Origin: an uncultured Bacilli bacterium
Lineage (GTDB): Bacteria > Bacillota_I > Bacilli_A > RF39 > UBA660
Direction of reading: 5' to 3'
DNA length: 64,000 bases
Assembly (NCBI GenBank): GCA_947629445.1
Contig: CANRDU010000001.1
Span: 1,386 to 65,385, forward strand
Shown here: positions 1 through 64,000 of the stretch, one piece after another
Position numbering within the stretch: position 1 is the first letter of the stretch
Layout of the letters: every line of letters starts with the position of its first letter
Notes under the pieces: model-generated
The model's input: the letters and a program-made list of their open reading frames with translations, nothing else
What the model was told of the DNA's origin: nothing
The model's database searches: none
Translations under genes and position numbers: made by a program

Positions 1-322
1 TAATCTTTCCTGAAAACATAGAATAACTATCCTCGATAAATTGAGACCACTCATCTTCCATAAGAGTGTCATCTGCTACATAACTTTGATAAGCTTCCTC
101 ATTCCAAGTAACATCTGTTTCTGTAAGATCTCCACCAGTTTCAACAGCAGAAGTGTCTGTTGTTGGTGTATCACTTGTATCCACATTCTGAGTTTGACCA
201 CAAGCCGTAAGAACAGTTGCTAAAGCAGTTGCACTTAAAGCAATTCCTGCGGTTTTTTTCAATAATCCTTCCTTATGTAATGTAGCATTTTTCAACTTGT
301 CAAAATAAATTCTTAATTTCAT
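1..322 (-). CDS. Lipoprotein, 3' end truncated by the window edge (probable solute-binding or surface lipoprotein)
   Basis: The minus-strand ORF starts at ATG 322..320 with the RBS GAAGGGGG upstream. The N-terminus MKLRIYFDKLKNATLHKEGLLKKTAGIALSATALATVLTACG has a signal peptide and lipobox (LTAC). The ORF runs off the window start. Confidence 0.5.
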   Translation of the reverse strand, partial: MKLRIYFDKLKNATLHKEGLLKKTAGIALSATALATVLTACGQTQNVDTSDTPTTDTSAVETGGDLTETDVTWNEEAYQSYVADDTLMEDEWSQFIEDSYSMFSGKI

Positions 323-483
323 ATATTTCCCCCTTCTTTCAAAGACAGCGTATATGTTAACATTTTTTTCCCCTTTTGTCAAATTTTATTTCTATTTTTA
401 TATTAATTTATTATCCTACATTAAATTATACCACAACGTATATTTTTTGACAACGTTATTATCGAGTGAAAAAGGAAACTTTA

Positions 484-1941
484 CTATGGAATTTGATTGA
501 TGATAGATTGATGAGATTTACTATTTAAATAGGAAGAAGAAAGATACTGATTATAATTCTTCTCTATTCTTTCATATTTCAATGTCAAAATTTTACGAAC
601 AGACTCATCAATTCTTTTCTCTGAGATTTTTCCGTTCTTAACAGCATTCTTAATTGCCGTTCTAGCCTTCTCAGGAGAAGCAGGCATTAATAATAAATCA
701 ACTCCTGCTTCTATCGCTTTAACGGGAATTTGATCAGTAGAATAATACTTCGTTAAAGCTCCCATATTTAATGCATCCGTAACTACTAATCCTTTATAGC
801 CCATCTCATTTTTCAAAAAATCCGTAATTAATGTTTTAGATAGCGATGCTGGTGTATTATCCCCCGTAATAGATGGAACTGCTAAATGCCCAATCATAAT
901 GACATCCGCACCATTTTTAATCGCATTTTGAAAAGGAATTAAATCAAGGTCATAAAGTTCTTTTTTTGTCTTATCAACAATAGGAAGAGATACATGAGAA
1001 TCAACAGAAGTATTACCATGACCTGGAAAATGCTTATAAACGGGAATAATACCATTTTCTTCTAGACCTTCAGCAAGAGCTATTCCCATCTTGCTTACTA
1101 CATCACTCGTTTTACCAAATGCCCTTTTACCAATTACTTGATTATTAGGATTCGAATAAACATCCAAAACAGGAGCAAAATCCATATTAATACCAAAAAC
1201 ACGCATTTCTTCCGCCATTACCTTTCCAACATTTTTCGCCAATGTTGTATCTTTTGTGTTTCCAAGATCTTGCATATAAGGAATATAAATAGCTTTTTTA
1301 TCGGTAAGTCCTTGTAAACGCTGAACCCCACCACCTTCTTGATCAACAGAAATAAACATCGGGATATCCGAAGTAGCTTTCACCTTTTTAACAAAATCCA
1401 CCGTCTTCTGATAAGTCGTGAAATTAGCTTTAAACAATATAAAACCACCTGGTTGAATATCTTTTAATCTCTTTTCTAAAGTACTATCATAAGCCTTTTG
1501 ATAATCGATAATCATCATTTGCCCTATTTTTTCATCCAATGTCATACTATTTAAAGTACGCTCTACTTTTTCACTAATAGTCTCGTTAGGAGTACTAGAA
1601 TTACTGTTACTATTCGTATGACTATTTGTATTCGTATGACTGTTGGTATTCGTATTTTGTGTAGAATTAGATGTACTATTCGAATTACTATGAGTATTCG
1701 TATTGGTACTAGTATTCGTATTCGTGTTAGAACTTGTATTAGAATTACTTTCTACATTGGTATTGGAATTTTCCAGTGAGTTACTTTCATCATTCGAGTT
1801 AGATTCTGAATTCGTATCACGGTTATTAGCCAATGTTGGAAGAGTTGATGGTTGTCCCTTCTTCGCAATGAATTGAATTCCAAAAAATAACAAAACAACA
1901 ATAATAACAGCAACAATGCCAGTAACAATTTTCTTCTTCAT
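484..1941 (-). CDS. Glycoside hydrolase family 3 beta-N-acetylhexosaminidase (NagZ-like), membrane-anchored, with an Asn/Ser/Thr-rich linker
   Basis: The N-terminal TM helix is followed by a long N/S/T low-complexity tract. The GH3 signature KHFPGHG and the GH3 fold motifs (GGFILF, VSVDQEGG) are present. Confidence 0.8.
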   Translation of the reverse strand: MKKKIVTGIVAVIIVVLLFFGIQFIAKKGQPSTLPTLANNRDTNSESNSNDESNSLENSNTNVESNSNTSSNTNTNTSTNTNTHSNSNSTSNSTQNTNTNSHTNTNSHTNSNSNSSTPNETISEKVERTLNSMTLDEKIGQMMIIDYQKAYDSTLEKRLKDIQPGGFILFKANFTTYQKTVDFVKKVKATSDIPMFISVDQEGGGVQRLQGLTDKKAIYIPYMQDLGNTKDTTLAKNVGKVMAEEMRVFGINMDFAPVLDVYSNPNNQVIGKRAFGKTSDVVSKMGIALAEGLEENGIIPVYKHFPGHGNTSVDSHVSLPIVDKTKKELYDLDLIPFQNAIKNGADVIMIGHLAVPSITGDNTPASLSKTLITDFLKNEMGYKGLVVTDALNMGALTKYYSTDQIPVKAIEAGVDLLLMPASPEKARTAIKNAVKNGKISEKRIDESVRKILTLKYERIEKNYNQYLSSSYLNSKSHQSIINQIP

Positions 1942-2098
1942 ATTTCTCCTCCCAATCCTCTACTTTATAGTATAACACATTATCTTCATTTGTGCATCTA
2001 TTTTCTACTATCTACATTTGATGAATTCTAGAAATTCAGATATTTCTCTTGCAAACATTTTTTAATTATGGTATATTATAAAAGTACTTAGGATTTTT

Positions 2099-2175
2099 GG
2101 ATCTTTAGCTCAGTTGGTTAGAGCATCCGGCTCATAACCGGACGGTCGTAGGTTCGAGTCCTACAAGATCCACCA
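2099..2175 (+). tRNA. tRNA with anticodon CAT. Ile2 (lysidine) type is favoured over elongator Met.
   Basis: Cloverleaf GGATCTTTAGCTCAGTTGGTTAGAGC...GGCTCATAACCGG...GGTTCGAGTCC...CCA. G1-C72. The anticodon stem lacks the three G-C pairs of initiators. The D-loop and anticodon loop resemble Bacillus tRNA-Ile(LAU). Confidence 0.8.
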
Positions 2176-2182
2176 TTATTCT

Positions 2183-2267
2183 GCGAGTGTGGCGAAATTG
2201 GCAGACGCACTAGACTTAGGATCTAGCGCCGCAAGGCATGGGGGTTCAAGTCCCTTCACTCGCACCA
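2183..2267 (+). tRNA. tRNA-Leu (anticodon TAG), class II with a long variable arm
   Basis: GCGAGTGTGGCGAAATTGGCAGACGC..CTAGACTTAGGATCTAG..long variable arm..GGTTCAAGTCCC..CACTCGCACCA. Anticodon loop CTTAGGA. Confidence 0.85.
2252..2267 (+). repeat. attL-like direct repeat (3' end of tRNA-Leu), CCCTTCACTCGCACCA
   Basis: An exact 16-nt copy recurs at 4621..4636. The upstream AAGT is also shared, with a 1-nt indel. Confidence 0.6.
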
Positions 2268-2280
2268 TTTATTTTGATTA

Positions 2281-3234
2281 TTACATGAAAAATGTGATAA
2301 TAGATTTAGTAATTTTTTTAAAACCCTTGGTCAGTGTATTAAAAAAATCAAATCCTGTGAAAAGACAACTCGGTTGTCTTTTTTCAGTGTGTAAATAAAC
2401 ATCTACAGTCATTGAAACAGTACTATGTCCTAAATCTTTAGAAACAACATCTATAGGAACTCCTTTATGGATCTTATTAGTCGCATAACTATGCCTAAAT
2501 TGATGTTGCGTGATTTCAAACAAACCAGCCTTTTCACATGCTATCTTCTTTTTCCTATCAATAGTCGTAGGTGCTAACGGTTTCATACCACCAAAAAGAA
2601 AATAATCATATACACGACCATACTTTTTTTCATAATAACATTTTAAACAAAATAGTTTCCATCTCATTAGAAAAGAAAGATTAATATAACGAACCGACGA
2701 TTGATTCTTAGGGGTATCAAGCTCTCTATTCCCTCTTCTTTGAATATTATTGTGTATATACAAATATCCACCGTATACATCACTAAATTTTAAAGCCATA
2801 GCTTCTCCAGGTCTAGTACCAAAATGGAAAATAAAATAAAAATATTGTTTCAAAACATAATCATCTAAATACCGATAAAATATCCTAAATTGTCGAGAAT
2901 TATAATACTTATACTCTCTTGTAGAAATAGTCCTTTTAAAATTTCCAACTTTCAAAACAATATTAAATTCTAGATAGGAATAATTGACACAAAACTCAAT
3001 AAAAGCACTGAAAGTATAATATAAATTCCGATCAAAATTATAACTAAAATGCTTATTCAAAATTTCGGTTTGCCAATTAATTATATCAGCGGTGGTTAAA
3101 GAAGAAACTATTCTTCCCTTAAAATAAGGTAAAATATGATTTTTAAAATCCTTGGTCAATGTATAAAATCCTTGTTTTTTATGCCGATTTCGAGCATATA
3201 TTTTGTACTCTTCGTACGCGTCCTCAAATTTCAT
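2281..3234 (-). CDS. Site-specific tyrosine recombinase / phage-type integrase
   Basis: C-terminal catalytic motifs HQFRHSYAT and LGHSTVSMTVDVYLH (R..HxxR..Y). It is adjacent to a tRNA gene. Confidence 0.85.
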   Translation of the reverse strand: MKFEDAYEEYKIYARNRHKKQGFYTLTKDFKNHILPYFKGRIVSSLTTADIINWQTEILNKHFSYNFDRNLYYTFSAFIEFCVNYSYLEFNIVLKVGNFKRTISTREYKYYNSRQFRIFYRYLDDYVLKQYFYFIFHFGTRPGEAMALKFSDVYGGYLYIHNNIQRRGNRELDTPKNQSSVRYINLSFLMRWKLFCLKCYYEKKYGRVYDYFLFGGMKPLAPTTIDRKKKIACEKAGLFEITQHQFRHSYATNKIHKGVPIDVVSKDLGHSTVSMTVDVYLHTEKRQPSCLFTGFDFFNTLTKGFKKITKSIITFFM

Positions 3235-3409
3235 ATATCATCTCCTCAAGCTCCGAGAAGATTATTATATAGAAATTTCTATATTTTTCAAATTCACTTC
3301 ATGACACCACCTACCTATAAATTTATTTTATCATAAAATTAATAGATTTCATTAAAAAAGAACTAAAAAGAAAAAAGTTGCCAATATAACAACTTTTTTT
3401 GCCTATTCT

Positions 3410-3715
3410 AGGCCATAACCTAAGTGACTGGCCATGGAATCATGATTGCTCCTGGGGTGAATGCTTTCTGCCTTATTGGTAGTCAAACTCCAGTTGGTGC
3501 AAAGAAATTTCACTTTAGCTAATCTATGCGTACATGAGATTCAACGCTTCGAAATGTGCGGGAGCACTCGAAGAAGATCCTCATTCGCCTACATATTATC
3601 AAGGGTCTAGATAAACGGACTACGTCCGCCCTTGACAATATTTCGGCTCATGATAAGGGGCCGCTAAGTGATGAAAGAACCGATAGGTTCATTCATCACC
3701 ACGCTCCATTATAAA
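3410..3715. other. GC-rich (~45% GC) non-coding segment inside the integrated element. It is a candidate structured RNA or a foreign remnant.
   Basis: No ORF longer than 27 codons in any frame. The GC content is well above the ~28-30% surroundings. Confidence 0.3.
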
Positions 3716-3812
3716 AAAAATATAAGAATTTATTCCACGGTTAGTTGACTTTATCTCCCATAGGTTTTTGATTAGGACGAATCGTCCAAAAAGGACTAGA
3801 AAGGAGAACGTT

Positions 3813-3926
3813 ATGAAAAAAACAAAAAAAGCCTTAACGCTCGAACAGGCTGAAAGGCTTCATAAAAAATACGGATTAATATTCCAGGTAAAAAATGGAA
3901 TGTTAATCATTCAAAAGGAAGATTGA
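3813..3926 (+). CDS. Small hypothetical protein (37 aa) within the integrated element
   Basis: Strong RBS AAAGGAGA 6 nt upstream of the ATG. It is followed directly by a hairpin plus T-tract. Product: MKKTKKALTLEQAERLHKKYGLIFQVKNGMLIIQKED. Confidence 0.4.
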   Translation: MKKTKKALTLEQAERLHKKYGLIFQVKNGMLIIQKED

Positions 3927-3945
3927 TTCTTCCTTTTTCCTTTTT
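3917..3945 (+). terminator. Rho-independent terminator after the small ORF
   Basis: Hairpin GGAAGA-ttgat-TCTTCC followed by TTTTTCCTTTTT. Confidence 0.5.
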
Positions 3946-4232
3946 GTACGAAAGTATTGTATCAAAAACCCATGGGAAAGTCAACTACTTTCGCGGCATA
4001 AAGGCTAAAGCAGGAAAATACACTAACCACGCTAAAGTGAAATTAGATCTAATCAATATCGCAATCATGATTTAAATGTATCGTTCTTTTTTATATCTAA
4101 AATAACCAACGCACTTTATATTCTTTCACATAATTATCAAACAAAAAATAGGGAATTAAAACAAGTATAGGGGTAAATAACGAGTTTTATCTTATTTTTC
4201 AAAGTCAAACACCTCTTTTTATGTATTTATTA

Positions 4233-4253
4233 CCCCCCTATTAGTATGGGGGG
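4233..4253. repeat. G/C hairpin CCCCCC-tattagtat-GGGGGG
   Basis: Perfect C6/G6 inverted repeat in an AT-rich context. Confidence 0.4.
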
Positions 4254-4261
4254 TACCGATA

Positions 4262-4301
4262 CAACTTTATGCGCGGCGCTAAAACGCTCGCGCAAAAGTT
4301 G
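4262..4301. repeat. 40-nt imperfect palindrome CAACTTTatGCGCGgcgctaaaacgcTCGCGCaAAAGTTG
   Basis: A 7-bp outer stem and a 6-bp GC-rich inner stem. It lies inside a predicted 68-aa ORF that is probably spurious. Confidence 0.4.
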
Positions 4302-4401
4302 CAGATTGAGTTTTTCAATACTTGCCAAATTTTTATAATCTTGATAAATCCGAAATTTATCAATTAAAATTATAACACAAAAAAATGAGAGGTTATACCT
4401 C

Positions 4402-4584
4402 TCAAAAAAATTTATAGACATAATAATAAACGCCACAATAGTTTATTTGAGCTTTATCTCGATTCTTCCAACAATGTTTATGTATTTTTTTTGGAGCTTT
4501 AAAATTAAAAAAAGAAATTAATTCATCAAGAGAATCAAGATAAGCGACAATATTGTCATCTTCATCATAAACAACAAAATACAT
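4402..4584 (-). CDS. Small hypothetical protein (60 aa) in the integrated element
   Basis: RBS AGAAAGGA 4 nt upstream of the ATG. No recognisable domain. Confidence 0.35.
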   Translation of the reverse strand: MYFVVYDEDDNIVAYLDSLDELISFFNFKAPKKIHKHCWKNRDKAQINYCGVYYYVYKFF

Positions 4585-4620
4585 TTGTCCTTTCTAGATT
4601 ATTTCAAAAAGTGTAAGTTC

Positions 4621-4636
4621 CCTTCACTCGCACCAC
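4621..4636 (+). repeat. attR-like direct repeat CCCTTCACTCGCACCA
   Basis: Copy of the tRNA-Leu 3' end (2252..2267). Confidence 0.6.
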
Positions 4637-4847
4637 TTTGATTAATACTCGTATCATAATTACGAGAGTAATAAACGCTAACAGAAATGTTAGTTTTTTG
4701 TTGCAATAAAAAAGCCAAGTCTTTTTAAAACACTTGACTTTAAACATCATTTTTCAAAATAGTAACACACACCGCTATCGGCTAGCCAACTATTAAGAAT
4801 AGTTTGTAATTTTTCAACAATTGTAATATCTGTTAATTTATATTTTT

Positions 4848-5564
4848 TTATTCAAAATTATAATAATGTACTCTATCATAATCTTTTAAAATAGCATCTT
4901 TTATATATGGAGAATTATCATTAATAATCTCTTCTGTTTTATTATAAGTACCGCTTAAATTATATCCCATTGTATCCGCAGCATTATAATCAGCGATTGA
5001 TTTAAAATTAATTATAAACATTTTTTCAAACATCGGATAAGATGAAATCAGATTGTTTTTCATATTTTCAAAACGATCATGGTTTACATACTCAAATACC
5101 CCTAACAGTTTAACATCCTTGAGTACATCACTTAAATTGTTTCCATCATAATAAGTATTAACGCTAAGATTGATACCATTCGTTATGTTAACATCGTTAC
5201 CATATTCTCTATAATATAATCGATATATATAAATATTATTTGAGTCTGGTAATAATTTCATTAAACTAGCAACAATTTCTTCACTTTGGTAGTTATCTTT
5301 ACCTTCGATACTAACCTCATTTCCGATTATATCTACATAAAAAATTTTATTATTATATTCTAATTGAACTGACATATGATTCCCATTGCATGTATTTGTA
5401 TAAATATCATTACTCATTTTTAGACAATGAGCCGATATAAATTTTGGGGTAAATCCATATTTATTTTCTATATAATTAATAGCATTTTCCTTTGCTTGTT
5501 TTTTATAAATTTTTTCAAATTCTTTATCTTCTTTCGTATAGCATCCACATAATCCTAATACCAT
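4848..5564 (-). CDS. Hypothetical lipoprotein-like protein
   Basis: The N-terminus MVLGLCGCY has a Cys lipobox-like site. There is no good SD sequence. The frame stays open upstream (..KKIVLSIVCSIM..), so the true start is uncertain. Confidence 0.45.
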   Translation of the reverse strand: MVLGLCGCYTKEDKEFEKIYKKQAKENAINYIENKYGFTPKFISAHCLKMSNDIYTNTCNGNHMSVQLEYNNKIFYVDIIGNEVSIEGKDNYQSEEIVASLMKLLPDSNNIYIYRLYYREYGNDVNITNGINLSVNTYYDGNNLSDVLKDVKLLGVFEYVNHDRFENMKNNLISSYPMFEKMFIINFKSIADYNAADTMGYNLSGTYNKTEEIINDNSPYIKDAILKDYDRVHYYNFE

Positions 5565-5954
5565 AATGCTACAAACTATACTTAAAACTATTTTTTTGAT
5601 AAATATCTCTTACTTCTCTACAGTTATTATAACATATAAGTAACGAACTTTAACGCTTATTGTGAATACTCATTGGAATGTACAATATATTGATTAGTTA
5701 TTCGGCTTCTTCTTTATACGCACCAGTGCCATTAGGTTATTATGATATGCTTATCAAAATACCTAGAAAATTAATAATTTTGTAGCAATTCTTTTACCGT
5801 TACTTTATAAAAATGGTATTAGTGAAAAACAACGTGCAAAAAAATATTATTTATACTATACAAAAGTTGTAGATAACTACATCATCAATTTGATTGATAC
5901 TCGTGCTATGTTTTAAAATACATAAAATTATGTTAAAATTTATATGTAGATTAA

Positions 5955-6482
5955 ATGAATATTGTTTGCAAGGAGAGAATCGTGATGAGAACTACCATTA
6001 GAAAAAGAGAAATAGAAGACTCGGAGGAATTAGCCCATGCTATCGCCCTTGTATGGAATACCACATATCAAGGAATTGTGGATGACGATTTTTTAAAAGG
6101 GCTATTAGATGCTGATAATATTAAAAAAAATGCTGAAAAATTAAGAAATAGTGCTAATAATTCAATGGATTATTATGTCTTAACGTTACAAGGCAAAATC
6201 ATTGGTTGGATTTATTATACTTTAGATAGCGATAAATATGAAAATGCTGCCGAAATACACTCTTTATATATTCTAAAAGAATATCACGGAAATGGTTATG
6301 GTAGATTGCTATATGATTATGCTGTTAAAAATATCATGAAAAAAGGAATCAAAAAATTAGTAATTGGTTGTTTAGATGGCAACCCTTCCAATGATTTTTA
6401 TAAGCATCTTGGTGGAAAGTATATAGGGAATCATTTATTTAGAGAAAAATATTTAGAAAATATATATTTATTTGAATTATAG
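5955..6482 (+). CDS. GNAT family N-acetyltransferase
   Basis: GNAT motif A region ...LYILKEYHGNGYGRLLYDYA... The start may be at the internal Met 5985. Confidence 0.75.
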   Translation: MNIVCKERIVMRTTIRKREIEDSEELAHAIALVWNTTYQGIVDDDFLKGLLDADNIKKNAEKLRNSANNSMDYYVLTLQGKIIGWIYYTLDSDKYENAAEIHSLYILKEYHGNGYGRLLYDYAVKNIMKKGIKKLVIGCLDGNPSNDFYKHLGGKYIGNHLFREKYLENIYLFEL

Positions 6483-6502
6483 TGTATCCTCTATAAGTAT
6501 TA

Positions 6503-6540
6503 CAAAAAAACTACTTCTTATTAAAAAGTAGTTTTCTTTT
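6503..6540. terminator. Bidirectional rho-independent terminator between convergent genes
   Basis: AACTACTT-cttattaaa-AAGTAGTT hairpin flanked by an A-run and a T-run. Confidence 0.5.
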
Positions 6541-6554
6541 TATAAAATAATATA

Positions 6555-8105
6555 TTACATGCTCTTAGGAGCATCTACTTTCTCCTGCATAATTTCCTTT
6601 ACAGGAATCATTAAAGCTGTCGGAATCAATCCACCACAAACAGTAGAAAATTGATCAAGATGTTCTTTATCTAACATGCCTCTTTCCAAAAATTTACTGC
6701 GAATCCGTTCTAAATTACAATCGATATGGTCTGTTAAAGACCAGTAAGAAATTCCTTGTAATAAAACACCTGATTCTCTAACAATAGAAGAAATCTGCTC
6801 CACCTTTTTTTTCTTCATATTGTAGAGTTCTTCATAAGTAATGGATAGTGAAGGATTATTCATCAAATTTAAAATTTCATTTTCTCCTAGCGATAAATCA
6901 AATTCTGTTATTTGAATATTCATACCCTGTGTATCCTGTAAAGTTTTAAAATCTTGAAAGCATTTTTGAATATTTGCTTCTTCTGTTGTAAAAGTTATAT
7001 GTGTTTGCGAACCTAATGTATCAATCAAACCATTCGATGTAGCATTAATAGATTGTAAAACTTCTAATACTTTTTTTCTTCTTTTAGAATTTTCTAAAAA
7101 AGGTTCATTATATAAATAACTAACTCCTTGAGGTTTGTGACTTTTCGCATACTCAAATATTTCACATATGTCAGAGATACTAATACCATAATTTGTCTCC
7201 CAAATATTTTCGTATTCTCCCTGTGCATTTTCATCAAAACTAACAAGTTCATTCAATAGATCAATTGCTTGAATAACAGGTGTTCCATCTGGTAAACGAT
7301 GTGTGCGATTGTATTCATTTACAAAATCAATGGTTGCTTTTACATACTCTTTTAATATTTGACAAATCTCCTCTTTTGATCTTCCTTGGAAGAAATGTTC
7401 ACAAGACCATTTGGTAAGAAGAGAGTGAAACCTAACGTGCTTATTATTTCGATAAGCAAAATCAAAATCTCTCATTGCGAAATAATAATCAAATTGGTGT
7501 TCCTTATCTCCTATCAAAAACTCATTAATAACCATTTCGGGTCTCCCTGATCCTAGTAATAAGGTATTGAATGATGATAATTTTGAATTTACTAAAGAAA
7601 GTTCTTCATACAATATATCCATTTTGTTTTGATCACGTTCAATAGAAACAAAGCGCTGAAACTGTCTAAAAATTTCTCGATAACGTTCTGGATAATGACT
7701 CCTAATATACTCTTCTGCGTAATCCTTTATAGATGGTATTTGTTTATTTTTAGAAGCATCATGGATAGCATCGATATCTTCTTGCTTAAGAGATAAATGT
7801 TCTAAAGTATTATTTAATACTGTTTCTCGAGTGCTATCATGAGGTACAAGGGTCTTTTGATAAGACGCAAAAACCTCTTTCTTTACCTCATCCAAATCCC
7901 TCTCATAAAATTCTTTCATTTTGTCTTCTTGGTATACACCCTTTAGTTGAGCACATTCCATGATAAACTGTATTAATTCCTGATGACTACGACATTGGAT
8001 AATAGATAGTAAATCCAATTGCTCACTACTAAAATATGCCCCAATATTGTCATTGGGAACATCCAAATAATATGAATTCATCATATCACCTATCCCTATT
8101 GTCAT
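6555..8105 (-). CDS. Intracellular glycoside hydrolase family 10-like protein (xylanase-fold TIM barrel) with a ~180-aa N-terminal domain of unknown function
   Basis: Motifs appear in the GH10 order: FDFAYRNNKHVRFHSLLTKW (like ..RGHTLVWH), YLYNEPF (NEP acid/base), IDTLGSQTHI (G-Q-H), IQITEFD (ITELD nucleophile) and ISYWSLTD (VWG.TD). No signal peptide. Confidence 0.5.
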   Translation of the reverse strand: MTIGIGDMMNSYYLDVPNDNIGAYFSSEQLDLLSIIQCRSHQELIQFIMECAQLKGVYQEDKMKEFYERDLDEVKKEVFASYQKTLVPHDSTRETVLNNTLEHLSLKQEDIDAIHDASKNKQIPSIKDYAEEYIRSHYPERYREIFRQFQRFVSIERDQNKMDILYEELSLVNSKLSSFNTLLLGSGRPEMVINEFLIGDKEHQFDYYFAMRDFDFAYRNNKHVRFHSLLTKWSCEHFFQGRSKEEICQILKEYVKATIDFVNEYNRTHRLPDGTPVIQAIDLLNELVSFDENAQGEYENIWETNYGISISDICEIFEYAKSHKPQGVSYLYNEPFLENSKRRKKVLEVLQSINATSNGLIDTLGSQTHITFTTEEANIQKCFQDFKTLQDTQGMNIQITEFDLSLGENEILNLMNNPSLSITYEELYNMKKKKVEQISSIVRESGVLLQGISYWSLTDHIDCNLERIRSKFLERGMLDKEHLDQFSTVCGGLIPTALMIPVKEIMQEKVDAPKSM

Positions 8106-8145
8106 TATATCATATTAAAGGCATAAAAAAATAGAGTTAAAAACT

Positions 8146-8565
8146 CTATTTATCTAACATATTTAATAAATTAATTTTAAACATGTCTTTATCAGAATGT
8201 TGTTTAGATACCATAACACCTTTATAAGTAACTAATTCACTAGCATGACCTTCACTTAAGATATCCGTTGGTTCAAACTTGTCCAACATGACAATCTTTT
8301 CTTTTTCATAAACTAAATAGTATAGTTTAATATCACCATGAACCTTAGAAAATAAGGCATCCGTTGGTAATTTTAATTCATAAGTTTGAGTTCCATTTGT
8401 CTTATTTGTCGAAATTAATTTTCCTAAAAAATTTCCTTCCTTTAAGGCTGGGTAATACTCGAAATACAATTTTTTGTATGCAAGCATATTATACTTCTTT
8501 AGAGAACGCTCTAACTTTTTAAATTCGTTTTCATTTACGTAATCAAATAGATAAGTCTCTTTCAC
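8146..8565 (-). CDS. Hypothetical protein (139 aa)
   Basis: ORF only. Likely co-transcribed with the GH10-like gene. Confidence 0.5.
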   Translation of the reverse strand: MKETYLFDYVNENEFKKLERSLKKYNMLAYKKLYFEYYPALKEGNFLGKLISTNKTNGTQTYELKLPTDALFSKVHGDIKLYYLVYEKEKIVMLDKFEPTDILSEGHASELVTYKGVMVSKQHSDKDMFKINLLNMLDK

Positions 8566-8644
8566 AGTACACCCCTTCCTATTATAATATTATATTATTC
8601 TTATTCTAAATTTATGATAACATATAAGATTTTTGATGTCAAAC

Positions 8645-8671
8645 AAAAAAAGCGTTTTCCAACGCTTTTTT
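8645..8671 (-). terminator. Rho-independent terminator (bidirectional hairpin)
   Basis: AAGCGTT-ttcc-AACGCTT with flanking A and T runs. It lies immediately after the stop of the 530-aa gene. Confidence 0.55.
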
Positions 8672-10262
8672 ATGCTTCCTTTACATTACCAGTTAAGAAG
8701 TAACCTTGATCTGTTAATTTCTTATCAACAGGGTCACATGTGCTCCACTTAATATCAGTAGATCCACCTTTATAAGTTCTTGTTCTAGCACGATAGTATG
8801 TTTTCACATCATATACTGGAGTGCTAACAGTATCATATACATCAACTTCTCTAGTTGCATATACTGGTGTTTTCTTTGTCTTATATACTGGAACTTTTTT
8901 AGTCGTGTATACTGGAACTTTTTTAGTCGTGTATACTGGAACTTGTCTTGTTTCATATACTGGTTCTGTTCTATAGACTGGTTCATCAACAGTTTCTGTT
9001 ACCGTCTTATAAACAGTTGTAAGTTTATAAACATCCCAAGTATAAATCGTAGTTGTTGCACATCCTGAACAGCTTTGTGAAGTTGTTGAGCCTGTTTTTA
9101 CATAGACATATTCTTTTGTATCAGAAGGAATCGTTGTTCCTGATCCTGATGATACCCATTGTCTTGTAGTACCAGCGGCAACCTTCTTGGTAATTGTTTT
9201 AGTAGTCGTACCTACTTGTACTTTTTTAGTACCTACTTGTACTTTTTGCGTTGTATAACCTGAAATCTCTTTTTCTGTTGTGTAGCCTGTTTGTTGTTTT
9301 TCATATGTATAACCTGAAAGTTCTTTAGAAGTTTGATATTTTTCAAGATAAGTCTCAAGTTTTGTACCAACTTTTACTTTCTTTTCCGTATATCCTACTA
9401 CTACACGTTCAGATTTTGTTTCAACTTGTGTATTATCGCTTGGAGTGATTTTAGTTTCTGTCCAACTAGACCAACTTCCCCAATCTCCCCAGCTTCCACC
9501 GGTTACTTTCTTGTATTCGCAAATATATTTTTTCTTAGCAGTTCCACATGATTTCTCATAAGCTTCCTTAGAAACTGACTTTCCTTTAGCATCGTAATAC
9601 TTACCACCTACTACTTGACAGTAATATTTTGGTTTCTCACAATCACAATTTTCATAGTAGTTATTAACGGTAACTTCTACTACTTTCTTAACAGTTTCTT
9701 TCTTTCCAGAACCTGTTGAAGGTTTTGTAGGAGTTGTTGTAGTAGTTTGTTTTTCACAAACACCACTTGCCTCACAATAATCGTAGCATCCTAAGTAAAC
9801 AATAATGTAATCTTCCTCAGAACCACAACTTAAATTAACCTTCATTTGATATTCATCTTCATATTTCGTTACTGAAACATAAGATTTTGTAGCATCACAT
9901 GCGTTATTATTTTTATCTTTTAAAGTTAATACCAAATGCTTATCATACATTTGTTGAAGGGTCATCTTTTCGGTATCTCCGACCTTAGCAGGTAACCTAT
10001 CAGTTGTATAATAAGATATAGCAGCCTCTTTCATAGTAGCAATATTATTTGCAAAAATCTGATTATATAAAACTGCTAATTGATCTAAGTCATATCCTCC
10101 TTGGACAACGGTATTGTTTCCATCGACATTATTATCAATGTAGTTCTTCATATAACTCTTAGTTGGGAATAGCCATATTAATATAAAGACAAATAATACT
10201 ATGAATAAAACTTGTAAGATTAAATCTCTTACTGAAAAACTTTCTCTTCTTTCTTCGTACAT
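8670..10262 (-). CDS. Membrane-anchored (N-terminal TM) Cys-rich extracytoplasmic protein with C-terminal tandem PVYxTKKx repeats
   Basis: The N-terminus MYEERRESFSVRDLILQVLFIVLFVFILIWLF is a signal-anchor. The middle region is Cys-rich. The C-terminus has the repeats ..PVYETRQVPVYTTKKVPVYTTKKVPVYKTKKTPVYATREV.. The repeat is visible at DNA level. Confidence 0.6.
   Translation of the reverse strand: MYEERRESFSVRDLILQVLFIVLFVFILIWLFPTKSYMKNYIDNNVDGNNTVVQGGYDLDQLAVLYNQIFANNIATMKEAAISYYTTDRLPAKVGDTEKMTLQQMYDKHLVLTLKDKNNNACDATKSYVSVTKYEDEYQMKVNLSCGSEEDYIIVYLGCYDYCEASGVCEKQTTTTTPTKPSTGSGKKETVKKVVEVTVNNYYENCDCEKPKYYCQVVGGKYYDAKGKSVSKEAYEKSCGTAKKKYICEYKKVTGGSWGDWGSWSSWTETKITPSDNTQVETKSERVVVGYTEKKVKVGTKLETYLEKYQTSKELSGYTYEKQQTGYTTEKEISGYTTQKVQVGTKKVQVGTTTKTITKKVAAGTTRQWVSSGSGTTIPSDTKEYVYVKTGSTTSQSCSGCATTTIYTWDVYKLTTVYKTVTETVDEPVYRTEPVYETRQVPVYTTKKVPVYTTKKVPVYKTKKTPVYATREVDVYDTVSTPVYDVKTYYRARTRTYKGGSTDIKWSTCDPVDKKLTDQGYFLTGNVKEA
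8866..8985. repeat. Five degenerate copies of a 24-nt coding tandem repeat (TATACTGGAACTTTTTTAGTCGTG)
   Basis: Direct tandem repeats that encode the PVYxTKKx units. Confidence 0.7.
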
Positions 10263-10351
10263 AATATCTCCCCCTTTTCAATGAGATGGCTCATATCCTA
10301 CCACATTTTTTTCTCATTGTCAAATTTTTTGATGAATTTTTTTAAAATTTT

Positions 10352-10621
10352 TCATTTTTTCTGGATTTTTGCTATCGTACAGCCTATATTTCCTTTAAAA
10401 AGTTGATATTCTACTACATTTTTATTTCTTCGTAATGTCTCTAAAGTTTCCTGTTTTAGTATGCCACTACCTACACCATGGACAATAGTAATAAATTCAT
10501 TTCCCATCGTCACATTATCTTGGATAAACTCATTAATCTTCACTCTTGCTGAATCTCGATCAAAGCCATGTAAATCTAAGGTTGGAAATTGATCGATAAA
10601 AATGACATCACTGAGCTTCAT
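10352..10621 (-). CDS. Smr (small MutS-related) domain protein
   Basis: LDLHGFDRDSA ... VHGVGSGILK. These are Smr-domain motifs. Confidence 0.65.
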   Translation of the reverse strand: MKLSDVIFIDQFPTLDLHGFDRDSARVKINEFIQDNVTMGNEFITIVHGVGSGILKQETLETLRRNKNVVEYQLFKGNIGCTIAKIQKK

Positions 10622-11504
10622 TATATACTTCCATCATTTCCTCTAATTCGAAAATAGAATTTCTACCTCCAACACGAGTAACGGACATCGCTCCCGCTAA
10701 ATTCGCAAACCGCAATATCTTTCGCATCGGCCAGTTTTGAGAAATGCCATAAGTAAATGCACCATGGAAAATATCTCCTGCTCCTGTCGAGTCCACTGCT
10801 TTGACTTTGAGGGAAGGAACAATTTCCACTTTTCCCTCTTCGTTACGGTAAGCACAACCCGTAGCTTCCAACGTAACAATAATACATGTGTGAAATTCTT
10901 CTTCCAATTTGTGGAAAGCATATTCCAAACTCTCTTGGTCAAAAATACTAACTCCACTCGTTGCTTCCGCAAAGTCCTTAGAACAAACAATATAATCAAC
11001 CATTCGACACAATTCACGAACAGCTTTCTTAGTTCGCCCTGCATCAATAATACTAATCGCATCTTTAAACTGATTAATTGCTTTCTTTGAAATTTCTGGC
11101 TCTTGACCATCTACTAAAATGATATCTGGAGTAATTTGAAATTCCACATCTTCCATTTGCATATCACTTGGACGATAAGTTAAAATCGTTCTGCTTCCAT
11201 TTTCACGATTTGCAATGATATAACTAGAAGCAGTTATGTGATCTTTGCTCATTTGCATATAATCCATATGGACACCCACACGATTATACTCTCCCATAAT
11301 ACGATGGCCATATAAGTCATCCCCGACGATGCCAGCAAAATAAGTATCTACTCCCCATTTTCCTAGTAGGTAGGCAGCATTTCCAGCAGGTCCTCCCCCA
11401 CATTCTATTCTTTCTGGTACCCGATTTTTTGTATTTTCCTTCGGGAACATATCTACAGGGGTTGTGATATCGTAAGCGGCATGTCCAATACATAATACCT
11501 TCAT
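10608..11504 (-). CDS. PfkB-family carbohydrate kinase (ribokinase-like)
   Basis: The PfkB signature DSTGAGDIFHGAF and the GG dipeptide region GGGPAGNAA. It overlaps the Smr gene by 14 nt. Confidence 0.8.
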   Translation of the reverse strand: MKVLCIGHAAYDITTPVDMFPKENTKNRVPERIECGGGPAGNAAYLLGKWGVDTYFAGIVGDDLYGHRIMGEYNRVGVHMDYMQMSKDHITASSYIIANRENGSRTILTYRPSDMQMEDVEFQITPDIILVDGQEPEISKKAINQFKDAISIIDAGRTKKAVRELCRMVDYIVCSKDFAEATSGVSIFDQESLEYAFHKLEEEFHTCIIVTLEATGCAYRNEEGKVEIVPSLKVKAVDSTGAGDIFHGAFTYGISQNWPMRKILRFANLAGAMSVTRVGGRNSIFELEEMMEVYNEAQ

Positions 11505-11678
11505 ACCATCACCATCTTAATTATATATAAAATAGAAAAGAAAAGCAATGGCATTAAGAAAAAACATGTAAATTTTGTGAAAAATAAGACAACAAAAAAA
11601 GGAAGAAAACAACCTTATCTTTTTTCACATACGTAGTCATATAGGTTATTACTTCCTCTATCTATTATGGGCTTTGTT

Positions 11679-12317
11679 TTACAAATAAATATATCCATTT
11701 GTATCCTTTTTCTTTGATAAAGCAATGACTATATCCGTAAGACACAAACCTACACTAATAAAACTACCCCAAACCGTTAAAGTACAAATTAAAAGAAGGG
11801 CACCCCTTTTTTTATCGCCAAGGCCAATTCGTGCAACACCAAATAATCCAAGAAAATAAGTTGTCAAAACAAAACGTAATTTCTTAGTAGCATATTTTCC
11901 TTGGCTATAATTTTCTTGCTGATTAATCTTGCTCATTTTAATGCCCATTACAATGTTGACAATGAATATTACAATATTGGTAATGGCTAAAGCGCCTAAC
12001 AGTAATGTCAAATGATTTGACAGAAACGTCGTACTACTTGGAAGATTAAAAGAAAGAGGAATACCAAGCGGTATGAGAAAGAGAGCCATCACTATCATAA
12101 AAACAAATAAGGCAGTCGGAAGAAGAATACGGAAAATCAAAATATTAAATATTGATACTGCAAAAAAAGATAAAATGATATTGGCAATCGTAAGAATCTT
12201 TTCATTTTTTTTATTAGGATTAGGAAATTCACAACCATTCGTATTTTTTTCCCCACAATATGGACAAAATTTCACATTCGCATCTATTTGATTGTGACAC
12301 TTTGAACAAATCATCAT
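11679..12317 (-). CDS. Zinc-ribbon plus multi-TM membrane protein with a TM2-like C-terminal domain
   Basis: N-terminal CxxC..CPYCG zinc ribbon and several hydrophobic helices. The C-terminus GLFGVARIGLGDKKRGALLLI resembles a TM2 domain. Confidence 0.5.
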   Translation of the reverse strand: MMICSKCHNQIDANVKFCPYCGEKNTNGCEFPNPNKKNEKILTIANIILSFFAVSIFNILIFRILLPTALFVFMIVMALFLIPLGIPLSFNLPSSTTFLSNHLTLLLGALAITNIVIFIVNIVMGIKMSKINQQENYSQGKYATKKLRFVLTTYFLGLFGVARIGLGDKKRGALLLICTLTVWGSFISVGLCLTDIVIALSKKKDTNGYIYL

Positions 12318-12354
12318 AAATTTATCTCCATTCTATAACTTTATAAGCGCTATA

Positions 12355-12837
12355 CTATAATTTTTTAATATCAGTATACATTCTAGGATGATAGCCACCT
12401 TCTTGATAAAACCGTATAGCATTCTCATTATAAGCAAATACATCAACCAAAACATATTCACATCCAACTGAAAGAAAATAATCTTCCATTCTCTTCATTA
12501 AAGCTTTCCCAACACCTTTACTTCTAACCTTTGAAGTAACAATAAGTTCCGTTATTTCCCCACGTTTAGGACATTTATAGTCTAGATAATCATATGGCTC
12601 ATATGGAAATATACACCCCATAATCAGTCCTACTACTTGATCATTTAAAAGTGCTATATAACACTTTCCTTGATTATTATTTACATCTTTTAAATCCACT
12701 AAAGCCATTTTTTCGTGATATTCAGGATGAACCTGATCCAAGTGATCTTGATCAATTGCTACAATATACTCTTCTAATTCTGTTAATAAATCTTTAACAT
12801 CTTCTATATACTTTTCATCATATTCAATTATTTGCAT
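12355..12837 (-). CDS. GNAT family N-acetyltransferase
   Basis: ..VTSKVRSKGVGKALMKRMEDYF.. motif A. Confidence 0.7.
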   Translation of the reverse strand: MQIIEYDEKYIEDVKDLLTELEEYIVAIDQDHLDQVHPEYHEKMALVDLKDVNNNQGKCYIALLNDQVVGLIMGCIFPYEPYDYLDYKCPKRGEITELIVTSKVRSKGVGKALMKRMEDYFLSVGCEYVLVDVFAYNENAIRFYQEGGYHPRMYTDIKKL

Positions 12838-13134
12838 CTTCCTATCATTCTCCCATATAGCAATATTTACAGACCGAGAAGCTACCCTTTCAAGTCGAAT
12901 GGTTTATCTATTTCTCTTTCCCTTTTTTCTTCTACTTTTTTGTTTATTATATCACACTATAAAATATTTGTTTAGGTCATCTTAAGTAAAGTTTCTAATC
13001 ATTTTACAAAAAAAGGAAATTATCTTTCCTTTAAAACATAGCATTTGCATATCTAACGTTATCTTCTTAATAAAATTGCAGACAACTCAGAAAAGTGTCG
13101 ATTTCTATAATGAAATAAAATTTTTTTCACCTCT

Positions 13135-14496
13135 TCAAATTCTATTCATTAAATATTGATATAGCCATTCATCACATTTCTTGATAGACTTTATTTCAAC
13201 TTTCTCCCAAACAGAGTGCGCTCCCATGATATTCGGTGATATAATAGCGACTTCTAAATTGGGAAGTTTATTTTTTAAAATACCAGATTCGACTGCTATA
13301 TGAAGGGAATTAATATCTGGTTTTCTATTATTAACCTCTTCATACGCCTTTATTAAATCTTGAACCAGTTGTGACCCCTCCTCTGTTTGAAAGCCTGGTT
13401 GATAACCAGTTACCATTAGATTATAGTTATATTTTATACAAAAATTTTCTAAGTAATTCATGGTTTCTATTCTTTCTATCTCGTTAGAACTTCTTAAACC
13501 AATTCTCATGAAATTGTGTGATAAATCGATGATAGCAAGATTTTCGGAAGTAGTTACTTCTTTTTTGTGATTTTTATGTAACACCCCATGTTTAAAATTT
13601 GAAATAGAATTTAAGAAAGACAAACTATCTTCCATAGTTAAGATGGGCATTTTATCTTCTATTTTTTGATAGGATATTTTAACATTTCGAGATATTGTTT
13701 TTTGATAAGTATTAATCTTATCGCTTATATCATCATCAAAAGTTACTACTGCTTCTGCCGTTGACGGAATAACATTTATTTTCGTTCCTCCGTGAAAACT
13801 AGAGACTTTTATTTTATTCAACGTTAGTAATAAGTTAGCTAATAAAATACTACTATTTTCTCTAGATTTATCTATATCAAATCCTGAATGACCACCTTTT
13901 AAGCCATTTAACGTTATTTTATATAAATTTGTACTTTCCTCTTTAAAACTATAATTCAAATTAATATCAATATCTGTAAAACTAGCACTTTCTATTGTAA
14001 TCGTATCTGCTTTAAAACCATCTAAATTTATCATTTCTTTTCCTTTTAATGAACAGATATTGATATTTTCAGCTCCTTCCATAGTGGTTTCTTCCTTGGT
14101 AGTAAAGATAGCTTCGATAGATACTGGTAGATTACTATCTAAAATATTTAATAAAAGTGCTACTCCTATCCCATTATCTGCTCCTAAAGTAGTTTTATTC
14201 GCTTTTAAATAGCCATTCTGTTCTATCACTTGAATAGGATCCCTAGCAAAATCAAATTCGATATTAGGATTTTTTTCACATACCATATCCAGGTGGCATT
14301 GAAAAATAATTGGCTTTTTATTGTTAACATATTTTTTTATGATGACATTATTGTAAGAATCTTTCTCATAATCGAAATGATTTTTAAGAGCAAAATTCAC
14401 TATATAGTTAGCGATACTAGCTTCATTTCCAGATTCACGAGGTATCTTCGATATCTCCTTAAAATATTTTATCGTATTGGACTTCATCTTAAACAA
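13135..14496 (-). CDS. pepD: Aminoacyl-histidine dipeptidase (peptidase family M20C, PepD-like)
   Basis: N-terminal EISKIPRESGNE ... FQCHLDMV motif (H-x-D metal ligand) and M20 dimerisation/catalytic regions. Confidence 0.75.
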   Translation of the reverse strand: MFKMKSNTIKYFKEISKIPRESGNEASIANYIVNFALKNHFDYEKDSYNNVIIKKYVNNKKPIIFQCHLDMVCEKNPNIEFDFARDPIQVIEQNGYLKANKTTLGADNGIGVALLLNILDSNLPVSIEAIFTTKEETTMEGAENINICSLKGKEMINLDGFKADTITIESASFTDIDINLNYSFKEESTNLYKITLNGLKGGHSGFDIDKSRENSSILLANLLLTLNKIKVSSFHGGTKINVIPSTAEAVVTFDDDISDKINTYQKTISRNVKISYQKIEDKMPILTMEDSLSFLNSISNFKHGVLHKNHKKEVTTSENLAIIDLSHNFMRIGLRSSNEIERIETMNYLENFCIKYNYNLMVTGYQPGFQTEEGSQLVQDLIKAYEEVNNRKPDINSLHIAVESGILKNKLPNLEVAIISPNIMGAHSVWEKVEIKSIKKCDEWLYQYLMNRI

Positions 14497-15466
14497 CCTC
14501 TCTTTTTTTAATCAATTTTAATGCAAATGGTCCTTGCGGGTATGAAATATCTTCTGGTACTCGATTGTTTCCTTCTTCCGTCCCATTGGAAATGACTTCC
14601 GGTAGAGATTTAGAATAGTTTACTTCGTAGTAAGAAATAATTCCTGCTCCCTCATCTATATTGATAATAGGATTCGATATTTGGTGATTTTTAATATATC
14701 TTTTTAGAGTAATCAGTAAATTTTTAAAAAGATCCCCATGCCGTTTTTTAGAAAATTCTAGTCTATCACGACCATTATCTTTACAATGCTCCCATTCCAT
14801 ACGTACTACAATAGTTGGTGCTTCTAACATTTTTTCTTTCTCATCCGTCACCGTATAAAATCCAATCATTTTAGAATTGAGTCTTTCACTCCCTGCTAAA
14901 TTTGTATCGTTGATACTTTCGGTTGCCCTATAAAGAGCATTCATGCTATTTTCATTCCGACAATCAATTACACAAGTAAGAAAGGTATCTTGATAAATCT
15001 GATGAAATTTATGAAATCCTCTTAAAGCGATTTCATATATTGTTTTGCCAACTCCTTTGTAAATACTATCTTTTTTGGTAAGAATACCTGTTATTGAAAA
15101 ATACTTATGTTTAGGGTATGGATAATAAGGATCCATTTTACTATCGGTATTTTCATCATACTTAATCGTTGAAATACCTATCATTTTCTTACTATCTTTT
15201 TCTCTTGCAATAATGATTGGATAATGATTGCAATTGTATCTTACCTGGAAAGAATCGGGAATATGCATAAAGTCAGCATTTCCTAACCAATTGTGATTAT
15301 AGAATTCCGTAATTCGATAATCAAAAAAGGAGTCTTTATAATAAACATCATCTTTTCCTACTCCTTGTAATACCACATATTCAATGTTATCTGTACTATT
15401 ATGATTTATTTCCGTACAAATTTCTGTCATTACATCAACTGCGGTACATAATCGTTCATAATTCAT
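14489..15466 (-). CDS. Hypothetical protein, possibly an acyl-CoA N-acyltransferase-like fold
   Basis: Translationally coupled to pepD. It has a weak GNAT-like segment ITGILTKKDSIYKGVGKTIYEIAL. Confidence 0.45.
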   Translation of the reverse strand: MNYERLCTAVDVMTEICTEINHNSTDNIEYVVLQGVGKDDVYYKDSFFDYRITEFYNHNWLGNADFMHIPDSFQVRYNCNHYPIIIAREKDSKKMIGISTIKYDENTDSKMDPYYPYPKHKYFSITGILTKKDSIYKGVGKTIYEIALRGFHKFHQIYQDTFLTCVIDCRNENSMNALYRATESINDTNLAGSERLNSKMIGFYTVTDEKEKMLEAPTIVVRMEWEHCKDNGRDRLEFSKKRHGDLFKNLLITLKRYIKNHQISNPIINIDEGAGIISYYEVNYSKSLPEVISNGTEEGNNRVPEDISYPQGPFALKLIKKREVV

Positions 15467-15801
15467 ATCTATTCCTCCTTTTTATAAATTAAAAAACGAC
15501 TCCGCGGATGCAAAGTCATTGAAAAAAACAAATATAATCATTATATTCATATTCTCTGACAAGCACTCCACAAGTTTCAACCTTGTGACAGTTTAATACA
15601 TATTCTGTATTAACCCAGTATAGAAAAATATCAGATTATCTTTCTAAACTTCGGCAATTTTTCCTTTCAATTCACTAGCTATAATCTGAGTAACTAATGT
15701 TTACTTATAAAAATTGCGCCTCTTTCAAAGTCAGTAGTATAATATCAAAATTAAAATATTCTGTCAATTCGGTTCCTATTAAGAATTCGTTAAATTCCTT
15801 T

Positions 15802-17670
15802 TTATAACCTTTTCTTTTTTAAGACAAGAGCCCCATGAGAATCCAATTCTTTCGTAGTTGTTTCGCCAAGAGAATATATTTTCTCAAAATCTTCATATTC
15901 TTTCGGAATTATGATTTGTACTTTACCATTTGATCTATTTACAGCAATGACAGCTTCTTCATCGAGAGTATGTCTTCTAAACATGATATATTTACTCGTT
16001 ATATCCAATAGGTCTAACTCTGCTTCTTCTAAAAAAGGTTCGTTACTTCTAATTTGTCCAATTGTTCTAAAAAAATCTAATAGGTCCTTATCTTCTCTAT
16101 TCCATGGAAATGGTCTTCGATTAGCTAAATTTCCCATGCCCTGTAGTCCAACTTCATCCCCATAAAAAATGGATAATATTCCAGGGAAAAAAGTAAGAAC
16201 ATATAAATATGCCTTATAGATTTCTTTTCCTTTAATATACTCTTCTTCACTTAATGTATAATCTTTTTGCCAGTCAAGATTACCCTCATTATTTAAATTC
16301 CAAGCCCACTCTCCAGAATAGTTAAATTCGTGAGTAGCAAATATATTAATAGCCCGTGTAATATCATGAGTCGAAGTAAAATTCATTAAAGAATTTAAAG
16401 TATCTTTTGGATATTCTGTTTTTAATTGCTGTATAACTTCTCTTAGTTTATGGACATCTTCATATTTAAAATATCTTATTAAAGCATCTATTAAAAGATA
16501 ATCCATAACCGTATCCATGCCTTTACCCGATTCAAGGTATCCTCTATTCATGCGCATAGGATTTTTCCATACTTCCCCTAAAATAAAACCATCTGACTTA
16601 TTTCTTTTGACAGCCGCTCTTATTCCTTCAATAAATTCATCGCTTAATTCATCTGCCACATCTAGTCTTATACCATCGATTCCTAAAGAAAACCATAAAT
16701 CGATGATTCCCCCTTGACCATAGATATAATTTTGCCATTCTAAGTTATTTCCGTCACATACTGGCAAATTTTTCATACCCCACCAATAATCAAAATAAGT
16801 TTGATTATTCGCTATATATTTACGATAAAAAGGATAATATTTAGAATCAGAACTTTGATAGGCTCCTAATTCAGAAAAAGTCCCGTATTCATTAAAATAT
16901 TTACTATCATTCCCCGTATGATTAAATACCGCATCCAACACAATCTTCATATTTTTCTCATGAGCTTTCTTGCATAGTTCTCTTAAATCAGCATTGGTTC
17001 CTACATAGGGATCAACCTGTTCATAATCCGAAGTATCATATCGATGATTCGATTGAGACCAAACAATAGGGCTTAAGTAGAGAATACTTACCCCTAATGA
17101 TTTTATATAATCTAATTTATCGATGATTCCCTGTAAGTCTCCACCATAAAAATCAGCATTCCAAATACCATTTTCATCAGGTCCAATATGAATATCTTCA
17201 TGCCATGAAGAATGAATCGTTCGATTAGTCAAAGGTGGGAGTGATGATTCACGACCTTTATGAAAACGATCAACAAAGATATGGTACATAATTTTTCCTT
17301 TAGCCCATCTAGGAACTTCAAAATTAACACCCATTTGCCACATTTCATTTTTCGAAATAGTAGTATTCTCTTTTCCCTTTTCTTTTTTTAAATATACAAG
17401 TTGATTATTAATATAACAAGAAAAATAATAGTGATATAAAGCTTTTGTTGGAAGAATGATTTCTGCTTGAAAATAGGCAAACAAATCGTCATTTCTTTGA
17501 TGAGGTAACTGAAAAACTTCCTGATTGTTATTACTTTCCACAACGAAAGAAACCGATGATATCCAACCAATGGACATTGGTATTTTTATTTGAACATGAT
17601 ATTTTGCCCCTGCTGGTAATTTTTGTATTTCCGTTACACTAAAATCCGTCTTTTTTAAAATATTTTCCAT
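15802..17670 (-). CDS. GH13 alpha-amylase family enzyme (neopullulanase or cyclomaltodextrinase-like, intracellular)
   Basis: GH13 conserved regions DAVFNHTG (region I), GIRLDVADE (region II), GEVW (region III) and FTSTHD (region IV). No signal peptide. Confidence 0.85.
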   Translation of the reverse strand: MENILKKTDFSVTEIQKLPAGAKYHVQIKIPMSIGWISSVSFVVESNNNQEVFQLPHQRNDDLFAYFQAEIILPTKALYHYYFSCYINNQLVYLKKEKGKENTTISKNEMWQMGVNFEVPRWAKGKIMYHIFVDRFHKGRESSLPPLTNRTIHSSWHEDIHIGPDENGIWNADFYGGDLQGIIDKLDYIKSLGVSILYLSPIVWSQSNHRYDTSDYEQVDPYVGTNADLRELCKKAHEKNMKIVLDAVFNHTGNDSKYFNEYGTFSELGAYQSSDSKYYPFYRKYIANNQTYFDYWWGMKNLPVCDGNNLEWQNYIYGQGGIIDLWFSLGIDGIRLDVADELSDEFIEGIRAAVKRNKSDGFILGEVWKNPMRMNRGYLESGKGMDTVMDYLLIDALIRYFKYEDVHKLREVIQQLKTEYPKDTLNSLMNFTSTHDITRAINIFATHEFNYSGEWAWNLNNEGNLDWQKDYTLSEEEYIKGKEIYKAYLYVLTFFPGILSIFYGDEVGLQGMGNLANRRPFPWNREDKDLLDFFRTIGQIRSNEPFLEEAELDLLDITSKYIMFRRHTLDEEAVIAVNRSNGKVQIIIPKEYEDFEKIYSLGETTTKELDSHGALVLKKKRL

Positions 17671-17768
17671 ACACCCACCCTATTTTAATTACATTATATC
17701 ATATATATTTTTGGAATTTAAATCTTTCCACATAAAAAGACTAAGTTTTTACTTAGTCCTTTCTTTTT

Positions 17769-18572
17769 TTAAGCAAATACTAGAAGTATATCTAACCAAC
17801 TACAGTTCAAGAAAAAGAGAACTAATGTGGCAATACTTAAAAATGGTCCAAAAGGAATTTCATGCGTAGATTTTAATTTCAGAATAATGAGAGCAATTGG
17901 TAATCCGATAATGCTTGCCAAAAAGATAGATATGACAGCAAGTGGAAATCCTAGCACCATTCCTACAATAAACATTAATTTAATATCTCCGCCACCCATT
18001 GATTCTTTCTTAAAAATGAAATCTCCTATTATTTTCACAATATACATTAATAGAAAGGAACCTAGTCCATCTCTTAATGCTACCAATAAATGAATCATAG
18101 CTTCTTTCCAATCAAACTGAGAAAAACTTCCCCCACCTTCACAGAAAGCAGCAATTCCAAGTAAAATAATACCAATGATGATAATTTCATCGGGAATAAT
18201 ATAATATTTATAATCACTAATAATGATAATAACTAAAATAGAAGATAAAACGATGGCCATAAAACAAGATGCCGTAAAGCCAAATTTTAAATATGAGAGT
18301 AAAAATAAAATTCCAGTTAACAGTTCAAAAACAGTATAATACCAAGAAATTTTAGTTTTACAATGCTTACACTTTCCTCCTTGAATTAAAAAAGAAAGAA
18401 CTGGTATTAACTCTAATGCTCCTAATCGATGACCACACACCGTACAATGAGAAGAAGGAAACACTAGGGATTCCTTCTTCGGTAAACGATATCCAACTAC
18501 ATTGTAAAATGAGCCAAAGATTAAACCAAATATGAAAAACACGATGCCATAATATATGAACAATTTTATCAC
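17769..18572 (-). CDS. Type IV prepilin peptidase (A24 family; PilD/ComC)
   Basis: N-terminal tetracysteine CTVCGHRL..CKHCK, the catalytic Asp context GGGDIKL, and a multi-TM topology. Confidence 0.85.
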   Translation of the reverse strand: MIKLFIYYGIVFFIFGLIFGSFYNVVGYRLPKKESLVFPSSHCTVCGHRLGALELIPVLSFLIQGGKCKHCKTKISWYYTVFELLTGILFLLSYLKFGFTASCFMAIVLSSILVIIIISDYKYYIIPDEIIIIGIILLGIAAFCEGGGSFSQFDWKEAMIHLLVALRDGLGSFLLMYIVKIIGDFIFKKESMGGGDIKLMFIVGMVLGFPLAVISIFLASIIGLPIALIILKLKSTHEIPFGPFLSIATLVLFFLNCSWLDILLVFA

Positions 18573-20530
18573 CCCATACTTTGTACAGTCTGGTACATAC
18601 TAAACATTGGTATAACAATGGCAAGAACAATGACTCCAACAATACCCGTTAAGAATACGATGATAAGTGGTTCCATCAAAGACTTAACACGAGCAACACT
18701 ATTCTTATGCTCATCTTGGTAGTAAGCTGCTACTTTAGACATCATCTCGGCTAACTGTCCTGTTTTTTCTCCTGTTACAATCATTTCATAAGCAGGAATT
18801 GGGAAAGCCCAATGATCCTTAAATGCAGTAGAGATTTTTTCACCAGATGCTAGATTATTTACTGTATCCAAAATCATCATTTTATAAATCTCGTTATTCG
18901 TAATTTTCTTCAAAATACTCATACTATCTGTAATAAATACGTTGTGTGCTAGCAAAGACGAGAACGTTTTACTAAACATCATAACTTCATTATAAATCAT
19001 AATATTTTTCAAAACAGGAATATGCATCATAACCCATTGCATAAAAGTTCTAAGAATTTTAATGTTACGATAACAATATAAGATAATAGCAAGTACCACA
19101 ACAACACAAGCCGCAATGACTAAGAACTTCGTCTGCAAGAACTCACTAGTAGCCATTACCATCAGAGTAAACTTCGGTATCTTCGAAGCATCCATTGATT
19201 CGTAGATTTCAACGAATTGTGGAACAATATATAATAACATGAAAATGGTTACACCTATTGCCATAACAAATACGATACATGGATAAGTCATCGCACTAAC
19301 CATCTCTTTATGGGTAGATTCTAACTGGGTGAAATAATCAGCCATATCATCTAATGCTTCTGGTAATTCTCCCGTTAACTCAGAAGACTTTACCATGTTA
19401 ATTAAAATGGCTGGAAAGGAATTTCCTTGATTTTCCATTGCTTTTGAGAAATTATCTCCCATCGTTAAATCATACATCATAGAGCGGAACATTCTTTGAT
19501 AGTTCTTATTTTTAAATTGTCTTGTTAAGATATTCATAGATTCAACTAGTGGAATACCTGCTTTAATGTAAGTAGATAACTGTGTTAAAAAGAAAATTAA
19601 GTCTTTTCTCTTTATCTTCGCACCATTACCATTGACACTACTATACATTGTCTGAATCCACTTATTCGTACGAATACTATATACCGTCATTCCCTCACTC
19701 ATTAAGAAGGAATGTACTTCTAGTCGAGAATATGCAGCAAAGTATCCTTTGACCGTTTTACCTTCTGGATTACGGCAAACATACTCCCACATAACTTTCT
19801 TTTCTTCCTTTTCGGCATCCGCACCCTCGAAGTCAATCATCAAAGCTTGTCTATTAACATCTTTTTTATTTTGTGTTTGACGCATGAAAGTAGAATTTTC
19901 AAAAGATTTTTTAGCACGAGCAACCATATTCTTAGGAATAGATACAATCTTCTCTAGTCCATCATTAATATAATCTCCAAATTTCTTCTTATGTTCTTCA
20001 TAATCATCAGAGATATAGACAAAATCATCCTTTGGAATCGCTTCCTTAGCGGTTTCTTCTTTTTTCTTTTCCTGAGGTTCTGGCTTTTCTGGTTTAATAA
20101 TTGAATCTAGGCGAAGACCTTTTAGTTTTTCCTGTTCTGGATTCAATTTCTTCTCTGGCTTTGGTTTTGGTTTAGCAGCTTCTTTCGCCTTCTTAGCTGC
20201 CAGTTTCTTAGCCCTTGCCTCTATTTTTTTCTTCTCTTTACGCATCATTTCTTGTTCACGTTTTACTTTTGCTTGATTTTCATAATCGAGTAACTTTACA
20301 TATATTTTACCAAGCATACCAAAGAAAAGAGAAAAAGGTAACTGAATTCCTTTTAATGCATAATGAAAGAAATGATATACCATAATACAAATACCTAGAC
20401 AAGCATCTGTAATTTTCTTTCCTATACGACTAACTTGTTTATCAAATTTTTTAAAATATCTCAAAATCCATTGTACCAATTTTACTGGGAAAAGAATAAT
20501 GGATAGTATAATTTCTATTATAGCTGCCAC
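18569..20530 (-). CDS. Type II secretion system F family platform protein (PilC/ComGB-like) with a ~250-aa N-terminal extension (TM plus Lys/Glu-rich)
   Basis: T2SSF domain repeats (..LVESMNILTRQF.., ..GEKTGQLAEMMSKVAAYY..). The N-terminal 250 aa have 2 TM helices and a KKAKEAAKPKPKPEKK-type charged region. It overlaps the peptidase gene by 4 nt. Confidence 0.8.
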   Translation of the reverse strand: MAAIIEIILSIILFPVKLVQWILRYFKKFDKQVSRIGKKITDACLGICIMVYHFFHYALKGIQLPFSLFFGMLGKIYVKLLDYENQAKVKREQEMMRKEKKKIEARAKKLAAKKAKEAAKPKPKPEKKLNPEQEKLKGLRLDSIIKPEKPEPQEKKKEETAKEAIPKDDFVYISDDYEEHKKKFGDYINDGLEKIVSIPKNMVARAKKSFENSTFMRQTQNKKDVNRQALMIDFEGADAEKEEKKVMWEYVCRNPEGKTVKGYFAAYSRLEVHSFLMSEGMTVYSIRTNKWIQTMYSSVNGNGAKIKRKDLIFFLTQLSTYIKAGIPLVESMNILTRQFKNKNYQRMFRSMMYDLTMGDNFSKAMENQGNSFPAILINMVKSSELTGELPEALDDMADYFTQLESTHKEMVSAMTYPCIVFVMAIGVTIFMLLYIVPQFVEIYESMDASKIPKFTLMVMATSEFLQTKFLVIAACVVVVLAIILYCYRNIKILRTFMQWVMMHIPVLKNIMIYNEVMMFSKTFSSLLAHNVFITDSMSILKKITNNEIYKMMILDTVNNLASGEKISTAFKDHWAFPIPAYEMIVTGEKTGQLAEMMSKVAAYYQDEHKNSVARVKSLMEPLIIVFLTGIVGVIVLAIVIPMFSMYQTVQSMG

Positions 20531-20648
20531 TCCTACACCTTCCTCTTTATTCTTACACTATAATGATTATAGCATAATTTTTGACAAATAGAAAACATTT
20601 TTACCAAAATGCATAAAATATTTTAGAAACTTTTAGAAGGAGGCAATT

Positions 20649-20948
20649 ATGAACTTTTATAATCCCTTTCTTTATACAGCACCAGTAACAAGTTCCGCCA
20701 GTCTTTTTAGCCGTTTAAACTTAGGTTCTATTCTAAGCGGAACCACTAGAGTATTAAATTTTGCCAATCAAGCAATCCCCATGTTTAAACAAATCTCACC
20801 CATGGTAAAAAATATGAAAACGATGTTTAAAGTCATGAATGAATTTAAAAAAACAGATAGTGGACCATCTAATGTCGACATTCCAAATATTTCCTCTAAC
20901 AATCAATTTACCTATGCGAATAATAATGGTCCAACCTTCTTTGTATAA
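20649..20948 (+). CDS. Small hypothetical protein (99 aa) on the opposite strand
   Basis: Strong RBS GAAGGAGG 7 nt before the ATG. No domain recognised. Confidence 0.4.
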   Translation: MNFYNPFLYTAPVTSSASLFSRLNLGSILSGTTRVLNFANQAIPMFKQISPMVKNMKTMFKVMNEFKKTDSGPSNVDIPNISSNNQFTYANNNGPTFFV

Positions 20949-20955
20949 AAAAGAA

Positions 20956-21594
20956 CTAGGCATTGTTTCGCAACTTGTCTAGTTCTTCTAATATCTTCGT
21001 ACGACGTTTCATTTCGTCGTTTCCTTTTGGTAATTGATTGATAATTTCTAATACTTTTTCTCTTTCATTTTCAATATAACATACATTTTTCTTTAAAATA
21101 GGACCATATCGGTAATCCTCATCTGTATAAGAAACATCTCCCTTTACAAAGGACATAATAATATAGGCTTTTTTCTTTTCCTCTATATATTTTTCATCTT
21201 CAATTCGATAACCTAATGATACTACATATCGTCTTAAATCTTCAAAATCTGTATGAGAGCTAATAATCAATCTTCGTGAAAGTTTTTTTCCTTCTAAGAT
21301 ATGCTCAATCGTGGAAGTGCCCATACCAGAAATCACAATAATATCCTCATCATGAATAGGAATATTGTCTAATCCGTCCGTAAGCATTAAGGTAACAGTT
21401 TTCACTTGAAAACGTAATACATTATATCTTGCTTGGTCTAAGGCATTATTGTTAATATCAGAAGCGATACACTCGCAATTTTTTTCATGTGCTAAATAAA
21501 TATCTAGAAGAGCATGATCACAACCAATATCAATAACTTTACTATTACTAGGAATGAGAGACGCTATCGTCTCTAGTCTTTTGGATATCTTCAT
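20956..21594 (-). CDS. trmK: tRNA (adenine22-N1)-methyltransferase TrmK (YqfN family)
   Basis: SAM-MTase motif VIDIGCDHALL. It holds the conserved position downstream of sigA. Confidence 0.7.
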   Translation of the reverse strand: MKISKRLETIASLIPSNSKVIDIGCDHALLDIYLAHEKNCECIASDINNNALDQARYNVLRFQVKTVTLMLTDGLDNIPIHDEDIIVISGMGTSTIEHILEGKKLSRRLIISSHTDFEDLRRYVVSLGYRIEDEKYIEEKKKAYIIMSFVKGDVSYTDEDYRYGPILKKNVCYIENEREKVLEIINQLPKGNDEMKRRTKILEELDKLRNNA

Positions 21595-22679
21595 TATTCT
21601 GCCATATAGTCACGTAATTTGCGACTTCTTGATGGGTGACGTAACTTTCTTAAAGCTTTTGCCTCTATTTGTCTAATTCTTTCCCTAGTAACACCAAACA
21701 TTTGACCAACCTCTTCTAACGTTCTTGGTTTTCCATCCTCTAAACCAAAACGTAAACGAACTACCTTTTCTTCTCTTTCTGTAAGAGTTAATAATACTTC
21801 ACTAATTTCATCCTTTAACATCTCATTGGTAGCAAATTCTTCTGGACTTAAATTTCGTTCATCTTTAATAAAATCGCCTAAATGAGAATCATCTTCTTCT
21901 CCTATTGGAGTCTCTAAAGATACTGGATCTTGACTAATTTTATAAATTTCACGAATTTTATCAACACTTGTATTCATTTTTTTAGCAAGTTCTTCTTCAC
22001 TTGGTTCGCGATTTAATTCCAAAGTCAACTGTCTTTGTACACGGGCTAATTTATTAATCGTTTCTACCATATGCACAGGAACACGAATGGTACGAGCTTG
22101 ATCAGCAATTGCTCTTGTGATAGCCTGACGAATCCACCAAGTAGCATACGTTGAAAACTTATATCCTTTAGAAACATCAAACTTGTCAACTGCTTTCATC
22201 AATCCAATATTTCCCTCTTGAATAAGATCTAAGAAAAGCATACCTCTTCCTACATATCTTTTCGCAATACTAACAACAAGACGTAAATTGGCTTCTGCTA
22301 AAATATTCTTGGCTTCTGGATCTCCTTCAATAATACGGTCTGCTAAAGCTGCTTCCTCTTCTAACGTTAATAACTTAATTTGACCAATTTCCTTTAAATA
22401 CATACGTACTGGATCATTAATCGTCAAATCTTTCGTAAGGGTATTATCATCTAAGATTAATTTATCTCCACCCTCTTGATCATCATCTTCTGATACAATG
22501 GCAATATTATTTTCATTAAAAACGTTGTATAAATCATCTAAAGTATCAGCATCTAAATCTAGTCCTTTTAAGGATGCTGCTAACTCCTCATAAGTAATAA
22601 ATCCCTTTTCTTTTCCCTTTTTAACTAATTCTTCTTTTCTTTTCTCATAGGTCTTAATTTCTTCCATTATCCTCTTCAC
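21594..22679 (-). CDS. sigA: RNA polymerase primary sigma factor SigA (RpoD)
   Basis: Region 2 [18 protein letters not shown], plus regions 3 and 4. Conserved dnaG-sigA arrangement. Confidence 0.95.
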
Positions 22680-24495
22680 TCCTCAATTTCGATGCTACCA
22701 CTTTTTTTGCTAACTCTATTTTTCGATTATAATCATTTGATTTTTTCAATTCTTTTTGATAAATGTCTAATTGAACTTTTTCATTATATTCTTTTATATT
22801 ATTTAGATAATCCTCAATCTCTTCAGAATCTAATTCCTCTCTTACTTTCAATTGAGAAATTTCTCCAATCGTTTCAATCGCACTAGTATCATCTCGTAAT
22901 TCCGTCAAAAGATCCGCAACATCAATATAGCCATATTTTCGATAAAAAGAACTTATTTGAAATCCTAGTTGTCGATATTGATCCGTTGGCATATGCGTAA
23001 TCTTTTTATCATACATTTTAATAGCATTTGGAAATTTTAACATATATGCTAGTAAATTTCTTTCTGATTTTTCCCATTTTGTCCATTTTTTTCTCGGTGA
23101 AATAGGTAGATTAATCTCTAGTGGTTTCTTCTCAATATCTCCTACTTTTCCTCTTATAAAATCAATAGAAAGATGTGTTTCTTCACTTAATTTTGCCATA
23201 CTCACTTCTAGAAGCGTTTCATCTTTCATTTTTTTAAATTCTTCAATCATCGCATTGGCATAATTGGCAACATCTACCGTATTGTCCATATCGATATTTG
23301 CTTTCAATAAAAATTCTTTAAATTCAATCGTATCCATAGCGGTATTCAGTTTATGCAAAAAAGCATCTTTACCGTATTTACGAATATATTCATCGGGATC
23401 TAGATTTTCTTCTAGGCGAACTACCCGTGGTTCCATACCAATTTTAGAAAACTCTTCTATCGCAGATTTGGTTGCTTTTAATCCCGCTTCATCTCCATCA
23501 AAACAAAGAATAACATTACTAGAAAGTTTTCTCACTAAAAGCGCTTGTTCACTTCCAAAAGCAGTTCCTAGCGATGCCACTACATTGGAAAAGCCAATCG
23601 TATAGGCCCGTATAACATCCATGGGTCCTTCCATAATAATGACACATTTTTTAATTCGAACCGCTTCTTTGGCACGATGATAATTATAGAGAATTTCCCG
23701 CTTTTTAAAAATCGGGCTCTCTTTACTATTGACATATTTATTAGTAGTCTCTCCATGATAAGCACGACCGTTATATCCCACGAGACGACCTCGTGCATCA
23801 TGTAATGGAAACATGATACGATTACGATATAAGTCATACAGTTGAATGCTATTTTCTTGCTCTCCTACCAAGCCACTCGCTAATAAATCTTTGTCATCAT
23901 AATGTTTCTGTTTTAATAAATTGGTTAATAGATTGCCCTTTTCGAGGGATAAACCAATTTCAAATGTCTTAATGGCCTCATCAGGCAATGCCCGATCTTT
24001 TAAATACTGTTTCGCATCCTTGGCCTCTTTACTATTCATATTATTTTGATAAAATTTCTGGGCAATCTCATAAATATCATATAGAGTCTGAAATTTCTCG
24101 TTCTTCTTTTCATGAGAATAGTTTAATTGAAAAGGAATTCCCGCTAGATCCGCACACCATTGAACAGCCTCCAAAAAAGAAATATTTTCAAAGTCCTGTA
24201 AAAATTTAAAGACATTTCCTGTCGCCCCACAAGAGAAGCAAGTATAAATTTGCTTTTCACGAGAAACACTCATACTGGGAGAATGATCATCATGAAAAGG
24301 ACATACCCCAAAGTAGTTTTTTCCACGAGCGGTTAAAGGAACTCGATCAGAAATGACTTCGACAATATCTACACTATTTCGAATATCGTTAATTACACTA
24401 TTTTCTAGCAAAGATATCACTTCCCCAAAAAACCCTACATCTATAATATACGAGGAAATTTTTTCATTTCCTTTTTTTTGACAAAAAAAATTCAA
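22654..24495 (-). CDS. dnaG: DNA primase DnaG
   Basis: Zinc-binding domain [18 protein letters not shown] and a Toprim domain. It overlaps the sigA start. Confidence 0.9.
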
Positions 24496-24529
24496 TTTTT
24501 AAATCATTGTTTCGTATTATACCACAAAA

Positions 24530-24557
24530 TAAAAAAAAGGAAAGATTATTCTTTCCA
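24530..24557 (-). terminator. Rho-independent terminator downstream of comEC
   Basis: GGAAAGA-ttat-TCTTTCC followed by a T-run on the minus strand. Confidence 0.5.
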
Positions 24558-24580
24558 TCTATATGAAAACGCTAAATACG

Positions 24581-26557
24581 TTAGCGTGCCGTAGTAACGT
24601 GCATAGAAGAACCCAAAGAGATTTTAGTAGCTCCTTCTATACTCGTTAGATACCTTTTACAATTTTGTAAACGATTTAAAGTTTCTGGATGAGGATGACC
24701 AAAACGGTTTTGATAACCAGAAGAAATAAGGCAAATGGATGGATTTATTTTTTCTGCAAATTCTAAACTAGTACTATTTTTAGAACCATGATGACCTACT
24801 TTTAATATATCTATCTTGGGAAGATTATATTCCTCAAGAAGATATTTCTCTGTTAAAAATCCACTATCTCCCATCAATAAAATATTTTTCCCATAAAGTT
24901 GCAAATAGAGAACTAAACTATCCTCGTTTTCATTTTCACTCCGACGAGTATTTAAAAAATATAGATTTCCCTTTTTTCGCTGAATCACACCATGCGATAA
25001 TTCTTCATGTGGAATACCTTGTTTCTCCATATAAGAAAGAAGCTCTTGCTCCAAATTTGTTAAAGAGCCACTATTCATAATTACTTGGCGAACCGGAAAA
25101 AGTTCTAAAAGAGAGATTGCTTCATTCATATGATCCAAATCACCATGTGTTAATATCAAATAGTCTAATTTACGTATTCCATAAGCATGTAAGGTGGGTA
25201 GTAAAATATTTTTAGCAATAGAACTTCCATAAATTCCTCCTGTATCTACTAAAATGGTCGTAGATTGATGAGGAAAAATGATGAGAATACTATCTCCCTG
25301 CCCTACATCCAACATTAGAATAGTCGCCTTGGGATTTAAAATGGGGCTGATGAAATGAATCATTAAAAAGACAATTAATATTACAATATATTTATATTCT
25401 TTTTGTAACATTTTGTGTATCACAAAAAGAAAAAGAAGATAGTAACCAATAATACCCACTATCGATAAATGGGGAAAATAGATAACAGTCGGTAAGTTAG
25501 ATAAAAAAAGGCTCCCTTTTTCGAACATAGATAGCAGTAGCAAATAAAATGGTTCCAAGATAGGAAAAAAGAGGGACAGAAAAGAAAATGGGAACAAAAA
25601 GAAAGTGACTAATGGTATAAAAATCAAATTATAAAGGAAAGATAATACATTAAAAGAAAAAGATGTATAAATAGAAATCGGAATACTTACTAAAAAAATA
25701 TAAATAGAAAGTTCTAAAAGTGTCATTTTATTTTTTTTAGAAAAGATATAAATAAGAAAAAAACTAATCATAAAACTAAAAAGAAAGCCCGTATTTTGAA
25801 TAAAATATGGAAAAATGGAAAGAATCAGTAACGTAAATAGAATAAAAGAAGGTAGCAGCTGGATGCCAAATTGAGAAGTAATGGAGGAAAAATAAGGAAA
25901 AAGAGAAGCACGGATGAGAGATGGAGGAAAATCCGTTAAAAATAAATAGAATAAACTAAATACAAGAAAAGGAATATCTCTTTTCTTTTTTTTCGAGAAA
26001 AGTTTACGATAGCATAGGAAAAAAAAGCCCATATGCATTCCTGATAAGGAAAAAAGATGACTGATTCCATTTTTTTGATAACTCTCTTTTATTTCAGTAG
26101 ATAATCCCTCTTTATTTCCTAATATAAAAGCTTGATAGTAAGCCTTTCCTTTTCGACTTTCTATATATTTTTGAATACTTTCTTTCCATTGATACAAAAG
26201 CGAAGGGTTCGCCATAATCTCGCAATTACCTTCCATTTCATAGAAAATGCCGATACTATATAAATATTTTTCGTAATCCCAAATATAAAAATTGCGATTG
26301 GTATGAATTTTCTCCCGATTGCCCTTACAAAGGACTTTCGAACCTAGTGGAATTTCTTGGGCAGTAGTGACCATGGTGTTTCGAATCCGAATTCTTCCTT
26401 CTTGTTTTTCTTCTACGACTCCTATCATGTCATTTTTATCACCATGTAACAAATGATTCCTATGGTAAAAAAAGAAGAAAATAAAAAAAAGAGAAGTAAT
26501 TATGAAAATTTTATATGGTAATGGAATCCTTGATTTTTTCATATACACTTTCACCAA
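24581..26557 (-). CDS. comEC: DNA internalisation competence protein ComEC/Rec2
   Basis: Polytopic membrane domain plus a C-terminal metallo-beta-lactamase domain (HGDLDHMN, GHHGS). Confidence 0.85.
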   Translation of the reverse strand: MVKVYMKKSRIPLPYKIFIITSLFFIFFFFYHRNHLLHGDKNDMIGVVEEKQEGRIRIRNTMVTTAQEIPLGSKVLCKGNREKIHTNRNFYIWDYEKYLYSIGIFYEMEGNCEIMANPSLLYQWKESIQKYIESRKGKAYYQAFILGNKEGLSTEIKESYQKNGISHLFSLSGMHMGFFFLCYRKLFSKKKKRDIPFLVFSLFYLFLTDFPPSLIRASLFPYFSSITSQFGIQLLPSFILFTLLILSIFPYFIQNTGFLFSFMISFFLIYIFSKKNKMTLLELSIYIFLVSIPISIYTSFSFNVLSFLYNLIFIPLVTFFLFPFSFLSLFFPILEPFYLLLLSMFEKGSLFLSNLPTVIYFPHLSIVGIIGYYLLFLFVIHKMLQKEYKYIVILIVFLMIHFISPILNPKATILMLDVGQGDSILIIFPHQSTTILVDTGGIYGSSIAKNILLPTLHAYGIRKLDYLILTHGDLDHMNEAISLLELFPVRQVIMNSGSLTNLEQELLSYMEKQGIPHEELSHGVIQRKKGNLYFLNTRRSENENEDSLVLYLQLYGKNILLMGDSGFLTEKYLLEEYNLPKIDILKVGHHGSKNSTSLEFAEKINPSICLISSGYQNRFGHPHPETLNRLQNCKRYLTSIEGATKISLGSSMHVTTAR

Positions 26558-27146
26558 TACCGGATACTTTTTGGATATCTTCTATTTTTTGAAAAGGATT
26601 AGTCTTTCGATATTCGATGATAGCTAAAGCTTTGGCTGCCCCTATTCCTGATAATGTCATTAATTCCTCTTTGGTAGCTGTATTAATATTTACTTTTCCT
26701 TCTTGCTTTTCTTCTGTATTAGAAATACAAGCACTATTTTGAACATCAGGACAATGGCAAGCCGACTCTATATACTCGATTTTCGTTTTTCCTTCTTTAA
26801 ATTCTTCTATTTCTTTTTCGGTATAAATCCAAATGACATCGCCATCTTCTACCTTACGACTCATATTTAAAAAGTCTGTATTAGCGCCTTTTAAAAGTCC
26901 ACCTGCTTTTTCAATAACTTCTGCTACCCTAATCCCTTCTTCTACTTCATATACTCCAGGTTTTTGAACAGCCCCTTTGATATCTATCCAAATAAAAGGA
27001 TGGGCTTCTACTACTATCTCTTCTTCTTTTTTTTCTACGAGTAGTGGTGTATCACTTTCTTTTGGGATAAGAAAGGCATAAGCACTATATCCAATACATA
27101 AAATAACAATAGTCAAAAAAATTATTTTTTTCACCAATTTTAACAC
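26511..27146 (-). CDS. comEA: Competence protein ComEA (DNA receptor, helix-hairpin-helix)
   Basis: N-terminal TM, a SLBB-like region and a C-terminal tandem HhH (LMTLSGIGAAKALAII..VSGIGESVYEKI). Confidence 0.8.
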   Translation of the reverse strand: MLKLVKKIIFLTIVILCIGYSAYAFLIPKESDTPLLVEKKEEEIVVEAHPFIWIDIKGAVQKPGVYEVEEGIRVAEVIEKAGGLLKGANTDFLNMSRKVEDGDVIWIYTEKEIEEFKEGKTKIEYIESACHCPDVQNSACISNTEEKQEGKVNINTATKEELMTLSGIGAAKALAIIEYRKTNPFQKIEDIQKVSGIGESVYEKIKDSITI

Positions 27147-27184
27147 CTCCTACTATATTGTTATCGTTTTTCTTTCCCTTTCCT

Positions 27185-27213
27185 TTTTTGTAAACATCGT
27201 GTATAATGAAAGA
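27185..27213 (+). promoter_or_regulatory. Putative sigma-A promoter with an extended -10 (TGTATAAT) upstream of the glmS ribozyme
   Basis: TTGTAA...TGTATAAT, with TATAAT at 27202..27207. Confidence 0.4.
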
Positions 27214-27237
27214 AAGAATAAAGATAGAAAGGAATGT

Positions 27238-27380
27238 TATTCTTAGCGCCAGAACCTACGGGTTGACGAGGTTAGTAGTGATCGAAATTTCGGCGGATGC
27301 TACTACGGGAAATCGTTAGTTCTATTTTAAAAAACAAAATCAAGATTGTAACAAAAAGTAGAACGTTAGAAAGGATGATT
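27238..27380 (+). promoter_or_regulatory. glmS ribozyme (GlcN6P-responsive self-cleaving riboswitch)
   Basis: Core AGCGCCAGAAC... and ...GTGATCGAAATTTCGGCGGATGC, which match the conserved glmS ribozyme P1/P2 core. It lies immediately 5' of glmS. Confidence 0.8.
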
Positions 27381-27382
27381 TT

Positions 27383-29176
27383 ATGTGCGGTATTGTTGGA
27401 TATATTGGTAAAGGAAATGCTCTTTCTACTATTATTGGAGGACTAGAAGCATTAGAATATAGAGGATATGATTCTGCTGGGATTGCCTATGTTCTCAATC
27501 AAGATATTCACATTATCAAAAAACAAGGAAGAATTGAATCTTTAAAAAACGCTATTGATTTTTCTTTAGCGCCTTCCATAGGAATTGGACATACAAGGTG
27601 GGCAACCCATGGTGAACCTAGTGAAAGAAATGCCCATCCCCATGCCTGTGGCAAGTTCGTCATTGTTCATAATGGAATTATTGAAAATTATCAAGAATTA
27701 AAAAAAGAATTAGAAGAAAAAGGATATCGTATGGTATCTGATACGGATACAGAAATTGCTTGTGCATTACTAGATTATCTCTATCAAGAAGACAAAGATA
27801 TCATTCGAGTACTAACAAAAGTCCAAGACAAATTAAGAGGAAGTTATGCTTTTGCCATTTTATGTTATGATCAACCAGATATCATATACGCAATGCGTAA
27901 TCAAAGTCCACTTATCGTAGCGGTTTCAGAAAATGATAAGTATATTGCTTCCGATGTTCCCGCTATTTTAGAACATACCAACGAATACTATTTACTTGAA
28001 AATGGAGATATCGCCATGTTAAAACAGAATTCTCTTTCCTTCTATCATGATGGATTAGAAATTTCTAAAGAAAAACTAGTATTTGAAGGTTCTAAAGAAG
28101 CTTCTCAAAAAGACGGTTATCCTCATTTTATGTTAAAAGAAATCCATGAGCAACCAAAAGTAGTTCATGATACTATTGCATTTTATTTCGACGGTACTTT
28201 AGAATCTCTAGATAAGAATTTACCTCCTCTCGATAAATATCGTAATATTCATATTGTTGCATGTGGTAGTGCTTATCATGCAGGTCTTGTTGCCAAAACT
28301 TTAATGGAAGAAGTAGCGGAAATACCAGTTACGTGTGAAATTGCATCAGAATATCGTTATAAAAATGTTTTCTACGATGAAAAGACACTAGTCATTGTTA
28401 TTTCACAGTCTGGAGAAACAGCCGATACTTTAGCATCTCTTAGAAAAGCAAAAGAAGATCATATTGATACTTTAGCTATTGTCAATGTCGTTGGTTCTTC
28501 TATTGCTAGAGAAGCAGACCAAGTTCTCTATATAAAGGCAGGATGTGAAATAGCGGTTGCAACCACAAAAGCTTACTCTGCTCAAATTGCCATTCTCTCT
28601 TTATTAGCGCTTAAACTTGCTTATATTCGTGGAAAAATAAATAGGCAATCACTCTTAGAACTCCAACAAGAAATCGAAACTCTTCCTGATAAAATTACGG
28701 AGCTTCTTCAAAGACAAGACTATTTAAGAATTGCCGAAAAGATATATCAAAGAGATGACATTTTTTATCTAGGACGTAAAATTGATTATGCCATCAGTAT
28801 GGAAGGTGCTTTAAAATTAAAAGAAATTTCCTATATTAATAGTGTTTCTTATCCTGCAGGAGAATTAAAGCATGGAACGATTTCTCTCGTAGAAGAAGGA
28901 ACTCCTGTTATTGGGATTATTACCGATTCCTTAGTTTTAGAAAAAACAATTAGTAATTTAAAAGAAACTAGTGCGAGAGGTTCTCATATCATTCTCATTA
29001 CTAATGAACCAGATAAAAATATGGGAGATACTATTGTCATTCCCAAAATCCATCCACTATTACAACCTCTTCTTACGATTATTCCCCTTCAATTACTTGC
29101 TTATGAAATTGCTCGTCTTCGTGGATGTGATATCGATAAACCTAGAAACTTAGCAAAATCCGTAACAGTGGAATAA
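27383..29176 (+). CDS. glmS: Glutamine--fructose-6-phosphate aminotransferase GlmS
   Basis: N-terminal MCGIVGY Ntn-amidotransferase, two SIS domains and the C-terminal ..KSVTVE. Confidence 0.95.
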   Translation: MCGIVGYIGKGNALSTIIGGLEALEYRGYDSAGIAYVLNQDIHIIKKQGRIESLKNAIDFSLAPSIGIGHTRWATHGEPSERNAHPHACGKFVIVHNGIIENYQELKKELEEKGYRMVSDTDTEIACALLDYLYQEDKDIIRVLTKVQDKLRGSYAFAILCYDQPDIIYAMRNQSPLIVAVSENDKYIASDVPAILEHTNEYYLLENGDIAMLKQNSLSFYHDGLEISKEKLVFEGSKEASQKDGYPHFMLKEIHEQPKVVHDTIAFYFDGTLESLDKNLPPLDKYRNIHIVACGSAYHAGLVAKTLMEEVAEIPVTCEIASEYRYKNVFYDEKTLVIVISQSGETADTLASLRKAKEDHIDTLAIVNVVGSSIAREADQVLYIKAGCEIAVATTKAYSAQIAILSLLALKLAYIRGKINRQSLLELQQEIETLPDKITELLQRQDYLRIAEKIYQRDDIFYLGRKIDYAISMEGALKLKEISYINSVSYPAGELKHGTISLVEEGTPVIGIITDSLVLEKTISNLKETSARGSHIILITNEPDKNMGDTIVIPKIHPLLQPLLTIIPLQLLAYEIARLRGCDIDKPRNLAKSVTVE

Positions 29177-29177
29177 A

Positions 29178-29207
29178 AAAAGAGAAAAATCCTTTCTCTT
29201 TTTTTAT
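29178..29207. terminator. Bidirectional rho-independent terminator
   Basis: AAAGAGAAA-aatcc-TTTCTCTTT followed by TTTTTT. Confidence 0.6.
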
Positions 29208-29596
29208 GGAATAATTAAAGAATATAGCACTTCCTCTTCTCTTCTACTAATCTCTTCCCCACCAAATCTTTTTAAGATGCGAATCATCGGAAGATTATGT
29301 GATGAAAAGGTTAATTCTAAGGATGGAATAGAAGAATTTTTTAACATTTCTATTAAATTTTTAAAAAGTCTAGTGCCATAGCCATTTCCCCTTTTTTCTT
29401 CTCTTATAAAAATATAAATATTGTTAGGTTTCATCGTATCCACTTTAGCATATCCCACTACTTCATTTTCCAAGCGAAAGAAATAAAATGGTTCTTCTAT
29501 AGGAACATTCATTTCTTTTTTCTCTTCTTCTGTCATCTTACAAAATGTTTCCATTATTTTTCTTTTCCTCCTTTTGACTAAAAAATTCTGGAACAA
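29204..29596 (-). CDS. GNAT family N-acetyltransferase
   Basis: ..IFIREEKRGNGYGTRLFKNLIE.. motif A. Confidence 0.7.
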   Translation of the reverse strand: MFQNFLVKRRKRKIMETFCKMTEEEKKEMNVPIEEPFYFFRLENEVVGYAKVDTMKPNNIYIFIREEKRGNGYGTRLFKNLIEMLKNSSIPSLELTFSSHNLPMIRILKRFGGEEISRREEEVLYSLIIP

Positions 29597-30422
29597 CGAC
29601 TTTTAGAAAGTCTTCCATTTTTTCATGATTAGGAGCTTCTTTTATTAATGCTTGCAGGAATTCAGGATTTTGTTTTAAAATACTTCCTACTAATAGAAAA
29701 AGTTCTTCATCCGTAAGTACCTTTACCGTATTATCCTGAAAAGTCAGTTTTGTCCTACCATTACTATCCTTACTAAGCCATTTCGTAACCCCTAACTTAC
29801 GTAGAATATAGTTCGCATATGTTTTTGGAAAATCAATAAATCTCACTTCCATTGGTATCCTATATTTTTCCCGTAATTTTTCTCTTTCTTCTTCTGTTTT
29901 CGTTTGCATCAAAGCAACTAAATAAGCAGTTCTTAAAACCGTATAGCGGTGTAATCCATTATCAGTGATAATATACTTTCCTCGAGATGCGTAAGCACCT
30001 TTCATCGGTTCTCTTTGAAAACTACTTTGTAAATGAGAAAGCAAAGTATCTATAGGATACAGAAGCAAAGATAAAGACCGGCTATGATAACCATCTGCAT
30101 ACTCGCTATCATCAAAGAAATTGGAATAAGAATCCAAAAGACTACTAGTCTTAGCAGGCATCCAACTATAATCATATCCTACAATATCGGCTATACTAAC
30201 CATTTCTAATGCACGGGAAGAAGTAATTTTATAATAATCTAATATCCAGTCAATATCTATTTGACTTTGAAGATTGGTATCCACTTTAGATTCTAATTCT
30301 TCTCTTGTTACCCCATTTCTTTTTAAATATCGATCTACTAATGTCATAGCATCACCAATTTTATTATAACATGAAAAACAACATTCAAAATAAAGATTGC
30401 AAAAAAAAAGATGAAAAATCAT
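29538..30422 (-). CDS. Hypothetical protein. The true start is probably the internal MTLVDRY.
   Basis: ORF only. Its 3' end overlaps the GNAT gene. Confidence 0.45.
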   Translation of the reverse strand: MIFHLFFCNLYFECCFSCYNKIGDAMTLVDRYLKRNGVTREELESKVDTNLQSQIDIDWILDYYKITSSRALEMVSIADIVGYDYSWMPAKTSSLLDSYSNFFDDSEYADGYHSRSLSLLLYPIDTLLSHLQSSFQREPMKGAYASRGKYIITDNGLHRYTVLRTAYLVALMQTKTEEEREKLREKYRIPMEVRFIDFPKTYANYILRKLGVTKWLSKDSNGRTKLTFQDNTVKVLTDEELFLLVGSILKQNPEFLQALIKEAPNHEKMEDFLKVVVPEFFSQKEEKKNNGNIL

Positions 30423-30452
30423 CTTTTTTCATTTAGGAATGAAATACAGTTT

Positions 30453-32198
30453 TTATTCTCTTACCTTTATATGGATTTCTCTCAATTGTTGTTCCGATAC
30501 TTCACTAGGACAACCCATCATCATATCTTGGCCACTTACACTCATTGGGAAAGCTTGAACCTCCCTTAAATTTGGTTCATCTAGAAGAAGCATGAGCATC
30601 CGATCAATACCTGGAGCCATTCCAGCATGTGGAGGAACACCATATTGAAAGGCATGGTATAGAGATTGAAATTTTTCTTCTACTACATTATCTTCATATC
30701 CTACCATGGCGAAAGCCTTTTTTAAACACTCTATATCGTGGTTACGAACAGCTCCACTAGCCATTTCATATCCATTACATACAAAGTCATATTGGTATGC
30801 CAAAATATCTTCCATATTCGTATTTTCTAATCCTTTTATGCCATCATGTGGCATACTAAATGGGTTATGGCAAAAATCATACTTTTTATTTTCATGGTCA
30901 TATTCAAACATTGGAAAATCATTAACGATACAAAACTCGTAACGATTTGGATCAATTAGTCCTAATTTATTTCCTAAGAAGGTGCGAATTAATCCTGCCT
31001 CTTTAGCAGCAACATCTTCTCTTTTATCAGCAATAAAGAATAGAACACTTCCCTTTTTCAAGTTCGCTTTTGTTATTAAGTTTTCTCTATCTTGACTATT
31101 TAAAAACTTATCGATTGGTCCTTTAAAAGACATATCGTCTTCCACACTAATATAACCAATTCCTGGCATATCAATACTTTTCGCATAATCCACAATCTCA
31201 TTAAACCAACTATTCGGTTTATACGCAATATCCTCTACAGCAATTGCCCGAACGACAGAACCACGAAATGGTTTAAAATCACTCTCTTTAAAAACATCAC
31301 TCAGATCGATAATTTCTAAAGGATTTCGTAAATCAGGTTTATCGGTTCCATATTTTAACATGGCCTCTTTAAAGGAAAGTCTACGAAATGGTCTTGGACT
31401 AACCCATCTATCACTAAAATGAGTAAAGGTGTCATAGAAGATTTCTTCTCCTATTTCATAGATATCTTCCTCATCCACAAAGGCCATTTCAAAATCTAGT
31501 TGATAAAATTCTAACGTTCTATCACTTCTACAGTCTTCATCACGAAAACAAGGCGCAATTTGATAGTATTTATCAAAATTACTTACCATTAATAATTCTT
31601 TAAATACCTGCGGTGCCTGCGGTAAAGCATAAAATTTTCCTTTAAATTTACGAGAGGGAATTAAAAAGTCCCTCGCACCTTCTGGACTAGATGCCGTTAT
31701 GATAGGCGTTTCTACTTCGGTAAAGCCTAAACTATCCATCTTGTTTCTTAAATATTTTAACAATTCACTACGCAAACGAATATTTTTATGTACCTTTTCA
31801 TTTCGTAAATCTAAGTAACGATATTTTAATCGTACTTCTTCTGATACATTCGTAGAAGTCATAATCTCAAAAGGTAGTTCAGAAGGAGCTTTTCCTAAAA
31901 CATCTATTTTTTCTACCAATATCTCGACTGTTCCTGTTTTTAGTTTTGGGTTGTAGTCATCTTCCTCTCTTTTCCGTACAGTACCTAATATGGTTACAGA
32001 TGATTCTTTCGTAAGATGAAGAAACATCGTATCATCATTACTGACAACTTGTACTGTACCAAACTCATCTCGAATATCTACAAAAATAACGCCACCGTGG
32101 TCACGGATATTCGCAACCCAACCAGCAATTCTAACTTCTTTGCCAATAAGATTTTCTCCAATCTCACCACAATAAACCGTACGATATTTCTTATTCAT
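30453..32198 (-). CDS. aspS: Aspartyl-tRNA synthetase
   Basis: N-terminal OB fold (GWVANIRDHGGVIFVDIRDEFGTVQVV) and class II motif 2 (FRDEDCRSDRTLEFYQLDFE). Confidence 0.85.
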   Translation of the reverse strand: MNKKYRTVYCGEIGENLIGKEVRIAGWVANIRDHGGVIFVDIRDEFGTVQVVSNDDTMFLHLTKESSVTILGTVRKREEDDYNPKLKTGTVEILVEKIDVLGKAPSELPFEIMTSTNVSEEVRLKYRYLDLRNEKVHKNIRLRSELLKYLRNKMDSLGFTEVETPIITASSPEGARDFLIPSRKFKGKFYALPQAPQVFKELLMVSNFDKYYQIAPCFRDEDCRSDRTLEFYQLDFEMAFVDEEDIYEIGEEIFYDTFTHFSDRWVSPRPFRRLSFKEAMLKYGTDKPDLRNPLEIIDLSDVFKESDFKPFRGSVVRAIAVEDIAYKPNSWFNEIVDYAKSIDMPGIGYISVEDDMSFKGPIDKFLNSQDRENLITKANLKKGSVLFFIADKREDVAAKEAGLIRTFLGNKLGLIDPNRYEFCIVNDFPMFEYDHENKKYDFCHNPFSMPHDGIKGLENTNMEDILAYQYDFVCNGYEMASGAVRNHDIECLKKAFAMVGYEDNVVEEKFQSLYHAFQYGVPPHAGMAPGIDRMLMLLLDEPNLREVQAFPMSVSGQDMMMGCPSEVSEQQLREIHIKVRE

Positions 32199-32213
32199 CT
32201 TATCACTCCTTTT

Positions 32214-33593
32214 TTAAAATTCACAATTGTTTGGTGTTCTAGGATAAGGAATTACATCACGAATATTTTCAACTCCTGTTAAATAAATGAGTAATCTTTC
32301 AAATCCCATCCCAAATCCAGAGTGAACACAGCCGCCATATTTTCTTAAATTCAAATACCAATCTAGGCCTTCTTCTGACATTCCTAATTCACGCATACGA
32401 GTTAACAGTTTCTCATAAGATTCTTCTCTTTGGGAACCACCCATTAACTCTCCTGCTCCTGGTACTTCAAGGTCAACAGCAGCAACTGTCTTTCCGTCTG
32501 GGTTTTGTTTCATATAAAATGCTTTAATATCTTTGGGCCAATTCTTAATGAAGACAGGTCCGCCAAAATATTCAGTAATATATTTTTCATGTTCTTTGGC
32601 AATATCTTCTCCATAAGAGGGTTCAAATTCCCATTTCACATCTGCTTTTTTCAAAATCGAAATTACTTCTTCATGGTCTACTCGTGTAAAATGACTATGA
32701 ACCAGTTTATTTAATTTTTCCTTTAATCCTTTTTCAACGAACTCATCGAAAAAATTCATCTCTTCAGGGCAGTGTTCTAACACATAAGATACGATATACT
32801 TAAGCATGTCTTCCATGATATCCATATCCCCTTCTAAATCACAGAAAGCAATCTCAGGCTCAATCATCCAAAACTCGGAAGCATGTGTTTTCGTATTAGA
32901 GTTCTCAGCCCGAAAGGTAGGACCAAAGGTATAAGTCTTTTTATAGGCAAGAGCGAATGTCTCTGCTTGTAACTGTCCAGATACTGTAAGTGCTGTTTTC
33001 TTTCCAAAGAAGTCTCTATCGTATTCTACTTTTCCTAAAGAAGCAACTTTATCAAGATCAAGAGTTGTTACTTGAAACATTTCGCCTGCTCCCTCACAGT
33101 CACTAGCAGTAATAAGAGGAGCATGAAAATATACATATCCTCTTTCTTGAAAGTAGGTATGAATCGCATGAGCAGCTACACTTCTTACGCGAAAAACTGC
33201 TTGAAATAAGTTGGTTCTCGGTCTTAAATAAGCAAGTTCCCGTAAAAATTCTCTCGTATGTCTTTTCGGCTGAATAGGATAATCTTCTGGTGCATCTCCT
33301 TCTAACACCAAACTTTCAAGTTGTAACTCAACACTCTGCCCTTCTTTTGGTGAAGGGATTAACACTCCGGTTGCACTAATCGCACTACCAATATGCAATT
33401 TCGCAATCTCTTCAAAATTATCTAACGTATTATCATAGACAATTTGTAGGTGTTTAAAACTTGTTCCATCACTAAAATCAATAAAACCAAATTCTTTTTG
33501 TTTTCGATGATTACGAATCCATCCTTGAACAGTTACTTCTTTATTTTCATATTTCTTTTCGTCCTCGAAAATTTCTCTTAAATCAATTCCCAT
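32214..33593 (-). CDS. asnS: Asparaginyl-tRNA synthetase
   Basis: Class IIb motifs FRAENSNTKTHASEFWMIEPE and GG..HSGFGMGFERL. The length is typical for AsnRS. Confidence 0.85.
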   Translation of the reverse strand: MGIDLREIFEDEKKYENKEVTVQGWIRNHRKQKEFGFIDFSDGTSFKHLQIVYDNTLDNFEEIAKLHIGSAISATGVLIPSPKEGQSVELQLESLVLEGDAPEDYPIQPKRHTREFLRELAYLRPRTNLFQAVFRVRSVAAHAIHTYFQERGYVYFHAPLITASDCEGAGEMFQVTTLDLDKVASLGKVEYDRDFFGKKTALTVSGQLQAETFALAYKKTYTFGPTFRAENSNTKTHASEFWMIEPEIAFCDLEGDMDIMEDMLKYIVSYVLEHCPEEMNFFDEFVEKGLKEKLNKLVHSHFTRVDHEEVISILKKADVKWEFEPSYGEDIAKEHEKYITEYFGGPVFIKNWPKDIKAFYMKQNPDGKTVAAVDLEVPGAGELMGGSQREESYEKLLTRMRELGMSEEGLDWYLNLRKYGGCVHSGFGMGFERLLIYLTGVENIRDVIPYPRTPNNCEF

Positions 33594-33596
33594 AAT

Positions 33597-35054
33597 TTAC
33601 CTCTTATCAATTTCCTCGTGGATAATTTGGGCAGTTAAACTTGGGTTAGCCTGTCCACGGGTTGCTTTCATAACTTGACCTACAAAGAAATCAAATGTAT
33701 TTTTTCCTTTTCTATGATCTTCTATCAAATCCGGATGTTCATCTAAAACTTTTACGACAATATCCCGAATCGTTTTATCATCAGAAATTTGTGTAACTCC
33801 TAATTTTTTCACAATTTCTTTTGGTGCTTTCTTTTCCTCTAATACTTTGTTTAAAACTTCTTTACTCTGTTTAGAAGAAATTTTACCAGATTTTACCATA
33901 TCCATTAAATCCACTAACATGGTAGGTGTAAGATAAAGATCTTTTATCTCTAATTCTTCCTTATTTAAATATCCTAAAATAACACTGGTAATCCAGTTAG
34001 CAGCTCCTTTTGGATCCGCTCCCAAACTAATGGTCTCTTCATAATAATCGGATACTGCTTTTTCTTTTACGAGTACCTGAGCATCATAAGAAGATAAGTG
34101 ATATACCTTTTCGTACTTTTCTTTTCTTTCAGGGGCGAGTTCTGGAATAGATGCTCGAATAGATTCTAACCAATCGGGAGACAATTTAAACTTTGGAATA
34201 TTGGGTTCAACAAAATATTTATAGTCAATCGCATCTACTTTGCTTCTCATGTAAATAGTAGAAAAAGTATCCTCATCCCAACGACGAGTTTGCTGTTCCA
34301 TTTCATCGTAAGTACCATCTTCTTTAAGGGCTATTTGTCTTTCAATTTCATAATTAATCGCATCTCTAACGCCCCCAAAAGAGTTTACGTTTTTAATTTC
34401 TACTTTAGTACCCCAATTTTTAGGATTACTGGCATCTTTTCCTTTATCCATGATAGATACATTGACATCACACCTGATTTGTCCTTTTCTACTATCTGCC
34501 TCACTAATACCGGCATACTGATAAATAGAGCGCATCGTTTCTAGAAAAGCAACGGCTTCCTCTGCTGAATGGAGGTCTGGCTCAGTTACTAATTCAAGAA
34601 GCGGTACACCAGCACGGTTATAATCGATCGTTGAAAAAGTTGGATAGTGGTCAGTCGAAGCGGCATCTTCCTCTAAGTGGATATTGTTGATACGTACTCT
34701 TTTTGATTCCCCTTTACATTCAAAATCTAAATATCCATAACTTCCAACCGGAGCTGGTTTGGTTTCTTGCGTAATTTGAAATCCTTTTGGTAAATCTGGA
34801 TAATAATAATTTTTTCTTTCAAAATACATGTATTCTGGTTGTGTACAATGAAGAATCATACTAGCTTTCAGAGCCAATTTCACAGCTTCTTTATTTACAA
34901 CCGGAAGAGTTCCTGGAAAAGCCATATCAACAGGACGAATATGAGAGTTCGGTTCTTCACTATAACCGTTTTTTGCACTAGAGAATACTTTCGTTTTCGT
35001 CTCACTAATTTCACAGTGCATCTCTAATCCAATTAATACTTGATAATCTTCCAT
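33597..35054 (-). CDS. gatB: Asp-tRNA(Asn)/Glu-tRNA(Gln) amidotransferase subunit B
   Basis: N-terminus LIGLEMHCEI..FPGTLPVVN. GatB family. Confidence 0.9.
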   Translation of the reverse strand: MEDYQVLIGLEMHCEISETKTKVFSSAKNGYSEEPNSHIRPVDMAFPGTLPVVNKEAVKLALKASMILHCTQPEYMYFERKNYYYPDLPKGFQITQETKPAPVGSYGYLDFECKGESKRVRINNIHLEEDAASTDHYPTFSTIDYNRAGVPLLELVTEPDLHSAEEAVAFLETMRSIYQYAGISEADSRKGQIRCDVNVSIMDKGKDASNPKNWGTKVEIKNVNSFGGVRDAINYEIERQIALKEDGTYDEMEQQTRRWDEDTFSTIYMRSKVDAIDYKYFVEPNIPKFKLSPDWLESIRASIPELAPERKEKYEKVYHLSSYDAQVLVKEKAVSDYYEETISLGADPKGAANWITSVILGYLNKEELEIKDLYLTPTMLVDLMDMVKSGKISSKQSKEVLNKVLEEKKAPKEIVKKLGVTQISDDKTIRDIVVKVLDEHPDLIEDHRKGKNTFDFFVGQVMKATRGQANPSLTAQIIHEEIDKR

Positions 35055-36511
35055 TAGTGTTCCTCCTTTACTATTTGATTTTTATAAGGCATCGTACTTT
35101 CTAGAGCATAAGCAATATTTAAAACATTGATATCATCATAACAATTTCCCGTAATATTAATGCCGACTGGAAGACCACTTACAAAACCATCTGGAATGGT
35201 AATAGATGGAAATCCTCCAAAATTGCCAACTTGTAAATGTTCCTCTAATACTTGCGTATTGTGATCTAGCATATCCTTATCCTCATCAAACTTTTTAGCA
35301 GGACCACTACCAACTGGTAAAATGACGGCATCATAATTTTTAAAGATTTCTTTCCAACGGTCCACTAAAAGTCTTCTTACCCTTTGGGCATTATGAAAGT
35401 ATCTATCTTTATTTTGAGCCTGTAAAACATAAGAACCAATCACAAATCTTCTTTTGATTAAAGGAGAAAATCCTGTTGTACGATAATTTTTCATCATATC
35501 GATATAGTTATCCGCATCACTTCTTGGTCCAAAGATAATTCCTGTTAGGTTAGACATATTGGAAGTAGCTTCCGCACAAGAGATAACTACATAAACAGAT
35601 GCTAAAGCATTGAGAAGCGTTTGATCGACAGATACTTCTTCTACCTCAACACCTAAATCTTGAAAGTGTTTAAGAGTATTATGGAAGTTTTCTAAATGTT
35701 CCTTTAATTCAGAAGACGCATTTGGATACATAGAAATATCAGCAATCTCTTTAATCGTACATACTTTTTTACCTTTAATATCTTTTGTTAGGGAATCATA
35801 TAAATGCATATTACTAGAATCCCAACTCGTCATATCGTTTTTATCGATTCCTTTCATGCCATCTACAACAATTGCGGCATCCTCAACACTACGAGCAAGT
35901 ACGCCACAATGGTCCAAACTAGAAGCAAATGGGAATAGTCCATAACGAGAAATCATACCATAGGTTGGTTTATATCCAACAATACCACAATAAGCAGCTG
36001 GTTTACGAATAGAATCTCCGGTATCAGATCCTGTTGCATACGGATATACGCCAGCCGCAACAGCCGCAGCCGAACCAGCACTAGAACCTGCACACATACG
36101 CGTTTGATCCCAAGGATTTTTAACAATTCCGGTATGCCCTGTCGTACCGGTTCCTCCCATACCAAATTCGTCCATAACCGTCTTATTAACAGCAACTGCC
36201 CCATGACTCTCTAAATTAGAAATAGCCGTAGCTGTAAAGAATGGAACATAATCTTTTAAGGTATTACTAGATCCCGTACTTAAAATACCTTTGGTACTAT
36301 AGTTATCTTTAATACCGTAAGGAATACCAGATAATATATCTTCGGTAACAGGAGTTTCCTTAGCATCCTCTAAAATGGTTACAAAAGCATTACACTTTTC
36401 TTGTACTTCTTTTGATTTTTTTAAAGATTCGGAAATTAATTCTTGAGAAGTTACTTTCCCACTTTTTAAAGCTTCATGGATTTCTACCAATCCTTTATCC
36501 ATATATGTCAT
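35054..36511 (-). CDS. gatA: Amidotransferase subunit A (amidase signature family)
   Basis: Amidase signature GGSSGGSAAAVAAG. Confidence 0.9.
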   Translation of the reverse strand: MTYMDKGLVEIHEALKSGKVTSQELISESLKKSKEVQEKCNAFVTILEDAKETPVTEDILSGIPYGIKDNYSTKGILSTGSSNTLKDYVPFFTATAISNLESHGAVAVNKTVMDEFGMGGTGTTGHTGIVKNPWDQTRMCAGSSAGSAAAVAAGVYPYATGSDTGDSIRKPAAYCGIVGYKPTYGMISRYGLFPFASSLDHCGVLARSVEDAAIVVDGMKGIDKNDMTSWDSSNMHLYDSLTKDIKGKKVCTIKEIADISMYPNASSELKEHLENFHNTLKHFQDLGVEVEEVSVDQTLLNALASVYVVISCAEATSNMSNLTGIIFGPRSDADNYIDMMKNYRTTGFSPLIKRRFVIGSYVLQAQNKDRYFHNAQRVRRLLVDRWKEIFKNYDAVILPVGSGPAKKFDEDKDMLDHNTQVLEEHLQVGNFGGFPSITIPDGFVSGLPVGINITGNCYDDINVLNIAYALESTMPYKNQIVKEEH

Positions 36512-36813
36512 TATCCCACCACCTTCGGTACTTTAATCTCATCACCAGCATAATCATCACAGTTCGCAAGAGCATCATCAATAGAAATAGACTCTTCCTC
36601 TTCATCTTCTCTTAACTCATAGGTAAAATCATCTAGACAATGCGTCATTGGAGGAACATCTGCAATATTTGGTATTTCATTAATGATATCAATTTGCGCA
36701 TCAATAACATCAAATTCATCCAATACCATTTGATTCTCTTCTCTCGTTAGTCCAATCAGTAATTTGTCGGCATAATCATCTACCATTTCACTTGTAAATT
36801 TTCTCTCTTCCAT
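36511..36813 (-). CDS. gatC: Amidotransferase subunit C
   Basis: 100 aa, GatC-like. Coupled to gatA. RBS AAGGAGGA. Confidence 0.8.
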   Translation of the reverse strand: MEERKFTSEMVDDYADKLLIGLTREENQMVLDEFDVIDAQIDIINEIPNIADVPPMTHCLDDFTYELREDEEEESISIDDALANCDDYAGDEIKVPKVVG

Positions 36814-36828
36814 AAATCCTCCTTATAA

Positions 36829-36857
36829 CAAAAAATAAGTCCTGAAACATAGGACTT
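36829..36857 (-). terminator. Hairpin plus T-tract between tRNA-Asn and gatC (intrinsic terminator, attenuator or processing signal)
   Basis: Minus strand: AAGTCCT-atgtttc-AGGACTT ATTTTTTG. Confidence 0.5.
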
Positions 36858-36870
36858 ATTATATATCTAA

Positions 36871-36946
36871 TGGCGCCTGATGTAGGACTCGGACCTACGA
36901 CCTGCCGGTTAACAGCCGGATGCTCTACCAACTGAGCTAATCAGGC
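36871..36946 (-). tRNA. tRNA-Asn (GTT), copy 1
   Basis: GCCTGATTAGCTCAGTTGGTAGAGC..GGCTGTTAACCGG..GGTCCGAGTCC..ATCAGGCGCCA. Confidence 0.9.
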
Positions 36947-36949
36947 AAA

Positions 36950-37025
36950 TGGCGCTCAATGTAGGACTCGGACCTACGACCTGCCGGTTAACAGCCGGAT
37001 GCTCTACCAACTGAGCTAATTGAGC
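36950..37025 (-). tRNA. tRNA-Asn (GTT), copy 2
   Basis: Near-identical tandem copy (GCTCAATTAGCTCAG...ATTGAGCGCCA). Confidence 0.9.
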
Positions 37026-37027
37026 AA

Positions 37028-37284
37028 TTCATAATATCGTCCTATTATGGGACGAATCATATCCGCGGTACCACCCAAATTGTCATTTTACATGACCTCT
37101 CACTCGATTTCAAAAAAAATCGTGTAACGTGGTAACGGGTTACTTCCGATTAAATCTACTAGATACCGTTCGATTTAACAACTAGTGGGTGTTATTCCGA
37201 TAGAGCGTTGTCGTTAGCTCTCACCATACCTAACTCGCTTACACTCGTTTTCTAACGTACTTCTCCCACGTCAAAACGCTTATG
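37028..37284 (-). promoter_or_regulatory. T-box riboswitch leader with an Asn (AAC) specifier
   Basis: The minus strand reads AATTTGGGTGGTACCGCGG, matching the T-box consensus AATTAGGGTGGNACCGCG. A terminator hairpin CGTCC-cataatag-GGACG with a U-rich tail follows. A candidate specifier loop GGAAUAACAC lies 3' of a distal stem (GAGAGC..GCTCTA). Confidence 0.7.
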
Positions 37285-37291
37285 AATTCAT

Positions 37292-37318
37292 TATAGTCTA
37301 AAGACGATAGTTTGTCAA
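37292..37318 (-). promoter_or_regulatory. Consensus sigma-A promoter (TTGACA-17-TATAAT) driving the T-box leader
   Basis: Minus strand: TATTGACAAACTATCGTCTTTAGACTATAATGAA. The hexamers are perfect and the spacer is 17 nt. Confidence 0.65.
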
Positions 37319-37328
37319 TAACCCTTCT

Positions 37329-37353
37329 TAAAAAAAGTTAGGTTTCCCTAACT
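37329..37353 (-). terminator. Rho-independent terminator of the TPR gene
   Basis: Minus strand: AGTTAGG-gaaa-CCTAACT TTTTTTT. It overlaps the stop codon. Confidence 0.6.
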
Positions 37354-39654
37354 TCTCTCTTCTTTCCTTTCTAATTTATCTTTGTTTTTTTGCTGCTCTA
37401 AGATAACCTTAATCTCTTCAATACGAGGTCTTAAATGATAGCCAAGATTTTGCTCTTGATTCATTTCTTCTGCTATTTTTAAATATTTAAGTGAACGTGA
37501 TAACTTTCCTAATTTTTCATAGCAAGTTGCCAAGTTCAAATAAACATCGATTCTCTCTTTCGGATAAAATTCATTATAGGTAAAATAGCAGAAACTAGCA
37601 TCATTCCATCTCTTTTGTTTGTAATAACATTCTCCTTGAAAATAGTAAGCATCTGGATTGGGAGATATGGCGTTAGCCTTTAAAAAACTAGCTAGAGCTT
37701 CTTGATATTTTCCCATTTGAATATAAATATAACCTTCTAGTACATATCCTTTATAATTCCTAGTGGTATCTAGTTGGTAATAATAATCTAGGTAGGCTAA
37801 AGCATTATCAAAATGGTAATTTCTCATTTCACTATAGGCGAAAGCATACATTTCTTCTTTTTGCCTTACGATAGTAGGATTCTCTAAAGTATCCATATAA
37901 GTTACTTCAATGGCGTAATAAAATTGATCTAACCTTTTATGAATTCCATTTGCCCGTAATAACTGCTCATATTGATTTAGATAATATCTAGCATCATCTA
38001 ACTGAAGATTATAATAACAAGTTAAAAATTTTTGAAATTCTGGATTATTGGGCATGTAATGGAACAAAAATGGTTCTACCGGATAAAATACCTTCTTTTC
38101 TTCCTCTTCTTCTTCATTTTTTGGTGGCAAAACTGCTTCTTTCGTTGGAACTTCCTTTTGCCCTTTTTGCGTATGAGAAAGTTGCTCTAACTTAGAAGTA
38201 ATTTCTTCTTCGATAATTTTATCTTGATTTTGAACTTCTAACGGGATCTCAGGAAGTTCTTCCATACTAATATCATAAGAACCTTCTTTTTCTTCCGTTG
38301 GCATCTCTATTTTATTTTCAATCGCAATTCCTGCTTGAAATAAATCCAATAACAATTCCTCTTGATAAATTTTTAATCCTACCTTATGGATTTGATATAA
38401 CTCTAAAGCATGGAGATAATGACCTCTCATAATATTGCTTTGAACAATTTGATAAATATTATCTAACTCTTTTTGATGTTCTTCTAAAATACCGAAAAAA
38501 TATTCTAGTAAAGATAAATAAGTACTGATTTTAATTTTAGAATTCTTAGAATCTAAATTTTTACCTCGGCATCGCTTTCCCACTTCATAAGCTTTCTTAA
38601 AATCCCCTACCGATATGGCTTCAAAGAAAGTATACAGTTTATCCTGTTCTTTTCGATAGGTATACTTCACTTCTAACAATTCGAAGGTACTATCAGAGCG
38701 AGCCTTCTCTATCATTTCAATAAGTTCTAGGAAAAGATAATAAATATAGTTATCTTTATGGTCTATTTCCCGATGAGCTAGAATCATCTCTAACTCCTCT
38801 TTGGCTCCTGCAATATCATTCTCTGATACTTTTTTAACAAAACGTATAGAGCGCTCTTCTTCCAACTTTCGTTCTTGCAACCTTTTTTGCTCTTCCATTT
38901 CTTCTTTTTTCTGAATAATCAAATTTAAAATTTTAGAGGTTATCGCTAGAGCAATATCATCCTTTTTCATTTGCTCTAAACGATTCAAGGATTTACGTGC
39001 GGAAGAAAAGTCGTCTTCCCCTATTTCCTTAAGAAAAGTTAAATATCTGCCATTAAAAGAATTCGCATTAAAGGCAATGAGCGATTTAGCGGGGGTAAGT
39101 AATTCCATTAAAGGAATTGTGTCGTAATCTTCTCCCATCTTTTCATATAATAGTAAAAATAGACGATAACTATCATCGAAAGAATCTTCTTTTTTATTTT
39201 CAATCGCCTCTTGTAAGTAAGAAAAAGCATCTTTATCTTGAAATAAAGTCACGATAAACTTAGCGAAATATAATTCACTAGAATGTTTCCAATACTTTAA
39301 GATTTGATTCAAAATCCTATCCGCTTCTTCATAACGTTTCGAATCGATCTCTTGCCATGCTAATGCTAATAGTCCTAAAGAAGCATAACGATTATCATTA
39401 TACTGAAAACTATATAAAATCTCTTTAAAAAATAAGGGACTATTTACGAAAACCATTAGATTTTTGTTTGTTAATTTTTGTCTTTTCACAGCATGAATCG
39501 ATACCATGTCAAGACTTTTCCATTTGTTTCTTACGATACCAAGTCTCTTCATAACATACCCCCCGATATTTATGTTTTCTATTATAACAAAATTGACTGG
39601 TAAATAGCAAGAAAAAAGTATAAAATTTCTTTTATACTTCTTGAACAACAACAA
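37348..39654 (-). CDS. TPR-repeat protein (768 aa if the first ATG is used; the start may be internal)
   Basis: Multiple TPR-like helical repeats (e.g. AYYFQGECYYKQKRWNDASFCYF..YLNLATCYEKLGKLSRSLKYL). Its start overlaps the end of rnj. Confidence 0.6.
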   Translation of the reverse strand: MLLFKKYKRNFILFSCYLPVNFVIIENINIGGYVMKRLGIVRNKWKSLDMVSIHAVKRQKLTNKNLMVFVNSPLFFKEILYSFQYNDNRYASLGLLALAWQEIDSKRYEEADRILNQILKYWKHSSELYFAKFIVTLFQDKDAFSYLQEAIENKKEDSFDDSYRLFLLLYEKMGEDYDTIPLMELLTPAKSLIAFNANSFNGRYLTFLKEIGEDDFSSARKSLNRLEQMKKDDIALAITSKILNLIIQKKEEMEEQKRLQERKLEEERSIRFVKKVSENDIAGAKEELEMILAHREIDHKDNYIYYLFLELIEMIEKARSDSTFELLEVKYTYRKEQDKLYTFFEAISVGDFKKAYEVGKRCRGKNLDSKNSKIKISTYLSLLEYFFGILEEHQKELDNIYQIVQSNIMRGHYLHALELYQIHKVGLKIYQEELLLDLFQAGIAIENKIEMPTEEKEGSYDISMEELPEIPLEVQNQDKIIEEEITSKLEQLSHTQKGQKEVPTKEAVLPPKNEEEEEEKKVFYPVEPFLFHYMPNNPEFQKFLTCYYNLQLDDARYYLNQYEQLLRANGIHKRLDQFYYAIEVTYMDTLENPTIVRQKEEMYAFAYSEMRNYHFDNALAYLDYYYQLDTTRNYKGYVLEGYIYIQMGKYQEALASFLKANAISPNPDAYYFQGECYYKQKRWNDASFCYFTYNEFYPKERIDVYLNLATCYEKLGKLSRSLKYLKIAEEMNQEQNLGYHLRPRIEEIKVILEQQKNKDKLERKEERS

Positions 39655-41278
39655 TGATCATTGGTTTAGAGGACGTTTCTTGATAAAAATACTTTCCTAA
39701 TTTCTCACGAATTCCTAATTTGATTTTATTAAAATCAATATAGGTAGGATTGATATAACTCTCTACTACCTCCAATGATATTTTTTCTGCTTCTGCAATT
39801 AAATCACTGTTATCCTTTACATAAATAAATCCTCGGGTTAAAATTTCAGGACCTGCTAAAATCTTTTTGGTAAGTTTATCTAACGTAGTAGTGACAATGA
39901 CAATGCCATTTTCCCCTAAAAGTTCCCGATCCTTTAAGACAAGATCTCCGACATCGCCCGGTTGTTTTCCATCGATTAAAATCTCATCTACTTTCATTTT
40001 CTCACCATTATCGACATATTTACCGTCTTCTAAAGTCACAATATCACCATTTAATCGTAAGAAAACATTCTCTTCGGGAATACCAAGACGATACGCTAAA
40101 TTAGCGTTTTCTACTTGACCACGGTATTCGCCAATAATTGGAAAATAATATTTTGGATTTAACATTTTTACCATCATCATAATATCTTCCTTAGAAGCAT
40201 GAGGAGAACGGTATTGTTTCTTAGAAAGTACCACTAAATTACATCCTATTTTCGCAATACTATCAAATACTTGCGTAGAAGTAACCTCAATACTATCATA
40301 AATTGGGGAAGCAAATACCACCGTATCTTCTTCAGTCAAAGTGACAAATTTATCATATCCACGAATAATCCTTTTCATATTAGAATAAGGAACTTCTCGT
40401 TCATTCGAAACAATGACAATAACACCAGGATCTTTGACATGATGAATACTTTTAATTCGATCTTTATCAAAAGTAATGTAGTGATAATCAATCGCTTTTA
40501 AAATAATATTTTCTAATTTCTTACCCATAATGACAATATTACGATCTGTCTTTTTTACTTCTTCTAGTAATTCTTGAATACGGAAAATTTGGGCCTGCAT
40601 AATGTTTATCAAAATTCTACCATCATTTTTATGAATGACCTCTCTTAAAATGTCACAAGCACGGTGATTGGGAGAGGTAAATCCTGCTTTGGGAGCATAA
40701 ATAGATTCTCCTAAAAGGCATAATACTCCTTGTTTTCCAACATAGGCAATTTTTCCAATATCAGAACTAAAAGCATCCATCATAGAAGGATCAAATACAT
40801 AATTTCCTGTAAATACAATCGCTCCATCTTCTGTATAAAGAACATACATAACCGAATCGGGAATAGAATGCGAAACACGAATTGGGAAAATACTATTTTT
40901 ACCAAAAGATACTTTCTTATGTAGTTTTAATTCTACTAAAGAAGCATTGGTAATCCCCTCTTCTTCTAAATCCTGTCTAATAATATCTAGGGTAAATTTC
41001 GTAGCATATACCGAAACACCCTCTAAATCGACTAAAATATCGGCAAGAGCACCCATCTGTTCATCATGCCCATGCGTAATAAAAATACCAACAATTCTAT
41101 CTTTATTCTCAATTAAATAATCATAATTCGGAATAATATAATCTATCCCTAGCAAACTATCGTCTGCATATTTTAAACCCGCTTCAAATACAAATATGTC
41201 GTTATCTACTTCAATAACATACATATTTTTTCCTACTTCGTTTAACCCACCTAGGGCAAACATCTTAATTTTACTCAT
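39632..41278 (-). CDS. rnj: Ribonuclease J family (metallo-beta-lactamase/beta-CASP) with a degenerate motif II
   Basis: N-terminus MSKIKMFALGGLNEVGKNMYVIE, a beta-CASP domain and a C-terminal domain. Motif II reads HGHDEQ rather than the canonical HGHEDH. Confidence 0.8.
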   Translation of the reverse strand: MSKIKMFALGGLNEVGKNMYVIEVDNDIFVFEAGLKYADDSLLGIDYIIPNYDYLIENKDRIVGIFITHGHDEQMGALADILVDLEGVSVYATKFTLDIIRQDLEEEGITNASLVELKLHKKVSFGKNSIFPIRVSHSIPDSVMYVLYTEDGAIVFTGNYVFDPSMMDAFSSDIGKIAYVGKQGVLCLLGESIYAPKAGFTSPNHRACDILREVIHKNDGRILINIMQAQIFRIQELLEEVKKTDRNIVIMGKKLENIILKAIDYHYITFDKDRIKSIHHVKDPGVIVIVSNEREVPYSNMKRIIRGYDKFVTLTEEDTVVFASPIYDSIEVTSTQVFDSIAKIGCNLVVLSKKQYRSPHASKEDIMMMVKMLNPKYYFPIIGEYRGQVENANLAYRLGIPEENVFLRLNGDIVTLEDGKYVDNGEKMKVDEILIDGKQPGDVGDLVLKDRELLGENGIVIVTTTLDKLTKKILAGPEILTRGFIYVKDNSDLIAEAEKISLEVVESYINPTYIDFNKIKLGIREKLGKYFYQETSSKPMIIVVVQEV

Positions 41279-41383
41279 AAAACTCCTTTCTTTTTTTCAA
41301 CTAAAACATTATATCAAAGAATTTCTAATTAGTCTACTTAATCATTATAACACTAATTACAAAAAATAATAAGGAAGCCCTTA

Positions 41384-41977
41384 TTATTTTTCACTGCTTT
41401 TTTTTCGTTTGGTAACCGAAATACCATCGCCAAGAGAATAGAAAACCGTTTCAAATTGAGAATTTGTTTTTAAATACTCAATATATTGTTTAATTTTTCC
41501 TACTAGTTGTCTAGTATTTCGATTATGAGTAAGAGTAATATCTTCTACCATCCCATGAAAAGATAGATTATCCGTAATAATAACTCCATCTTCCGCTAAA
41601 AGTGGAGAATACTTCTCGAAAAACTTAATGTACTGACTTTTTGCTGCATCAATAAATATTAAATCATAAGTCCCGGTTAATGAAAGATTTAAAGCATCCT
41701 CATGAATGACTGTAATCCGGTCCTCTAAATGCATCGAAGCAATATTTTGAATAGCTTCTTCATACATGTGATTATCTCTTTCGATGGTTGTTACTGTAAC
41801 ATCTGGACTTGCTTGCGCAAAAGAAATAGCCGAATACCCAATCGCCGTTCCGATTTCTAAAATACGCTTGATAGATTGCGTACGAATCGTCTCGCAGATA
41901 AAAGCAATCCCCTCATCCTTCATAATCGGAACATGATTTTCCTGGGCATATTCTTTTAACTTGGAAATCTCTCCCAT
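41384..41977 (-). CDS. Class I SAM-dependent O-methyltransferase (YrrM / caffeoyl-CoA OMT-like)
   Basis: ILEIGTAIGYSAISFA (motif I) and IFIDAAKSQY. The position matches yrrM in the conserved cluster. Confidence 0.75.
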   Translation of the reverse strand: MGEISKLKEYAQENHVPIMKDEGIAFICETIRTQSIKRILEIGTAIGYSAISFAQASPDVTVTTIERDNHMYEEAIQNIASMHLEDRITVIHEDALNLSLTGTYDLIFIDAAKSQYIKFFEKYSPLLAEDGVIITDNLSFHGMVEDITLTHNRNTRQLVGKIKQYIEYLKTNSQFETVFYSLGDGISVTKRKKSSEK

Positions 41978-43035
41978 ATACCCTTCTCTTTCAAATCGGA
42001 AACCGTTTTATTATGCTCCTCATTCGTCACGTTGTAATAAGCTTTTCCATTTTTATCGAATGCAAAGTAGTAGTACTCACTTTCTGTTGGATATAAAGCA
42101 GCGCGGATAGATACCATAGAAGGAATACAAATTGGTCCTATAGGGAAACGCCCTCTCATACTTTCTAATCGTGTATTATAAGCATTGACATTGTCAATCT
42201 CTGTCTGCTTTAAATCTCTTTCATGTAGGTCAAGTCTTACTCCATAATAAGTAGTAACATCACTACCTAAATTCATATTTTTCTTTAGACGATTGTAAAA
42301 AATACCAGATACCATTTTTCTATCATCTGCTGTAATCGCCTCTAACTCTACCATACTAGCCATCGTCAAGATTTCATGAATGGAATAACTACTGCTTTCT
42401 ATCACAGGTTTTACCTCTTCTAACCTTTTTCCCATTTGGTCTAACATGGCATCGAAAATAGCAGAAACAGAAACATCTCGACTATCAAAATAATACGTTT
42501 CTGGGAATAAGTATCCCTCTAAAGAATAATAAAGTTTTGAATTTAAGATAGAATTATCGACAAACCAATAATCATCTATAACATGCTTTAAGTAGTCTTG
42601 ATCTTGCAAAGTAGCAAGAACTTCTTCCTCTGTATGGTTAGTATTCTCTGTAATGATTTTGGTAACCTCTCTCATCGAAATACCCTCTGGGAACGTAATT
42701 TTGACAATAGGCATCGCTTTTTCCCCTAATGCTTCAATAATGTCTTCCACACTCATATTCTTACGCATCTTATAAACTCCAGTTTTTAAGCCATCTTCTG
42801 GTGGATTTAAGCGAATGTAAAGTTGGTAGGCTTCTTTGGAACGAATTAATTTTTGATCGTATAAATCATCGGCTAACGATAAATAGGTACTACCACTTCC
42901 CACTTCAAAAAGAATCTCCTCTTCACTAGAACTTACTGGTTTTAAAGCATTTTTATATAAAAAGAAACTGATTAAAAATAGAATAAGAAACAATGTAATG
43001 ATAGCTGATATAATTAATAGAATTCGTTTCTTCAT
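41956..43035 (-). CDS. mltG: Endolytic murein transglycosylase MltG (YceG family)
   Basis: N-terminal TM, a YceG-like domain (..GPICIPS.., ..DVTTYYG..). Cluster context. Confidence 0.8.
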   Translation of the reverse strand: MKKRILLIISAIITLFLILFLISFFLYKNALKPVSSSEEEILFEVGSGSTYLSLADDLYDQKLIRSKEAYQLYIRLNPPEDGLKTGVYKMRKNMSVEDIIEALGEKAMPIVKITFPEGISMREVTKIITENTNHTEEEVLATLQDQDYLKHVIDDYWFVDNSILNSKLYYSLEGYLFPETYYFDSRDVSVSAIFDAMLDQMGKRLEEVKPVIESSSYSIHEILTMASMVELEAITADDRKMVSGIFYNRLKKNMNLGSDVTTYYGVRLDLHERDLKQTEIDNVNAYNTRLESMRGRFPIGPICIPSMVSIRAALYPTESEYYYFAFDKNGKAYYNVTNEEHNKTVSDLKEKGIWERFPS

Positions 43036-43061
43036 TCAACATACAACAAAAAAGAGTAAGA

Positions 43062-43349
43062 TTACTCTTCTTCTGATTCATTTCCTTGAATTTCGTTTTG
43101 CAATTCATCTAGAATTGTTTCAATAATCTTCCATTCTTTATCAGTTTCGATTGGTAATAATTTTGTTTCATCCTCATCAGGATTATAAATTGAAGCATAT
43201 ACTTTTGTATTTCCTTCTTCATCCAATGTGTTATCTGTATAAACAATGTAATTTTTCTTTGTTTCATCTGATTCAAATGTAAATAATACTTCACATTCTA
43301 CTTCTTTTCCTTCGTCATTTACAACTTTAAATGTCATCTTTTCTTCCAT
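43062..43349 (-). CDS. DUF1292 family protein (YrzB-like)
   Basis: 95-aa acidic protein in the conserved position between ruvX and mltG. Confidence 0.65.
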   Translation of the reverse strand: MEEKMTFKVVNDEGKEVECEVLFTFESDETKKNYIVYTDNTLDEEGNTKVYASIYNPDEDETKLLPIETDKEWKIIETILDELQNEIQGNESEEE

Positions 43350-43776
43350 GATTTATTTCCTCTCTTTCCTTATCTAAATAGGCTTGCAAAATGATATTCG
43401 CAGCTAAAGCATCTACTTTCTTTTTTCTCTTTTTCCGAGACATATCTGCCTCTAAAAGATAATTGGTAGCTTCTACCGTCGATAATCTCTCATCCTGCAT
43501 CACTACTTCTATACCTAAGTGATTTTCTACTAGTTCTTTAAATTCTAGGGTAGTCTGTGCTCTATCACCTATACTATTATTCATATTTTTAGGTAATCCC
43601 AAAACAATCTTACCAATGCCATATTCCGCTACCAGTTGTTTTAAAGGCTCTATCAGAGAAAGATAATTACCTTCTTCAAAGCGGATAGTCGTTATCGCAC
43701 TAGCAATTGTTCTCGTTAGATCACTAACAGAAACACCAAGCGTCCTCGTTCCTAAATCCAAACCTAAATATCTCAT
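43327..43776 (-). CDS. ruvX: Putative pre-16S rRNA nuclease / Holliday junction resolvase-like RuvX (YqgF)
   Basis: MRYLGLDLGTRTLGVSVSD is the YqgF N-terminal motif. RNase H fold. Confidence 0.85.
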   Translation of the reverse strand: MRYLGLDLGTRTLGVSVSDLTRTIASAITTIRFEEGNYLSLIEPLKQLVAEYGIGKIVLGLPKNMNNSIGDRAQTTLEFKELVENHLGIEVVMQDERLSTVEATNYLLEADMSRKKRKKKVDALAANIILQAYLDKEREEINHGRKDDI

Positions 43777-44015
43777 TTAGCCAAAAAGTCTCTTACTAAT
43801 ACCTCTAATATTCTAGTTCTTTCAAATTTAGTTATTTTGCTTCTAGCCTCTTTGTGACTAGAGATATATCCTGGGTCTCCACTCATTAGATATCCGACAA
43901 TCTGATTAATTGCGTTATATCCTCGTTCTTCTAGTATTTGTGACACTTCTTTAATTACTTGTGAAATGATTGCATCTTGAAATTCAGAAGCTTCATACAC
44001 TTTCGTTTCGTCCAA
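43773..44015 (-). CDS. UPF0297/IreB-family small regulatory protein (YrzL-like)
   Basis: 80 aa. Sits in the conserved position upstream of ruvX. Confidence 0.65.
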   Translation of the reverse strand: MDETKVYEASEFQDAIISQVIKEVSQILEERGYNAINQIVGYLMSGDPGYISSHKEARSKITKFERTRILEVLVRDFLAK

Positions 44016-44080
44016 ATCACATCACCCTCTTCTATGAATACAACTACATTTTAACATATTAACCATTTTTTGTAAATGGT

Positions 44081-45427
44081 TTAATTTTCTTTTACCAATT
44101 TTTTGTAGGCTTTTCCCTTCTCTTCAAAATTTTTAAAATATTCATAACTAGAGGCTGCAGGGCTCAAAATACAAATAGCATTCGGTCTCGTAACCTCTTT
44201 GGCTTTTAATACGGCTTCTTCTAGCGTCTCTACAAAAAGACATTGAACCTCACGATTGGTAATTTTTTTCCCTATCTTATGACCAGTTGTAGGCATACAT
44301 ATTAAATTACGAACATGACCACTATTTAGATAATCAATTAACTCCTGATAATCAATTCCTCGGTCCATTCCTCCAAAGATCAAGGTATCCACTTCTTTTA
44401 GCGATTCTAACGCCGAAATAGTAGCCATCGGAATAGTTGCAATAGCATCATTATAGAAGAGAATATCGTGATACTTTCCCACATATTCCATACGGTGTTC
44501 TAAAGGTTGAAATTCCATAATAGCTTCTTTGGTCTTTTCTAAATCTAGTCCTAAGATTTCAGAAATAGTAAGAACTACCATAATATTGCGAAGATTATGT
44601 TCTCCTAATAAATTCGTTTTCGTATTCTTATGGAATAGACATTTACCATCTAGATAAACGTCATCTCCGACAATAGATGTCGTATGAGGAAGAGTATCTT
44701 CTGATAAAGTAACAGCATAAGGAATTCCCTTATAAGAATCATTCATATAACTATTTAAAGGCTCAATATCCTTACAATAAATACGATAATCCTTCTCAGT
44801 TTGATATTTAAAAATATTTAGTTTATTTTGGTGATAATGCTCGACTGTTCCACTATGATCCAAGTGATCTTGATACAAATTTAAAATAGCCGCAATATGA
44901 GGAGAATACTTTACAAATTCTAACTGTAAAGCAGACATTTCAATCACAATCCATGTATCATCATGAAAGTTCTCCAACTCTTCAAAAATAGGTTTCCCTA
45001 TATTTCCTAATAAATACGCATCATACCCATTTTTCTTAAGTGCTTGATACACGAGTGTACAAGTAGTACTTTTTCCTTTTGTTGCTGTAATCCCAATAAC
45101 ATGACTACGATTTACTTCTAGCAATAATTCTAATTGTGACGTAAAAGGATAAGGTGTACAATCCATATCCTTGGTAATAACACCTGGACTTTTCATAATA
45201 ATATCAAAGCCTTGTAGATGGTTTAAATAATCTTCCCCATAAATACAAGTAACATGAGCATCTTTTTCTAATTCAGAATTATCTAGCACGACATTTTTTT
45301 TATCGATAATCGTTACATCCATATCGGAATAACGTCTAATAAAATGATAAGTAGATTTTCCCTCTAAACCAAATCCTAAAATAGCAACTTTCTTACCTTG
45401 AAAGAATTCAAAAATTTTATGATACAT
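44081..45427 (-). CDS. murD: UDP-N-acetylmuramoylalanine--glutamate ligase (MurD family)
   Basis: N-terminal Rossmann VAILGFGLEGKS and the Mur ligase ATP-binding motif GITATKGKSTT. Confidence 0.85.
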   Translation of the reverse strand: MYHKIFEFFQGKKVAILGFGLEGKSTYHFIRRYSDMDVTIIDKKNVVLDNSELEKDAHVTCIYGEDYLNHLQGFDIIMKSPGVITKDMDCTPYPFTSQLELLLEVNRSHVIGITATKGKSTTCTLVYQALKKNGYDAYLLGNIGKPIFEELENFHDDTWIVIEMSALQLEFVKYSPHIAAILNLYQDHLDHSGTVEHYHQNKLNIFKYQTEKDYRIYCKDIEPLNSYMNDSYKGIPYAVTLSEDTLPHTTSIVGDDVYLDGKCLFHKNTKTNLLGEHNLRNIMVVLTISEILGLDLEKTKEAIMEFQPLEHRMEYVGKYHDILFYNDAIATIPMATISALESLKEVDTLIFGGMDRGIDYQELIDYLNSGHVRNLICMPTTGHKIGKKITNREVQCLFVETLEEAVLKAKEVTRPNAICILSPAASSYEYFKNFEEKGKAYKKLVKEN

Positions 45428-46796
45428 ACTTTTTCAATTCCTCCTTAACTAAATTTAAATAGAAATCCGGAATATGATGCTCCTCATTAAAGGATTTTCG
45501 GTAATCGATTTCTTTCTCTAATGGATAATGTTTTTGATAATATTCTAATAAAAAGCCTTTCATACCCTTTTCTAATGCTATAGAAACAGCAAATCTTACT
45601 TCTTCATAAGTACCAACACATTCAAAAGGTTTCGTATCCTTATAACCTAACAATTCTAAGAAAGTTGGAAGTAAAGATTCCTTTTCATATAAATTTTCTC
45701 CAAAAATTTCAATCAACTCTTCTGACTTCAAAAAAGGGCTTAAAATAATAAAGACAAAAAGACACTTAGGACAATTACAGCACCACCGCCAAGGAACTTC
45801 TTTACTTCCTACATTACAACTTTTAAAGATAGAATGATATTGTTTATAATGAGAAAATAACATAGCTATTTGAAGTTCATTTAAACAACGAAGCATACTA
45901 AAGTAATGAATATCTGCCTTTAAATATTGAGAGGCATAGCGATTAAAATCATCTTCAAATTCATAAGTCTTAGAATATTGATGATTAATATTCGTTCCCA
46001 ATACCGTTGCCTCATTCGCACTTCCCTCATTCGATAAAATAATATATTTTCGATTCGTCATATAGGCACACAAATAAGAGACAAACGCAACCAGTGCGCT
46101 AAAAGGAGTATGTCCATTCAAATATCCTTCCTGATTAAGTTCTAATAGACGAGAGTCAATCTTTCTTTCTACTTTCAGATAAGAATGATAATGAGCCTCT
46201 TTCATACACTCTATTCCCGGAACTTTAGGATTAATCATAAAGCAAGTGTTATCTTCGTTCTTTAAAATTTCCAGAGAAACAGCCGAATCTTTTCCTCCAC
46301 CAATCGCTACTAAATTGCCAGTTCCCTGAAAATCGACGGGAACTATTCTTTCTTTTTCTTCCGCATGAATAACTACCCAATTTTCCATTTCCGAATCAAT
46401 TCCATTTACATATCGAAATTCTCCAAGTCCCCAATAATATAACTTCAAAAACCAATCTTTTTGCTCTTTCGTTAGAGAACCACATTCTATATAGATATTA
46501 GGACTACAAGTACATTTCCAGTAACTAAGCAATTCTATTAGTCCTATCTGATAAGTCAAGTATTCTAAATATTCTTGATTCTTATTTTTTACTTGCTCCT
46601 TATATATTTTAAGATTAGGATGAAAGTCTGCTAAATGGGGAATAGAAAACCAATATCTAAGTTCAAAATATTCTTCACATTCTTCTATTTCATATTGTTT
46701 GAAAAAAAAGTTTGGATATTGTTTTCTAAACTCTAAAAAACGTTCTTGATTCATATTTTTCACCACTATCATTATATCACGTATCCAAAAGAACAT
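45417..46796 (-). CDS. Hypothetical protein with a PP-loop-like GGGKDS motif and a C-terminal CxxC..C cluster, translationally coupled upstream of murD
   Basis: ..LVAIGGGKDSAVSL.. is similar to the SGGxDS PP-loop. ..WRWCCNCPKC.. It overlaps murD by 11 nt. Confidence 0.5.
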   Translation of the reverse strand: MFFWIRDIMIVVKNMNQERFLEFRKQYPNFFFKQYEIEECEEYFELRYWFSIPHLADFHPNLKIYKEQVKNKNQEYLEYLTYQIGLIELLSYWKCTCSPNIYIECGSLTKEQKDWFLKLYYWGLGEFRYVNGIDSEMENWVVIHAEEKERIVPVDFQGTGNLVAIGGGKDSAVSLEILKNEDNTCFMINPKVPGIECMKEAHYHSYLKVERKIDSRLLELNQEGYLNGHTPFSALVAFVSYLCAYMTNRKYIILSNEGSANEATVLGTNINHQYSKTYEFEDDFNRYASQYLKADIHYFSMLRCLNELQIAMLFSHYKQYHSIFKSCNVGSKEVPWRWCCNCPKCLFVFIILSPFLKSEELIEIFGENLYEKESLLPTFLELLGYKDTKPFECVGTYEEVRFAVSIALEKGMKGFLLEYYQKHYPLEKEIDYRKSFNEEHHIPDFYLNLVKEELKKYVS

Positions 46797-46837
46797 GAAT
46801 ATTTATGCATAAAAAAAATAGACTATATCTATTTTTT

Positions 46838-47197
46838 CTACCACAAATAACTCGCTAATCCTGTTTTCTTTTTCTTCTTTTCTCGCAAAAGATAATCAAT
46901 ATAAACGGCTTCTAAAGCACTAATAGACCCAAGTACTTGTCCTTCCTTATATCCTTCTTGATTCTCCTTACGGCTAACACGAATTAAGTTGTCGATATCT
47001 TTTCCCTGCTGTTTTAACTTTTCACGAATAATTTGTTGAATCATCACCTTATGAATTGGTGTAATTACTCCCAATTCTTCATGTTGATGTTCTAAAGACA
47101 AAAGATCATTTACAGTGGGTTTTCCCTTTCCACGTAAATATTCTTCAATGTATTTTTGTAGTAAGATCGCTTTCTCATTCATCTTGCTTCCTCCCAT
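46838..47197 (-). CDS. Hypothetical protein (119 aa)
   Basis: ORF only. Confidence 0.45.
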   Translation of the reverse strand: MGGSKMNEKAILLQKYIEEYLRGKGKPTVNDLLSLEHQHEELGVITPIHKVMIQQIIREKLKQQGKDIDNLIRVSRKENQEGYKEGQVLGSISALEAVYIDYLLREKKKKKTGLASYLW

Positions 47198-47413
47198 CCT
47201 ACCATCCTACTACGATTAGTATATCGCAAATTCTAGAAAAAAGCAATTATCAAGCAGCGGCATTACATTTCTTGACAAAAAAGCAACTTGTTCAGACTTC
47301 TTTATCTCTAACCTATCCAGTTAGAAGAAATATCTAATGATACTCTAAAGAAAGACGCACAACCACTTTTGAATCAAAAATCTTAGTAGCAAATCATTAA
47401 CTAATTACGTGTT

Positions 47414-48028
47414 TTATTTTGTTATATTAGGATTAGCAGCATAATATAAGCTTTTTTGCGCCATAGCATCATTTCTTCTAAGTTGAGATTCTATTTCACT
47501 ATTAAGCTTTGTCATGCTTCTTGCAAAATTAACTCTTGATACGATATGTAAAATATAAGAGTCAACCATAGATAAGGTTGCATAATTCTCTTCTTTTTGT
47601 TCCTCACTTACTTTTTCTCTTAACTCCTCACTGGGAATTTGACTCAAATGTTGTATTTGGGCTTTAGCATATTTAAGTTCTTTTGAAGATAACTTGCTTA
47701 GCATCAATTCATCTATAGATTGATTTACCATAAAATCATAGACTTCCATATATTCATCTTGAGAAATTTTGCTTGTTCCATATCTTTTAAATAATTCTAA
47801 CATTCTAATCTGACTGTTATAGGATCTTATCTCATCTAATTCTTCTAATGTCAACTCTTCTACTGGTTTAGAATTTAATTCCTGTATTCTCACTTTTTGA
47901 AATTCTGGTACATATGACAACCATTTTATCCATTCCATATACGGATCAACATTTCCAATAACTTCTCCATGAATTACTTTAGCACTACTACCCGCCATCA
48001 TATTTGCCATCATTCTATTAAAACTCAT
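47414..48028 (-). CDS. Hypothetical protein (204 aa)
   Basis: ORF only. Confidence 0.45.
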   Translation of the reverse strand: MSFNRMMANMMAGSSAKVIHGEVIGNVDPYMEWIKWLSYVPEFQKVRIQELNSKPVEELTLEELDEIRSYNSQIRMLELFKRYGTSKISQDEYMEVYDFMVNQSIDELMLSKLSSKELKYAKAQIQHLSQIPSEELREKVSEEQKEENYATLSMVDSYILHIVSRVNFARSMTKLNSEIESQLRRNDAMAQKSLYYAANPNITK

Positions 48029-48251
48029 GTTATCTCTCCTTTTTGTATAAATTTTTTATCATAAAAAAATCACCCAACTCAACTGCTTTGAATTAGGTGA
48101 AACCAATTCTTGGCAACACTCAACACTAGCATATTGAATGTTCCTTTTTTTATTTTATGCAAGTTTCCTTGGTACACTCATAGTAACATAAAAACGACTT
48201 TTTGACAAGTCGCTTTTTCAGTAACTCAGAAATTCCGAGTATCGATCAATT

Positions 48252-48328
48252 TGGTAGCCTGTACGGGATTCGGACCCGTGAATGTTGCCTTGAGAGGGCA
48301 ATGTGTTAAACCGCTTCACCAACAGGCC
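48252..48328 (-). tRNA. tRNA-Glu-like (anticodon CTC) with an atypical T-loop
   Basis: GGCCTGTTGGTGAAGCGGTTTAACAC..TTGCCCTCTCAAGGCAA..ACGGGTCCGAATCCCGT ACAGGCTACCA. The architecture matches Bacillus tRNA-Glu. It has G1-U72 and C at position 55. Confidence 0.65.
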
Positions 48329-48383
48329 AGGAATGCCTCAAAGACATTACCATTGTAACATTATTATTGTCGTTTGACAAGAT

Positions 48384-49604
48384 TTATTTCTCATTTTTCA
48401 GAAAAAAGAAATTGCTATTTTCAAAAATAGGGATCACTTTACCATTTGATGTTATACCTTCTATTTTCAAATCAGGAGTTCCTATCATAAAATCAACATG
48501 TGTGGTTCCCTTGTTAATTCCTCTTTGATATCTCTCTTCCTCTGTCATTTTTTCTCCCCCTATTAAAGACTCACTAAAACCAGATCCCAGTGCCACATGA
48601 CAAGAGGCATTTTCATCTAACAAAGTGGTATTAAAAACCAAACCGGTATTGGAAATAGGAGAATTGTCATTTACAAGAGCAATCTCCCCTAAATAATGAC
48701 TTGCTTCCTCCCCTTCAATAATTCCCCTTAGAATGTCCTCTCCTTCTTCAGCATGAAACTCAACAACTCTTCCTTTCTTGAAAACTAAATAAAAATTGTG
48801 AATTCTTCTTCCCTGATAATAGAGTGGACGTGAACTATAAATCGTACCTTCTGTCTTTAAATAATGGGGAGAAGTAAACACTTCATAAGAAGGCATATTC
48901 ACCATAATATTCTCACCAAAGGCATCTTGCTCTCCCGCATGGGAAAACTGATAACCTAACGGTAATTCGACCGTAAAATCAGTACCCAAATTATTTTGAT
49001 AGTGCAACGTCTTTAATGATAAACTATTTAAATAAGTAGCTCTTTCCTTTGCTTGCTTTAATTCTTGTTTCCATGCTAATAAAGGATTTTCTTTTAATAG
49101 ACAAACTTGCTCTAAAATATTTTTTAATTTCTCATAACCATTCTCTTCTGTAGGAAATAATAAATGAGCCCAATATTTAGATGGATACGGTGCGATACAC
49201 CAAGACAGTTCTTTATTCATTAATTTTCTGTCATAGATAGGCTTACTTGTCCTACGAATTCTCATGAGTTCTTCAAACTTTTCATTCTCTACAGAAGAAA
49301 AGACATCCTCGCTAACTGTCTCTAAAAAAAGCAATGCCCCACCTTCTTCGGCCACTTTATTCCATTCTTTTCTTGAAAAAATATCCTTGGTTTTCATTTG
49401 TTCTAATGGTGTCTTGTCTAGTTCCTCCCGTATTTGACTAGGATTTTCTTTTCCTAAAACAAGCGGAATAGAAAGTCTTTTGGCCTCTTTCTCCAAATAG
49501 GGAATAAATTCTTCTACCTCTTCTTGATAATGCACATAAACATATTTGCTATTTTTACTATCTAAACAATATTCTAACAATAATCTAGCATATTTTTCGT
49601 CCAT
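48384..49604 (-). CDS. Aminopeptidase (M29 family, AmpS/PepS-like)
   Basis: The length (406 aa) and the C-terminal HVALGSGF...GTTHVDFMIG pattern resemble the M29 family. Confidence 0.5.
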   Translation of the reverse strand: MDEKYARLLLEYCLDSKNSKYVYVHYQEEVEEFIPYLEKEAKRLSIPLVLGKENPSQIREELDKTPLEQMKTKDIFSRKEWNKVAEEGGALLFLETVSEDVFSSVENEKFEELMRIRRTSKPIYDRKLMNKELSWCIAPYPSKYWAHLLFPTEENGYEKLKNILEQVCLLKENPLLAWKQELKQAKERATYLNSLSLKTLHYQNNLGTDFTVELPLGYQFSHAGEQDAFGENIMVNMPSYEVFTSPHYLKTEGTIYSSRPLYYQGRRIHNFYLVFKKGRVVEFHAEEGEDILRGIIEGEEASHYLGEIALVNDNSPISNTGLVFNTTLLDENASCHVALGSGFSESLIGGEKMTEEERYQRGINKGTTHVDFMIGTPDLKIEGITSNGKVIPIFENSNFFFLKNEK

Positions 49605-49629
49605 ATATATCCTTTCTAAAAAAAGAGAA

Positions 49630-49848
49630 TTAAGCTTTCCAGATTCTCTTTCCTAAATCAATACCATAAAGTTCTAAGTGAATAGAAATTTGATGAATTT
49701 CAATATCTTTAAATCCCATCTGTTTTAAATCTCTCTTCGTCAACACCCAAATATCTTCAATAGTATTTATATTATTATTGACTAATTTATCCACAATGTT
49801 ACTATCTATTTTTAAAACAGAAATAGATTGTTTTAATCGTTCCTTCAT
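49630..49848 (-). CDS. Small helix-hairpin-helix protein (RNA polymerase alpha-CTD-like)
   Basis: ..ISVLKIDSNIVDKLVNNNINTIEDIWVLTKRDLKQMGFKDIEIHQISIHLELYGI.. pattern. Confidence 0.4.
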   Translation of the reverse strand: MKERLKQSISVLKIDSNIVDKLVNNNINTIEDIWVLTKRDLKQMGFKDIEIHQISIHLELYGIDLGKRIWKA

Positions 49849-49930
49849 AACAACACCTACTAAAATTATAACAATTTTTTCTTTTTTTCGTAAGTAATAT
49901 TTTCCCTATCCAGAAAATATTCCCATAAAA

Positions 49931-50353
49931 TTAACTCCTGTTTTTCTTTTTCTCTATAGTAGATAATTGAACGAAATCTTTTGATAATTCTATCGTCCCA
50001 TCGTCAATGACATATTCTTTATCATCCTTTAAAATAACGTTTTCAATATTTGGTAACTCTTTCGGATTCATCACTCTCATAATCTCATGCTTAATATAAT
50101 GTAGTTGTGTACAATGAGGTGAGCGATTTACAGAGGCAAAAGTTAGACTGGTTACCTTACCAGTGGATAGTATTCCACAAATTTTCGTGATTGCCATATT
50201 CATATGTTCTTTTTCCAAACAGAAAGTAAGAACAGTATCCATTTTAGTCGCTAGTTTCTCATAAGCTTTTGGTTGCATTTTAGATAAACACGTCCCACAA
50301 ATCAATACCTTTCCTCTAACATCATAAAGATTCGTCTCTAATAAACTATTCAT
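49931..50353 (-). CDS. Hypothetical Cys-containing protein (140 aa)
   Basis: ORF with CGTC..C motifs. No recognised domain. Confidence 0.45.
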   Translation of the reverse strand: MNSLLETNLYDVRGKVLICGTCLSKMQPKAYEKLATKMDTVLTFCLEKEHMNMAITKICGILSTGKVTSLTFASVNRSPHCTQLHYIKHEIMRVMNPKELPNIENVILKDDKEYVIDDGTIELSKDFVQLSTIEKKKNRS

Positions 50354-50443
50354 AAAACAAACTCCTTTAAAAACATCTTTATCTTATCCTATGAATTTAT
50401 ATAATAAAACCCGTACTAAGAAAAGTACGAGTTTAGTTATCAA

Positions 50444-50520
50444 TGGTAGCGACGGGGAGATTCGAACTCTCGACACCATGGGTATGAACCATGTGCTCTA
50501 GCCAACTGAGCTACATCGCC
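50444..50520 (-). tRNA. tRNA-Met (CAT), elongator type
   Basis: GGCGATGTAGCTCAGTTGGCTAGAGCACATGGTTCATACCCATG..GAGAGTTCGAATCTCCCCGTCGCTACCA closely resembles Bacillus elongator tRNA-Met. Confidence 0.85.
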
Positions 50521-50658
50521 ATAACAGAAACAATATAAATATATCATATTTGCCTATTTTTGACAATAGTTATTCTGAATTTTTTTCCTGATTACCAAAT
50601 TCTTTGTTATTATCATTTACAGAATTAAAAAAAATATGAAAGTAAATACTTCCATATT

Positions 50659-51705
50659 TTAAACCAATGTTTTAATCGCATCCCATAAGTTTTTTCGACT
50701 ATCTTCATCTAAACTTTTCACATTTTGAACAACTTTAACAGACTTTCCGATAGAGAAGAAATCGTGTGTATCATAAACTTCTACATAATCAAATACTTGG
50801 AATAAATCCTCCATACACTTCTGGCAATCTCTCTTCTTTATATTATCCAACCATGCGTTAGTCTTACTAGATACTTTTTTACTATATTCACTCAACTGAG
50901 CTTCTTTAAAAGCATTTCCTTCTATACACCAGTGGAAGGGATCATGTTGAAAAATTCTTTTACTAGAACTTTTTACTACGGATATATCTTCTCCATAGTA
51001 TAAGAACATCCCAATAATACTCTCTCTAGGAACAATTTTATGAATCTTTGATTGAATTCTTTTATATTTCCTAGAATGAATAATTGATTCTGCAAAACCT
51101 GGTCCATCATTATTGTAAATAGCAATTACTTTTCTTTGAACATAAAATGGTGATTCTAATACCGATGCTACGGCGATATTTCCACCCTTAGAATGTCCCC
51201 CTACTCTAATTTTATCTCCAAAAAAGCGATATATTTTTCGCAAGTATTGGGAAGCAAGAACTTGAGCTGGAACAGGGTATTGATAAGTCATACAAGCATC
51301 TTCTCTCCAACCACTAATAGTAGTATCCGTTCCTTCATAAGAAACATAAATTGTATGATCTGGTAATTGGATTGACAGTGCACCAAATTGACAGTCATGA
51401 TTAATCACTTGTACATAGTTGCTCAATGATAAATGCTGATAACGAGGTGCTTTCGCCATTTCTTTTATCAAACGATATATTTTTTTACAAAAATAAGATT
51501 TGATGTTTAGTTGATTTTTCTTTTCATGGCGAATTAAAATCTTAGCAACTTCTTCGATAGTAATAGCCTCTTCATGAAAACCTCCAACAATTCCTGCTAG
51601 TGGCAAATAAGAAAGCTGAGAAAAGATGACATTATCTATATCATTGAATGCCATTTCTGAAAAAGAAGATTTACCATATTGTTTCACATAATGAATAAGA
51701 TTCAT
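50659..51705 (-). CDS. Alpha/beta-hydrolase, lipase-like (DUF2974/Mbeg1-like)
   Basis: Nucleophile elbow GGHSKGG. Confidence 0.55.
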   Translation of the reverse strand: MNLIHYVKQYGKSSFSEMAFNDIDNVIFSQLSYLPLAGIVGGFHEEAITIEEVAKILIRHEKKNQLNIKSYFCKKIYRLIKEMAKAPRYQHLSLSNYVQVINHDCQFGALSIQLPDHTIYVSYEGTDTTISGWREDACMTYQYPVPAQVLASQYLRKIYRFFGDKIRVGGHSKGGNIAVASVLESPFYVQRKVIAIYNNDGPGFAESIIHSRKYKRIQSKIHKIVPRESIIGMFLYYGEDISVVKSSSKRIFQHDPFHWCIEGNAFKEAQLSEYSKKVSSKTNAWLDNIKKRDCQKCMEDLFQVFDYVEVYDTHDFFSIGKSVKVVQNVKSLDEDSRKNLWDAIKTLV

Positions 51706-51755
51706 ATCATCACTTCCCTTCTATAAAGAAAACCTCCTAAGAGGTAATTTACTTA

Positions 51756-51830
51756 TGGCTGCCCCAGTTAGATTCGAACTAACGCATCGTGGAGTCAGAG
51801 TCCACTGCCTTACCGCTTGGCCATGGGGCA
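51756..51830 (-). tRNA. tRNA-Gln (CTG)
   Basis: TGCCCCATGGCCAAGCGGTAAGGCAGTGGACTCTGACTCCAC..GTTCGAATCTAACTGGGGCAGCCA. Firmicute-type Gln tRNA starting with U1. Confidence 0.85.
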
Positions 51831-51933
51831 ATGCAATAACATTATACCTCTTTTTTTTTAATTTGCAAATAGTTTTCCTATTACTTTTTATATTCTATGC
51901 AAAAACAAACAAAAAAGAAGAGGAAACTCTCCT

Positions 51934-52575
51934 TTATGTTATTTTGCGAAATAATAATTTGCCAATTTGCTTAATTCCCTTCGCTATAACGAAAATAATA
52001 TTTTCTTTTTCAAAAAAATCTTCATCCACATCTTGATGGCATAATGTACTAACATACTCTCGCAAACTACCACCATAAGATTCATATCTTTGTAAAATTT
52101 TAATCATCATTTCAGGGCTAATTTTTCTTTCACGTAATTTGTTCTTTTCTATCCCATTTTTTTGAAGAAGTGTAGAAACAAATTCTGTGCAGATATAAGA
52201 ATCACGAATAGAAAATTGAATACCTGTTTTAAAAAATAGCAAGCCAAACAAATTGTACATATATCGTTCTTCATGTCTTTTGAAATATTCTAAATCATTT
52301 TCAATTCCGCGATACTGTTTTTGTGTTACGGGAATACAAAAGATTTTAGCTTGCACATCCCCTTCTTTACCCAAACTTAAAGAATTGATACTTTCTTTGA
52401 CAAATCCCCCTACCAAAGGATTTTGATAGTGAAATCTGGCAAAAGAATATATTTCATTGAGATTTTTATCCAAGGAAATAGAAGCATGACTATAATCATT
52501 GCCTGTAATTTTTCGAATAGCCCGTCCAGGCATAGTCATTGTCCTCGTTAAAATGACATAAATATAACGACTCAT
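51934..52575 (-). CDS. Hypothetical protein, possibly a permuted papain-like (YiiX-type) hydrolase
   Basis: ..GNDYSHASISL.. weakly resembles the YiiX motif. Confidence 0.4.
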   Translation of the reverse strand: MSRYIYVILTRTMTMPGRAIRKITGNDYSHASISLDKNLNEIYSFARFHYQNPLVGGFVKESINSLSLGKEGDVQAKIFCIPVTQKQYRGIENDLEYFKRHEERYMYNLFGLLFFKTGIQFSIRDSYICTEFVSTLLQKNGIEKNKLRERKISPEMMIKILQRYESYGGSLREYVSTLCHQDVDEDFFEKENIIFVIAKGIKQIGKLLFRKIT

Positions 52576-52607
52576 GTACTACCACTTCCTATTAATAGAA
52601 AAAGGCA

Positions 52608-53195
52608 TTAAGCCTCTTCATTTTGTTTCATGCATGCTGCGACATTTCCACCATTTTGAATGGTTTTAACAACATCACACAACTTTATTGTAGAATTTTC
52701 CTTAATCATTCTAATAAATTTTCTCTCTCTCGAAGTATCCCATCCAATAAAATAATCATTCCCCATTACTGTAAAAGGAACATAATTATAATCTTCTTCA
52801 GAAACACCTAAAGCATCTTTTACTTTATTAGCAAGTTCTGCATTTTTACTATCTGATACTTCATAGTAATGAATATTAAGGTATGGATAATCTCCTTCAA
52901 TACTTTTTAACCATGCTATTTCACTCTGACAAACAGAACAAGTAGAAGAGTGAAATATGTAAAATTCTACTGTATACTTTCCTACATTAGGATCTTCATT
53001 TTCATTAGAATTGGTATTAGTAATATTAGAATTACTACTCGTATTAGTATCCGTATTTGTATTTGTGTTATTATTGGTATCTGTATTTGTGTTTTGATTG
53101 CTATTGGAATTGCTGTTTTCACTTTTACCTCCGCAACCCACTAATAATAAAGTACATATAATAACCAATATCCATTTTTTCATGTAATCCATCAC
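52608..53195 (-). CDS. Lipoprotein with an N/T-rich linker and a thioredoxin-like CxxC domain
   Basis: Signal plus lipobox LLVGCGG, the tract NSNSNSNQNTNTDTNNNTNTNT, then ..FHSSTCSVCQSEIAWL.. (CxxC). Confidence 0.55.
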   Translation of the reverse strand: MMDYMKKWILVIICTLLLVGCGGKSENSNSNSNQNTNTDTNNNTNTNTDTNTSSNSNITNTNSNENEDPNVGKYTVEFYIFHSSTCSVCQSEIAWLKSIEGDYPYLNIHYYEVSDSKNAELANKVKDALGVSEEDYNYVPFTVMGNDYFIGWDTSRERKFIRMIKENSTIKLCDVVKTIQNGGNVAACMKQNEEA

Positions 53196-53203
53196 ACTAC
53201 TAT

Positions 53204-55192
53204 CTATTTTTTCTTTTGATCTTGATCTGGCTCGTCACCAAAGGAACCAAGTTCTTCTAATAAATCATACCAAGCTTTAGCTTCTGGACTGGCAAACGCG
53301 TCTGGATCTGTATCCAAAGTTCCTATACCAGGCTCTTCTTGAGGACGTTTTGCTTCTGTAGAAACACTACCAATGGTGGCAGATGGTAAATCTTGTTGTC
53401 CTGGTAAGAAAATTCCTTTAAACTTTTTACCAATCTGTGGTATACGAAGCTTAGAACGAGAAGTTCTATCCTGTTTCTTTCCATCTTCTACGGTTTCTGA
53501 TTGTGTAACCGTTGGTTCATCTGTCTCTGGAGTAGATTTTGATACTCGTGCTTCTGGAACCTTTTTCGGTTTTTCTGCCTCAGTAGCAGGTACACCCGTT
53601 TCTTGGGTACGAACCTCTTCAGAAGAAGTTCTTTCTACTTGTACAGTTGATGCTTCTTCCTGTTCTTTCTTTGGTTTTGACTCCATGGTAGCGGTTGCAG
53701 AAGTTACCTGTGTACGAACTTGCCCATGTTCTATAATTTCCCCAACAGTCGTTTGAAGAGATAATGGTTTTTTACCTGCAACTGGTCTTGCATCAAAACA
53801 CATAACATCTACTGGTATCAGTTGACTAGCATCAAACTCATCTATTTTCTTACTAGCACAAATAGTCTTTACCACATCTTTAGATAAAGAAGCATTTTTA
53901 AAATCTTTAGATCCAGAACTATACACTTTTGATAAAGCTTCTACATAGTATTCATAAAGTTCGCTTGGCTCTAAATCTCTTGCTCTAATACCCTCACTAT
54001 CTAATCTTTTCTTTACTGTTAATTCAGCACTTTGTCTAGCCGTTTCGGTAATAGGAATGACTTGTACATATCCTTGTGAAATACCATCCTCAGTAAACCC
54101 TATTGGACACATTCTTACAAAACTAGAACCAACCAAACGTCCTACTTTAAAACGTTCTGGTGTATTTTTTGGAGAATGAATCATCGCCATAACTGGATAA
54201 GTAATTAAACAAGAAGTCAAATCTTTAGAAGTACCATAGTAACCTGGTACAGGAAAGTCAAGATTTAAAGCATCGATTTGATCAGGAGTATATCCCTCTT
54301 GTTTTTCTAAAACTTCTACTGTATTTTCTCTAATCTCATCATTTTGTTCCTCCACATATCTTTTAATTCCTTCTCTAAAATCAAGAGGAAAGAAAGAAAT
54401 ATGAGTCAAACCAGATAGCATGGTATCTAGTTTTCGAATTGCTTGCTTAGTAAATTCATCAAGACTTGGTGTTGATGGTTTTACTTCAGAAGTTTCTTGT
54501 GGAGTAACACTTGGGCTATCTTCTTTTTTCTCCGGCTTTTTTGGTAACAAATCAAATAATTGAGCATCCGCAGATCTATGTTCCGCTGGTTTAGATTCTG
54601 GCTTTGCTACAGATGTTGCCTCAGCATCCTGAGTTGATGTGGTCGTGGTCTCTACAACCGGAGTATCTTCTTTTTTTTGTGGATCGCTAGGTAGCAAATC
54701 AAATAATTGAGCATCAGAAAACCTAGGTGCTTCTGGTTTAGGTTCTGGCTTTGGTGTAGATACAGATACTGTTTCAACCCTTGAAGTTAATGTAGTATCT
54801 GTCTGTTGCTTATCCTTCTTGTCTTGTTCTAATCTATAAGCTTCCTCGCAAGAATATTGTTTTCCATCCTCAGAAATAAAGAATGTTAAATCTTTGCCAC
54901 TTCCTAATTCGTAACGTCCTCCCACTAAACGAAAGCATCCCTCTATGTTCAAGGCTGTTAAAATATTGGCAACCTCATTATTCATAGCAGACATTACCTC
55001 GTTGTCACGTGCAAATTTATTAATTGCCGCAATTCTGACTTCTTCTGGTTCTTGCATATGTTGCATAAATACCTGCAAAAATTGGGCACTTGACATATTT
55101 AATATACTAATACGTTCATTTGTTTGAATTGCTATCATGCTCTCACTCCTATCATATACAACAATGATACCATAATTCTGGTATTTTTTCAA
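53204..55192 (-). CDS. Hypothetical protein (662 aa) with duplicated DAQLFDLLP motifs, Pro/Glu/Thr-rich spacers and an acidic tail
   Basis: Internal repeats RFSDAQLFDLLPSDPQKKEDTP and RSADAQLFDLLPKKPEKKEDSP. No signal peptide. Confidence 0.5.
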   Translation of the reverse strand: MKKYQNYGIIVVYDRSESMIAIQTNERISILNMSSAQFLQVFMQHMQEPEEVRIAAINKFARDNEVMSAMNNEVANILTALNIEGCFRLVGGRYELGSGKDLTFFISEDGKQYSCEEAYRLEQDKKDKQQTDTTLTSRVETVSVSTPKPEPKPEAPRFSDAQLFDLLPSDPQKKEDTPVVETTTTSTQDAEATSVAKPESKPAEHRSADAQLFDLLPKKPEKKEDSPSVTPQETSEVKPSTPSLDEFTKQAIRKLDTMLSGLTHISFFPLDFREGIKRYVEEQNDEIRENTVEVLEKQEGYTPDQIDALNLDFPVPGYYGTSKDLTSCLITYPVMAMIHSPKNTPERFKVGRLVGSSFVRMCPIGFTEDGISQGYVQVIPITETARQSAELTVKKRLDSEGIRARDLEPSELYEYYVEALSKVYSSGSKDFKNASLSKDVVKTICASKKIDEFDASQLIPVDVMCFDARPVAGKKPLSLQTTVGEIIEHGQVRTQVTSATATMESKPKKEQEEASTVQVERTSSEEVRTQETGVPATEAEKPKKVPEARVSKSTPETDEPTVTQSETVEDGKKQDRTSRSKLRIPQIGKKFKGIFLPGQQDLPSATIGSVSTEAKRPQEEPGIGTLDTDPDAFASPEAKAWYDLLEELGSFGDEPDQDQKKK

Positions 55193-55294
55193 TGACTTAC
55201 TCTATTTTTTCGTAGTGCAGTAAGTCAAAAAAACAATAAAATTCTTTCAAACGTTCACTATTATATCATAAAATTTAATCTTCGCTACTTTTTA

Positions 55295-56212
55295 TTAATC
55301 TTTATTTTGAACTATCTTTTTTTTCTTCTCTTGGAATTGTGGAATTAGTTCATGCCAATCACCTTTAGGTAAGAACATAGAAACATCTTCTCCATTTTTT
55401 CTTCTTCTTTGAAACTCTTGCCATTCAACAGTTGTCAACTCTTCCTTAAAATGGTGATTATAGAATTGAAACCATGCTTTATAGCTAGGTGTAGGTACCA
55501 TAGGAAGACCTTCCTTAGGTTCTGAAAATTCTACCCCAAATCGTCTAGTTTGATATATCAAATAAGCATATGCATATTGATCTTCAATTAAATCACTTGG
55601 ATTTATTGGACCTTGCGCAGTATGAGTACAATCCGCAATATGATGACTTAAGGCATCAATCATTAAGTATAAATCTACCTCACTATATTGGGAAACTTCC
55701 TCTGGATTTTGAATGCTCCCTAAATCAATTCCCATAATTCTAGAATTATTGATACTCTTTGGTCCTTCTAAATAATCTTCTATTACTCGATTACCATAAA
55801 GGAATAAATTTGTAACCTTAGCATTTCCATAAGCTCTGCCATTTACAATTCCACTAATGCGCATCTCAGGATTTATGCTATCCCATTCTACCTTAAGTAC
55901 CGTCTCCCCGTTTTCTTCTACATTGTAACGACAAATAGGCATTTCCCCATCCATTGCTTTTGTTAACATTTGAATACATTCCATGGCACTTTCTGTAAAC
56001 ACTTCACAACCAAAGGTTACTCTACAATGCATTGGTTGATACAAAATCTGAATTTTTTTATCATCTAAACATCCTTCAATTTTTCCAGTAACAGTCATCA
56101 ATAAATCGGCTTCTAATCGATCGTGATAATGACTTAATAAAAACTGACATAATTCAAAAGCACTTTGCATTTTTTTAGCTCGCATATGCAAAACTCCTTT
56201 CAACGTCTCCAT
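55295..56212 (-). CDS. Hypothetical protein (305 aa)
   Basis: ORF only. Confidence 0.5.
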   Translation of the reverse strand: METLKGVLHMRAKKMQSAFELCQFLLSHYHDRLEADLLMTVTGKIEGCLDDKKIQILYQPMHCRVTFGCEVFTESAMECIQMLTKAMDGEMPICRYNVEENGETVLKVEWDSINPEMRISGIVNGRAYGNAKVTNLFLYGNRVIEDYLEGPKSINNSRIMGIDLGSIQNPEEVSQYSEVDLYLMIDALSHHIADCTHTAQGPINPSDLIEDQYAYAYLIYQTRRFGVEFSEPKEGLPMVPTPSYKAWFQFYNHHFKEELTTVEWQEFQRRRKNGEDVSMFLPKGDWHELIPQFQEKKKKIVQNKD

Positions 56213-56235
56213 ATTATATCATAGTTTTTGGCAAA

Positions 56236-56260
56236 GAAAAAGCATTCTAAAATGCTTTTC
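56236..56260 (-). terminator. Rho-independent terminator after the surface-anchor gene
   Basis: Minus strand: AAAGCATT-ttaga-AATGCTTT TTCTTTG. Confidence 0.5.
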
Positions 56261-56271
56261 CTATTTCTATA

Positions 56272-57246
56272 TTAATATTCTTTTCTATTTTTTAGAACTA
56301 CCATTACAATAGTTCCAACGGCTACTATCGCAGCAACACCTAATAATACAAACGGTAAAATACTTTTCTTATCTTCTTTTGGTTTTTCTTCAGTCGTATT
56401 TGTACTAGAGTTTGACAAAGTATTCGTTTGGGAATTACTACCAGAAGTAATATTTGACCCACTATTGGTATTAGAATTGACACCAGTATTAGAATTTGTA
56501 TTACTATCTACATTCGTATTTGTTTCCACATTTTCGTTTGAATTAGAACTGCTTACTGTAGAATTTCCAGAACTATTGGTATTACTATTACTAGTAGGTT
56601 TATTGGTGTTAGAATTGCTACTGACGTTAGAATTCGTATGACTATTAGAATTACTGTTGCTACTTGTATTACTGTTTGTATTACTATTAGAGTGACTACC
56701 CATATTACTGTTCGTGTTACTATTGGTATTACTATTTGTGTTACTATCGTGGCTAGATGTGCTAACCTTATAATGTAATTGGCTGTTATCCGTATTTGTT
56801 ACTGTACGAGTATTTGATCGATAACTAGTGTCCACTACTTGAATACTGCTCATCGTAACATTATAGTCAGTATCTTTACTAGCTTTTACTTTTATTTTTC
56901 CAATAGTAATTGTACGAGTATTATCTGCTAAATTTTTAAGAGTTCCTTTACTAGTAGTATCTCCCGTTGCTACATAAATGCGAAGTGTCCCTTTAGCAGA
57001 ATCATAATTCGCACTTAGTAGGTAACTAGAAGAAATAGATTTATCCCACTCTATTCCTTCATAAGTTACTCCCCCTGTTAGTGTAAGGGTAGTATCAAAA
57101 GCCCCCACTACACCATCTTCTAATGTCACTTTTAATTCTACTTCCCCGTTTGCAGTACTTGTACGGGTAAAAGTAGCAGCATGAGAAACTAACATACCGG
57201 TAAAAAATGCCAAAAATGTAACAAGTGCTAATGTTAATTTCTTCAT
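56272..57246 (-). CDS. Cell-surface anchor protein: signal peptide, ~150-aa beta-rich module (cohesin-sized), S/N/T linker and a C-terminal TM anchor
   Basis: Signal MKKLTLALVTFLAFFTGMLVSHA. Globular segment ATFTRTST...YKVS. An SNSNTN low-complexity linker. C-terminal ILPFVLLGVAAIVAVGTIVMVVLKNRKEY. Confidence 0.5.
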   Translation of the reverse strand: MKKLTLALVTFLAFFTGMLVSHAATFTRTSTANGEVELKVTLEDGVVGAFDTTLTLTGGVTYEGIEWDKSISSSYLLSANYDSAKGTLRIYVATGDTTSKGTLKNLADNTRTITIGKIKVKASKDTDYNVTMSSIQVVDTSYRSNTRTVTNTDNSQLHYKVSTSSHDSNTNSNTNSNTNSNMGSHSNSNTNSNTSSNSNSNSHTNSNVSSNSNTNKPTSNSNTNSSGNSTVSSSNSNENVETNTNVDSNTNSNTGVNSNTNSGSNITSGSNSQTNTLSNSSTNTTEEKPKEDKKSILPFVLLGVAAIVAVGTIVMVVLKNRKEY

Positions 57247-57247
57247 G

Positions 57248-60200
57248 TTATTCTCCCTTCGTGCTATCTACAATTTGTAAATTTGGTAATTCATTATAAT
57301 TTGGTAAATTAGATACGGACAAAGATGTACTAGTTAAACGTTCACCATCGTTCGTAAGAGCATTATCTACGCGGTATAATTCAGCACGAATATTATGCTC
57401 TCTCATCTTTTCATATTCCTCTTTCGTTACGACATATAACCAATCACCGCTAGCAATCTCATATACGTCACCATCACTATTTAGAGAAGCGAATAAGAAG
57501 TTTACACCATCAAAACGGATAGAACTATCCTCTGCATCCACTAGTAAAACAACATTGAATGCAGGGTTTCCTCTATATTCTCCCTTAAAGATAACAGAAC
57601 CAGCTGGTATTACAGAAGTTTTTTCTTCTCCATCTACCATATAAGAGTAATCAGACTCTAAAATACCAATAGTACTATTTGATAACTCAACATTATCTCC
57701 TGGAGGAGCAATGACATCGAGTTCTTTTCCACTAATTCCAGCATTTCCAACAGCCACTATCTTTACATAAGAAACATCACTATAAGTCCATAACTGATTT
57801 CCACCAGTTGTTCCTTCTTTATCGAAGTAAACAATATTCGTATAATGATTTTCATCTGTCAAATCGAAACTGCCTGTTTTAGCAAGAGTCCAACTATTAT
57901 CTTCTCCCGTTTGACTAACATATATTTCATATTCTTGGATTGTATTTTCATCTTGAGCAATTGCTTGATATTTAATACCAACGATATCCATTTTGCTATT
58001 CATGTTAATAACAACATATGGATACTCTTTATCGTTAGATACTCTTTCTACTCCTTGGAAGAATGTTTCTTCATCATCATCAATAAGGTTATTAACCGCA
58101 AGAACTTCAAAATCCATGTCTGGATCTTCATGATCGATAGCCTCGCCAGTTTGTTTAAAGTTAGAAGAAATATCGAAGTTATCCTTCGCAACACTTCCAT
58201 CATGAGCAACTTTTACCTCATCCAACTTGTAAGTATTCGTTGGATTTAAGTAATAATCATAAGCAGTTACTTCATAAGTAACAGCACGGTTATTTAAAGA
58301 ACCAATAATATCTGTGAAAGTATCCTCTGTCGTAAACATAATTGGAACGCCATTACGTTTAATTTCATATCCCATAATAGCATCTCTTTCACCAGATACT
58401 TTAAAATCTAATGTATAACGTTTATTTTTAGTATCAACACTCTTAAGAGTTGCACTAACAGTAGTACTTTCAGAAACTGGTGCTTTCTTTGCTAATTTAT
58501 AACGTCTAGCTTCAACATTTAAATACCATATTGGTCTTGATTCTTCTTCTAATTCGAGGCTAGCAATATGTCTCTTAGCATCTTCACCAATGACAAGTCC
58601 CCAATGTTCAAAGAATGAGGTCAAGTCTTTACCTGCAGCTTCACTAGCATAAATAGCAAGTAATTCATCTTTCGTATAGCCACTTAAGTTTGATCTTCTA
58701 CTAATTTTATTGATTCTAGCAAAAATAGAATCAGTATCACTAAAAGTCTTATTTTCATCATATGCAATATGTAATTGCCAGTACATAGCAAGAGTTACAA
58801 ATACATCAGATCCCTTACCAATAGTACCAGAAGTTACTTTTTGATAAATCTTATCAAACTTATCTTCAATTCTTGCCTTTGATACATCATCACTTGTTTG
58901 AGCAAGTAATGCGAATACATTGTTAGTTACTTCAGCATGAGCCAAACTACCTTGGTTAATTTGATGACCAATTTCATGGCTTATGCCCCATCCAAAATAT
59001 CCTGTTGTAGTCATTTGTCCATTTACAATTTGATTTGGTTTTCCCTGAACTAATCCATTTAAAGATCCATATTCAATACCGATATGATCTCCACTAGCAT
59101 ACATGAACGCTCCATCAAACATTCTCATTAAACGGATATTAATACGAGATGCTGGTGTTTGATCAATAGGATCTTCTGGGGTTTCAGACAATCCTTTATG
59201 ACGATAGAAAATTCCCATCATCTCTTCGAAAGCCTGTAAAGAATCATATAATCTAGTAACTTGATCATTTGGATTAGATAACTCTGCTTTAATACCATCA
59301 TAGGCAGCCGTAGCAGCCATAGAGAATAAACCATTCTTAGTAACAATCTCTGTTGAATTTAATACACTTGTATTTTTGTTAAATTCAAGACCTTGTTTCT
59401 CATATTCTCCTGGTAAAGCAGCAACATAATCTCTTAAAGATACAATATAACTTTGAATAGCTTTTCGAATTTCTACCTCATCAGTCATAGTATGAATATC
59501 TAAAACAGGAATTCTAGTTCCTCCACTGACACGTACTTTGATATCATCTTTGCCAGCCGTCTTATTTGGATAACGTACATATACAGAACCACCGCGCTCT
59601 GTTGCCATATTTCCAATTTTTGGAACATCAATTACATTTCTACCTTTTTTCAAATTGGTAACAGTTTGTTTCCATGTTCCTGCTTCGGCATAATATTGAG
59701 TGAAAACTAATTGTGGTATCACATTTCCGGTAGTTCCCACATAAACAGTAATCTGCTCTCCAGGACGTGCTACCACTCCTAATGGTTGTAAATCACTTAG
59801 GCTTGAAAATCCTAAATGATTATTGCGAGATGTAGAAATGTTTTGATCTACAATAATCGTATCCTGAATAGCGGTATCATTTAAGATTTGTCTAGCATAA
59901 TTTAAATCGCTCAAAATAGATTGTCTATTTGGATGATATTCACCACTTGCTTCATCAATCGTATTTGCTTCTACTTCTAAAGCAGCGATATCTTCTTCTT
60001 GAATACCTTCTTTTAATTCTACTCGTAAATCATCTTGGAATAAATCTCCGACTTTATCTTCCAATGGATGATATTGGTAAAATTTAACTTCACGCATGGA
60101 AATATTTCCGTTAGCGGTTGCATTTGCTAAACTTAATTGAATTTTACTAGTAGTAATTGGTTCGAAATCAATTCTGAAATAAATTTGACCATTTGGACTC

Positions 60201-62422
60201 GTTAATTTTCTTGTAGTAAGAGAATACCCACCACCAATTTTCTTACTAGTACCATGATCATCGTAAACAATAGAAACATACGTCATAGCAGAGGTATCTA
60301 CTGTAGGTACTACAAAAATATGATCAATCTTATATTCTTTATCAAAAGTGAATGTTGGTCCAATTGGATTATTACTGTTAAATCCTCCTGTATCCCAAGA
60401 ATCATGTTGCCAGAACGTATTCTTATCATTATCAACAAGAGCAAACTCAGAAGATTTATATTGATTTTGTTTATACTCTACTTTGACAATATGATTCGTT
60501 ACTTCACCAACACCATTAGAAGTATTAATTAAACTATGTTTTGTTACATCTGGTAAATCATTTACTAAAGTATTAGACGTTGCAAGATCAGAAGGAGCAC
60601 CTTCTCCTAAGTGGTTTACTCCCACTACGTATACTTCATAAGTAACGCCCTCTTCAAGTCCACGTAATTTATAAGAAGTTCCAAATACCTTATCAATCAT
60701 TTGATATTTAGATTCCCCTACCTTACGATAGAAAATTTTATAATATTTGGTATCGTCCATATCTTTATAACTGATATCGATACCAGATGCAGCTGGTTTT
60801 AAATTTACCATATCTGGCTTTGGTGGTAATCTAGTTGGTTCTGGAGAAAAGGAAGTGGCATCACTCCATGCTCCTTTCCAATCTCCATTAACACCACGTA
60901 CTTTTACTTGATAAGGAGTATAATTTTCAAGATCAGCAACATCGTAAGTATTATAAGTAGTCTGATAGATGGTACTATCCACTACTTGATTTTCTTCTGT
61001 AGCAGTATTTTTCTCTAACTCTTCTACTAATACTTCATATCCTGTTACATTGGCCATATTGTCCCAATTAATCGTTGCTTCTTCTGAACCAATTTTTACT
61101 TTAATATTTTTCACAATAGAAATAACAGGAGCTGGTACCTCATCATATACATTGTTTAAGAATTCCACTTCGGTAATATCTGCTAAACTATTTCCTTTAG
61201 CAGCGGTAACACGAATCGTTACTTTTTTAACGGCTACTTGCCCTTTTAAATCGACAACAATAGTATCGGCACTAGCTTTATCTGTGAAGTAATGAACAGT
61301 CTCTAAGGTATTAGAAGTCGCATGGTATGTCTCTACATTGCCATCCTCATCTTCTACATCTACATATACTTCTTCTAAAGTATGGGTTATTCCTGTATCT
61401 AAACGGATTTGCTCCATCTTTACAGGCTCTTTCATATCGAGGGAAATAACCGCTGGATTTTCTTCGGAAATTGGTTTTGATTCATCTGTTGGCTTTAAAG
61501 TTACATTTCCACCTTCTTGGAACAAATCTTCTACATTTCCTTCAATATTTCCTTCTAATGTAATATCCTTTGCATCAAAAATAGGATTCGTAGATACTAC
61601 TTTGGATTGTGTGCTATCTCCATTTAAACAAGAAGATAACATAGCAACATCTATAATATCTACTTTTTTATCACGATTTAAATCATGTGTACGAATCACG
61701 TCTTCTTCCGTGGTTCCCATTGCAGACTCTAGTGATTCTAAATCTTTCGTATCTACTTTAGAATCTCCATTGACGTCTCCTACTTCAAAAGAACCTTTTT
61801 CATTTGTGATTGTTACACGTTTTCCAAAATCGTCAAGAGTAATATTCTCTACTGTATAGGTCTTATATCCATCCCCATAAAGTTCTATACTGTAAGTTCC
61901 TTTTTGTAAATGATAAATAGTGACAGAATAGTATTTTACAAATTCTTCCCCTATTCCATTCATCACACTACCCGTTTGATCCATTTTACGGATAGCAACT
62001 GTACCCATTTGGGCTCCTAAAGTATAATGAAGCGTATGATCCATGGTAGTAACACCATTAAAATCAATTTTATTTTGATGTCCATTATTATCCTTTAGAA
62101 TCATTCCCATGTTAGGATTTTCAACATTTTGAATAGGAAGCACAAATTGAATATCAACTTCTAAATTTCCAGTCGGAACATAGTCATTAATACTATAACT
62201 TTCTGGAACGTTGAGTTCATTTTTGTCCCCATCAAGTTCTACTGTTTCTGGAATCGTCTCTTTTGTATTTACTATATTTTGGTAGTTGTAGTCTTCATCC
62301 AAAACACTAGAATTGTTTAGTTCTGTTTCACTTGTAAGCGTATCACTTAAAGCAAGTGCGGATGGTGCGAACAATTGAAACATCAAACTAAAAGCTAGTA
62401 TGATATTTAACACTTTTTTCAT
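57248..62422 (-). CDS. Giant secreted M60-like (enhancin-type) zinc metallopeptidase with dockerin-like Ca-binding repeats, FN3 and F5/8-type-C-like domains
   Basis: Signal peptide. DVNGDSKVDTKDLESL and DLNRDKKVDIIDVAML are dockerin-type repeats. HExxH gluzincin site GWGISHEIGHQINQGSLAHAE. FN3-like and discoidin-like segments. 1724 aa. Confidence 0.8.
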   Translation of the reverse strand: MKKVLNIILAFSLMFQLFAPSALALSDTLTSETELNNSSVLDEDYNYQNIVNTKETIPETVELDGDKNELNVPESYSINDYVPTGNLEVDIQFVLPIQNVENPNMGMILKDNNGHQNKIDFNGVTTMDHTLHYTLGAQMGTVAIRKMDQTGSVMNGIGEEFVKYYSVTIYHLQKGTYSIELYGDGYKTYTVENITLDDFGKRVTITNEKGSFEVGDVNGDSKVDTKDLESLESAMGTTEEDVIRTHDLNRDKKVDIIDVAMLSSCLNGDSTQSKVVSTNPIFDAKDITLEGNIEGNVEDLFQEGGNVTLKPTDESKPISEENPAVISLDMKEPVKMEQIRLDTGITHTLEEVYVDVEDEDGNVETYHATSNTLETVHYFTDKASADTIVVDLKGQVAVKKVTIRVTAAKGNSLADITEVEFLNNVYDEVPAPVISIVKNIKVKIGSEEATINWDNMANVTGYEVLVEELEKNTATEENQVVDSTIYQTTYNTYDVADLENYTPYQVKVRGVNGDWKGAWSDATSFSPEPTRLPPKPDMVNLKPAASGIDISYKDMDDTKYYKIFYRKVGESKYQMIDKVFGTSYKLRGLEEGVTYEVYVVGVNHLGEGAPSDLATSNTLVNDLPDVTKHSLINTSNGVGEVTNHIVKVEYKQNQYKSSEFALVDNDKNTFWQHDSWDTGGFNSNNPIGPTFTFDKEYKIDHIFVVPTVDTSAMTYVSIVYDDHGTSKKIGGGYSLTTRKLTSPNGQIYFRIDFEPITTSKIQLSLANATANGNISMREVKFYQYHPLEDKVGDLFQDDLRVELKEGIQEEDIAALEVEANTIDEASGEYHPNRQSILSDLNYARQILNDTAIQDTIIVDQNISTSRNNHLGFSSLSDLQPLGVVARPGEQITVYVGTTGNVIPQLVFTQYYAEAGTWKQTVTNLKKGRNVIDVPKIGNMATERGGSVYVRYPNKTAGKDDIKVRVSGGTRIPVLDIHTMTDEVEIRKAIQSYIVSLRDYVAALPGEYEKQGLEFNKNTSVLNSTEIVTKNGLFSMAATAAYDGIKAELSNPNDQVTRLYDSLQAFEEMMGIFYRHKGLSETPEDPIDQTPASRINIRLMRMFDGAFMYASGDHIGIEYGSLNGLVQGKPNQIVNGQMTTTGYFGWGISHEIGHQINQGSLAHAEVTNNVFALLAQTSDDVSKARIEDKFDKIYQKVTSGTIGKGSDVFVTLAMYWQLHIAYDENKTFSDTDSIFARINKISRRSNLSGYTKDELLAIYASEAAGKDLTSFFEHWGLVIGEDAKRHIASLELEEESRPIWYLNVEARRYKLAKKAPVSESTTVSATLKSVDTKNKRYTLDFKVSGERDAIMGYEIKRNGVPIMFTTEDTFTDIIGSLNNRAVTYEVTAYDYYLNPTNTYKLDEVKVAHDGSVAKDNFDISSNFKQTGEAIDHEDPDMDFEVLAVNNLIDDDEETFFQGVERVSNDKEYPYVVINMNSKMDIVGIKYQAIAQDENTIQEYEIYVSQTGEDNSWTLAKTGSFDLTDENHYTNIVYFDKEGTTGGNQLWTYSDVSYVKIVAVGNAGISGKELDVIAPPGDNVELSNSTIGILESDYSYMVDGEEKTSVIPAGSVIFKGEYRGNPAFNVVLLVDAEDSSIRFDGVNFLFASLNSDGDVYEIASGDWLYVVTKEEYEKMREHNIRAELYRVDNALTNDGERLTSTSLSVSNLPNYNELPNLQIVDSTKGE

Positions 62423-62521
62423 ATGACAACTCCTCTCTCCTAGCTGATTCTATCATATCATAATTAGTGGCAGATATTCAATAATTTCCCTTGCAATTTA
62501 GCATTTTTATTGACAAAAATT

Positions 62522-62941
62522 TTATTTTTTTCGGTAGATCATTCCGGGACCTAAACCAGCTTCTTCTCTCACCACAAATCCAAACAGTTTATAAAAGTCT
62601 TCTTTTCCTAAAGCAGCCCCTAAATATAGACGGATAGAAGGATTTATTTTCCAATACTTTTCCATGCATTCTAATAATTTTTTTATAATCCCCGTTCCTA
62701 TTTTTTGAGATTGGTATTCCTTTTTTACCATCACATCCTGAACATATAAGAAAGTAGCTCCATCTCCGATAATTCTACCATAACCTACTAATTCTCCATC
62801 ATCATAGGCACAGACTGAAATCAGTGTATTTTGAAGAGCTAAAGTAACTATCTCATCAGGGCGAACTCCCCAACCTACATTAAGAGATACTTTATTATAT
62901 TCTTCAGCAGTCGGTATGTGTTCTATTATTTTAATCATCAT
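62522..62941 (-). CDS. GNAT family N-acetyltransferase
   Basis: ..KKEYQSQKIGTGIIKKLLECMEKY.. motif A. Confidence 0.7.
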   Translation of the reverse strand: MMIKIIEHIPTAEEYNKVSLNVGWGVRPDEIVTLALQNTLISVCAYDDGELVGYGRIIGDGATFLYVQDVMVKKEYQSQKIGTGIIKKLLECMEKYWKINPSIRLYLGAALGKEDFYKLFGFVVREEAGLGPGMIYRKK

Positions 62942-63485
62942 TCTTCTCCCTTTCTAATTTTTCTTTTTGTAATTCAATAACACTTTGTAATTGATTTAAT
63001 GATTTTGTTATATACTTGCGGTTAATACCAATAATGGGAATATGATATTCTTGAATTTTTTTATCCAATTTTTCCATAAACAATCCCTTTCTATGTTCAT
63101 TGCCGTGATTCGTATAAATATAATTAACGCAACAAGAAGGAGATTGCTCGATACCTAAAATAGCAATTACTTGATATTGAGAATCCAATAATTGTTTGAT
63201 TTCCTTGGCAACACTTTCAGCAAGTATCTCGCAGTGATTATTAAATTCTTCAGTATCATATTTCTTTAACCCCATCGGCTTGCGAACTAATTGTTGATGA
63301 TAAGTAGCCTCTATACAGGGCATTTGAATAATATTAATATCATTATCCATTAATAATTGCAGAAAAGGTTTAATAGAGCTTTTCCATTCATATTTGACAA
63401 TTCCCTGAGCCTGGTATGCTTGGGCAAGTAAACAAAACGGCACAAAGGCAAAACATTTACTTCTATTATCTATCATAGGTAGCAA
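62931..63485 (-). CDS. Hypothetical Cys-rich protein, possibly DUF523/TudS-like
   Basis: Conserved cysteines (..FVPFCLL.., ..MPCIEA.., ..PSCC..). Weak resemblance only. Overlaps both neighbours. Confidence 0.35.
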   Translation of the reverse strand: MLPMIDNRSKCFAFVPFCLLAQAYQAQGIVKYEWKSSIKPFLQLLMDNDINIIQMPCIEATYHQQLVRKPMGLKKYDTEEFNNHCEILAESVAKEIKQLLDSQYQVIAILGIEQSPSCCVNYIYTNHGNEHRKGLFMEKLDKKIQEYHIPIIGINRKYITKSLNQLQSVIELQKEKLEREKNDD

Positions 63486-64000
63486 TCTCCTAACAGAGTA
63501 TTTTGATATCTTTCGATAAGTTGATCTATCTTTGGTAAGAATAATTCTCGATAAATATGAATAGCCGTATTTATGGTTTCTTCATCTAGTGAATTCTGTT
63601 TTAATGGCATTCCCATTAGGCATTGTGATTCATTTACTTTAGGAATCATCCCTCGCACTAGAAACTCATTTTTTAATTGAAAATCATCTTGTAAATCTTT
63701 GACAGGGAGCAAAAATTCAATATGATATTTTTTAAATAATTCTGTAAATAACGCTAACATTTTATTCTGTTCTATCGCAAATAATTGACTGTTTCTCGCT
63801 CCATCTGCGACATAAGAAATACCAAGCTTTCTACATAACAGAATAGTTTCGACATACATAGATAATCTACACGATAAGCAATTCAACTGAGAGATGGAAA
63901 TATTACCATATTTTTTCACTATTTCATCCATTTTCCAATTGTACAAATCACAAATAAATTCCCGAAAAATACCATCTATTTTCTTTACTCCTAGGTATTC
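63473..64000 (-). CDS. Hypothetical protein, 5' end truncated by the window edge
   Basis: The frame is open beyond the annotated Met to the end of the window (..EYLGVKKIDGIFREFICDLYNWKMDEIV..). Confidence 0.45.
   Translation of the reverse strand, partial: EYLGVKKIDGIFREFICDLYNWKMDEIVKKYGNISISQLNCLSCRLSMYVETILLCRKLGISYVADGARNSQLFAIEQNKMLALFTELFKKYHIEFLLPVKDLQDDFQLKNEFLVRGMIPKVNESQCLMGMPLKQNSLDEETINTAIHIYRELFLPKIDQLIERYQNTLLGDCYL

What the first reader, a model, noticed from the sequence alone, without database searches (positions are those of the whole stretch)
2099..4636. A small integrase element is inserted at the tRNA-Leu 3' end, with a direct-repeat boundary
A tyrosine integrase gene ends 14 nt past tRNA-Leu(TAG). 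The last 16 nt of the tRNA (CCCTTCACTCGCACCA, plus a nearly shared AAGT upstream) are repeated at 4621..4636. This is the classic attL/attR signature of site-specific integration into a tRNA 3' end.

At about 2.4 kb the element is far smaller than prophages, ICEs or PICIs. It carries only the integrase, two or three tiny ORFs, a GC-rich non-coding block and strong GC hairpins. This suggests either a decayed island or a minimal integrative, possibly helper-dependent, element.
Basis: seen in the sequence. Interest (0 to 1): 0.6.

Follow-up and report, generated by a model that had tools for sequence, protein, structure and literature searches.

The report
Stripped-down filamentous prophage at tRNA-Leu
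The 2.4-kb insert at the end of tRNA-Leu is a cut-down filamentous phage that keeps an intact integrase, its attachment sites and a replication-origin hairpin but has no replication or virion genes, so it is probably a hitch-hiker on a full-size helper phage, though it could be a recently disabled prophage.

Summary
tRNA-Leu(TAG) lies at 2183-2267. A 317-aa tyrosine integrase (2281-3234, minus strand) stops 14 nt beyond it. The last 17 nt of the tRNA recur at 4619-4635, one base off the reported coordinates (0 of 100 shuffles).

The element derives from integrative inoviruses of uncultured gut Bacilli. Its DNA relatives in GenBank are 5-7 kb circular inoviruses. In three related MAGs the same tRNA-Leu carries a full inovirus prophage (two delimited at 5.7 and 6.6 kb) with homologous ends. 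One of these (incompletely assembled) has an integrase 96% identical.

Here everything between the first phage gene (ORF1) and int is replaced by about 1.2 kb of orphan sequence. That sequence holds a 13-codon stump of a Rep_trans gene with a pT181-like origin hairpin, a 310-nt GC-rich structured block, and a 37-aa ORF between inverted promoter-like repeats.

The integrase is intact and under purifying selection (dN/dS about 0.1).

Elements bounded by tRNA repeats in this integrase family are bimodal in size: 5.3-9.7 kb or 2.2-3.3 kb. Four other Rep-less minis keep the origin region. One shares a 250-nt origin, 100% identical, with a full-size phage in the same MAG.

Best reading: a helper-dependent mini-inovirus (about 0.5). 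Rival: an inert remnant (about 0.4). No helper or empty site was found.

The parts
2183..2267 (+). tRNA-Leu(TAG), the integration target. The attL core is its last 17 nt (2251-2267). tRNA-Met(CAT) at 2099-2175 lies upstream in the same operon, with a promoter-like site at 2049-2077.
   Evidence: ARAGORN, Rfam tRNA 55.5 bits, repeat search, promoter scan.
2268..2386 (+). Putative anti-int RNA, which would also be the tRNA 3' trailer. It has three parts: a hairpin at 2277-2301 containing an extended -10-like TGTGATAAT; a segment at 2315-2343 that is the complement of int mRNA codons about 22-32; and a terminator hairpin AAGACAAC-TCGG-GTTGTCTT followed by a T-run at 2358-2386. It runs antisense to the int 3' tail.
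   Evidence: Direct repeat 2315-2343 / 3140-3168, 26 of 29. Fold of three hairpins, z -4.9, with CCCUUGGUCAG in an apical loop. Across the family, the repeat is found in 40 of 66 loci and the antisense terminator in 36 of 66, against 0 of 66 on the sense strand. The function is inferred.
2281..3234 (-). Tyrosine integrase, 317 aa, intact.
   Evidence: Pfam and PHROGs. All catalytic positions (R141, K176, H244, R247, H270, Y280) fall in invariant columns of a 20-sequence alignment. dN/dS against L024 is 0.095. Changes polarised to the window branch are 6 non-synonymous and 12 synonymous.
3264..3291 (-). int promoter-like site: TTGAAA, 16 nt, TATAAT. The int-upstream region 3235-3335 is shared with L024, and 3235-3373 with L053.
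   Evidence: Promoter scan, 11 of 12 matches. blastn.
3372..3400 (.). A/T-flanked hairpin (AAAAAAGTTG...CAACTTTTTT) that reads as a terminator in both directions and insulates int from upstream transcription.
   Evidence: Read from the sequence. It is included in the 88% match to L053.
3400..3712 (.). GC-rich (44%), strongly structured non-coding block of unknown identity. It occupies the position between the rep remnant and int, where L060 has an sso-like structured region downstream of rep. It is a candidate minus-strand origin or packaging region, or alternatively an RNA gene.
   Evidence: Composition. Folds. No Rfam family. No RSB motif. No homologue in 236 loci, phages or plasmids.
3742..3987 (.). 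Small regulatory-looking module. Inverted repeats at 3742-3772 and 3961-3987 each contain TTGACT, and the right one forms a strong minus-strand promoter (TTGACT, 17 nt, TACAAT with TG, 3984-3956). They flank a 37-aa ORF (3813-3926, plus strand, good RBS) and its terminator (3913-3937).
   Evidence: Repeats. Promoter and terminator scan. The ORF has no homologue apart from itself in 5.8 billion clusters.
4219..4260 (-). Stump of a Rep_trans gene, 13 codons (IGTPHTNRGVINT) then a stop. It contains the origin-type hairpin TACCCCCC-ATACTAATA-GGGGGGTA (4231-4255).
   Evidence: 89% identical over 38 nt to L040 5946-5983. The same hairpin occurs in L060. tblastn finds only these 13 residues of Rep. 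L040 and L060 Rep are PF02486 Rep_trans. In pT181 the hairpin AACCGGCTACTCTAATAGCCGGTT sits in the same place in repC, and the pT181-family dso lies inside rep (PMC5703833).
4262..4301 (.). Long GC hairpin (CAACTTTATGCGCG...CGCGCAAAAGTTG) immediately next to the origin hairpin. L040 and L060 have an analogous hairpin just upstream of rep. It is a candidate packaging signal or operon terminator.
   Evidence: Sequence. Comparison with L040 5876-5902 and L060 6410-6440. The function is inferred.
4402..4584 (-). ORF1, 60 aa: the conserved first gene of these inoviruses next to attP, function unknown. Its terminator is at 4386-4404.
   Evidence: 49% identical to L015 ORF1. Aligns with 10 homologues from full phages and Rep-less minis. 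No family, PDB-sequence or fold match.
4619..4635 (+). attR core, a copy of the tRNA-Leu 3' end. The displaced native tRNA terminator (CTAACA-GAAA-TGTTAG plus T-run) follows at 4678-4699.
   Evidence: The terminator is read. L015 has an equivalent terminator outside its attR.

Best explanation
The interval 2251-4635 is an integrated, stripped-down derivative of a temperate filamentous phage (inovirus) of uncultured gut Bacilli. That phage integrates into the 3' end of tRNA-Leu(TAG) using its own tyrosine integrase.

What is shown:
- Both ends (int plus attL, and attR plus ORF1) are homologous to the ends of full-length inovirus prophages at the same tRNA (two delimited at 5.7 and 6.6 kb).
- All virion and morphogenesis genes and the rolling-circle Rep are missing.
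- The integrase is intact and has evolved under purifying selection.
- Of a Rep_trans gene, only the first 13 codons survive, and those codons are exactly the ones that contain the pT181-type origin hairpin.

What is inferred: the element is a helper-dependent 'mini-inovirus'. Int (perhaps with ORF1) excises and re-integrates it. A co-infecting or co-resident full-size inovirus with a matching Rep_trans would nick the retained hairpin and replicate it by rolling circle. The GC-rich structured block and the neighbouring long hairpin would serve as the minus-strand origin and/or packaging signal. The helper's coat and Zot machinery would export it.

A further inference: the tRNA operon reads into a phage-supplied segment complementary to int codons about 22-32, followed by a terminator. 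This would keep int silent while the element is integrated.
For: **Ancestry**
- blastn of the element hits only inovirus integrase genes in GenBank phages: bajarodino viruses 49 and 33 and Dulem viruses 59 and 71 (the three examined are circular, 5.3-7.1 kb, with Zot and Rep).
- L014, L015 and L024 carry full inovirus prophages at the same tRNA-Met/tRNA-Leu locus, with integrases 72%, 68% and 96% identical.
- Homology to the window covers 2049-3335 and 4522-4647 only.
- L040 has a Pfam Zot domain, L015 has a PHROG Zot-like protein, and the Reps are Rep_OBD or Rep_trans.

**Function retained**
- Catalytic residues are invariant.
- dN/dS is 0.095 against L024.
- The window branch carries 6 non-synonymous and 12 synonymous changes, and the L024 branch 2 and 6. 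There is no sign of relaxed selection.
- ORF1 is full length.

**Origin hairpin retained**
-.

**Recurrence of the architecture**
- Elements bounded by tRNA repeats fall into two size classes, 5.3-9.7 kb and 2.2-3.3 kb (about a dozen minis among 42 delimited elements).
- Four other minis (L036, L052, L067, L075) have ORF1 and int but no Rep, Zot or large structural genes.
- The three whose non-coding DNA was read (L036, L067, L075) keep the intergenic origin region with the TACTACGAC nick hairpin. In L075 this is followed by 17 rep codons and a stop.

**Helper link in other genomes**
- The L075 mini and the L048 full phage lie in the same MAG. They share about 250 nt of origin region at 100% identity, while their integrases are only 66% identical and use different tRNAs.
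- L036 and L050 show the same pattern.

**Antisense module**
-.
Against: - No helper was found. The window has no Zot, Rep or coat homologue. None of 105 Rep_trans homologues has the window's N-terminal motif. An exact-hairpin scan of metagenomes found nothing, and a relaxed scan found many origins but none sharing the rest of the middle region.
- The 1.2-kb middle, including the GC block and the 37-aa ORF, is an orphan. It has no relatives in phages, plasmids, 236 loci or 5.8 billion protein clusters. Nothing shows that it is a functional origin.
- The GC block lacks the RSB motif that marks sso regions in some relatives.
- Unlike the other Rep-less minis, this element has no coat or ssb-like genes.
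- Only filled sites were seen, identical across samples, so there is no evidence of mobility.
- The extended att repeat has a 1-nt indel, and the int 5'/3' repeat is less perfect here (26 of 29) than in L024, L014 and L015 (25 of 25 exact).
- MAG co-binning of a mini and a helper is not proof that they share a cell.
Confidence: 0.5

Rival explanations
1. Inert remnant. A full-length inovirus prophage at tRNA-Leu lost its middle through deletion or illegitimate recombination, and unrelated DNA took its place. The integrase and ORF1 are still intact only because the event is recent, or because int has some other retained use. The element no longer moves.
For: - Related MAGs have full-length prophages at the very same site, and the chromosomal flanks diverge about as much as int does (73-77% against 77% for L015). 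This is compatible with an old, vertically inherited prophage.
- The middle region is an orphan.
- No empty site or second location was found.
- The extended att repeat and the int 5'/3' repeat are both slightly degraded.
- There is no helper in the window.
Against: - The integrase shows no relaxation of constraint on the window branch.
- The one piece of rep that survives is exactly the origin hairpin.
- The same selective loss, with trans-acting genes gone and cis-acting origin, int, att and ORF1 kept, recurs in four other lineages with a different Rep family. In one of them the origin is 100% identical to that of a co-resident full phage.
- Both copies of the int 5'/3' repeat changed in concert relative to L024.
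Confidence: 0.4
2. The GC-rich block is a structured non-coding RNA gene carried as cargo. It would be transcribed from the strong minus-strand promoter at 3984-3956 and end at the 3400-3372 terminator. The mini element would then be a vehicle for that RNA rather than a replication parasite.
For: - The block is a GC island in an AT-rich genome, with RNA fold z -6.3 / -4.9.
- It is flanked by a promoter-like site and a terminator-like hairpin on the minus strand.
Against: - No Rfam family matches, even with lax filters.
- There are no homologues anywhere, so covariation cannot be tested.
- The stems are almost entirely Watson-Crick and fold equally well on both strands and as DNA. This fits DNA-level hairpins at least as well as an RNA.
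Confidence: 0.1

Closest known systems
Integrative inoviruses of Gram-positive gut bacteria with their own tyrosine integrase (bajarodino viruses 33 and 49, Dulem virus 59; the prophages in L014, L015 and L024)
   Same: The integrase is 57-96% identical at protein level. The att core is a tRNA 3' end. ORF1 lies next to attP. The int-upstream region and the antisense terminator and repeat inside the int 3' end are shared.
   Different: Those genomes are 5.3-7.1 kb (free) or 5.7-6.6 kb (delimited prophages) and encode Rep, a Zot-type ATPase, coat and adsorption proteins. The window element has none of these in its 2.4 kb.
Satellite filamentous phages RS1 and TLC-phi of Vibrio cholerae
   Same: They are integrated, inovirus-derived elements without morphogenesis genes, and they depend on a helper filamentous phage for packaging (PMC11389934 for RS1; TLC-phi is named as a satellite phage in the references of PMC12715192).
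   Different: From my own knowledge, RS1 and TLC-phi encode their own replication initiator and integrate at dif through host XerCD. This element has no Rep, carries its own tyrosine integrase and targets a tRNA.
Ff (f1/M13) miniphages, or defective interfering particles
   Same: The genome is reduced to cis-acting replication and packaging sequences, and is replicated and packaged by helper functions in trans (own knowledge).
   Different: Miniphages have no integrase and do not lysogenise. Here the cis-acting role of the retained sequences is inferred, not shown.
pT181-family rolling-circle origin (IR-II nick hairpin inside repC)
   Same: The hairpin lies in the first codons of a Rep_trans gene, and its loop ends in CTAATAG (window ATACTAATAG, L040 CTACTAATAG, pT181 CTACTCTAATAG). 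The dso lies inside the rep coding region (PMC5703833).
   Different: The stems are G/C runs rather than CCGG. The exact nick position in pT181 is from my memory. No Rep is present here to use the hairpin.
Lambda sib retroregulation and integration-dependent immunity of mycobacteriophages (concepts in which integration rewires int or repressor expression)
   Same: The integration state would decide int expression, because a cis element next to att changes its transcriptional context (own knowledge of both systems).
   Different: The proposed effector here is an RNA complementary to the int 5' coding region, placed directly 3' of the host tRNA. I know of no described equivalent. It is untested.

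Membership tests
Site-specifically integrated element at a tRNA 3' end (tyrosine-integrase type) | Tyrosine recombinase with the catalytic R...K...HxxR...H...Y set, encoded next to one junction | tested here: met
   Pfam PF00589 and PF14659. R141, K176, H244, R247, H270 and Y280 lie in invariant columns. The gene ends 14 nt from the tRNA.
Site-specifically integrated element at a tRNA 3' end (tyrosine-integrase type) | Direct repeat of the tRNA 3' end at the far boundary, with the tRNA reconstituted | tested here: met
   A 17-nt exact repeat, 0 of 100 shuffles. The tRNA is intact.
Site-specifically integrated element at a tRNA 3' end (tyrosine-integrase type) | Empty-site allele (attB) in relatives, or an attP in a free form | tested here: inconclusive
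   No empty site was found: all contigs of the same species are filled. Related species carry a different, larger element between the same junctions. A free phage, L002, has int, a tRNA-like core and ORF1 joined as an attP.
Inovirus (filamentous phage) prophage | Zot/pI-type morphogenesis ATPase, major coat protein and rolling-circle Rep | tested here: not met
   tblastn with all proteins of L014, L015 and L016 finds only int and ORF1 in the 64-kb window. Only 13 codons of a Rep_trans gene remain.
Inovirus (filamentous phage) prophage | Sequence homology to inovirus genomes | tested here: met
   int, the att region and ORF1 are homologous to annotated inoviruses and to Zot/Rep-bearing prophages.
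Satellite or mini filamentous phage (helper-dependent) | Lacks virion and morphogenesis genes but keeps the cis-acting origin | tested here: inconclusive
   The genes are absent. A pT181-like origin hairpin is kept. Whether the hairpin, the GC block and the long hairpin are sufficient in cis is unknown.
Satellite or mini filamentous phage (helper-dependent) | A helper phage with a matching origin and Rep in the same host | not testable with these tools
   Only 64 kb of the genome is available. No matching Rep_trans was found in the databases. The criterion is met for analogous minis elsewhere (L075/L048 and L036/L050).
Satellite or mini filamentous phage (helper-dependent) | Packaged as ssDNA in helper virions | not testable with these tools
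   This needs virion DNA. IMG/VR holds no close relatives.
ssoA-type single-strand origin of rolling-circle replicons | Conserved RSB (TTATGCCGAGAAAATTT) and CS-6 (TAGCGT) motifs within a large hairpin structure (PMC4598088) | tested here: not met
   There is no RSB within 3 mismatches anywhere in the window. Only loose CS-6-like strings (TAGCGG, CGTAGT) occur. Extensive structure is present. By contrast, 7 related loci carry the RSB core exactly.
Any curated RNA family (Rfam 15) | A covariance-model score at or near the gathering threshold | tested here: not met
   The best hit in 3300-4420 is CsrC at 20.8 bits, against a threshold of 61.

The most novel reading that the evidence does not exclude
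Two linked readings remain open.

(1) Gut Bacilli harbour a previously undescribed class of integrase-bearing, Rep-less 'mini-inoviruses' of 2.2-2.5 kb. They keep only int, att, ORF1 and an origin copied from a resident full-size filamentous phage, and they park at a different tRNA from their helper. The window element would be one of them.

(2) The whole integrase family carries a built-in sensor of integration state. A copy of int codons about 20-32 sits, in antisense orientation, between the tRNA 3' end and a phage-supplied terminator. Host tRNA transcription would therefore produce an anti-int RNA only when the element is integrated.
Probability: 0.35. Interest if true: 0.75.

Novelty: new variant of a known kind. 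Interest (0 to 1): 0.55.

Why it matters
Filamentous phages of Gram-positive gut bacteria are barely studied. The known filamentous satellites (RS1, TLC-phi) come from Vibrio and use host Xer recombination.

If this element and its four Rep-less cousins really are helper-dependent, they would be the smallest integrase-carrying phage satellites known. They would also give a simple model of how a satellite keeps its origin matched to the helper while choosing its own chromosomal site.

The conserved antisense copy of the int 5' region placed behind the tRNA would be a new and easily testable way for a prophage to read its own integration state.

If the element is only a remnant, it still shows that tRNA-Leu(TAG) is an inovirus hot spot in this clade. 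It also explains the GC hairpins as origin relics.

Tried and rejected
- **Known structured RNA for the GC block.** Rfam gave nothing at E up to 1 over 10 kb, and nothing near threshold with lax filters over 1.1 kb.
- **Canonical ssoA.** No RSB motif is present, and there is no significant local alignment to the intergenic or sso-like regions of 8 relatives.
- **Homologues of the middle region.**
  - blastn against phages and plasmids hit int only, or nothing.
  - A 19-mer scan of IMG/VR found nothing.
  - The 37-aa ORF has no relative (two malformed attempts).
  - blastn against 236 fetched loci matched only the hairpin.
- **Helper search.**
  - No phage proteins are encoded in the window.
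  - The exact origin hairpin is absent from viral and metagenome collections.
  - A relaxed pattern gave more than 120 unrelated Rep_trans origins.
  - The 105 Rep_trans homologues all carry (T/P)PxTNRGV, but none has the window's variant.
- **Empty site.** Look-ups of both flanking proteins returned only filled sites.
- **Free circular minis.** Small contigs carrying related integrases turned out to be chromosomal junction fragments. IMG/VR has only relatives at 30% identity.
- **ORF1 function.** No Pfam or PHROG hit, a PDB sequence hit at E 0.37 only, an AF2 model with pLDDT 76, and no Foldseek match below E 0.6.
- **A protein-level explanation for the int N-terminal/C-terminal repeat.** Rejected as the sole cause, because in L003 and L004 the second copy lies beyond the stop codon.


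Full report
**1. Observation**

ARAGORN and Rfam place tRNA-Met(CAT) at 2099-2175 and tRNA-Leu(TAG) at 2183-2267.

A 317-aa ORF on the minus strand (2281-3234) is a tyrosine integrase. It matches Pfam Phage_integrase and Phage_int_SAM_3, and PHROG 1.

The 16-mer CCCTTCACTCGCACCA occurs only at 2252-2267 and 4620-4635. No shuffle out of 100 gave two copies. The exact repeat is 17 nt, 2251-2267 = 4619-4635. The finding is right apart from a one-base offset.

The GC-rich block (about 3400-3712, 44% GC in a roughly 28% GC setting) and the GC hairpins are real, and they fold far better than shuffles.

**2. What it derives from**

blastn of the element against GenBank phages hits only the integrase genes of small inoviruses: bajarodino viruses 49 and 33 and Dulem viruses 59 and 71. 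The three records examined are circular, 5.3-7.1 kb, and annotated with Zot and a replication initiator.

The integrase family is large, with 672 proteins at E <= 1e-10. Its hosts are uncultured gut Bacilli/'Tenericutes' MAGs.

The closest homologues sit in full inovirus prophages at the same tRNA-Met/tRNA-Leu(TAG) pair:
- L014 (72% identical) and L015 (68%) carry small ORFs, a Zot-like ATPase, a 412-491-aa protein, a Rep_OBD Rep, and then int.
- L015 also shares chromosomal synteny with the window on both sides.
- L024, from a rabbit MAG, has an integrase 96% identical (91.5% at DNA level). Upstream of it lie a Zot C-terminus, 161-, 429- and 91-aa proteins, an intergenic region and a 204-aa Rep_OBD Rep.

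Homology between the window and these prophages covers only 2049-3335 (tRNAs, int, int promoter) and 4522-4647 (att core and start of ORF1). It ends on the int side exactly at the stop of the L024 rep gene.

A free phage genome (L002) joins int, a tRNA-like core and ORF1 as an attP.

The native tRNA terminator is now just outside attR, at 4678-4699. L015 shows the same arrangement.

The element is therefore a genuine integrated element of inovirus ancestry. It is not core sequence and not a partial second tRNA.

**3. What is left inside**

No Zot, coat, adsorption or Rep homologue exists anywhere in the 64-kb window.

Between ORF1 and the int promoter lie about 1.2 kb with no relative in any collection searched. 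Only one short piece is recognisable.

On the int-sense strand, 4260-4219 reads IGTPHTNRGVINT followed by a stop. It contains the hairpin TACCCCCC-ATACTAATA-GGGGGGTA. This is 89% identical to the first codons of the rep gene of L040, and like those of L060. Both of those Reps are Pfam Rep_trans plus Rol_Rep_N.

The motif (T/P)PxTNRGV recurs in the N-termini of the 25 best-matching of 105 Rep_trans homologues.

In pT181 the hairpin AACCGGCTACTCTAATAGCCGGTT lies in the same place in repC. The pT181-family double-strand origin is known to lie inside the rep coding region (PMC5703833).

The 'strong GC hairpin' is therefore an origin-type hairpin, and it is the only part of rep that survives.

Next to it is a 40-nt GC hairpin (4262-4301). 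L040 and L060 have a counterpart just upstream of rep.

Further towards int are a 37-aa ORF between inverted, promoter-like repeats and the GC block.

The GC block has:
- no Rfam match;
- no RSB motif, although seven relatives carry the RSB core of ssoA-type origins exactly;
- no detectable similarity to the intergenic regions of relatives.

Its stems are almost all Watson-Crick, and it folds equally well on both strands and as DNA.

L060 has a 450-nt structured block downstream of rep, with RSB-like and CS-6-like strings (DNA fold z -8.6). Its position is comparable to that of the window's block. The sso/packaging reading rests on position and structure only.

**4. Is it alive?**

The integrase keeps every catalytic residue.

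dN/dS against L024 is 0.095, with dS 0.22. Polarising the differences with L014 and L015 as outgroups gives 6 non-synonymous and 12 synonymous changes on the window branch, and 2 and 6 on the L024 branch. There is no sign of relaxed selection.

ORF1 is full length and aligns along its whole length with its homologues. Its function remains unknown.

**5. A recurrent small size class**

In 42 loci I could delimit the element by a tRNA-end direct repeat. Sizes are bimodal: 5.3-9.7 kb or 2.2-3.3 kb.

The small ones are of two kinds:
- Rep + RHH-like protein + int. Examples are L016 and L026 at tRNA-His, seen in 24 contigs.
- Rep-less elements: L036 (2170 bp), L052 (2242), L067 (2383) and L075 (2520). 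These have an ORF1 homologue, one to three small genes (ssb-like, coat-like) and int.

L075, L067 and L036 retain the intergenic region with a hairpin whose loop is the pMV158-family nick 9-mer TACTACGAC (PMC3387028). In L075 it is followed by 17 rep codons and a stop.

The same selective loss has thus happened with two different Rep families. Trans-acting genes are gone, while the origin, int, att and ORF1 are kept.

In two MAGs a mini co-occurs with a full-size relative:
- L075 and L048 share about 250 nt of origin region at 100% identity, bounded by abrupt divergence. Their coat genes are 87% identical, ORF1 78% and int 66%, and they use different tRNAs.
- L036 and L050 behave similarly.

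This is the pattern expected of a satellite whose origin tracks its helper's Rep. The caveat is that MAG binning does not prove co-residence in one cell.

**6. Verdict on the window element**

Its ancestry is secure: an inovirus integrated at tRNA-Leu by its own integrase.

Whether it is an active helper-dependent mini-inovirus or a recently disabled remnant cannot be decided here.

- For activity: the constrained integrase, the origin hairpin surviving on its own, and the recurrent architecture.
- Against activity: no helper found; an orphan middle region; no coat or ssb genes; only filled and identical sites in all samples; and slightly imperfect repeats.

I put the satellite reading at about 0.5 and the remnant reading at about 0.4.

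**7. A family-wide feature noticed on the way**

In 40 of 66 loci, an exact stretch of 15 nt or more (up to 42 nt) from int nt about 60-95 recurs at nt about 860-940. That second position is in the C-terminal tail, or beyond the stop codon in the short-integrase phages L003 and L004.

The sequence differs from element to element, and the two copies co-vary at both protein and DNA level.

On the strand opposite to int, the second copy is followed by a hairpin plus T-run. This was found at a fixed position in 36 of 66 loci, against 0 of 66 on the sense strand and 3 of 66 in a control region. Its stems co-vary.

The tRNA lies on that strand and points into int. The tRNA operon would therefore transcribe this anti-int segment and stop at the phage-supplied terminator.

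In the window, the 125-nt trailer folds into three hairpins (z -4.9), with CCCUUGGUCAG in an apical loop.

I read this as an antisense regulator of int that could report the integrated state. It is an inference, and I did not find it described.

Noticed in passing
window 2315-2343 and 3140-3168; L003 4473-4511 / 5318-5356; L004 1969-1997 / 2790-2818; L014 8066-8095 / 8894-8923; L016 at about 8086 and about 8914: Each integrase gene of this family repeats 15-42 nt of its own 5' coding region (codons about 20-32) some 825 nt downstream, in its C-terminal tail or just past the stop codon. The sequence differs between elements but is nearly identical within each one (40 of 66 loci have an exact run of 15 nt or more). 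In the protein alignment, the N-terminal motif and the tail motif co-vary.
   Followed up: partly
window 2358-2386 (plus strand); int nt about 855-890 in L014-L094: A terminator-like hairpin plus T-run lies on the strand opposite to int, inside the int 3' end, immediately after the repeat copy. It occurs in 36 of 66 loci, against 0 of 66 on the sense strand, and its stems co-vary. Together with the host tRNA reading into it, this suggests a tRNA-driven anti-int RNA.
   Followed up: partly
L016 6352-9007, L026, L033, L045, L080, L082, L083 and L056: This is a second class of 2.65-3.2 kb integrated mini elements. They consist only of a rolling-circle Rep (REP_ORF2-G2P or Rep_OBD), usually a small RHH-like protein, and the same family of integrase. 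Several insert at tRNA-His; the other sites were not identified. L016 was seen in 24 contigs from several samples.
   Followed up: partly
L075 8573-8822 and L048 8063-8312: About 250 nt of the intergenic origin region, including the last codons of Zot and the TACTACGAC nick hairpin, are 100% identical between a 2.5-kb Rep-less mini and a full-size inovirus in the same MAG. Their integrases are only 66% identical.
   Followed up: yes
L033 2807-3757 and 5802-6589: There are two integrase copies about 2.8 kb apart, and the 40-nt 'att' repeat extends beyond the tRNA-like core. This looks like a tandem array of mini elements.
   Followed up: no
L143 (2380 nt, hairpin at 3-22 and 2256-2275), L173 (2626 nt, 2-21 and 2536-2555) and L128: These metagenome contigs start and end with the same Rep_trans-type nick hairpin. 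They are probably small circular rolling-circle replicons of about 2.25-2.5 kb whose assembly broke at the origin.
   Followed up: no
window 3562-3631 (ends of contigs L001, L007, L009 and L010) and 3373 (end of L053): Independent low-coverage metagenome contigs of the same species break inside the GC block, at its longest inverted repeat. A related MAG contig ends at the 3372-3400 hairpin. This is probably an assembler artefact at palindromes, but a second copy of the block elsewhere in the genome would give the same picture.
   Followed up: no
window 3755-3957: The region around the 37-aa ORF is dense in GGA motifs. It gives a weak CsrC-like Rfam hit of 20.8 bits against a threshold of 61, which is most likely chance.
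   Followed up: no
window 484-1941: The 485-aa protein next to the tRNAs has a long N-terminal Asn/Ser/Thr-rich low-complexity linker after a signal or anchor segment. This gene is absent from the syntenic position in L015.
   Followed up: no

Follow-up and report, generated by a model that had tools for sequence, protein, structure and literature searches.

A T-box leader in an uncultured Bacilli bacterium is followed by two tRNA-Asn(GUU) genes and, further downstream, by gatCAB, asnS and aspS, and the locus raises the question of which of these genes the T-box controls. The locus is located on the minus strand of a stretch of 64,000 nucleotides, here called the window. In a first-pass annotation of the same DNA, the tRNA genes themselves had been proposed as the first genes under T-box control.

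Identity of the leader and its probable transcription unit

A covariance-model search with RF00230 matched the leader from the first to the last model position (1-219 of 219) with 119.6 bits, compared with a gathering score of 93, and an E-value of 6.9e-26, which is far above chance level and agrees with the T-box previously assigned to this position. In the covariance-model alignment the specifier reads GAA-U-AAC-A, that is, codon AAC followed by a purine. AAC had so far been a candidate only, and it fits the GUU anticodon of the adjoining tRNAs. The UGGU bulge faces the G73-C-C-A end of tRNA-Asn through a U-G wobble, which the annotation had correctly pointed out. Leaders of related loci gave T-box matches of 109-147 bits at the equivalent position and keep GAA-N-AAC, and the variable base of their bulge is C or U (UGGC or UGGU), with G73 present in 132 of 132 tRNA-Asn genes. 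The genes 3' of the leader (gatCAB, asnS, and aspS) belong to Asn-tRNA charging, and equivalent sets are found in the relatives. The window leader is a genuine Asn-specific T-box directly before two cognate tRNA genes and gatCAB-asnS-aspS.

The features of the locus are summarized in Table 1, and most had been recognized in the first-pass annotation. They include the terminator of the preceding TPR gene, which would shield the module from transcription arriving from upstream, a sigma-A promoter that matches the consensus throughout, and two near-identical tRNA-Asn genes on which ARAGORN and Rfam concur and which differ only in acceptor-stem pairs 3-5. The second hairpin and its T-tract, 3' of the tRNAs, were called by the terminator scan (hairpin 36860..36834 plus U6), and a gap of 5 nt separates this U-tract from the gatC RBS. 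Coordinates of the closely packed gatCAB-asnS-aspS genes were checked, and the block from the RBS to aspS spans 36824..30453 (-). NCBIfam identified gatB, asnS, and aspS above the cut-off, and gatC and gatA as best matches just under it. From the position of the promoter, transcription is predicted to start near 37283, and TATTGACAAA...TATAAT occurs at equal spacing before the leader in related loci. In the leader-tRNA and tRNA-gatC intervals, neither the window scan nor the related loci revealed a conserved internal promoter. Leader, tRNAs, terminator 2, and operon thus appear to form a single transcription unit from the promoter at ~37283, with co-transcription suggested by the sequence.

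We consider it highly improbable that the tRNAs have a promoter of their own in or just after the leader, with the T-box as a separate element that is constitutively terminated or vestigial. Two sequences could be read in this way, the promoter-like TTGAAA-17-TAAAAT inside the leader (37113..37085) and a TATTAT located 5 nt upstream of tRNA 1 (37036..37031), but promoter-like matches in the region number 5 against 5.8 expected from shuffles, and as neither sequence is conserved in relatives both were rejected. A vestigial T-box is argued against by the 109-147 bits and by a conserved, tRNA-matched specifier and bulge across dozens of species.

Table 1. Features of the T-box, tRNA, and operon module and of its upstream neighbor in the window, listed in the direction of transcription.
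Feature	Position	Strand	Sequence or detail	Basis
TPR ORF, upstream neighbor	39654..37348			ORF list and NCBIfam
Intrinsic terminator of TPR gene	37353..37330	(-)	AGUUAGG-GAAA-CCUAACU, then U7	Sequence read
Sigma-A type promoter, TTGACA-17-TATAAT	-35 37318..37313; -10 37295..37290	(-)	12/12 consensus matches	
T-box leader	37283..37045	(-)	Stem I with specifier loop, Stem II/IIA/B region, Stem III, antiterminator	RF00230
Specifier stretch	37198..37187	(-)	GGAAUAACACCC; codon AAC = 37193..37191	
T-box sequence	37080..37063	(-)	AUUUGGGUGGUACCGCGG; UGGU bulge 37073..37070	
Helix 1, hairpin 3' of T-box sequence	37060..37031	(-)	AUGAUUCGUCC..GGACGA(U)AUUAU	
Strand b	37056..37049	(-)	UUCGUCCC; antiterminator 3' strand and helix 1 5' arm	
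Strand c	37045..37031	(-)	AUAGGACGAUAUUAU; helix 1 3' arm, alternative partner strand d	
tRNA-Asn(GUU) copy 1	37025..36950	(-)	Acceptor stem GCUCAAU, G1-C72, G73, CCA encoded	ARAGORN and Rfam, 69.0 bits
tRNA-Asn(GUU) copy 2	36946..36871	(-)	Acceptor stem GCCUGAU, G73, CCA encoded	ARAGORN and Rfam, 68.4 bits
Strand d with 5' spacer	36862..36849	(-)	AUAAUA-A-GUCCUAU; terminator 2 5' arm; d itself AUAAUAAGUCCUAU	
Terminator 2	36860..36829	(-)	AAUAAGUCCU-AUGUUUC-AGGACUUAUU, then UUUUUUG; 10 pairs, loop of 7, T-tract	
gatC RBS	36824..36818	(-)	AAGGAGG; gatC ATG at 36813	
gatC	36813..36511	(-)		ORF and NCBIfam
gatA	36511..35054	(-)		ORF and NCBIfam
gatB	35054..33597	(-)		ORF and NCBIfam
asnS	33593..32214	(-)		ORF and NCBIfam
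aspS	32198..30453	(-)		ORF and NCBIfam

Conservation of the module and pairing across the tRNA genes

Comparative genomics, which the annotation had proposed as a check, revealed that the layout is strongly conserved in relatives. A T-box(Asn) followed by one to four tRNA-Asn genes and by gatCAB/asnS/aspS was identified in ~76 species-level genomes (of 119 genome matches) and on 20 metagenome contigs, the genomes being those of uncultured gut and rumen Bacilli/"Tenericutes". The genes after the tRNAs were always gatCAB with asnS and/or aspS, or asnS alone. Closest to the window are two rabbit-gut MAGs of uncultured Bacilli (L045 and L073), which share 85-88% protein identity with it; AsnS of the window has identical copies on just two short ENA metagenome contigs. 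In addition, operons of the types T-box(Phe)-tRNA-Phe-pheST and T-box(Ala)-tRNA-like-alaS were observed. Candidates outside the Firmicutes were discarded: 17 pattern matches (Actinobacteria, Acidobacteria, Saccharibacteria, and others) had no Rfam T-box, and 15 matches in Sphingobacterium/Alloprevotella turned out to be tandem tRNA-Phe genes, the motif being a tRNA 3' end. In the full-text literature searched, we found no description of a T-box upstream of tRNA genes, in line with the novelty claimed for the arrangement, and the Phe and Ala operons were likewise absent from the literature searched.

Two sister classes were compared, class A with 49 loci including the window and class B/C with 13. 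Helix 1 is followed by a run of at least four U in all 13 class B/C loci, whereas this is the case in only 1 of 49 class A loci. In class A, helix 1 has a median dG of -8.9 kcal/mol, and the hairpin 3' of the tRNAs carries a U-run with a median of 6. Strand b is almost invariant in the alignments (A1 and A2).

In the window, helix 1 had been described as a terminator hairpin with a U-rich tail, ending about 5 nt before the first tRNA gene. Both the hairpin and the distance (5 nt, GAAUU) were recovered, but the U-tract tail was not, as UAUUAU belongs to the stem and the next bases are GAAUUGCU. The terminator scan makes no call here. T-boxes of the transcriptional class have a competing helix and an immediate U-tract; in the window the helix is present and the U-tract is absent.

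Strand c is also complementary to strand d across the tRNA genes, forming 7 bp, a 2x1 internal loop, and 6 bp, and the duplex has a predicted energy of -14.0 kcal/mol (z = -3.3). Covariation of c and d was computed on 58 distinct sequences with 500 shuffles as control. In these sequences, which come from related genomes with ~3-4 independent compensatory events and from which the structure itself was derived, 86.9% of the c:d cells are paired (75.2% in shuffles) with a covariation score of 0.468 (0.267 in shuffles), and 0 of the 500 shuffles reached either value. Slid registers gave only 21-45% paired. One position of the duplex occurs as AU 31, GU 10, CG 7, and GC 5 times, another as GC 39 and AU 13 times, and some positions in c track changes in d even where pairing with the invariant b is impossible. 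Across class A the duplex between the two flanks of the array has a median of -13.1 kcal/mol and a median z of -2.9, with z < -2 in 39 of 49 loci. The corresponding values for class B/C are -6.4 kcal/mol and 0.15, with z < -2 in 0 of 13, and pairing of this kind (z from -1.7 to +0.4) was rejected there as not significant. Complementarity across the tRNA array is present only where the U-tract of helix 1 is missing. For the spacers, taken as 18 nt on either side of the array, cognate combinations had a mean of -5.0 and non-cognate ones of -3.2 kcal/mol, and permutation over 15 dissimilar representatives gave only p = 0.07. The support for a link across the array therefore comes from arm-to-arm pairing and not from the spacers.

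The missing U-tract and the covariation of c with d together indicate that the regulated stop is most likely terminator 2, and on that reading the tRNAs would be made whichever way the switch goes, contrary to the view that they are the first T-box-regulated genes of the window. For that view to hold, helix 1 would have to be the regulated terminator, with uncharged tRNA-Asn inducing the tRNAs as well as the operon in an autoregulatory loop and with a constitutive, leaky second hairpin that would serve to raise tRNA output above mRNA output. We regard this as rather unlikely for the window, where helix 1 escaped the terminator scan, where class A as a whole has the single locus with at least four U mentioned above, and where termination is impossible on class A tails such as AAAGUGAA and AAAAUAAA; it would also leave unexplained both the covariation and the restriction of complementarity to loci without a U-tract. 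The design itself nevertheless exists, as the class B/C, Phe, and Ala loci are exactly canonical, with a U-tract before the tRNA. Some loci of canonical design (L031, L096, L032, and L110) combine a real T-box terminator with a strong post-tRNA hairpin and have no significant complementarity of the kind seen in class A, so that read-through of a post-tRNA terminator is evidently achievable in another way. Moreover, the bases after helix 1 of the window are moderately U-rich (UAUUAUGAAUU), and helix 1 may be a partial stop with the help of NusA/NusG. Because the U-tract is kept on the T-box terminator before the tRNA genes, autoregulation of the tRNAs does appear to fit the 13 loci of class B/C and the Phe loci.

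In most class A loci the flanks of the array show complementarity to each other, and stems flanking stable RNAs, such as rRNAs, are common. The c:d duplex and its flanks could in principle be a processing stalk for excision or stability of the tRNAs, with the T-box and terminator 2 acting independently and gatC expressed by basal read-through. Arrays of the same tRNAs in class B/C lack such complementarity (median z 0.15), however, and tRNA maturation can thus do without it. Pairing involves exactly those nucleotides that make up the arms of helix 1 and terminator 2, so that only one of the three helices can form at the expense of the others, and a short helix interrupted after 7 bp and continued for 6 bp is expected to be a poor RNase III substrate. 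A role as processing stalk is, in our judgment, distinctly improbable.

A putative relay from the T-box to terminator 2

On balance, we lean towards a reading in which the tRNAs are probably transcribed constitutively from the T-box promoter, while the T-box governs read-through into gatC by way of a four-strand relay. It builds on T-box identity, gene order, conservation, the missing U-tract, and c:d covariation, all of which were computed. The expression platform would be split around the tRNA genes and use the pairings a:b, b:c, c:d, and d:e, where a is the 5' side of the antiterminator, b is UUCGUCCC, c is AUAGGACGAUAUUAU directly before the tRNAs, d is AUAAUAAGUCCUAU directly after them, and e is AGGACUUAUU, followed by U6. 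Uncharged tRNA-Asn would be sensed by pairing of its GUU anticodon with the AAC specifier and of its G73-CCA end with the UGGU bulge. When no uncharged tRNA is present, b:c would form helix 1, through which, as it lacks a U-tract, the polymerase would proceed into the tRNAs; free d would then pair with e, and transcription would halt 5 nt before the gatC RBS. With uncharged tRNA bound, the a:b antiterminator would be held and c left free to capture the emerging d, assisted by a flanking AU helix, so that e would stay unpaired and the polymerase would enter gatCAB-asnS-aspS. Both tRNA-Asn genes would be transcribed in either state and excised by RNase P and 3' processing, a step that, like the kinetics of the relay, we infer from the model. 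Uncharged tRNA-Asn would then induce the charging enzymes only.

The relay received partial support from folding predictions. The tRNAs misfold in silico when left free, and the sequences were therefore refolded with a stand-in hairpin for the array and then with enforced cloverleafs. Equilibrium folding with unconstrained tRNAs gave no switch (0.76 vs 0.77). With the tRNAs held as cloverleafs, the minimum-energy structures of the window were exactly the two proposed states, and the modeled probability of terminator 2 fell from 0.93 to 0.28 upon sequestration of b. Under the same constraint, the mean over the 49 class A loci went from 0.75 to 0.62, with a decrease of more than 0.05 in 18 loci and an increase in 3. 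Such partial support at equilibrium implies that, for the relay model to work, c would have to capture d kinetically.

An extension of the model, which we find quite unlikely, is that the tRNA array between sensor and terminator is more than a passive insert. As a timer, its 160-330 nt would delay the decision, and a kinetic T-box could re-equilibrate with the tRNA pool. As a local source, it would release new and necessarily uncharged tRNA-Asn beside its own leader, which would in part sense what its own transcript yields, resulting in cis feedback on the ligand. For the Phe loci and the sister loci whose tRNAs are preceded by a U-tract, the synthesis of the ligand would be autoregulated directly.

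Related systems and implications

The module and its proposed relay share features with several known systems. The Asn T-box of Clostridium acetobutylicum ('NT-box'; Saad et al. 2012, JBC, and 2013, PNAS, cited in PMC4206432) reportedly controls an aspS-gatCAB transamidation operon. Reportedly, its gap between leader and operon holds no tRNA genes, its terminator is canonical and adjacent, and its specifier region comprises two codons. Common to the NT-box and the window are the response to tRNA-Asn, the AAC specifier, and the control of genes for Asn-tRNA-Asn (gatCAB, aspS), whereas the module described here has a single AAC, one to four embedded tRNA-Asn genes, asnS as a frequent member, and a U-tract terminator after the tRNAs. 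The E. coli thrU-tyrU-glyT-thrT-tufB operon is a mixed tRNA-mRNA operon with one promoter, the tRNAs being excised by processing, and as in the window its tRNA genes share the promoter with a downstream translation-factor mRNA. Mixed operons of this type are not known to contain a riboswitch, or to encode tRNAs that serve as ligand for a leader on the same transcript. The trp operon leader is a multi-strand attenuator with 1:2, 2:3, and 3:4 pairings, and there too a chain of mutually exclusive hairpins conveys the decision to a terminator. In the proposed relay, however, the input would be tRNA on a T-box and not ribosome stalling, and the chain would have one link more (a:b, b:c, c:d, and d:e) and extend across two structured RNA genes.

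Two further parallels are found among T-boxes. Stem Sa is a short additional hairpin of ~40 nt. It is inserted in the terminator/antiterminator domain of staphylococcal glyS T-boxes (PMC4574755, PMC9177973), and like the array in the window it would be a lineage-specific insertion in the expression platform that leaves a working switch, which for the window is a prediction. Here, in contrast, ~160-330 nt of functional tRNA genes are inserted, and the additional strand pair c:d would act as a bridge. In translational T-boxes of Actinobacteria, for example M. tuberculosis ileS, the helix competing with the antiterminator has no U-tract (PMC11297988; PMC7778990). A U-tract-free competing helix whose effect lies in the sequestration of a functional element further downstream would be common to both, the sequestered element being the RBS in translational T-boxes and the anti-terminator strand of a remote intrinsic terminator here.

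All tRNA-Asn genes of the module carry G1-C72 despite the adjoining gatCAB, which is at odds with the U1-A72 rule published for bacterial GatCAB (PMC1635274) and, judged from these sequences, may mean either that the tRNA is recognized in another way or that GatCAB has another role in these organisms.

T-boxes have been presented as regulators of protein genes, that is, of aminoacyl-tRNA synthetases, biosynthesis, and transporters (TBDB, PMC7778990; survey, PMC2494555). The placement of genes for the ligand itself within T-box units, seen in a large group of uncultured gut Bacilli, appears to be a new gene arrangement. In units where the tRNAs follow a canonical T-box terminator, the riboswitch would regulate the production of its own effector. 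In the version found in the window, the tRNAs would lie inside the expression platform, and a covarying long-range pairing would transmit the decision past two folded tRNAs. Confirmation of this model would add a new architecture to the transcriptional riboswitches, with the terminator decision relayed over hundreds of nucleotides, and would provide a natural one-transcript system in which to study riboswitch kinetics together with co-transcriptional folding and RNase P processing.

The T-box–tRNA-Asn module and its conservation

The elements described in the first-pass annotation, that is, a terminator, promoter, T-box leader, tandem tRNA genes, second hairpin and gatC RBS, were all present in order on the minus strand, and the Rfam search it had proposed returned a full-length T-box. 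The codon reads AAC, as had been suggested, because the covariance-model alignment sets the specifier as GAA-U-AAC-A, and since the bulge is UGGU and both tRNAs end in G73-CCA, the variable bulge base meets the discriminator as the expected U-G wobble. The five downstream ORFs were named by NCBIfam as the anticipated gatCAB-asnS-aspS operon. GatC and GatA are, judged by scores just under the curated cut-offs, divergent members of their families.

Elements of the T-box–tRNA-Asn locus in the window
Feature	Position	Strand	Basis or remark
Intrinsic terminator of TPR gene, AGUUAGG-GAAA-CCUAACU + U7	37353..37330	-	sequence
Promoter TTGACA-17-TATAAT	37318..37290	-	12/12 matches
Full-length T-box	37283..37045	-	Rfam, 119.6 bits (gathering score 93), E 6.9e-26
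Specifier codon AAC, context GAA-U-AAC-A	37193..37191	-	covariance-model alignment
T-box bulge UGGU	37073..37070	-	sequence
Helix 1 3' arm and bases after, AUAGGAC-GA-UAUUAU	37045..37031	-	sequence
tRNA-Asn(GUU) copy 1	37025..36950	-	ends G73-CCA
tRNA-Asn(GUU) copy 2	36946..36871	-	ends G73-CCA
Terminator 2 5' arm and bases before, AUAAUA-A-GUCCUAU	36862..36849	-	sequence
Terminator 2, hairpin + U6	36860..36830	-	called by terminator scan
RBS AAGGAGG	36824..36818	-	gatC start codon at 36813
gatC	36813..36511	-	NCBIfam best match, 42 bits, below cut-off 47.1
gatA	36511..35054	-	NCBIfam best match, 440.5 bits, below cut-off 481.1
gatB	35054..33597	-	NCBIfam, well above cut-off
asnS	33593..32214	-	NCBIfam, well above cut-off
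aspS	32198..30453	-	NCBIfam, well above cut-off

Five features place the locus securely in the T-box family: the score against the covariance model, the specifier, the bulge, the competing helix and the cognate genes downstream. The one defining feature of transcriptional T-boxes that it lacks is a U-tract directly after the competing helix. An ORF of 294 aa (29538..30422, minus strand) located 30 nt downstream of aspS matched no NCBIfam family and is possibly the operon's last gene. The window also contains a lysine riboswitch (15553..15732, minus strand, 100.1 bits) and a glmS ribozyme (27234..27373, plus strand, 70.4 bits).

A set of 185,579 species, each represented by a single genome, was scanned for a T-box sequence followed, after a gap of 30-60 nt, by a tRNA D-arm, and the pattern matches, at least 119, were sorted with ARAGORN, tblastn and Rfam. 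Among the matches listed, the module recurred in about 76 loci with an Asn-type T-box and one to four tRNA-Asn(GUU) genes, in line with the comparison suggested for the region upstream of asnS/gatCAB; seven loci had a T-box followed by tRNA-Phe, and four, from Ruminococcus, a T-box followed by a tRNA-like gene. Rejected among those listed were 15 Sphingobacterium/Alloprevotella matches, where the motif is the 3' end of a tRNA in tandem tRNA-Phe genes, and 17 chance matches without a T-box. Metagenome contigs contributed 20 further Asn-type contigs. The Asn-type loci among the matches listed come from MAGs of uncultured gut or rumen organisms, under the labels Bacilli, Tenericutes, Mollicutes or Erysipelotrichaceae. 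On contigs that extend far enough, the genes after the tRNAs are gatCAB-asnS-aspS, gatCAB-asnS, gatCAB-aspS or asnS alone. Leaders of representative Asn-type loci scored 109-147 bits with Rfam, and across the family, in the matches listed, the consensus promoter, the GAA-N-AAC specifier and the bulge (UGGC or UGGU) are all kept, with a G73 discriminator in 132 of 132 tRNA-Asn genes. The loci closest to the window among the matches listed, L045 and L073, share 85-88% protein identity with it, and the upstream RNase J and TPR genes are also found in L045. Taken together, the identity of the T-box and the conservation of the module are virtually certain, and from this sequence conservation the arrangement is judged to be functional and selected. 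Two MAGs each carry two separate modules (L041 and L064 in JAZRAM01, L003 and L075 in CANQNL01), and some genomes therefore contain more than one copy.

Two architectures and complementarity across the tRNA genes

The segment from the T-box sequence to the first tRNA was folded in the 62 analysable loci among the matches listed, comprising 49 class A loci (no U-tract after helix 1, the hairpin ahead of the tRNAs; window included) and 13 sister loci with a U-tract (class B/C). The helix competing with the antiterminator had a median dG of -14.9 kcal/mol in class B/C versus -8.9 kcal/mol in class A, the 8 nt after it held 6-7 U residues versus a median of 4 (range 1-5), and a U-run of at least four followed it in 13/13 versus 1/49 loci. 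Class B/C loci have a canonical T-box terminator ahead of the tRNAs, and no consistent feature was observed 3' of the tRNAs in these 13 loci; in class A this position holds a strong hairpin (median U-run 6) that ends a few bases ahead of the RBS. Tails after helix 1 in class A include AAAGUGAA and AAAAUAAA. In the window, a U-tract is found in both the TPR terminator and terminator 2, the hairpin after the tRNAs, and because terminators in this genome normally carry one, its absence after helix 1 is meaningful.

In the window, the 3' arm of helix 1 with its following bases (strand c) is complementary to the 5' arm of terminator 2 with its preceding bases (strand d) over 7 bp, a 2x1 internal loop and 6 bp. 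For the comparison between loci, each side was anchored independently, strand c through the base pairs it forms with the invariant T-box strand and strand d through a conserved AAG, so that the c:d pairing did not set the register, and pairs were then counted between the sides. In the 7-bp helix (58 distinct sequences), 86.9% of cells were paired versus 75.2% in shuffles (0/500 reaching this), 63 cells were changed on both sides versus 30.6 expected, and the covariation score was 0.468 versus 0.267 in shuffles (0/500); registers slid by 1-3 columns gave 21-45% paired. The informative positions comprised AU 31, GU 10, CG 7 and GC 5 (position 1), GC 39, AU 13 and GU 3 (position 2), and AU 48, GU 8 and GC 2 (position 3). 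Strand c tracks changes in d even at the cost of its pair with the invariant T-box strand (b), as in GAGAC:GUCUU, where a G-C pair with b is lost, and in one clade (CGGAC:GUCCG) the partner G sits in the loop of terminator 2 and is thus free of constraint from the terminator's own stem. Both observations argue that the c:d pairing is itself under selection. The c:d duplex had a median of -13.1 kcal/mol and a median z of -2.9 against shuffles in class A (z < -2 in 39/49; window -14.0 kcal/mol, z = -3.3), and -6.4 kcal/mol and 0.15 in class B/C (z < -2 in 0/13). Complementarity across the array is tied to the missing U-tract.

The first-pass annotation was right in placing an Asn T-box before the tRNAs and the operon, but its reading of helix 1 as the regulated terminator, with the tRNA-Asn genes as the first regulated genes, fits the class B/C and Phe loci and accounts neither for the class-wide missing U-tract, with a U-run in 1/49 loci, nor for the c:d covariation. 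Such termination may still contribute in part in the window, in which the helix 1 stem is followed by UAUUAUGAAUU. A processing stalk for the tRNAs would also place complementary sequences on both flanks, and is unlikely, given that the same tRNAs in class B/C arrays have no such flanking sequences. Promoters for the tRNA genes independent of the T-box promoter are not conserved in relatives.

A proposed relay to the downstream terminator

We consider the best explanation, at slightly better than an even chance, to be a T-box expression platform split around the genes of its own ligand, with the decision relayed to the downstream terminator. The strands run in the order a (5' side of the antiterminator), b (UUCGUCCC), c, tRNAs, d, e and U-tract. 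When uncharged tRNA is absent, b:c would form, and polymerase would pass on since no U-tract follows this helix; the tRNAs would then be transcribed, d would pair with e, and transcription would end at ~36830. When uncharged tRNA-Asn holds a:b, c would remain free and capture d, leaving e single-stranded and allowing polymerase to enter gatC. The switch would follow normal T-box logic, uncharged tRNA turning the unit on, and the tRNA genes would be expressed in both states.

Folding of the window with ViennaRNA, both tRNAs being held as cloverleaf, reproduced exactly the two proposed structures, with a terminator 2 probability of 0.93 when a was blocked and 0.28 when b was blocked. Over the 49 class A loci with enforced cloverleaf tRNAs, the mean changed modestly at equilibrium (0.75 to 0.62), with a fall in 18 loci and a rise in 3 (Wilcoxon p = 4e-4); with a hairpin in place of the tRNA array it went from 0.84 to 0.52, and with tRNAs free to misfold the equilibrium effect was gone in these 49 loci. 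Given the modest effect, the relay would require c to capture d during transcription, a step that we infer. Four loci (L031, L096, L032 and L110) combine a strong post-tRNA hairpin with a canonical T-box terminator, and the relay complementarity looked for in them was not significant, which makes it less likely that the relay is a universal rule.

tRNA identity elements, known systems and other T-box–tRNA loci

The tRNA-Asn genes that follow these T-boxes (window 36871..37025; L002-L118, matches listed) have G1-C72 in 132 of 132 cases, and they are located directly ahead of gatCAB, often without asnS in the operon. Bailly et al. reported U1-A72 in 49/49 bacterial tRNA-Asn sequences examined (PMC1635274); this pair is the published determinant for bacterial GatCAB, and G1-C72 cuts transamidation ~100-fold (PMC1635274). 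The tRNA-Gln(CUG) of the window (51756..51830, minus strand) has U1-A72. Identity of GatC to the window goes down to 33-44% in one subclade of related loci, and divergence may be under way in the amidotransferase subunits that contact the acceptor end of the tRNA. The tandem tRNA-Asn copies of the window are identical except at acceptor-stem pairs 3-5 (GCUCAAU versus GCCUGAU), and most related loci keep both versions in that order, whatever the downstream genes; by sequence, the two copies are conserved isodecoders.

The Asn T-box of C. acetobutylicum reportedly lies ahead of aspS-gatCAB without tRNA genes; the target is thus shared with the window, whereas intervening tRNA genes are found only in the latter. 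The other closest described cases are staphylococcal glyS T-boxes with a stem Sa insertion (PMC4574755, PMC9177973) and translational T-boxes, where the competing helix is not a terminator and sequesters a sequence instead (PMC11297988). tRNA genes as T-box targets are not mentioned in the TBDB paper (PMC7778990) or in the 2008 in silico survey (PMC2494555), and no report of a T-box upstream of tRNA genes was found in the full-text literature searched, an incomplete library; so far as this literature goes, the arrangement is new.

In the class B locus L063 (4086..4911), the Asn T-box lies within a tRNA operon: a promoter-like site is followed by tRNA-Ile and tRNA-Glu and then, ~24 nt further on, by the T-box, four tRNA-Asn and gatCAB. 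No promoter-like site was found in the stretch from tRNA-Glu to the leader. The T-box also lies within a tRNA operon in L015, L032 and further class B loci. In the Ruminococcus MAG loci (L042, L050, L095 and L119), the T-box specifier is GCU (Ala), and after a terminator come one or two tRNA-like genes (93-100 nt; 42-44 bits on the Rfam tRNA model), which carry a G3:U70 acceptor stem, an A-CCA end and a long insertion in the anticodon-arm region. Where the contig continues (L042, L050 and L119), an ORF with an AlaRS-like N-terminus is next, confirmed as alaS in L050. In L025, L035 and L067, the T-box specifier is UUC (Phe) and the terminator has a canonical U-tract; tRNA-Phe(GAA) and ORFs of 346 and 808 aa come next, the ORFs being identified by NCBIfam in L025 as pheS and pheT, and L021, L051, L058 (T-box of 105 bits with Rfam) and L100 are similar. 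From these T-box(Phe)–tRNA-Phe–pheST loci, the tRNA-before-synthetase layout is therefore wider than Asn.
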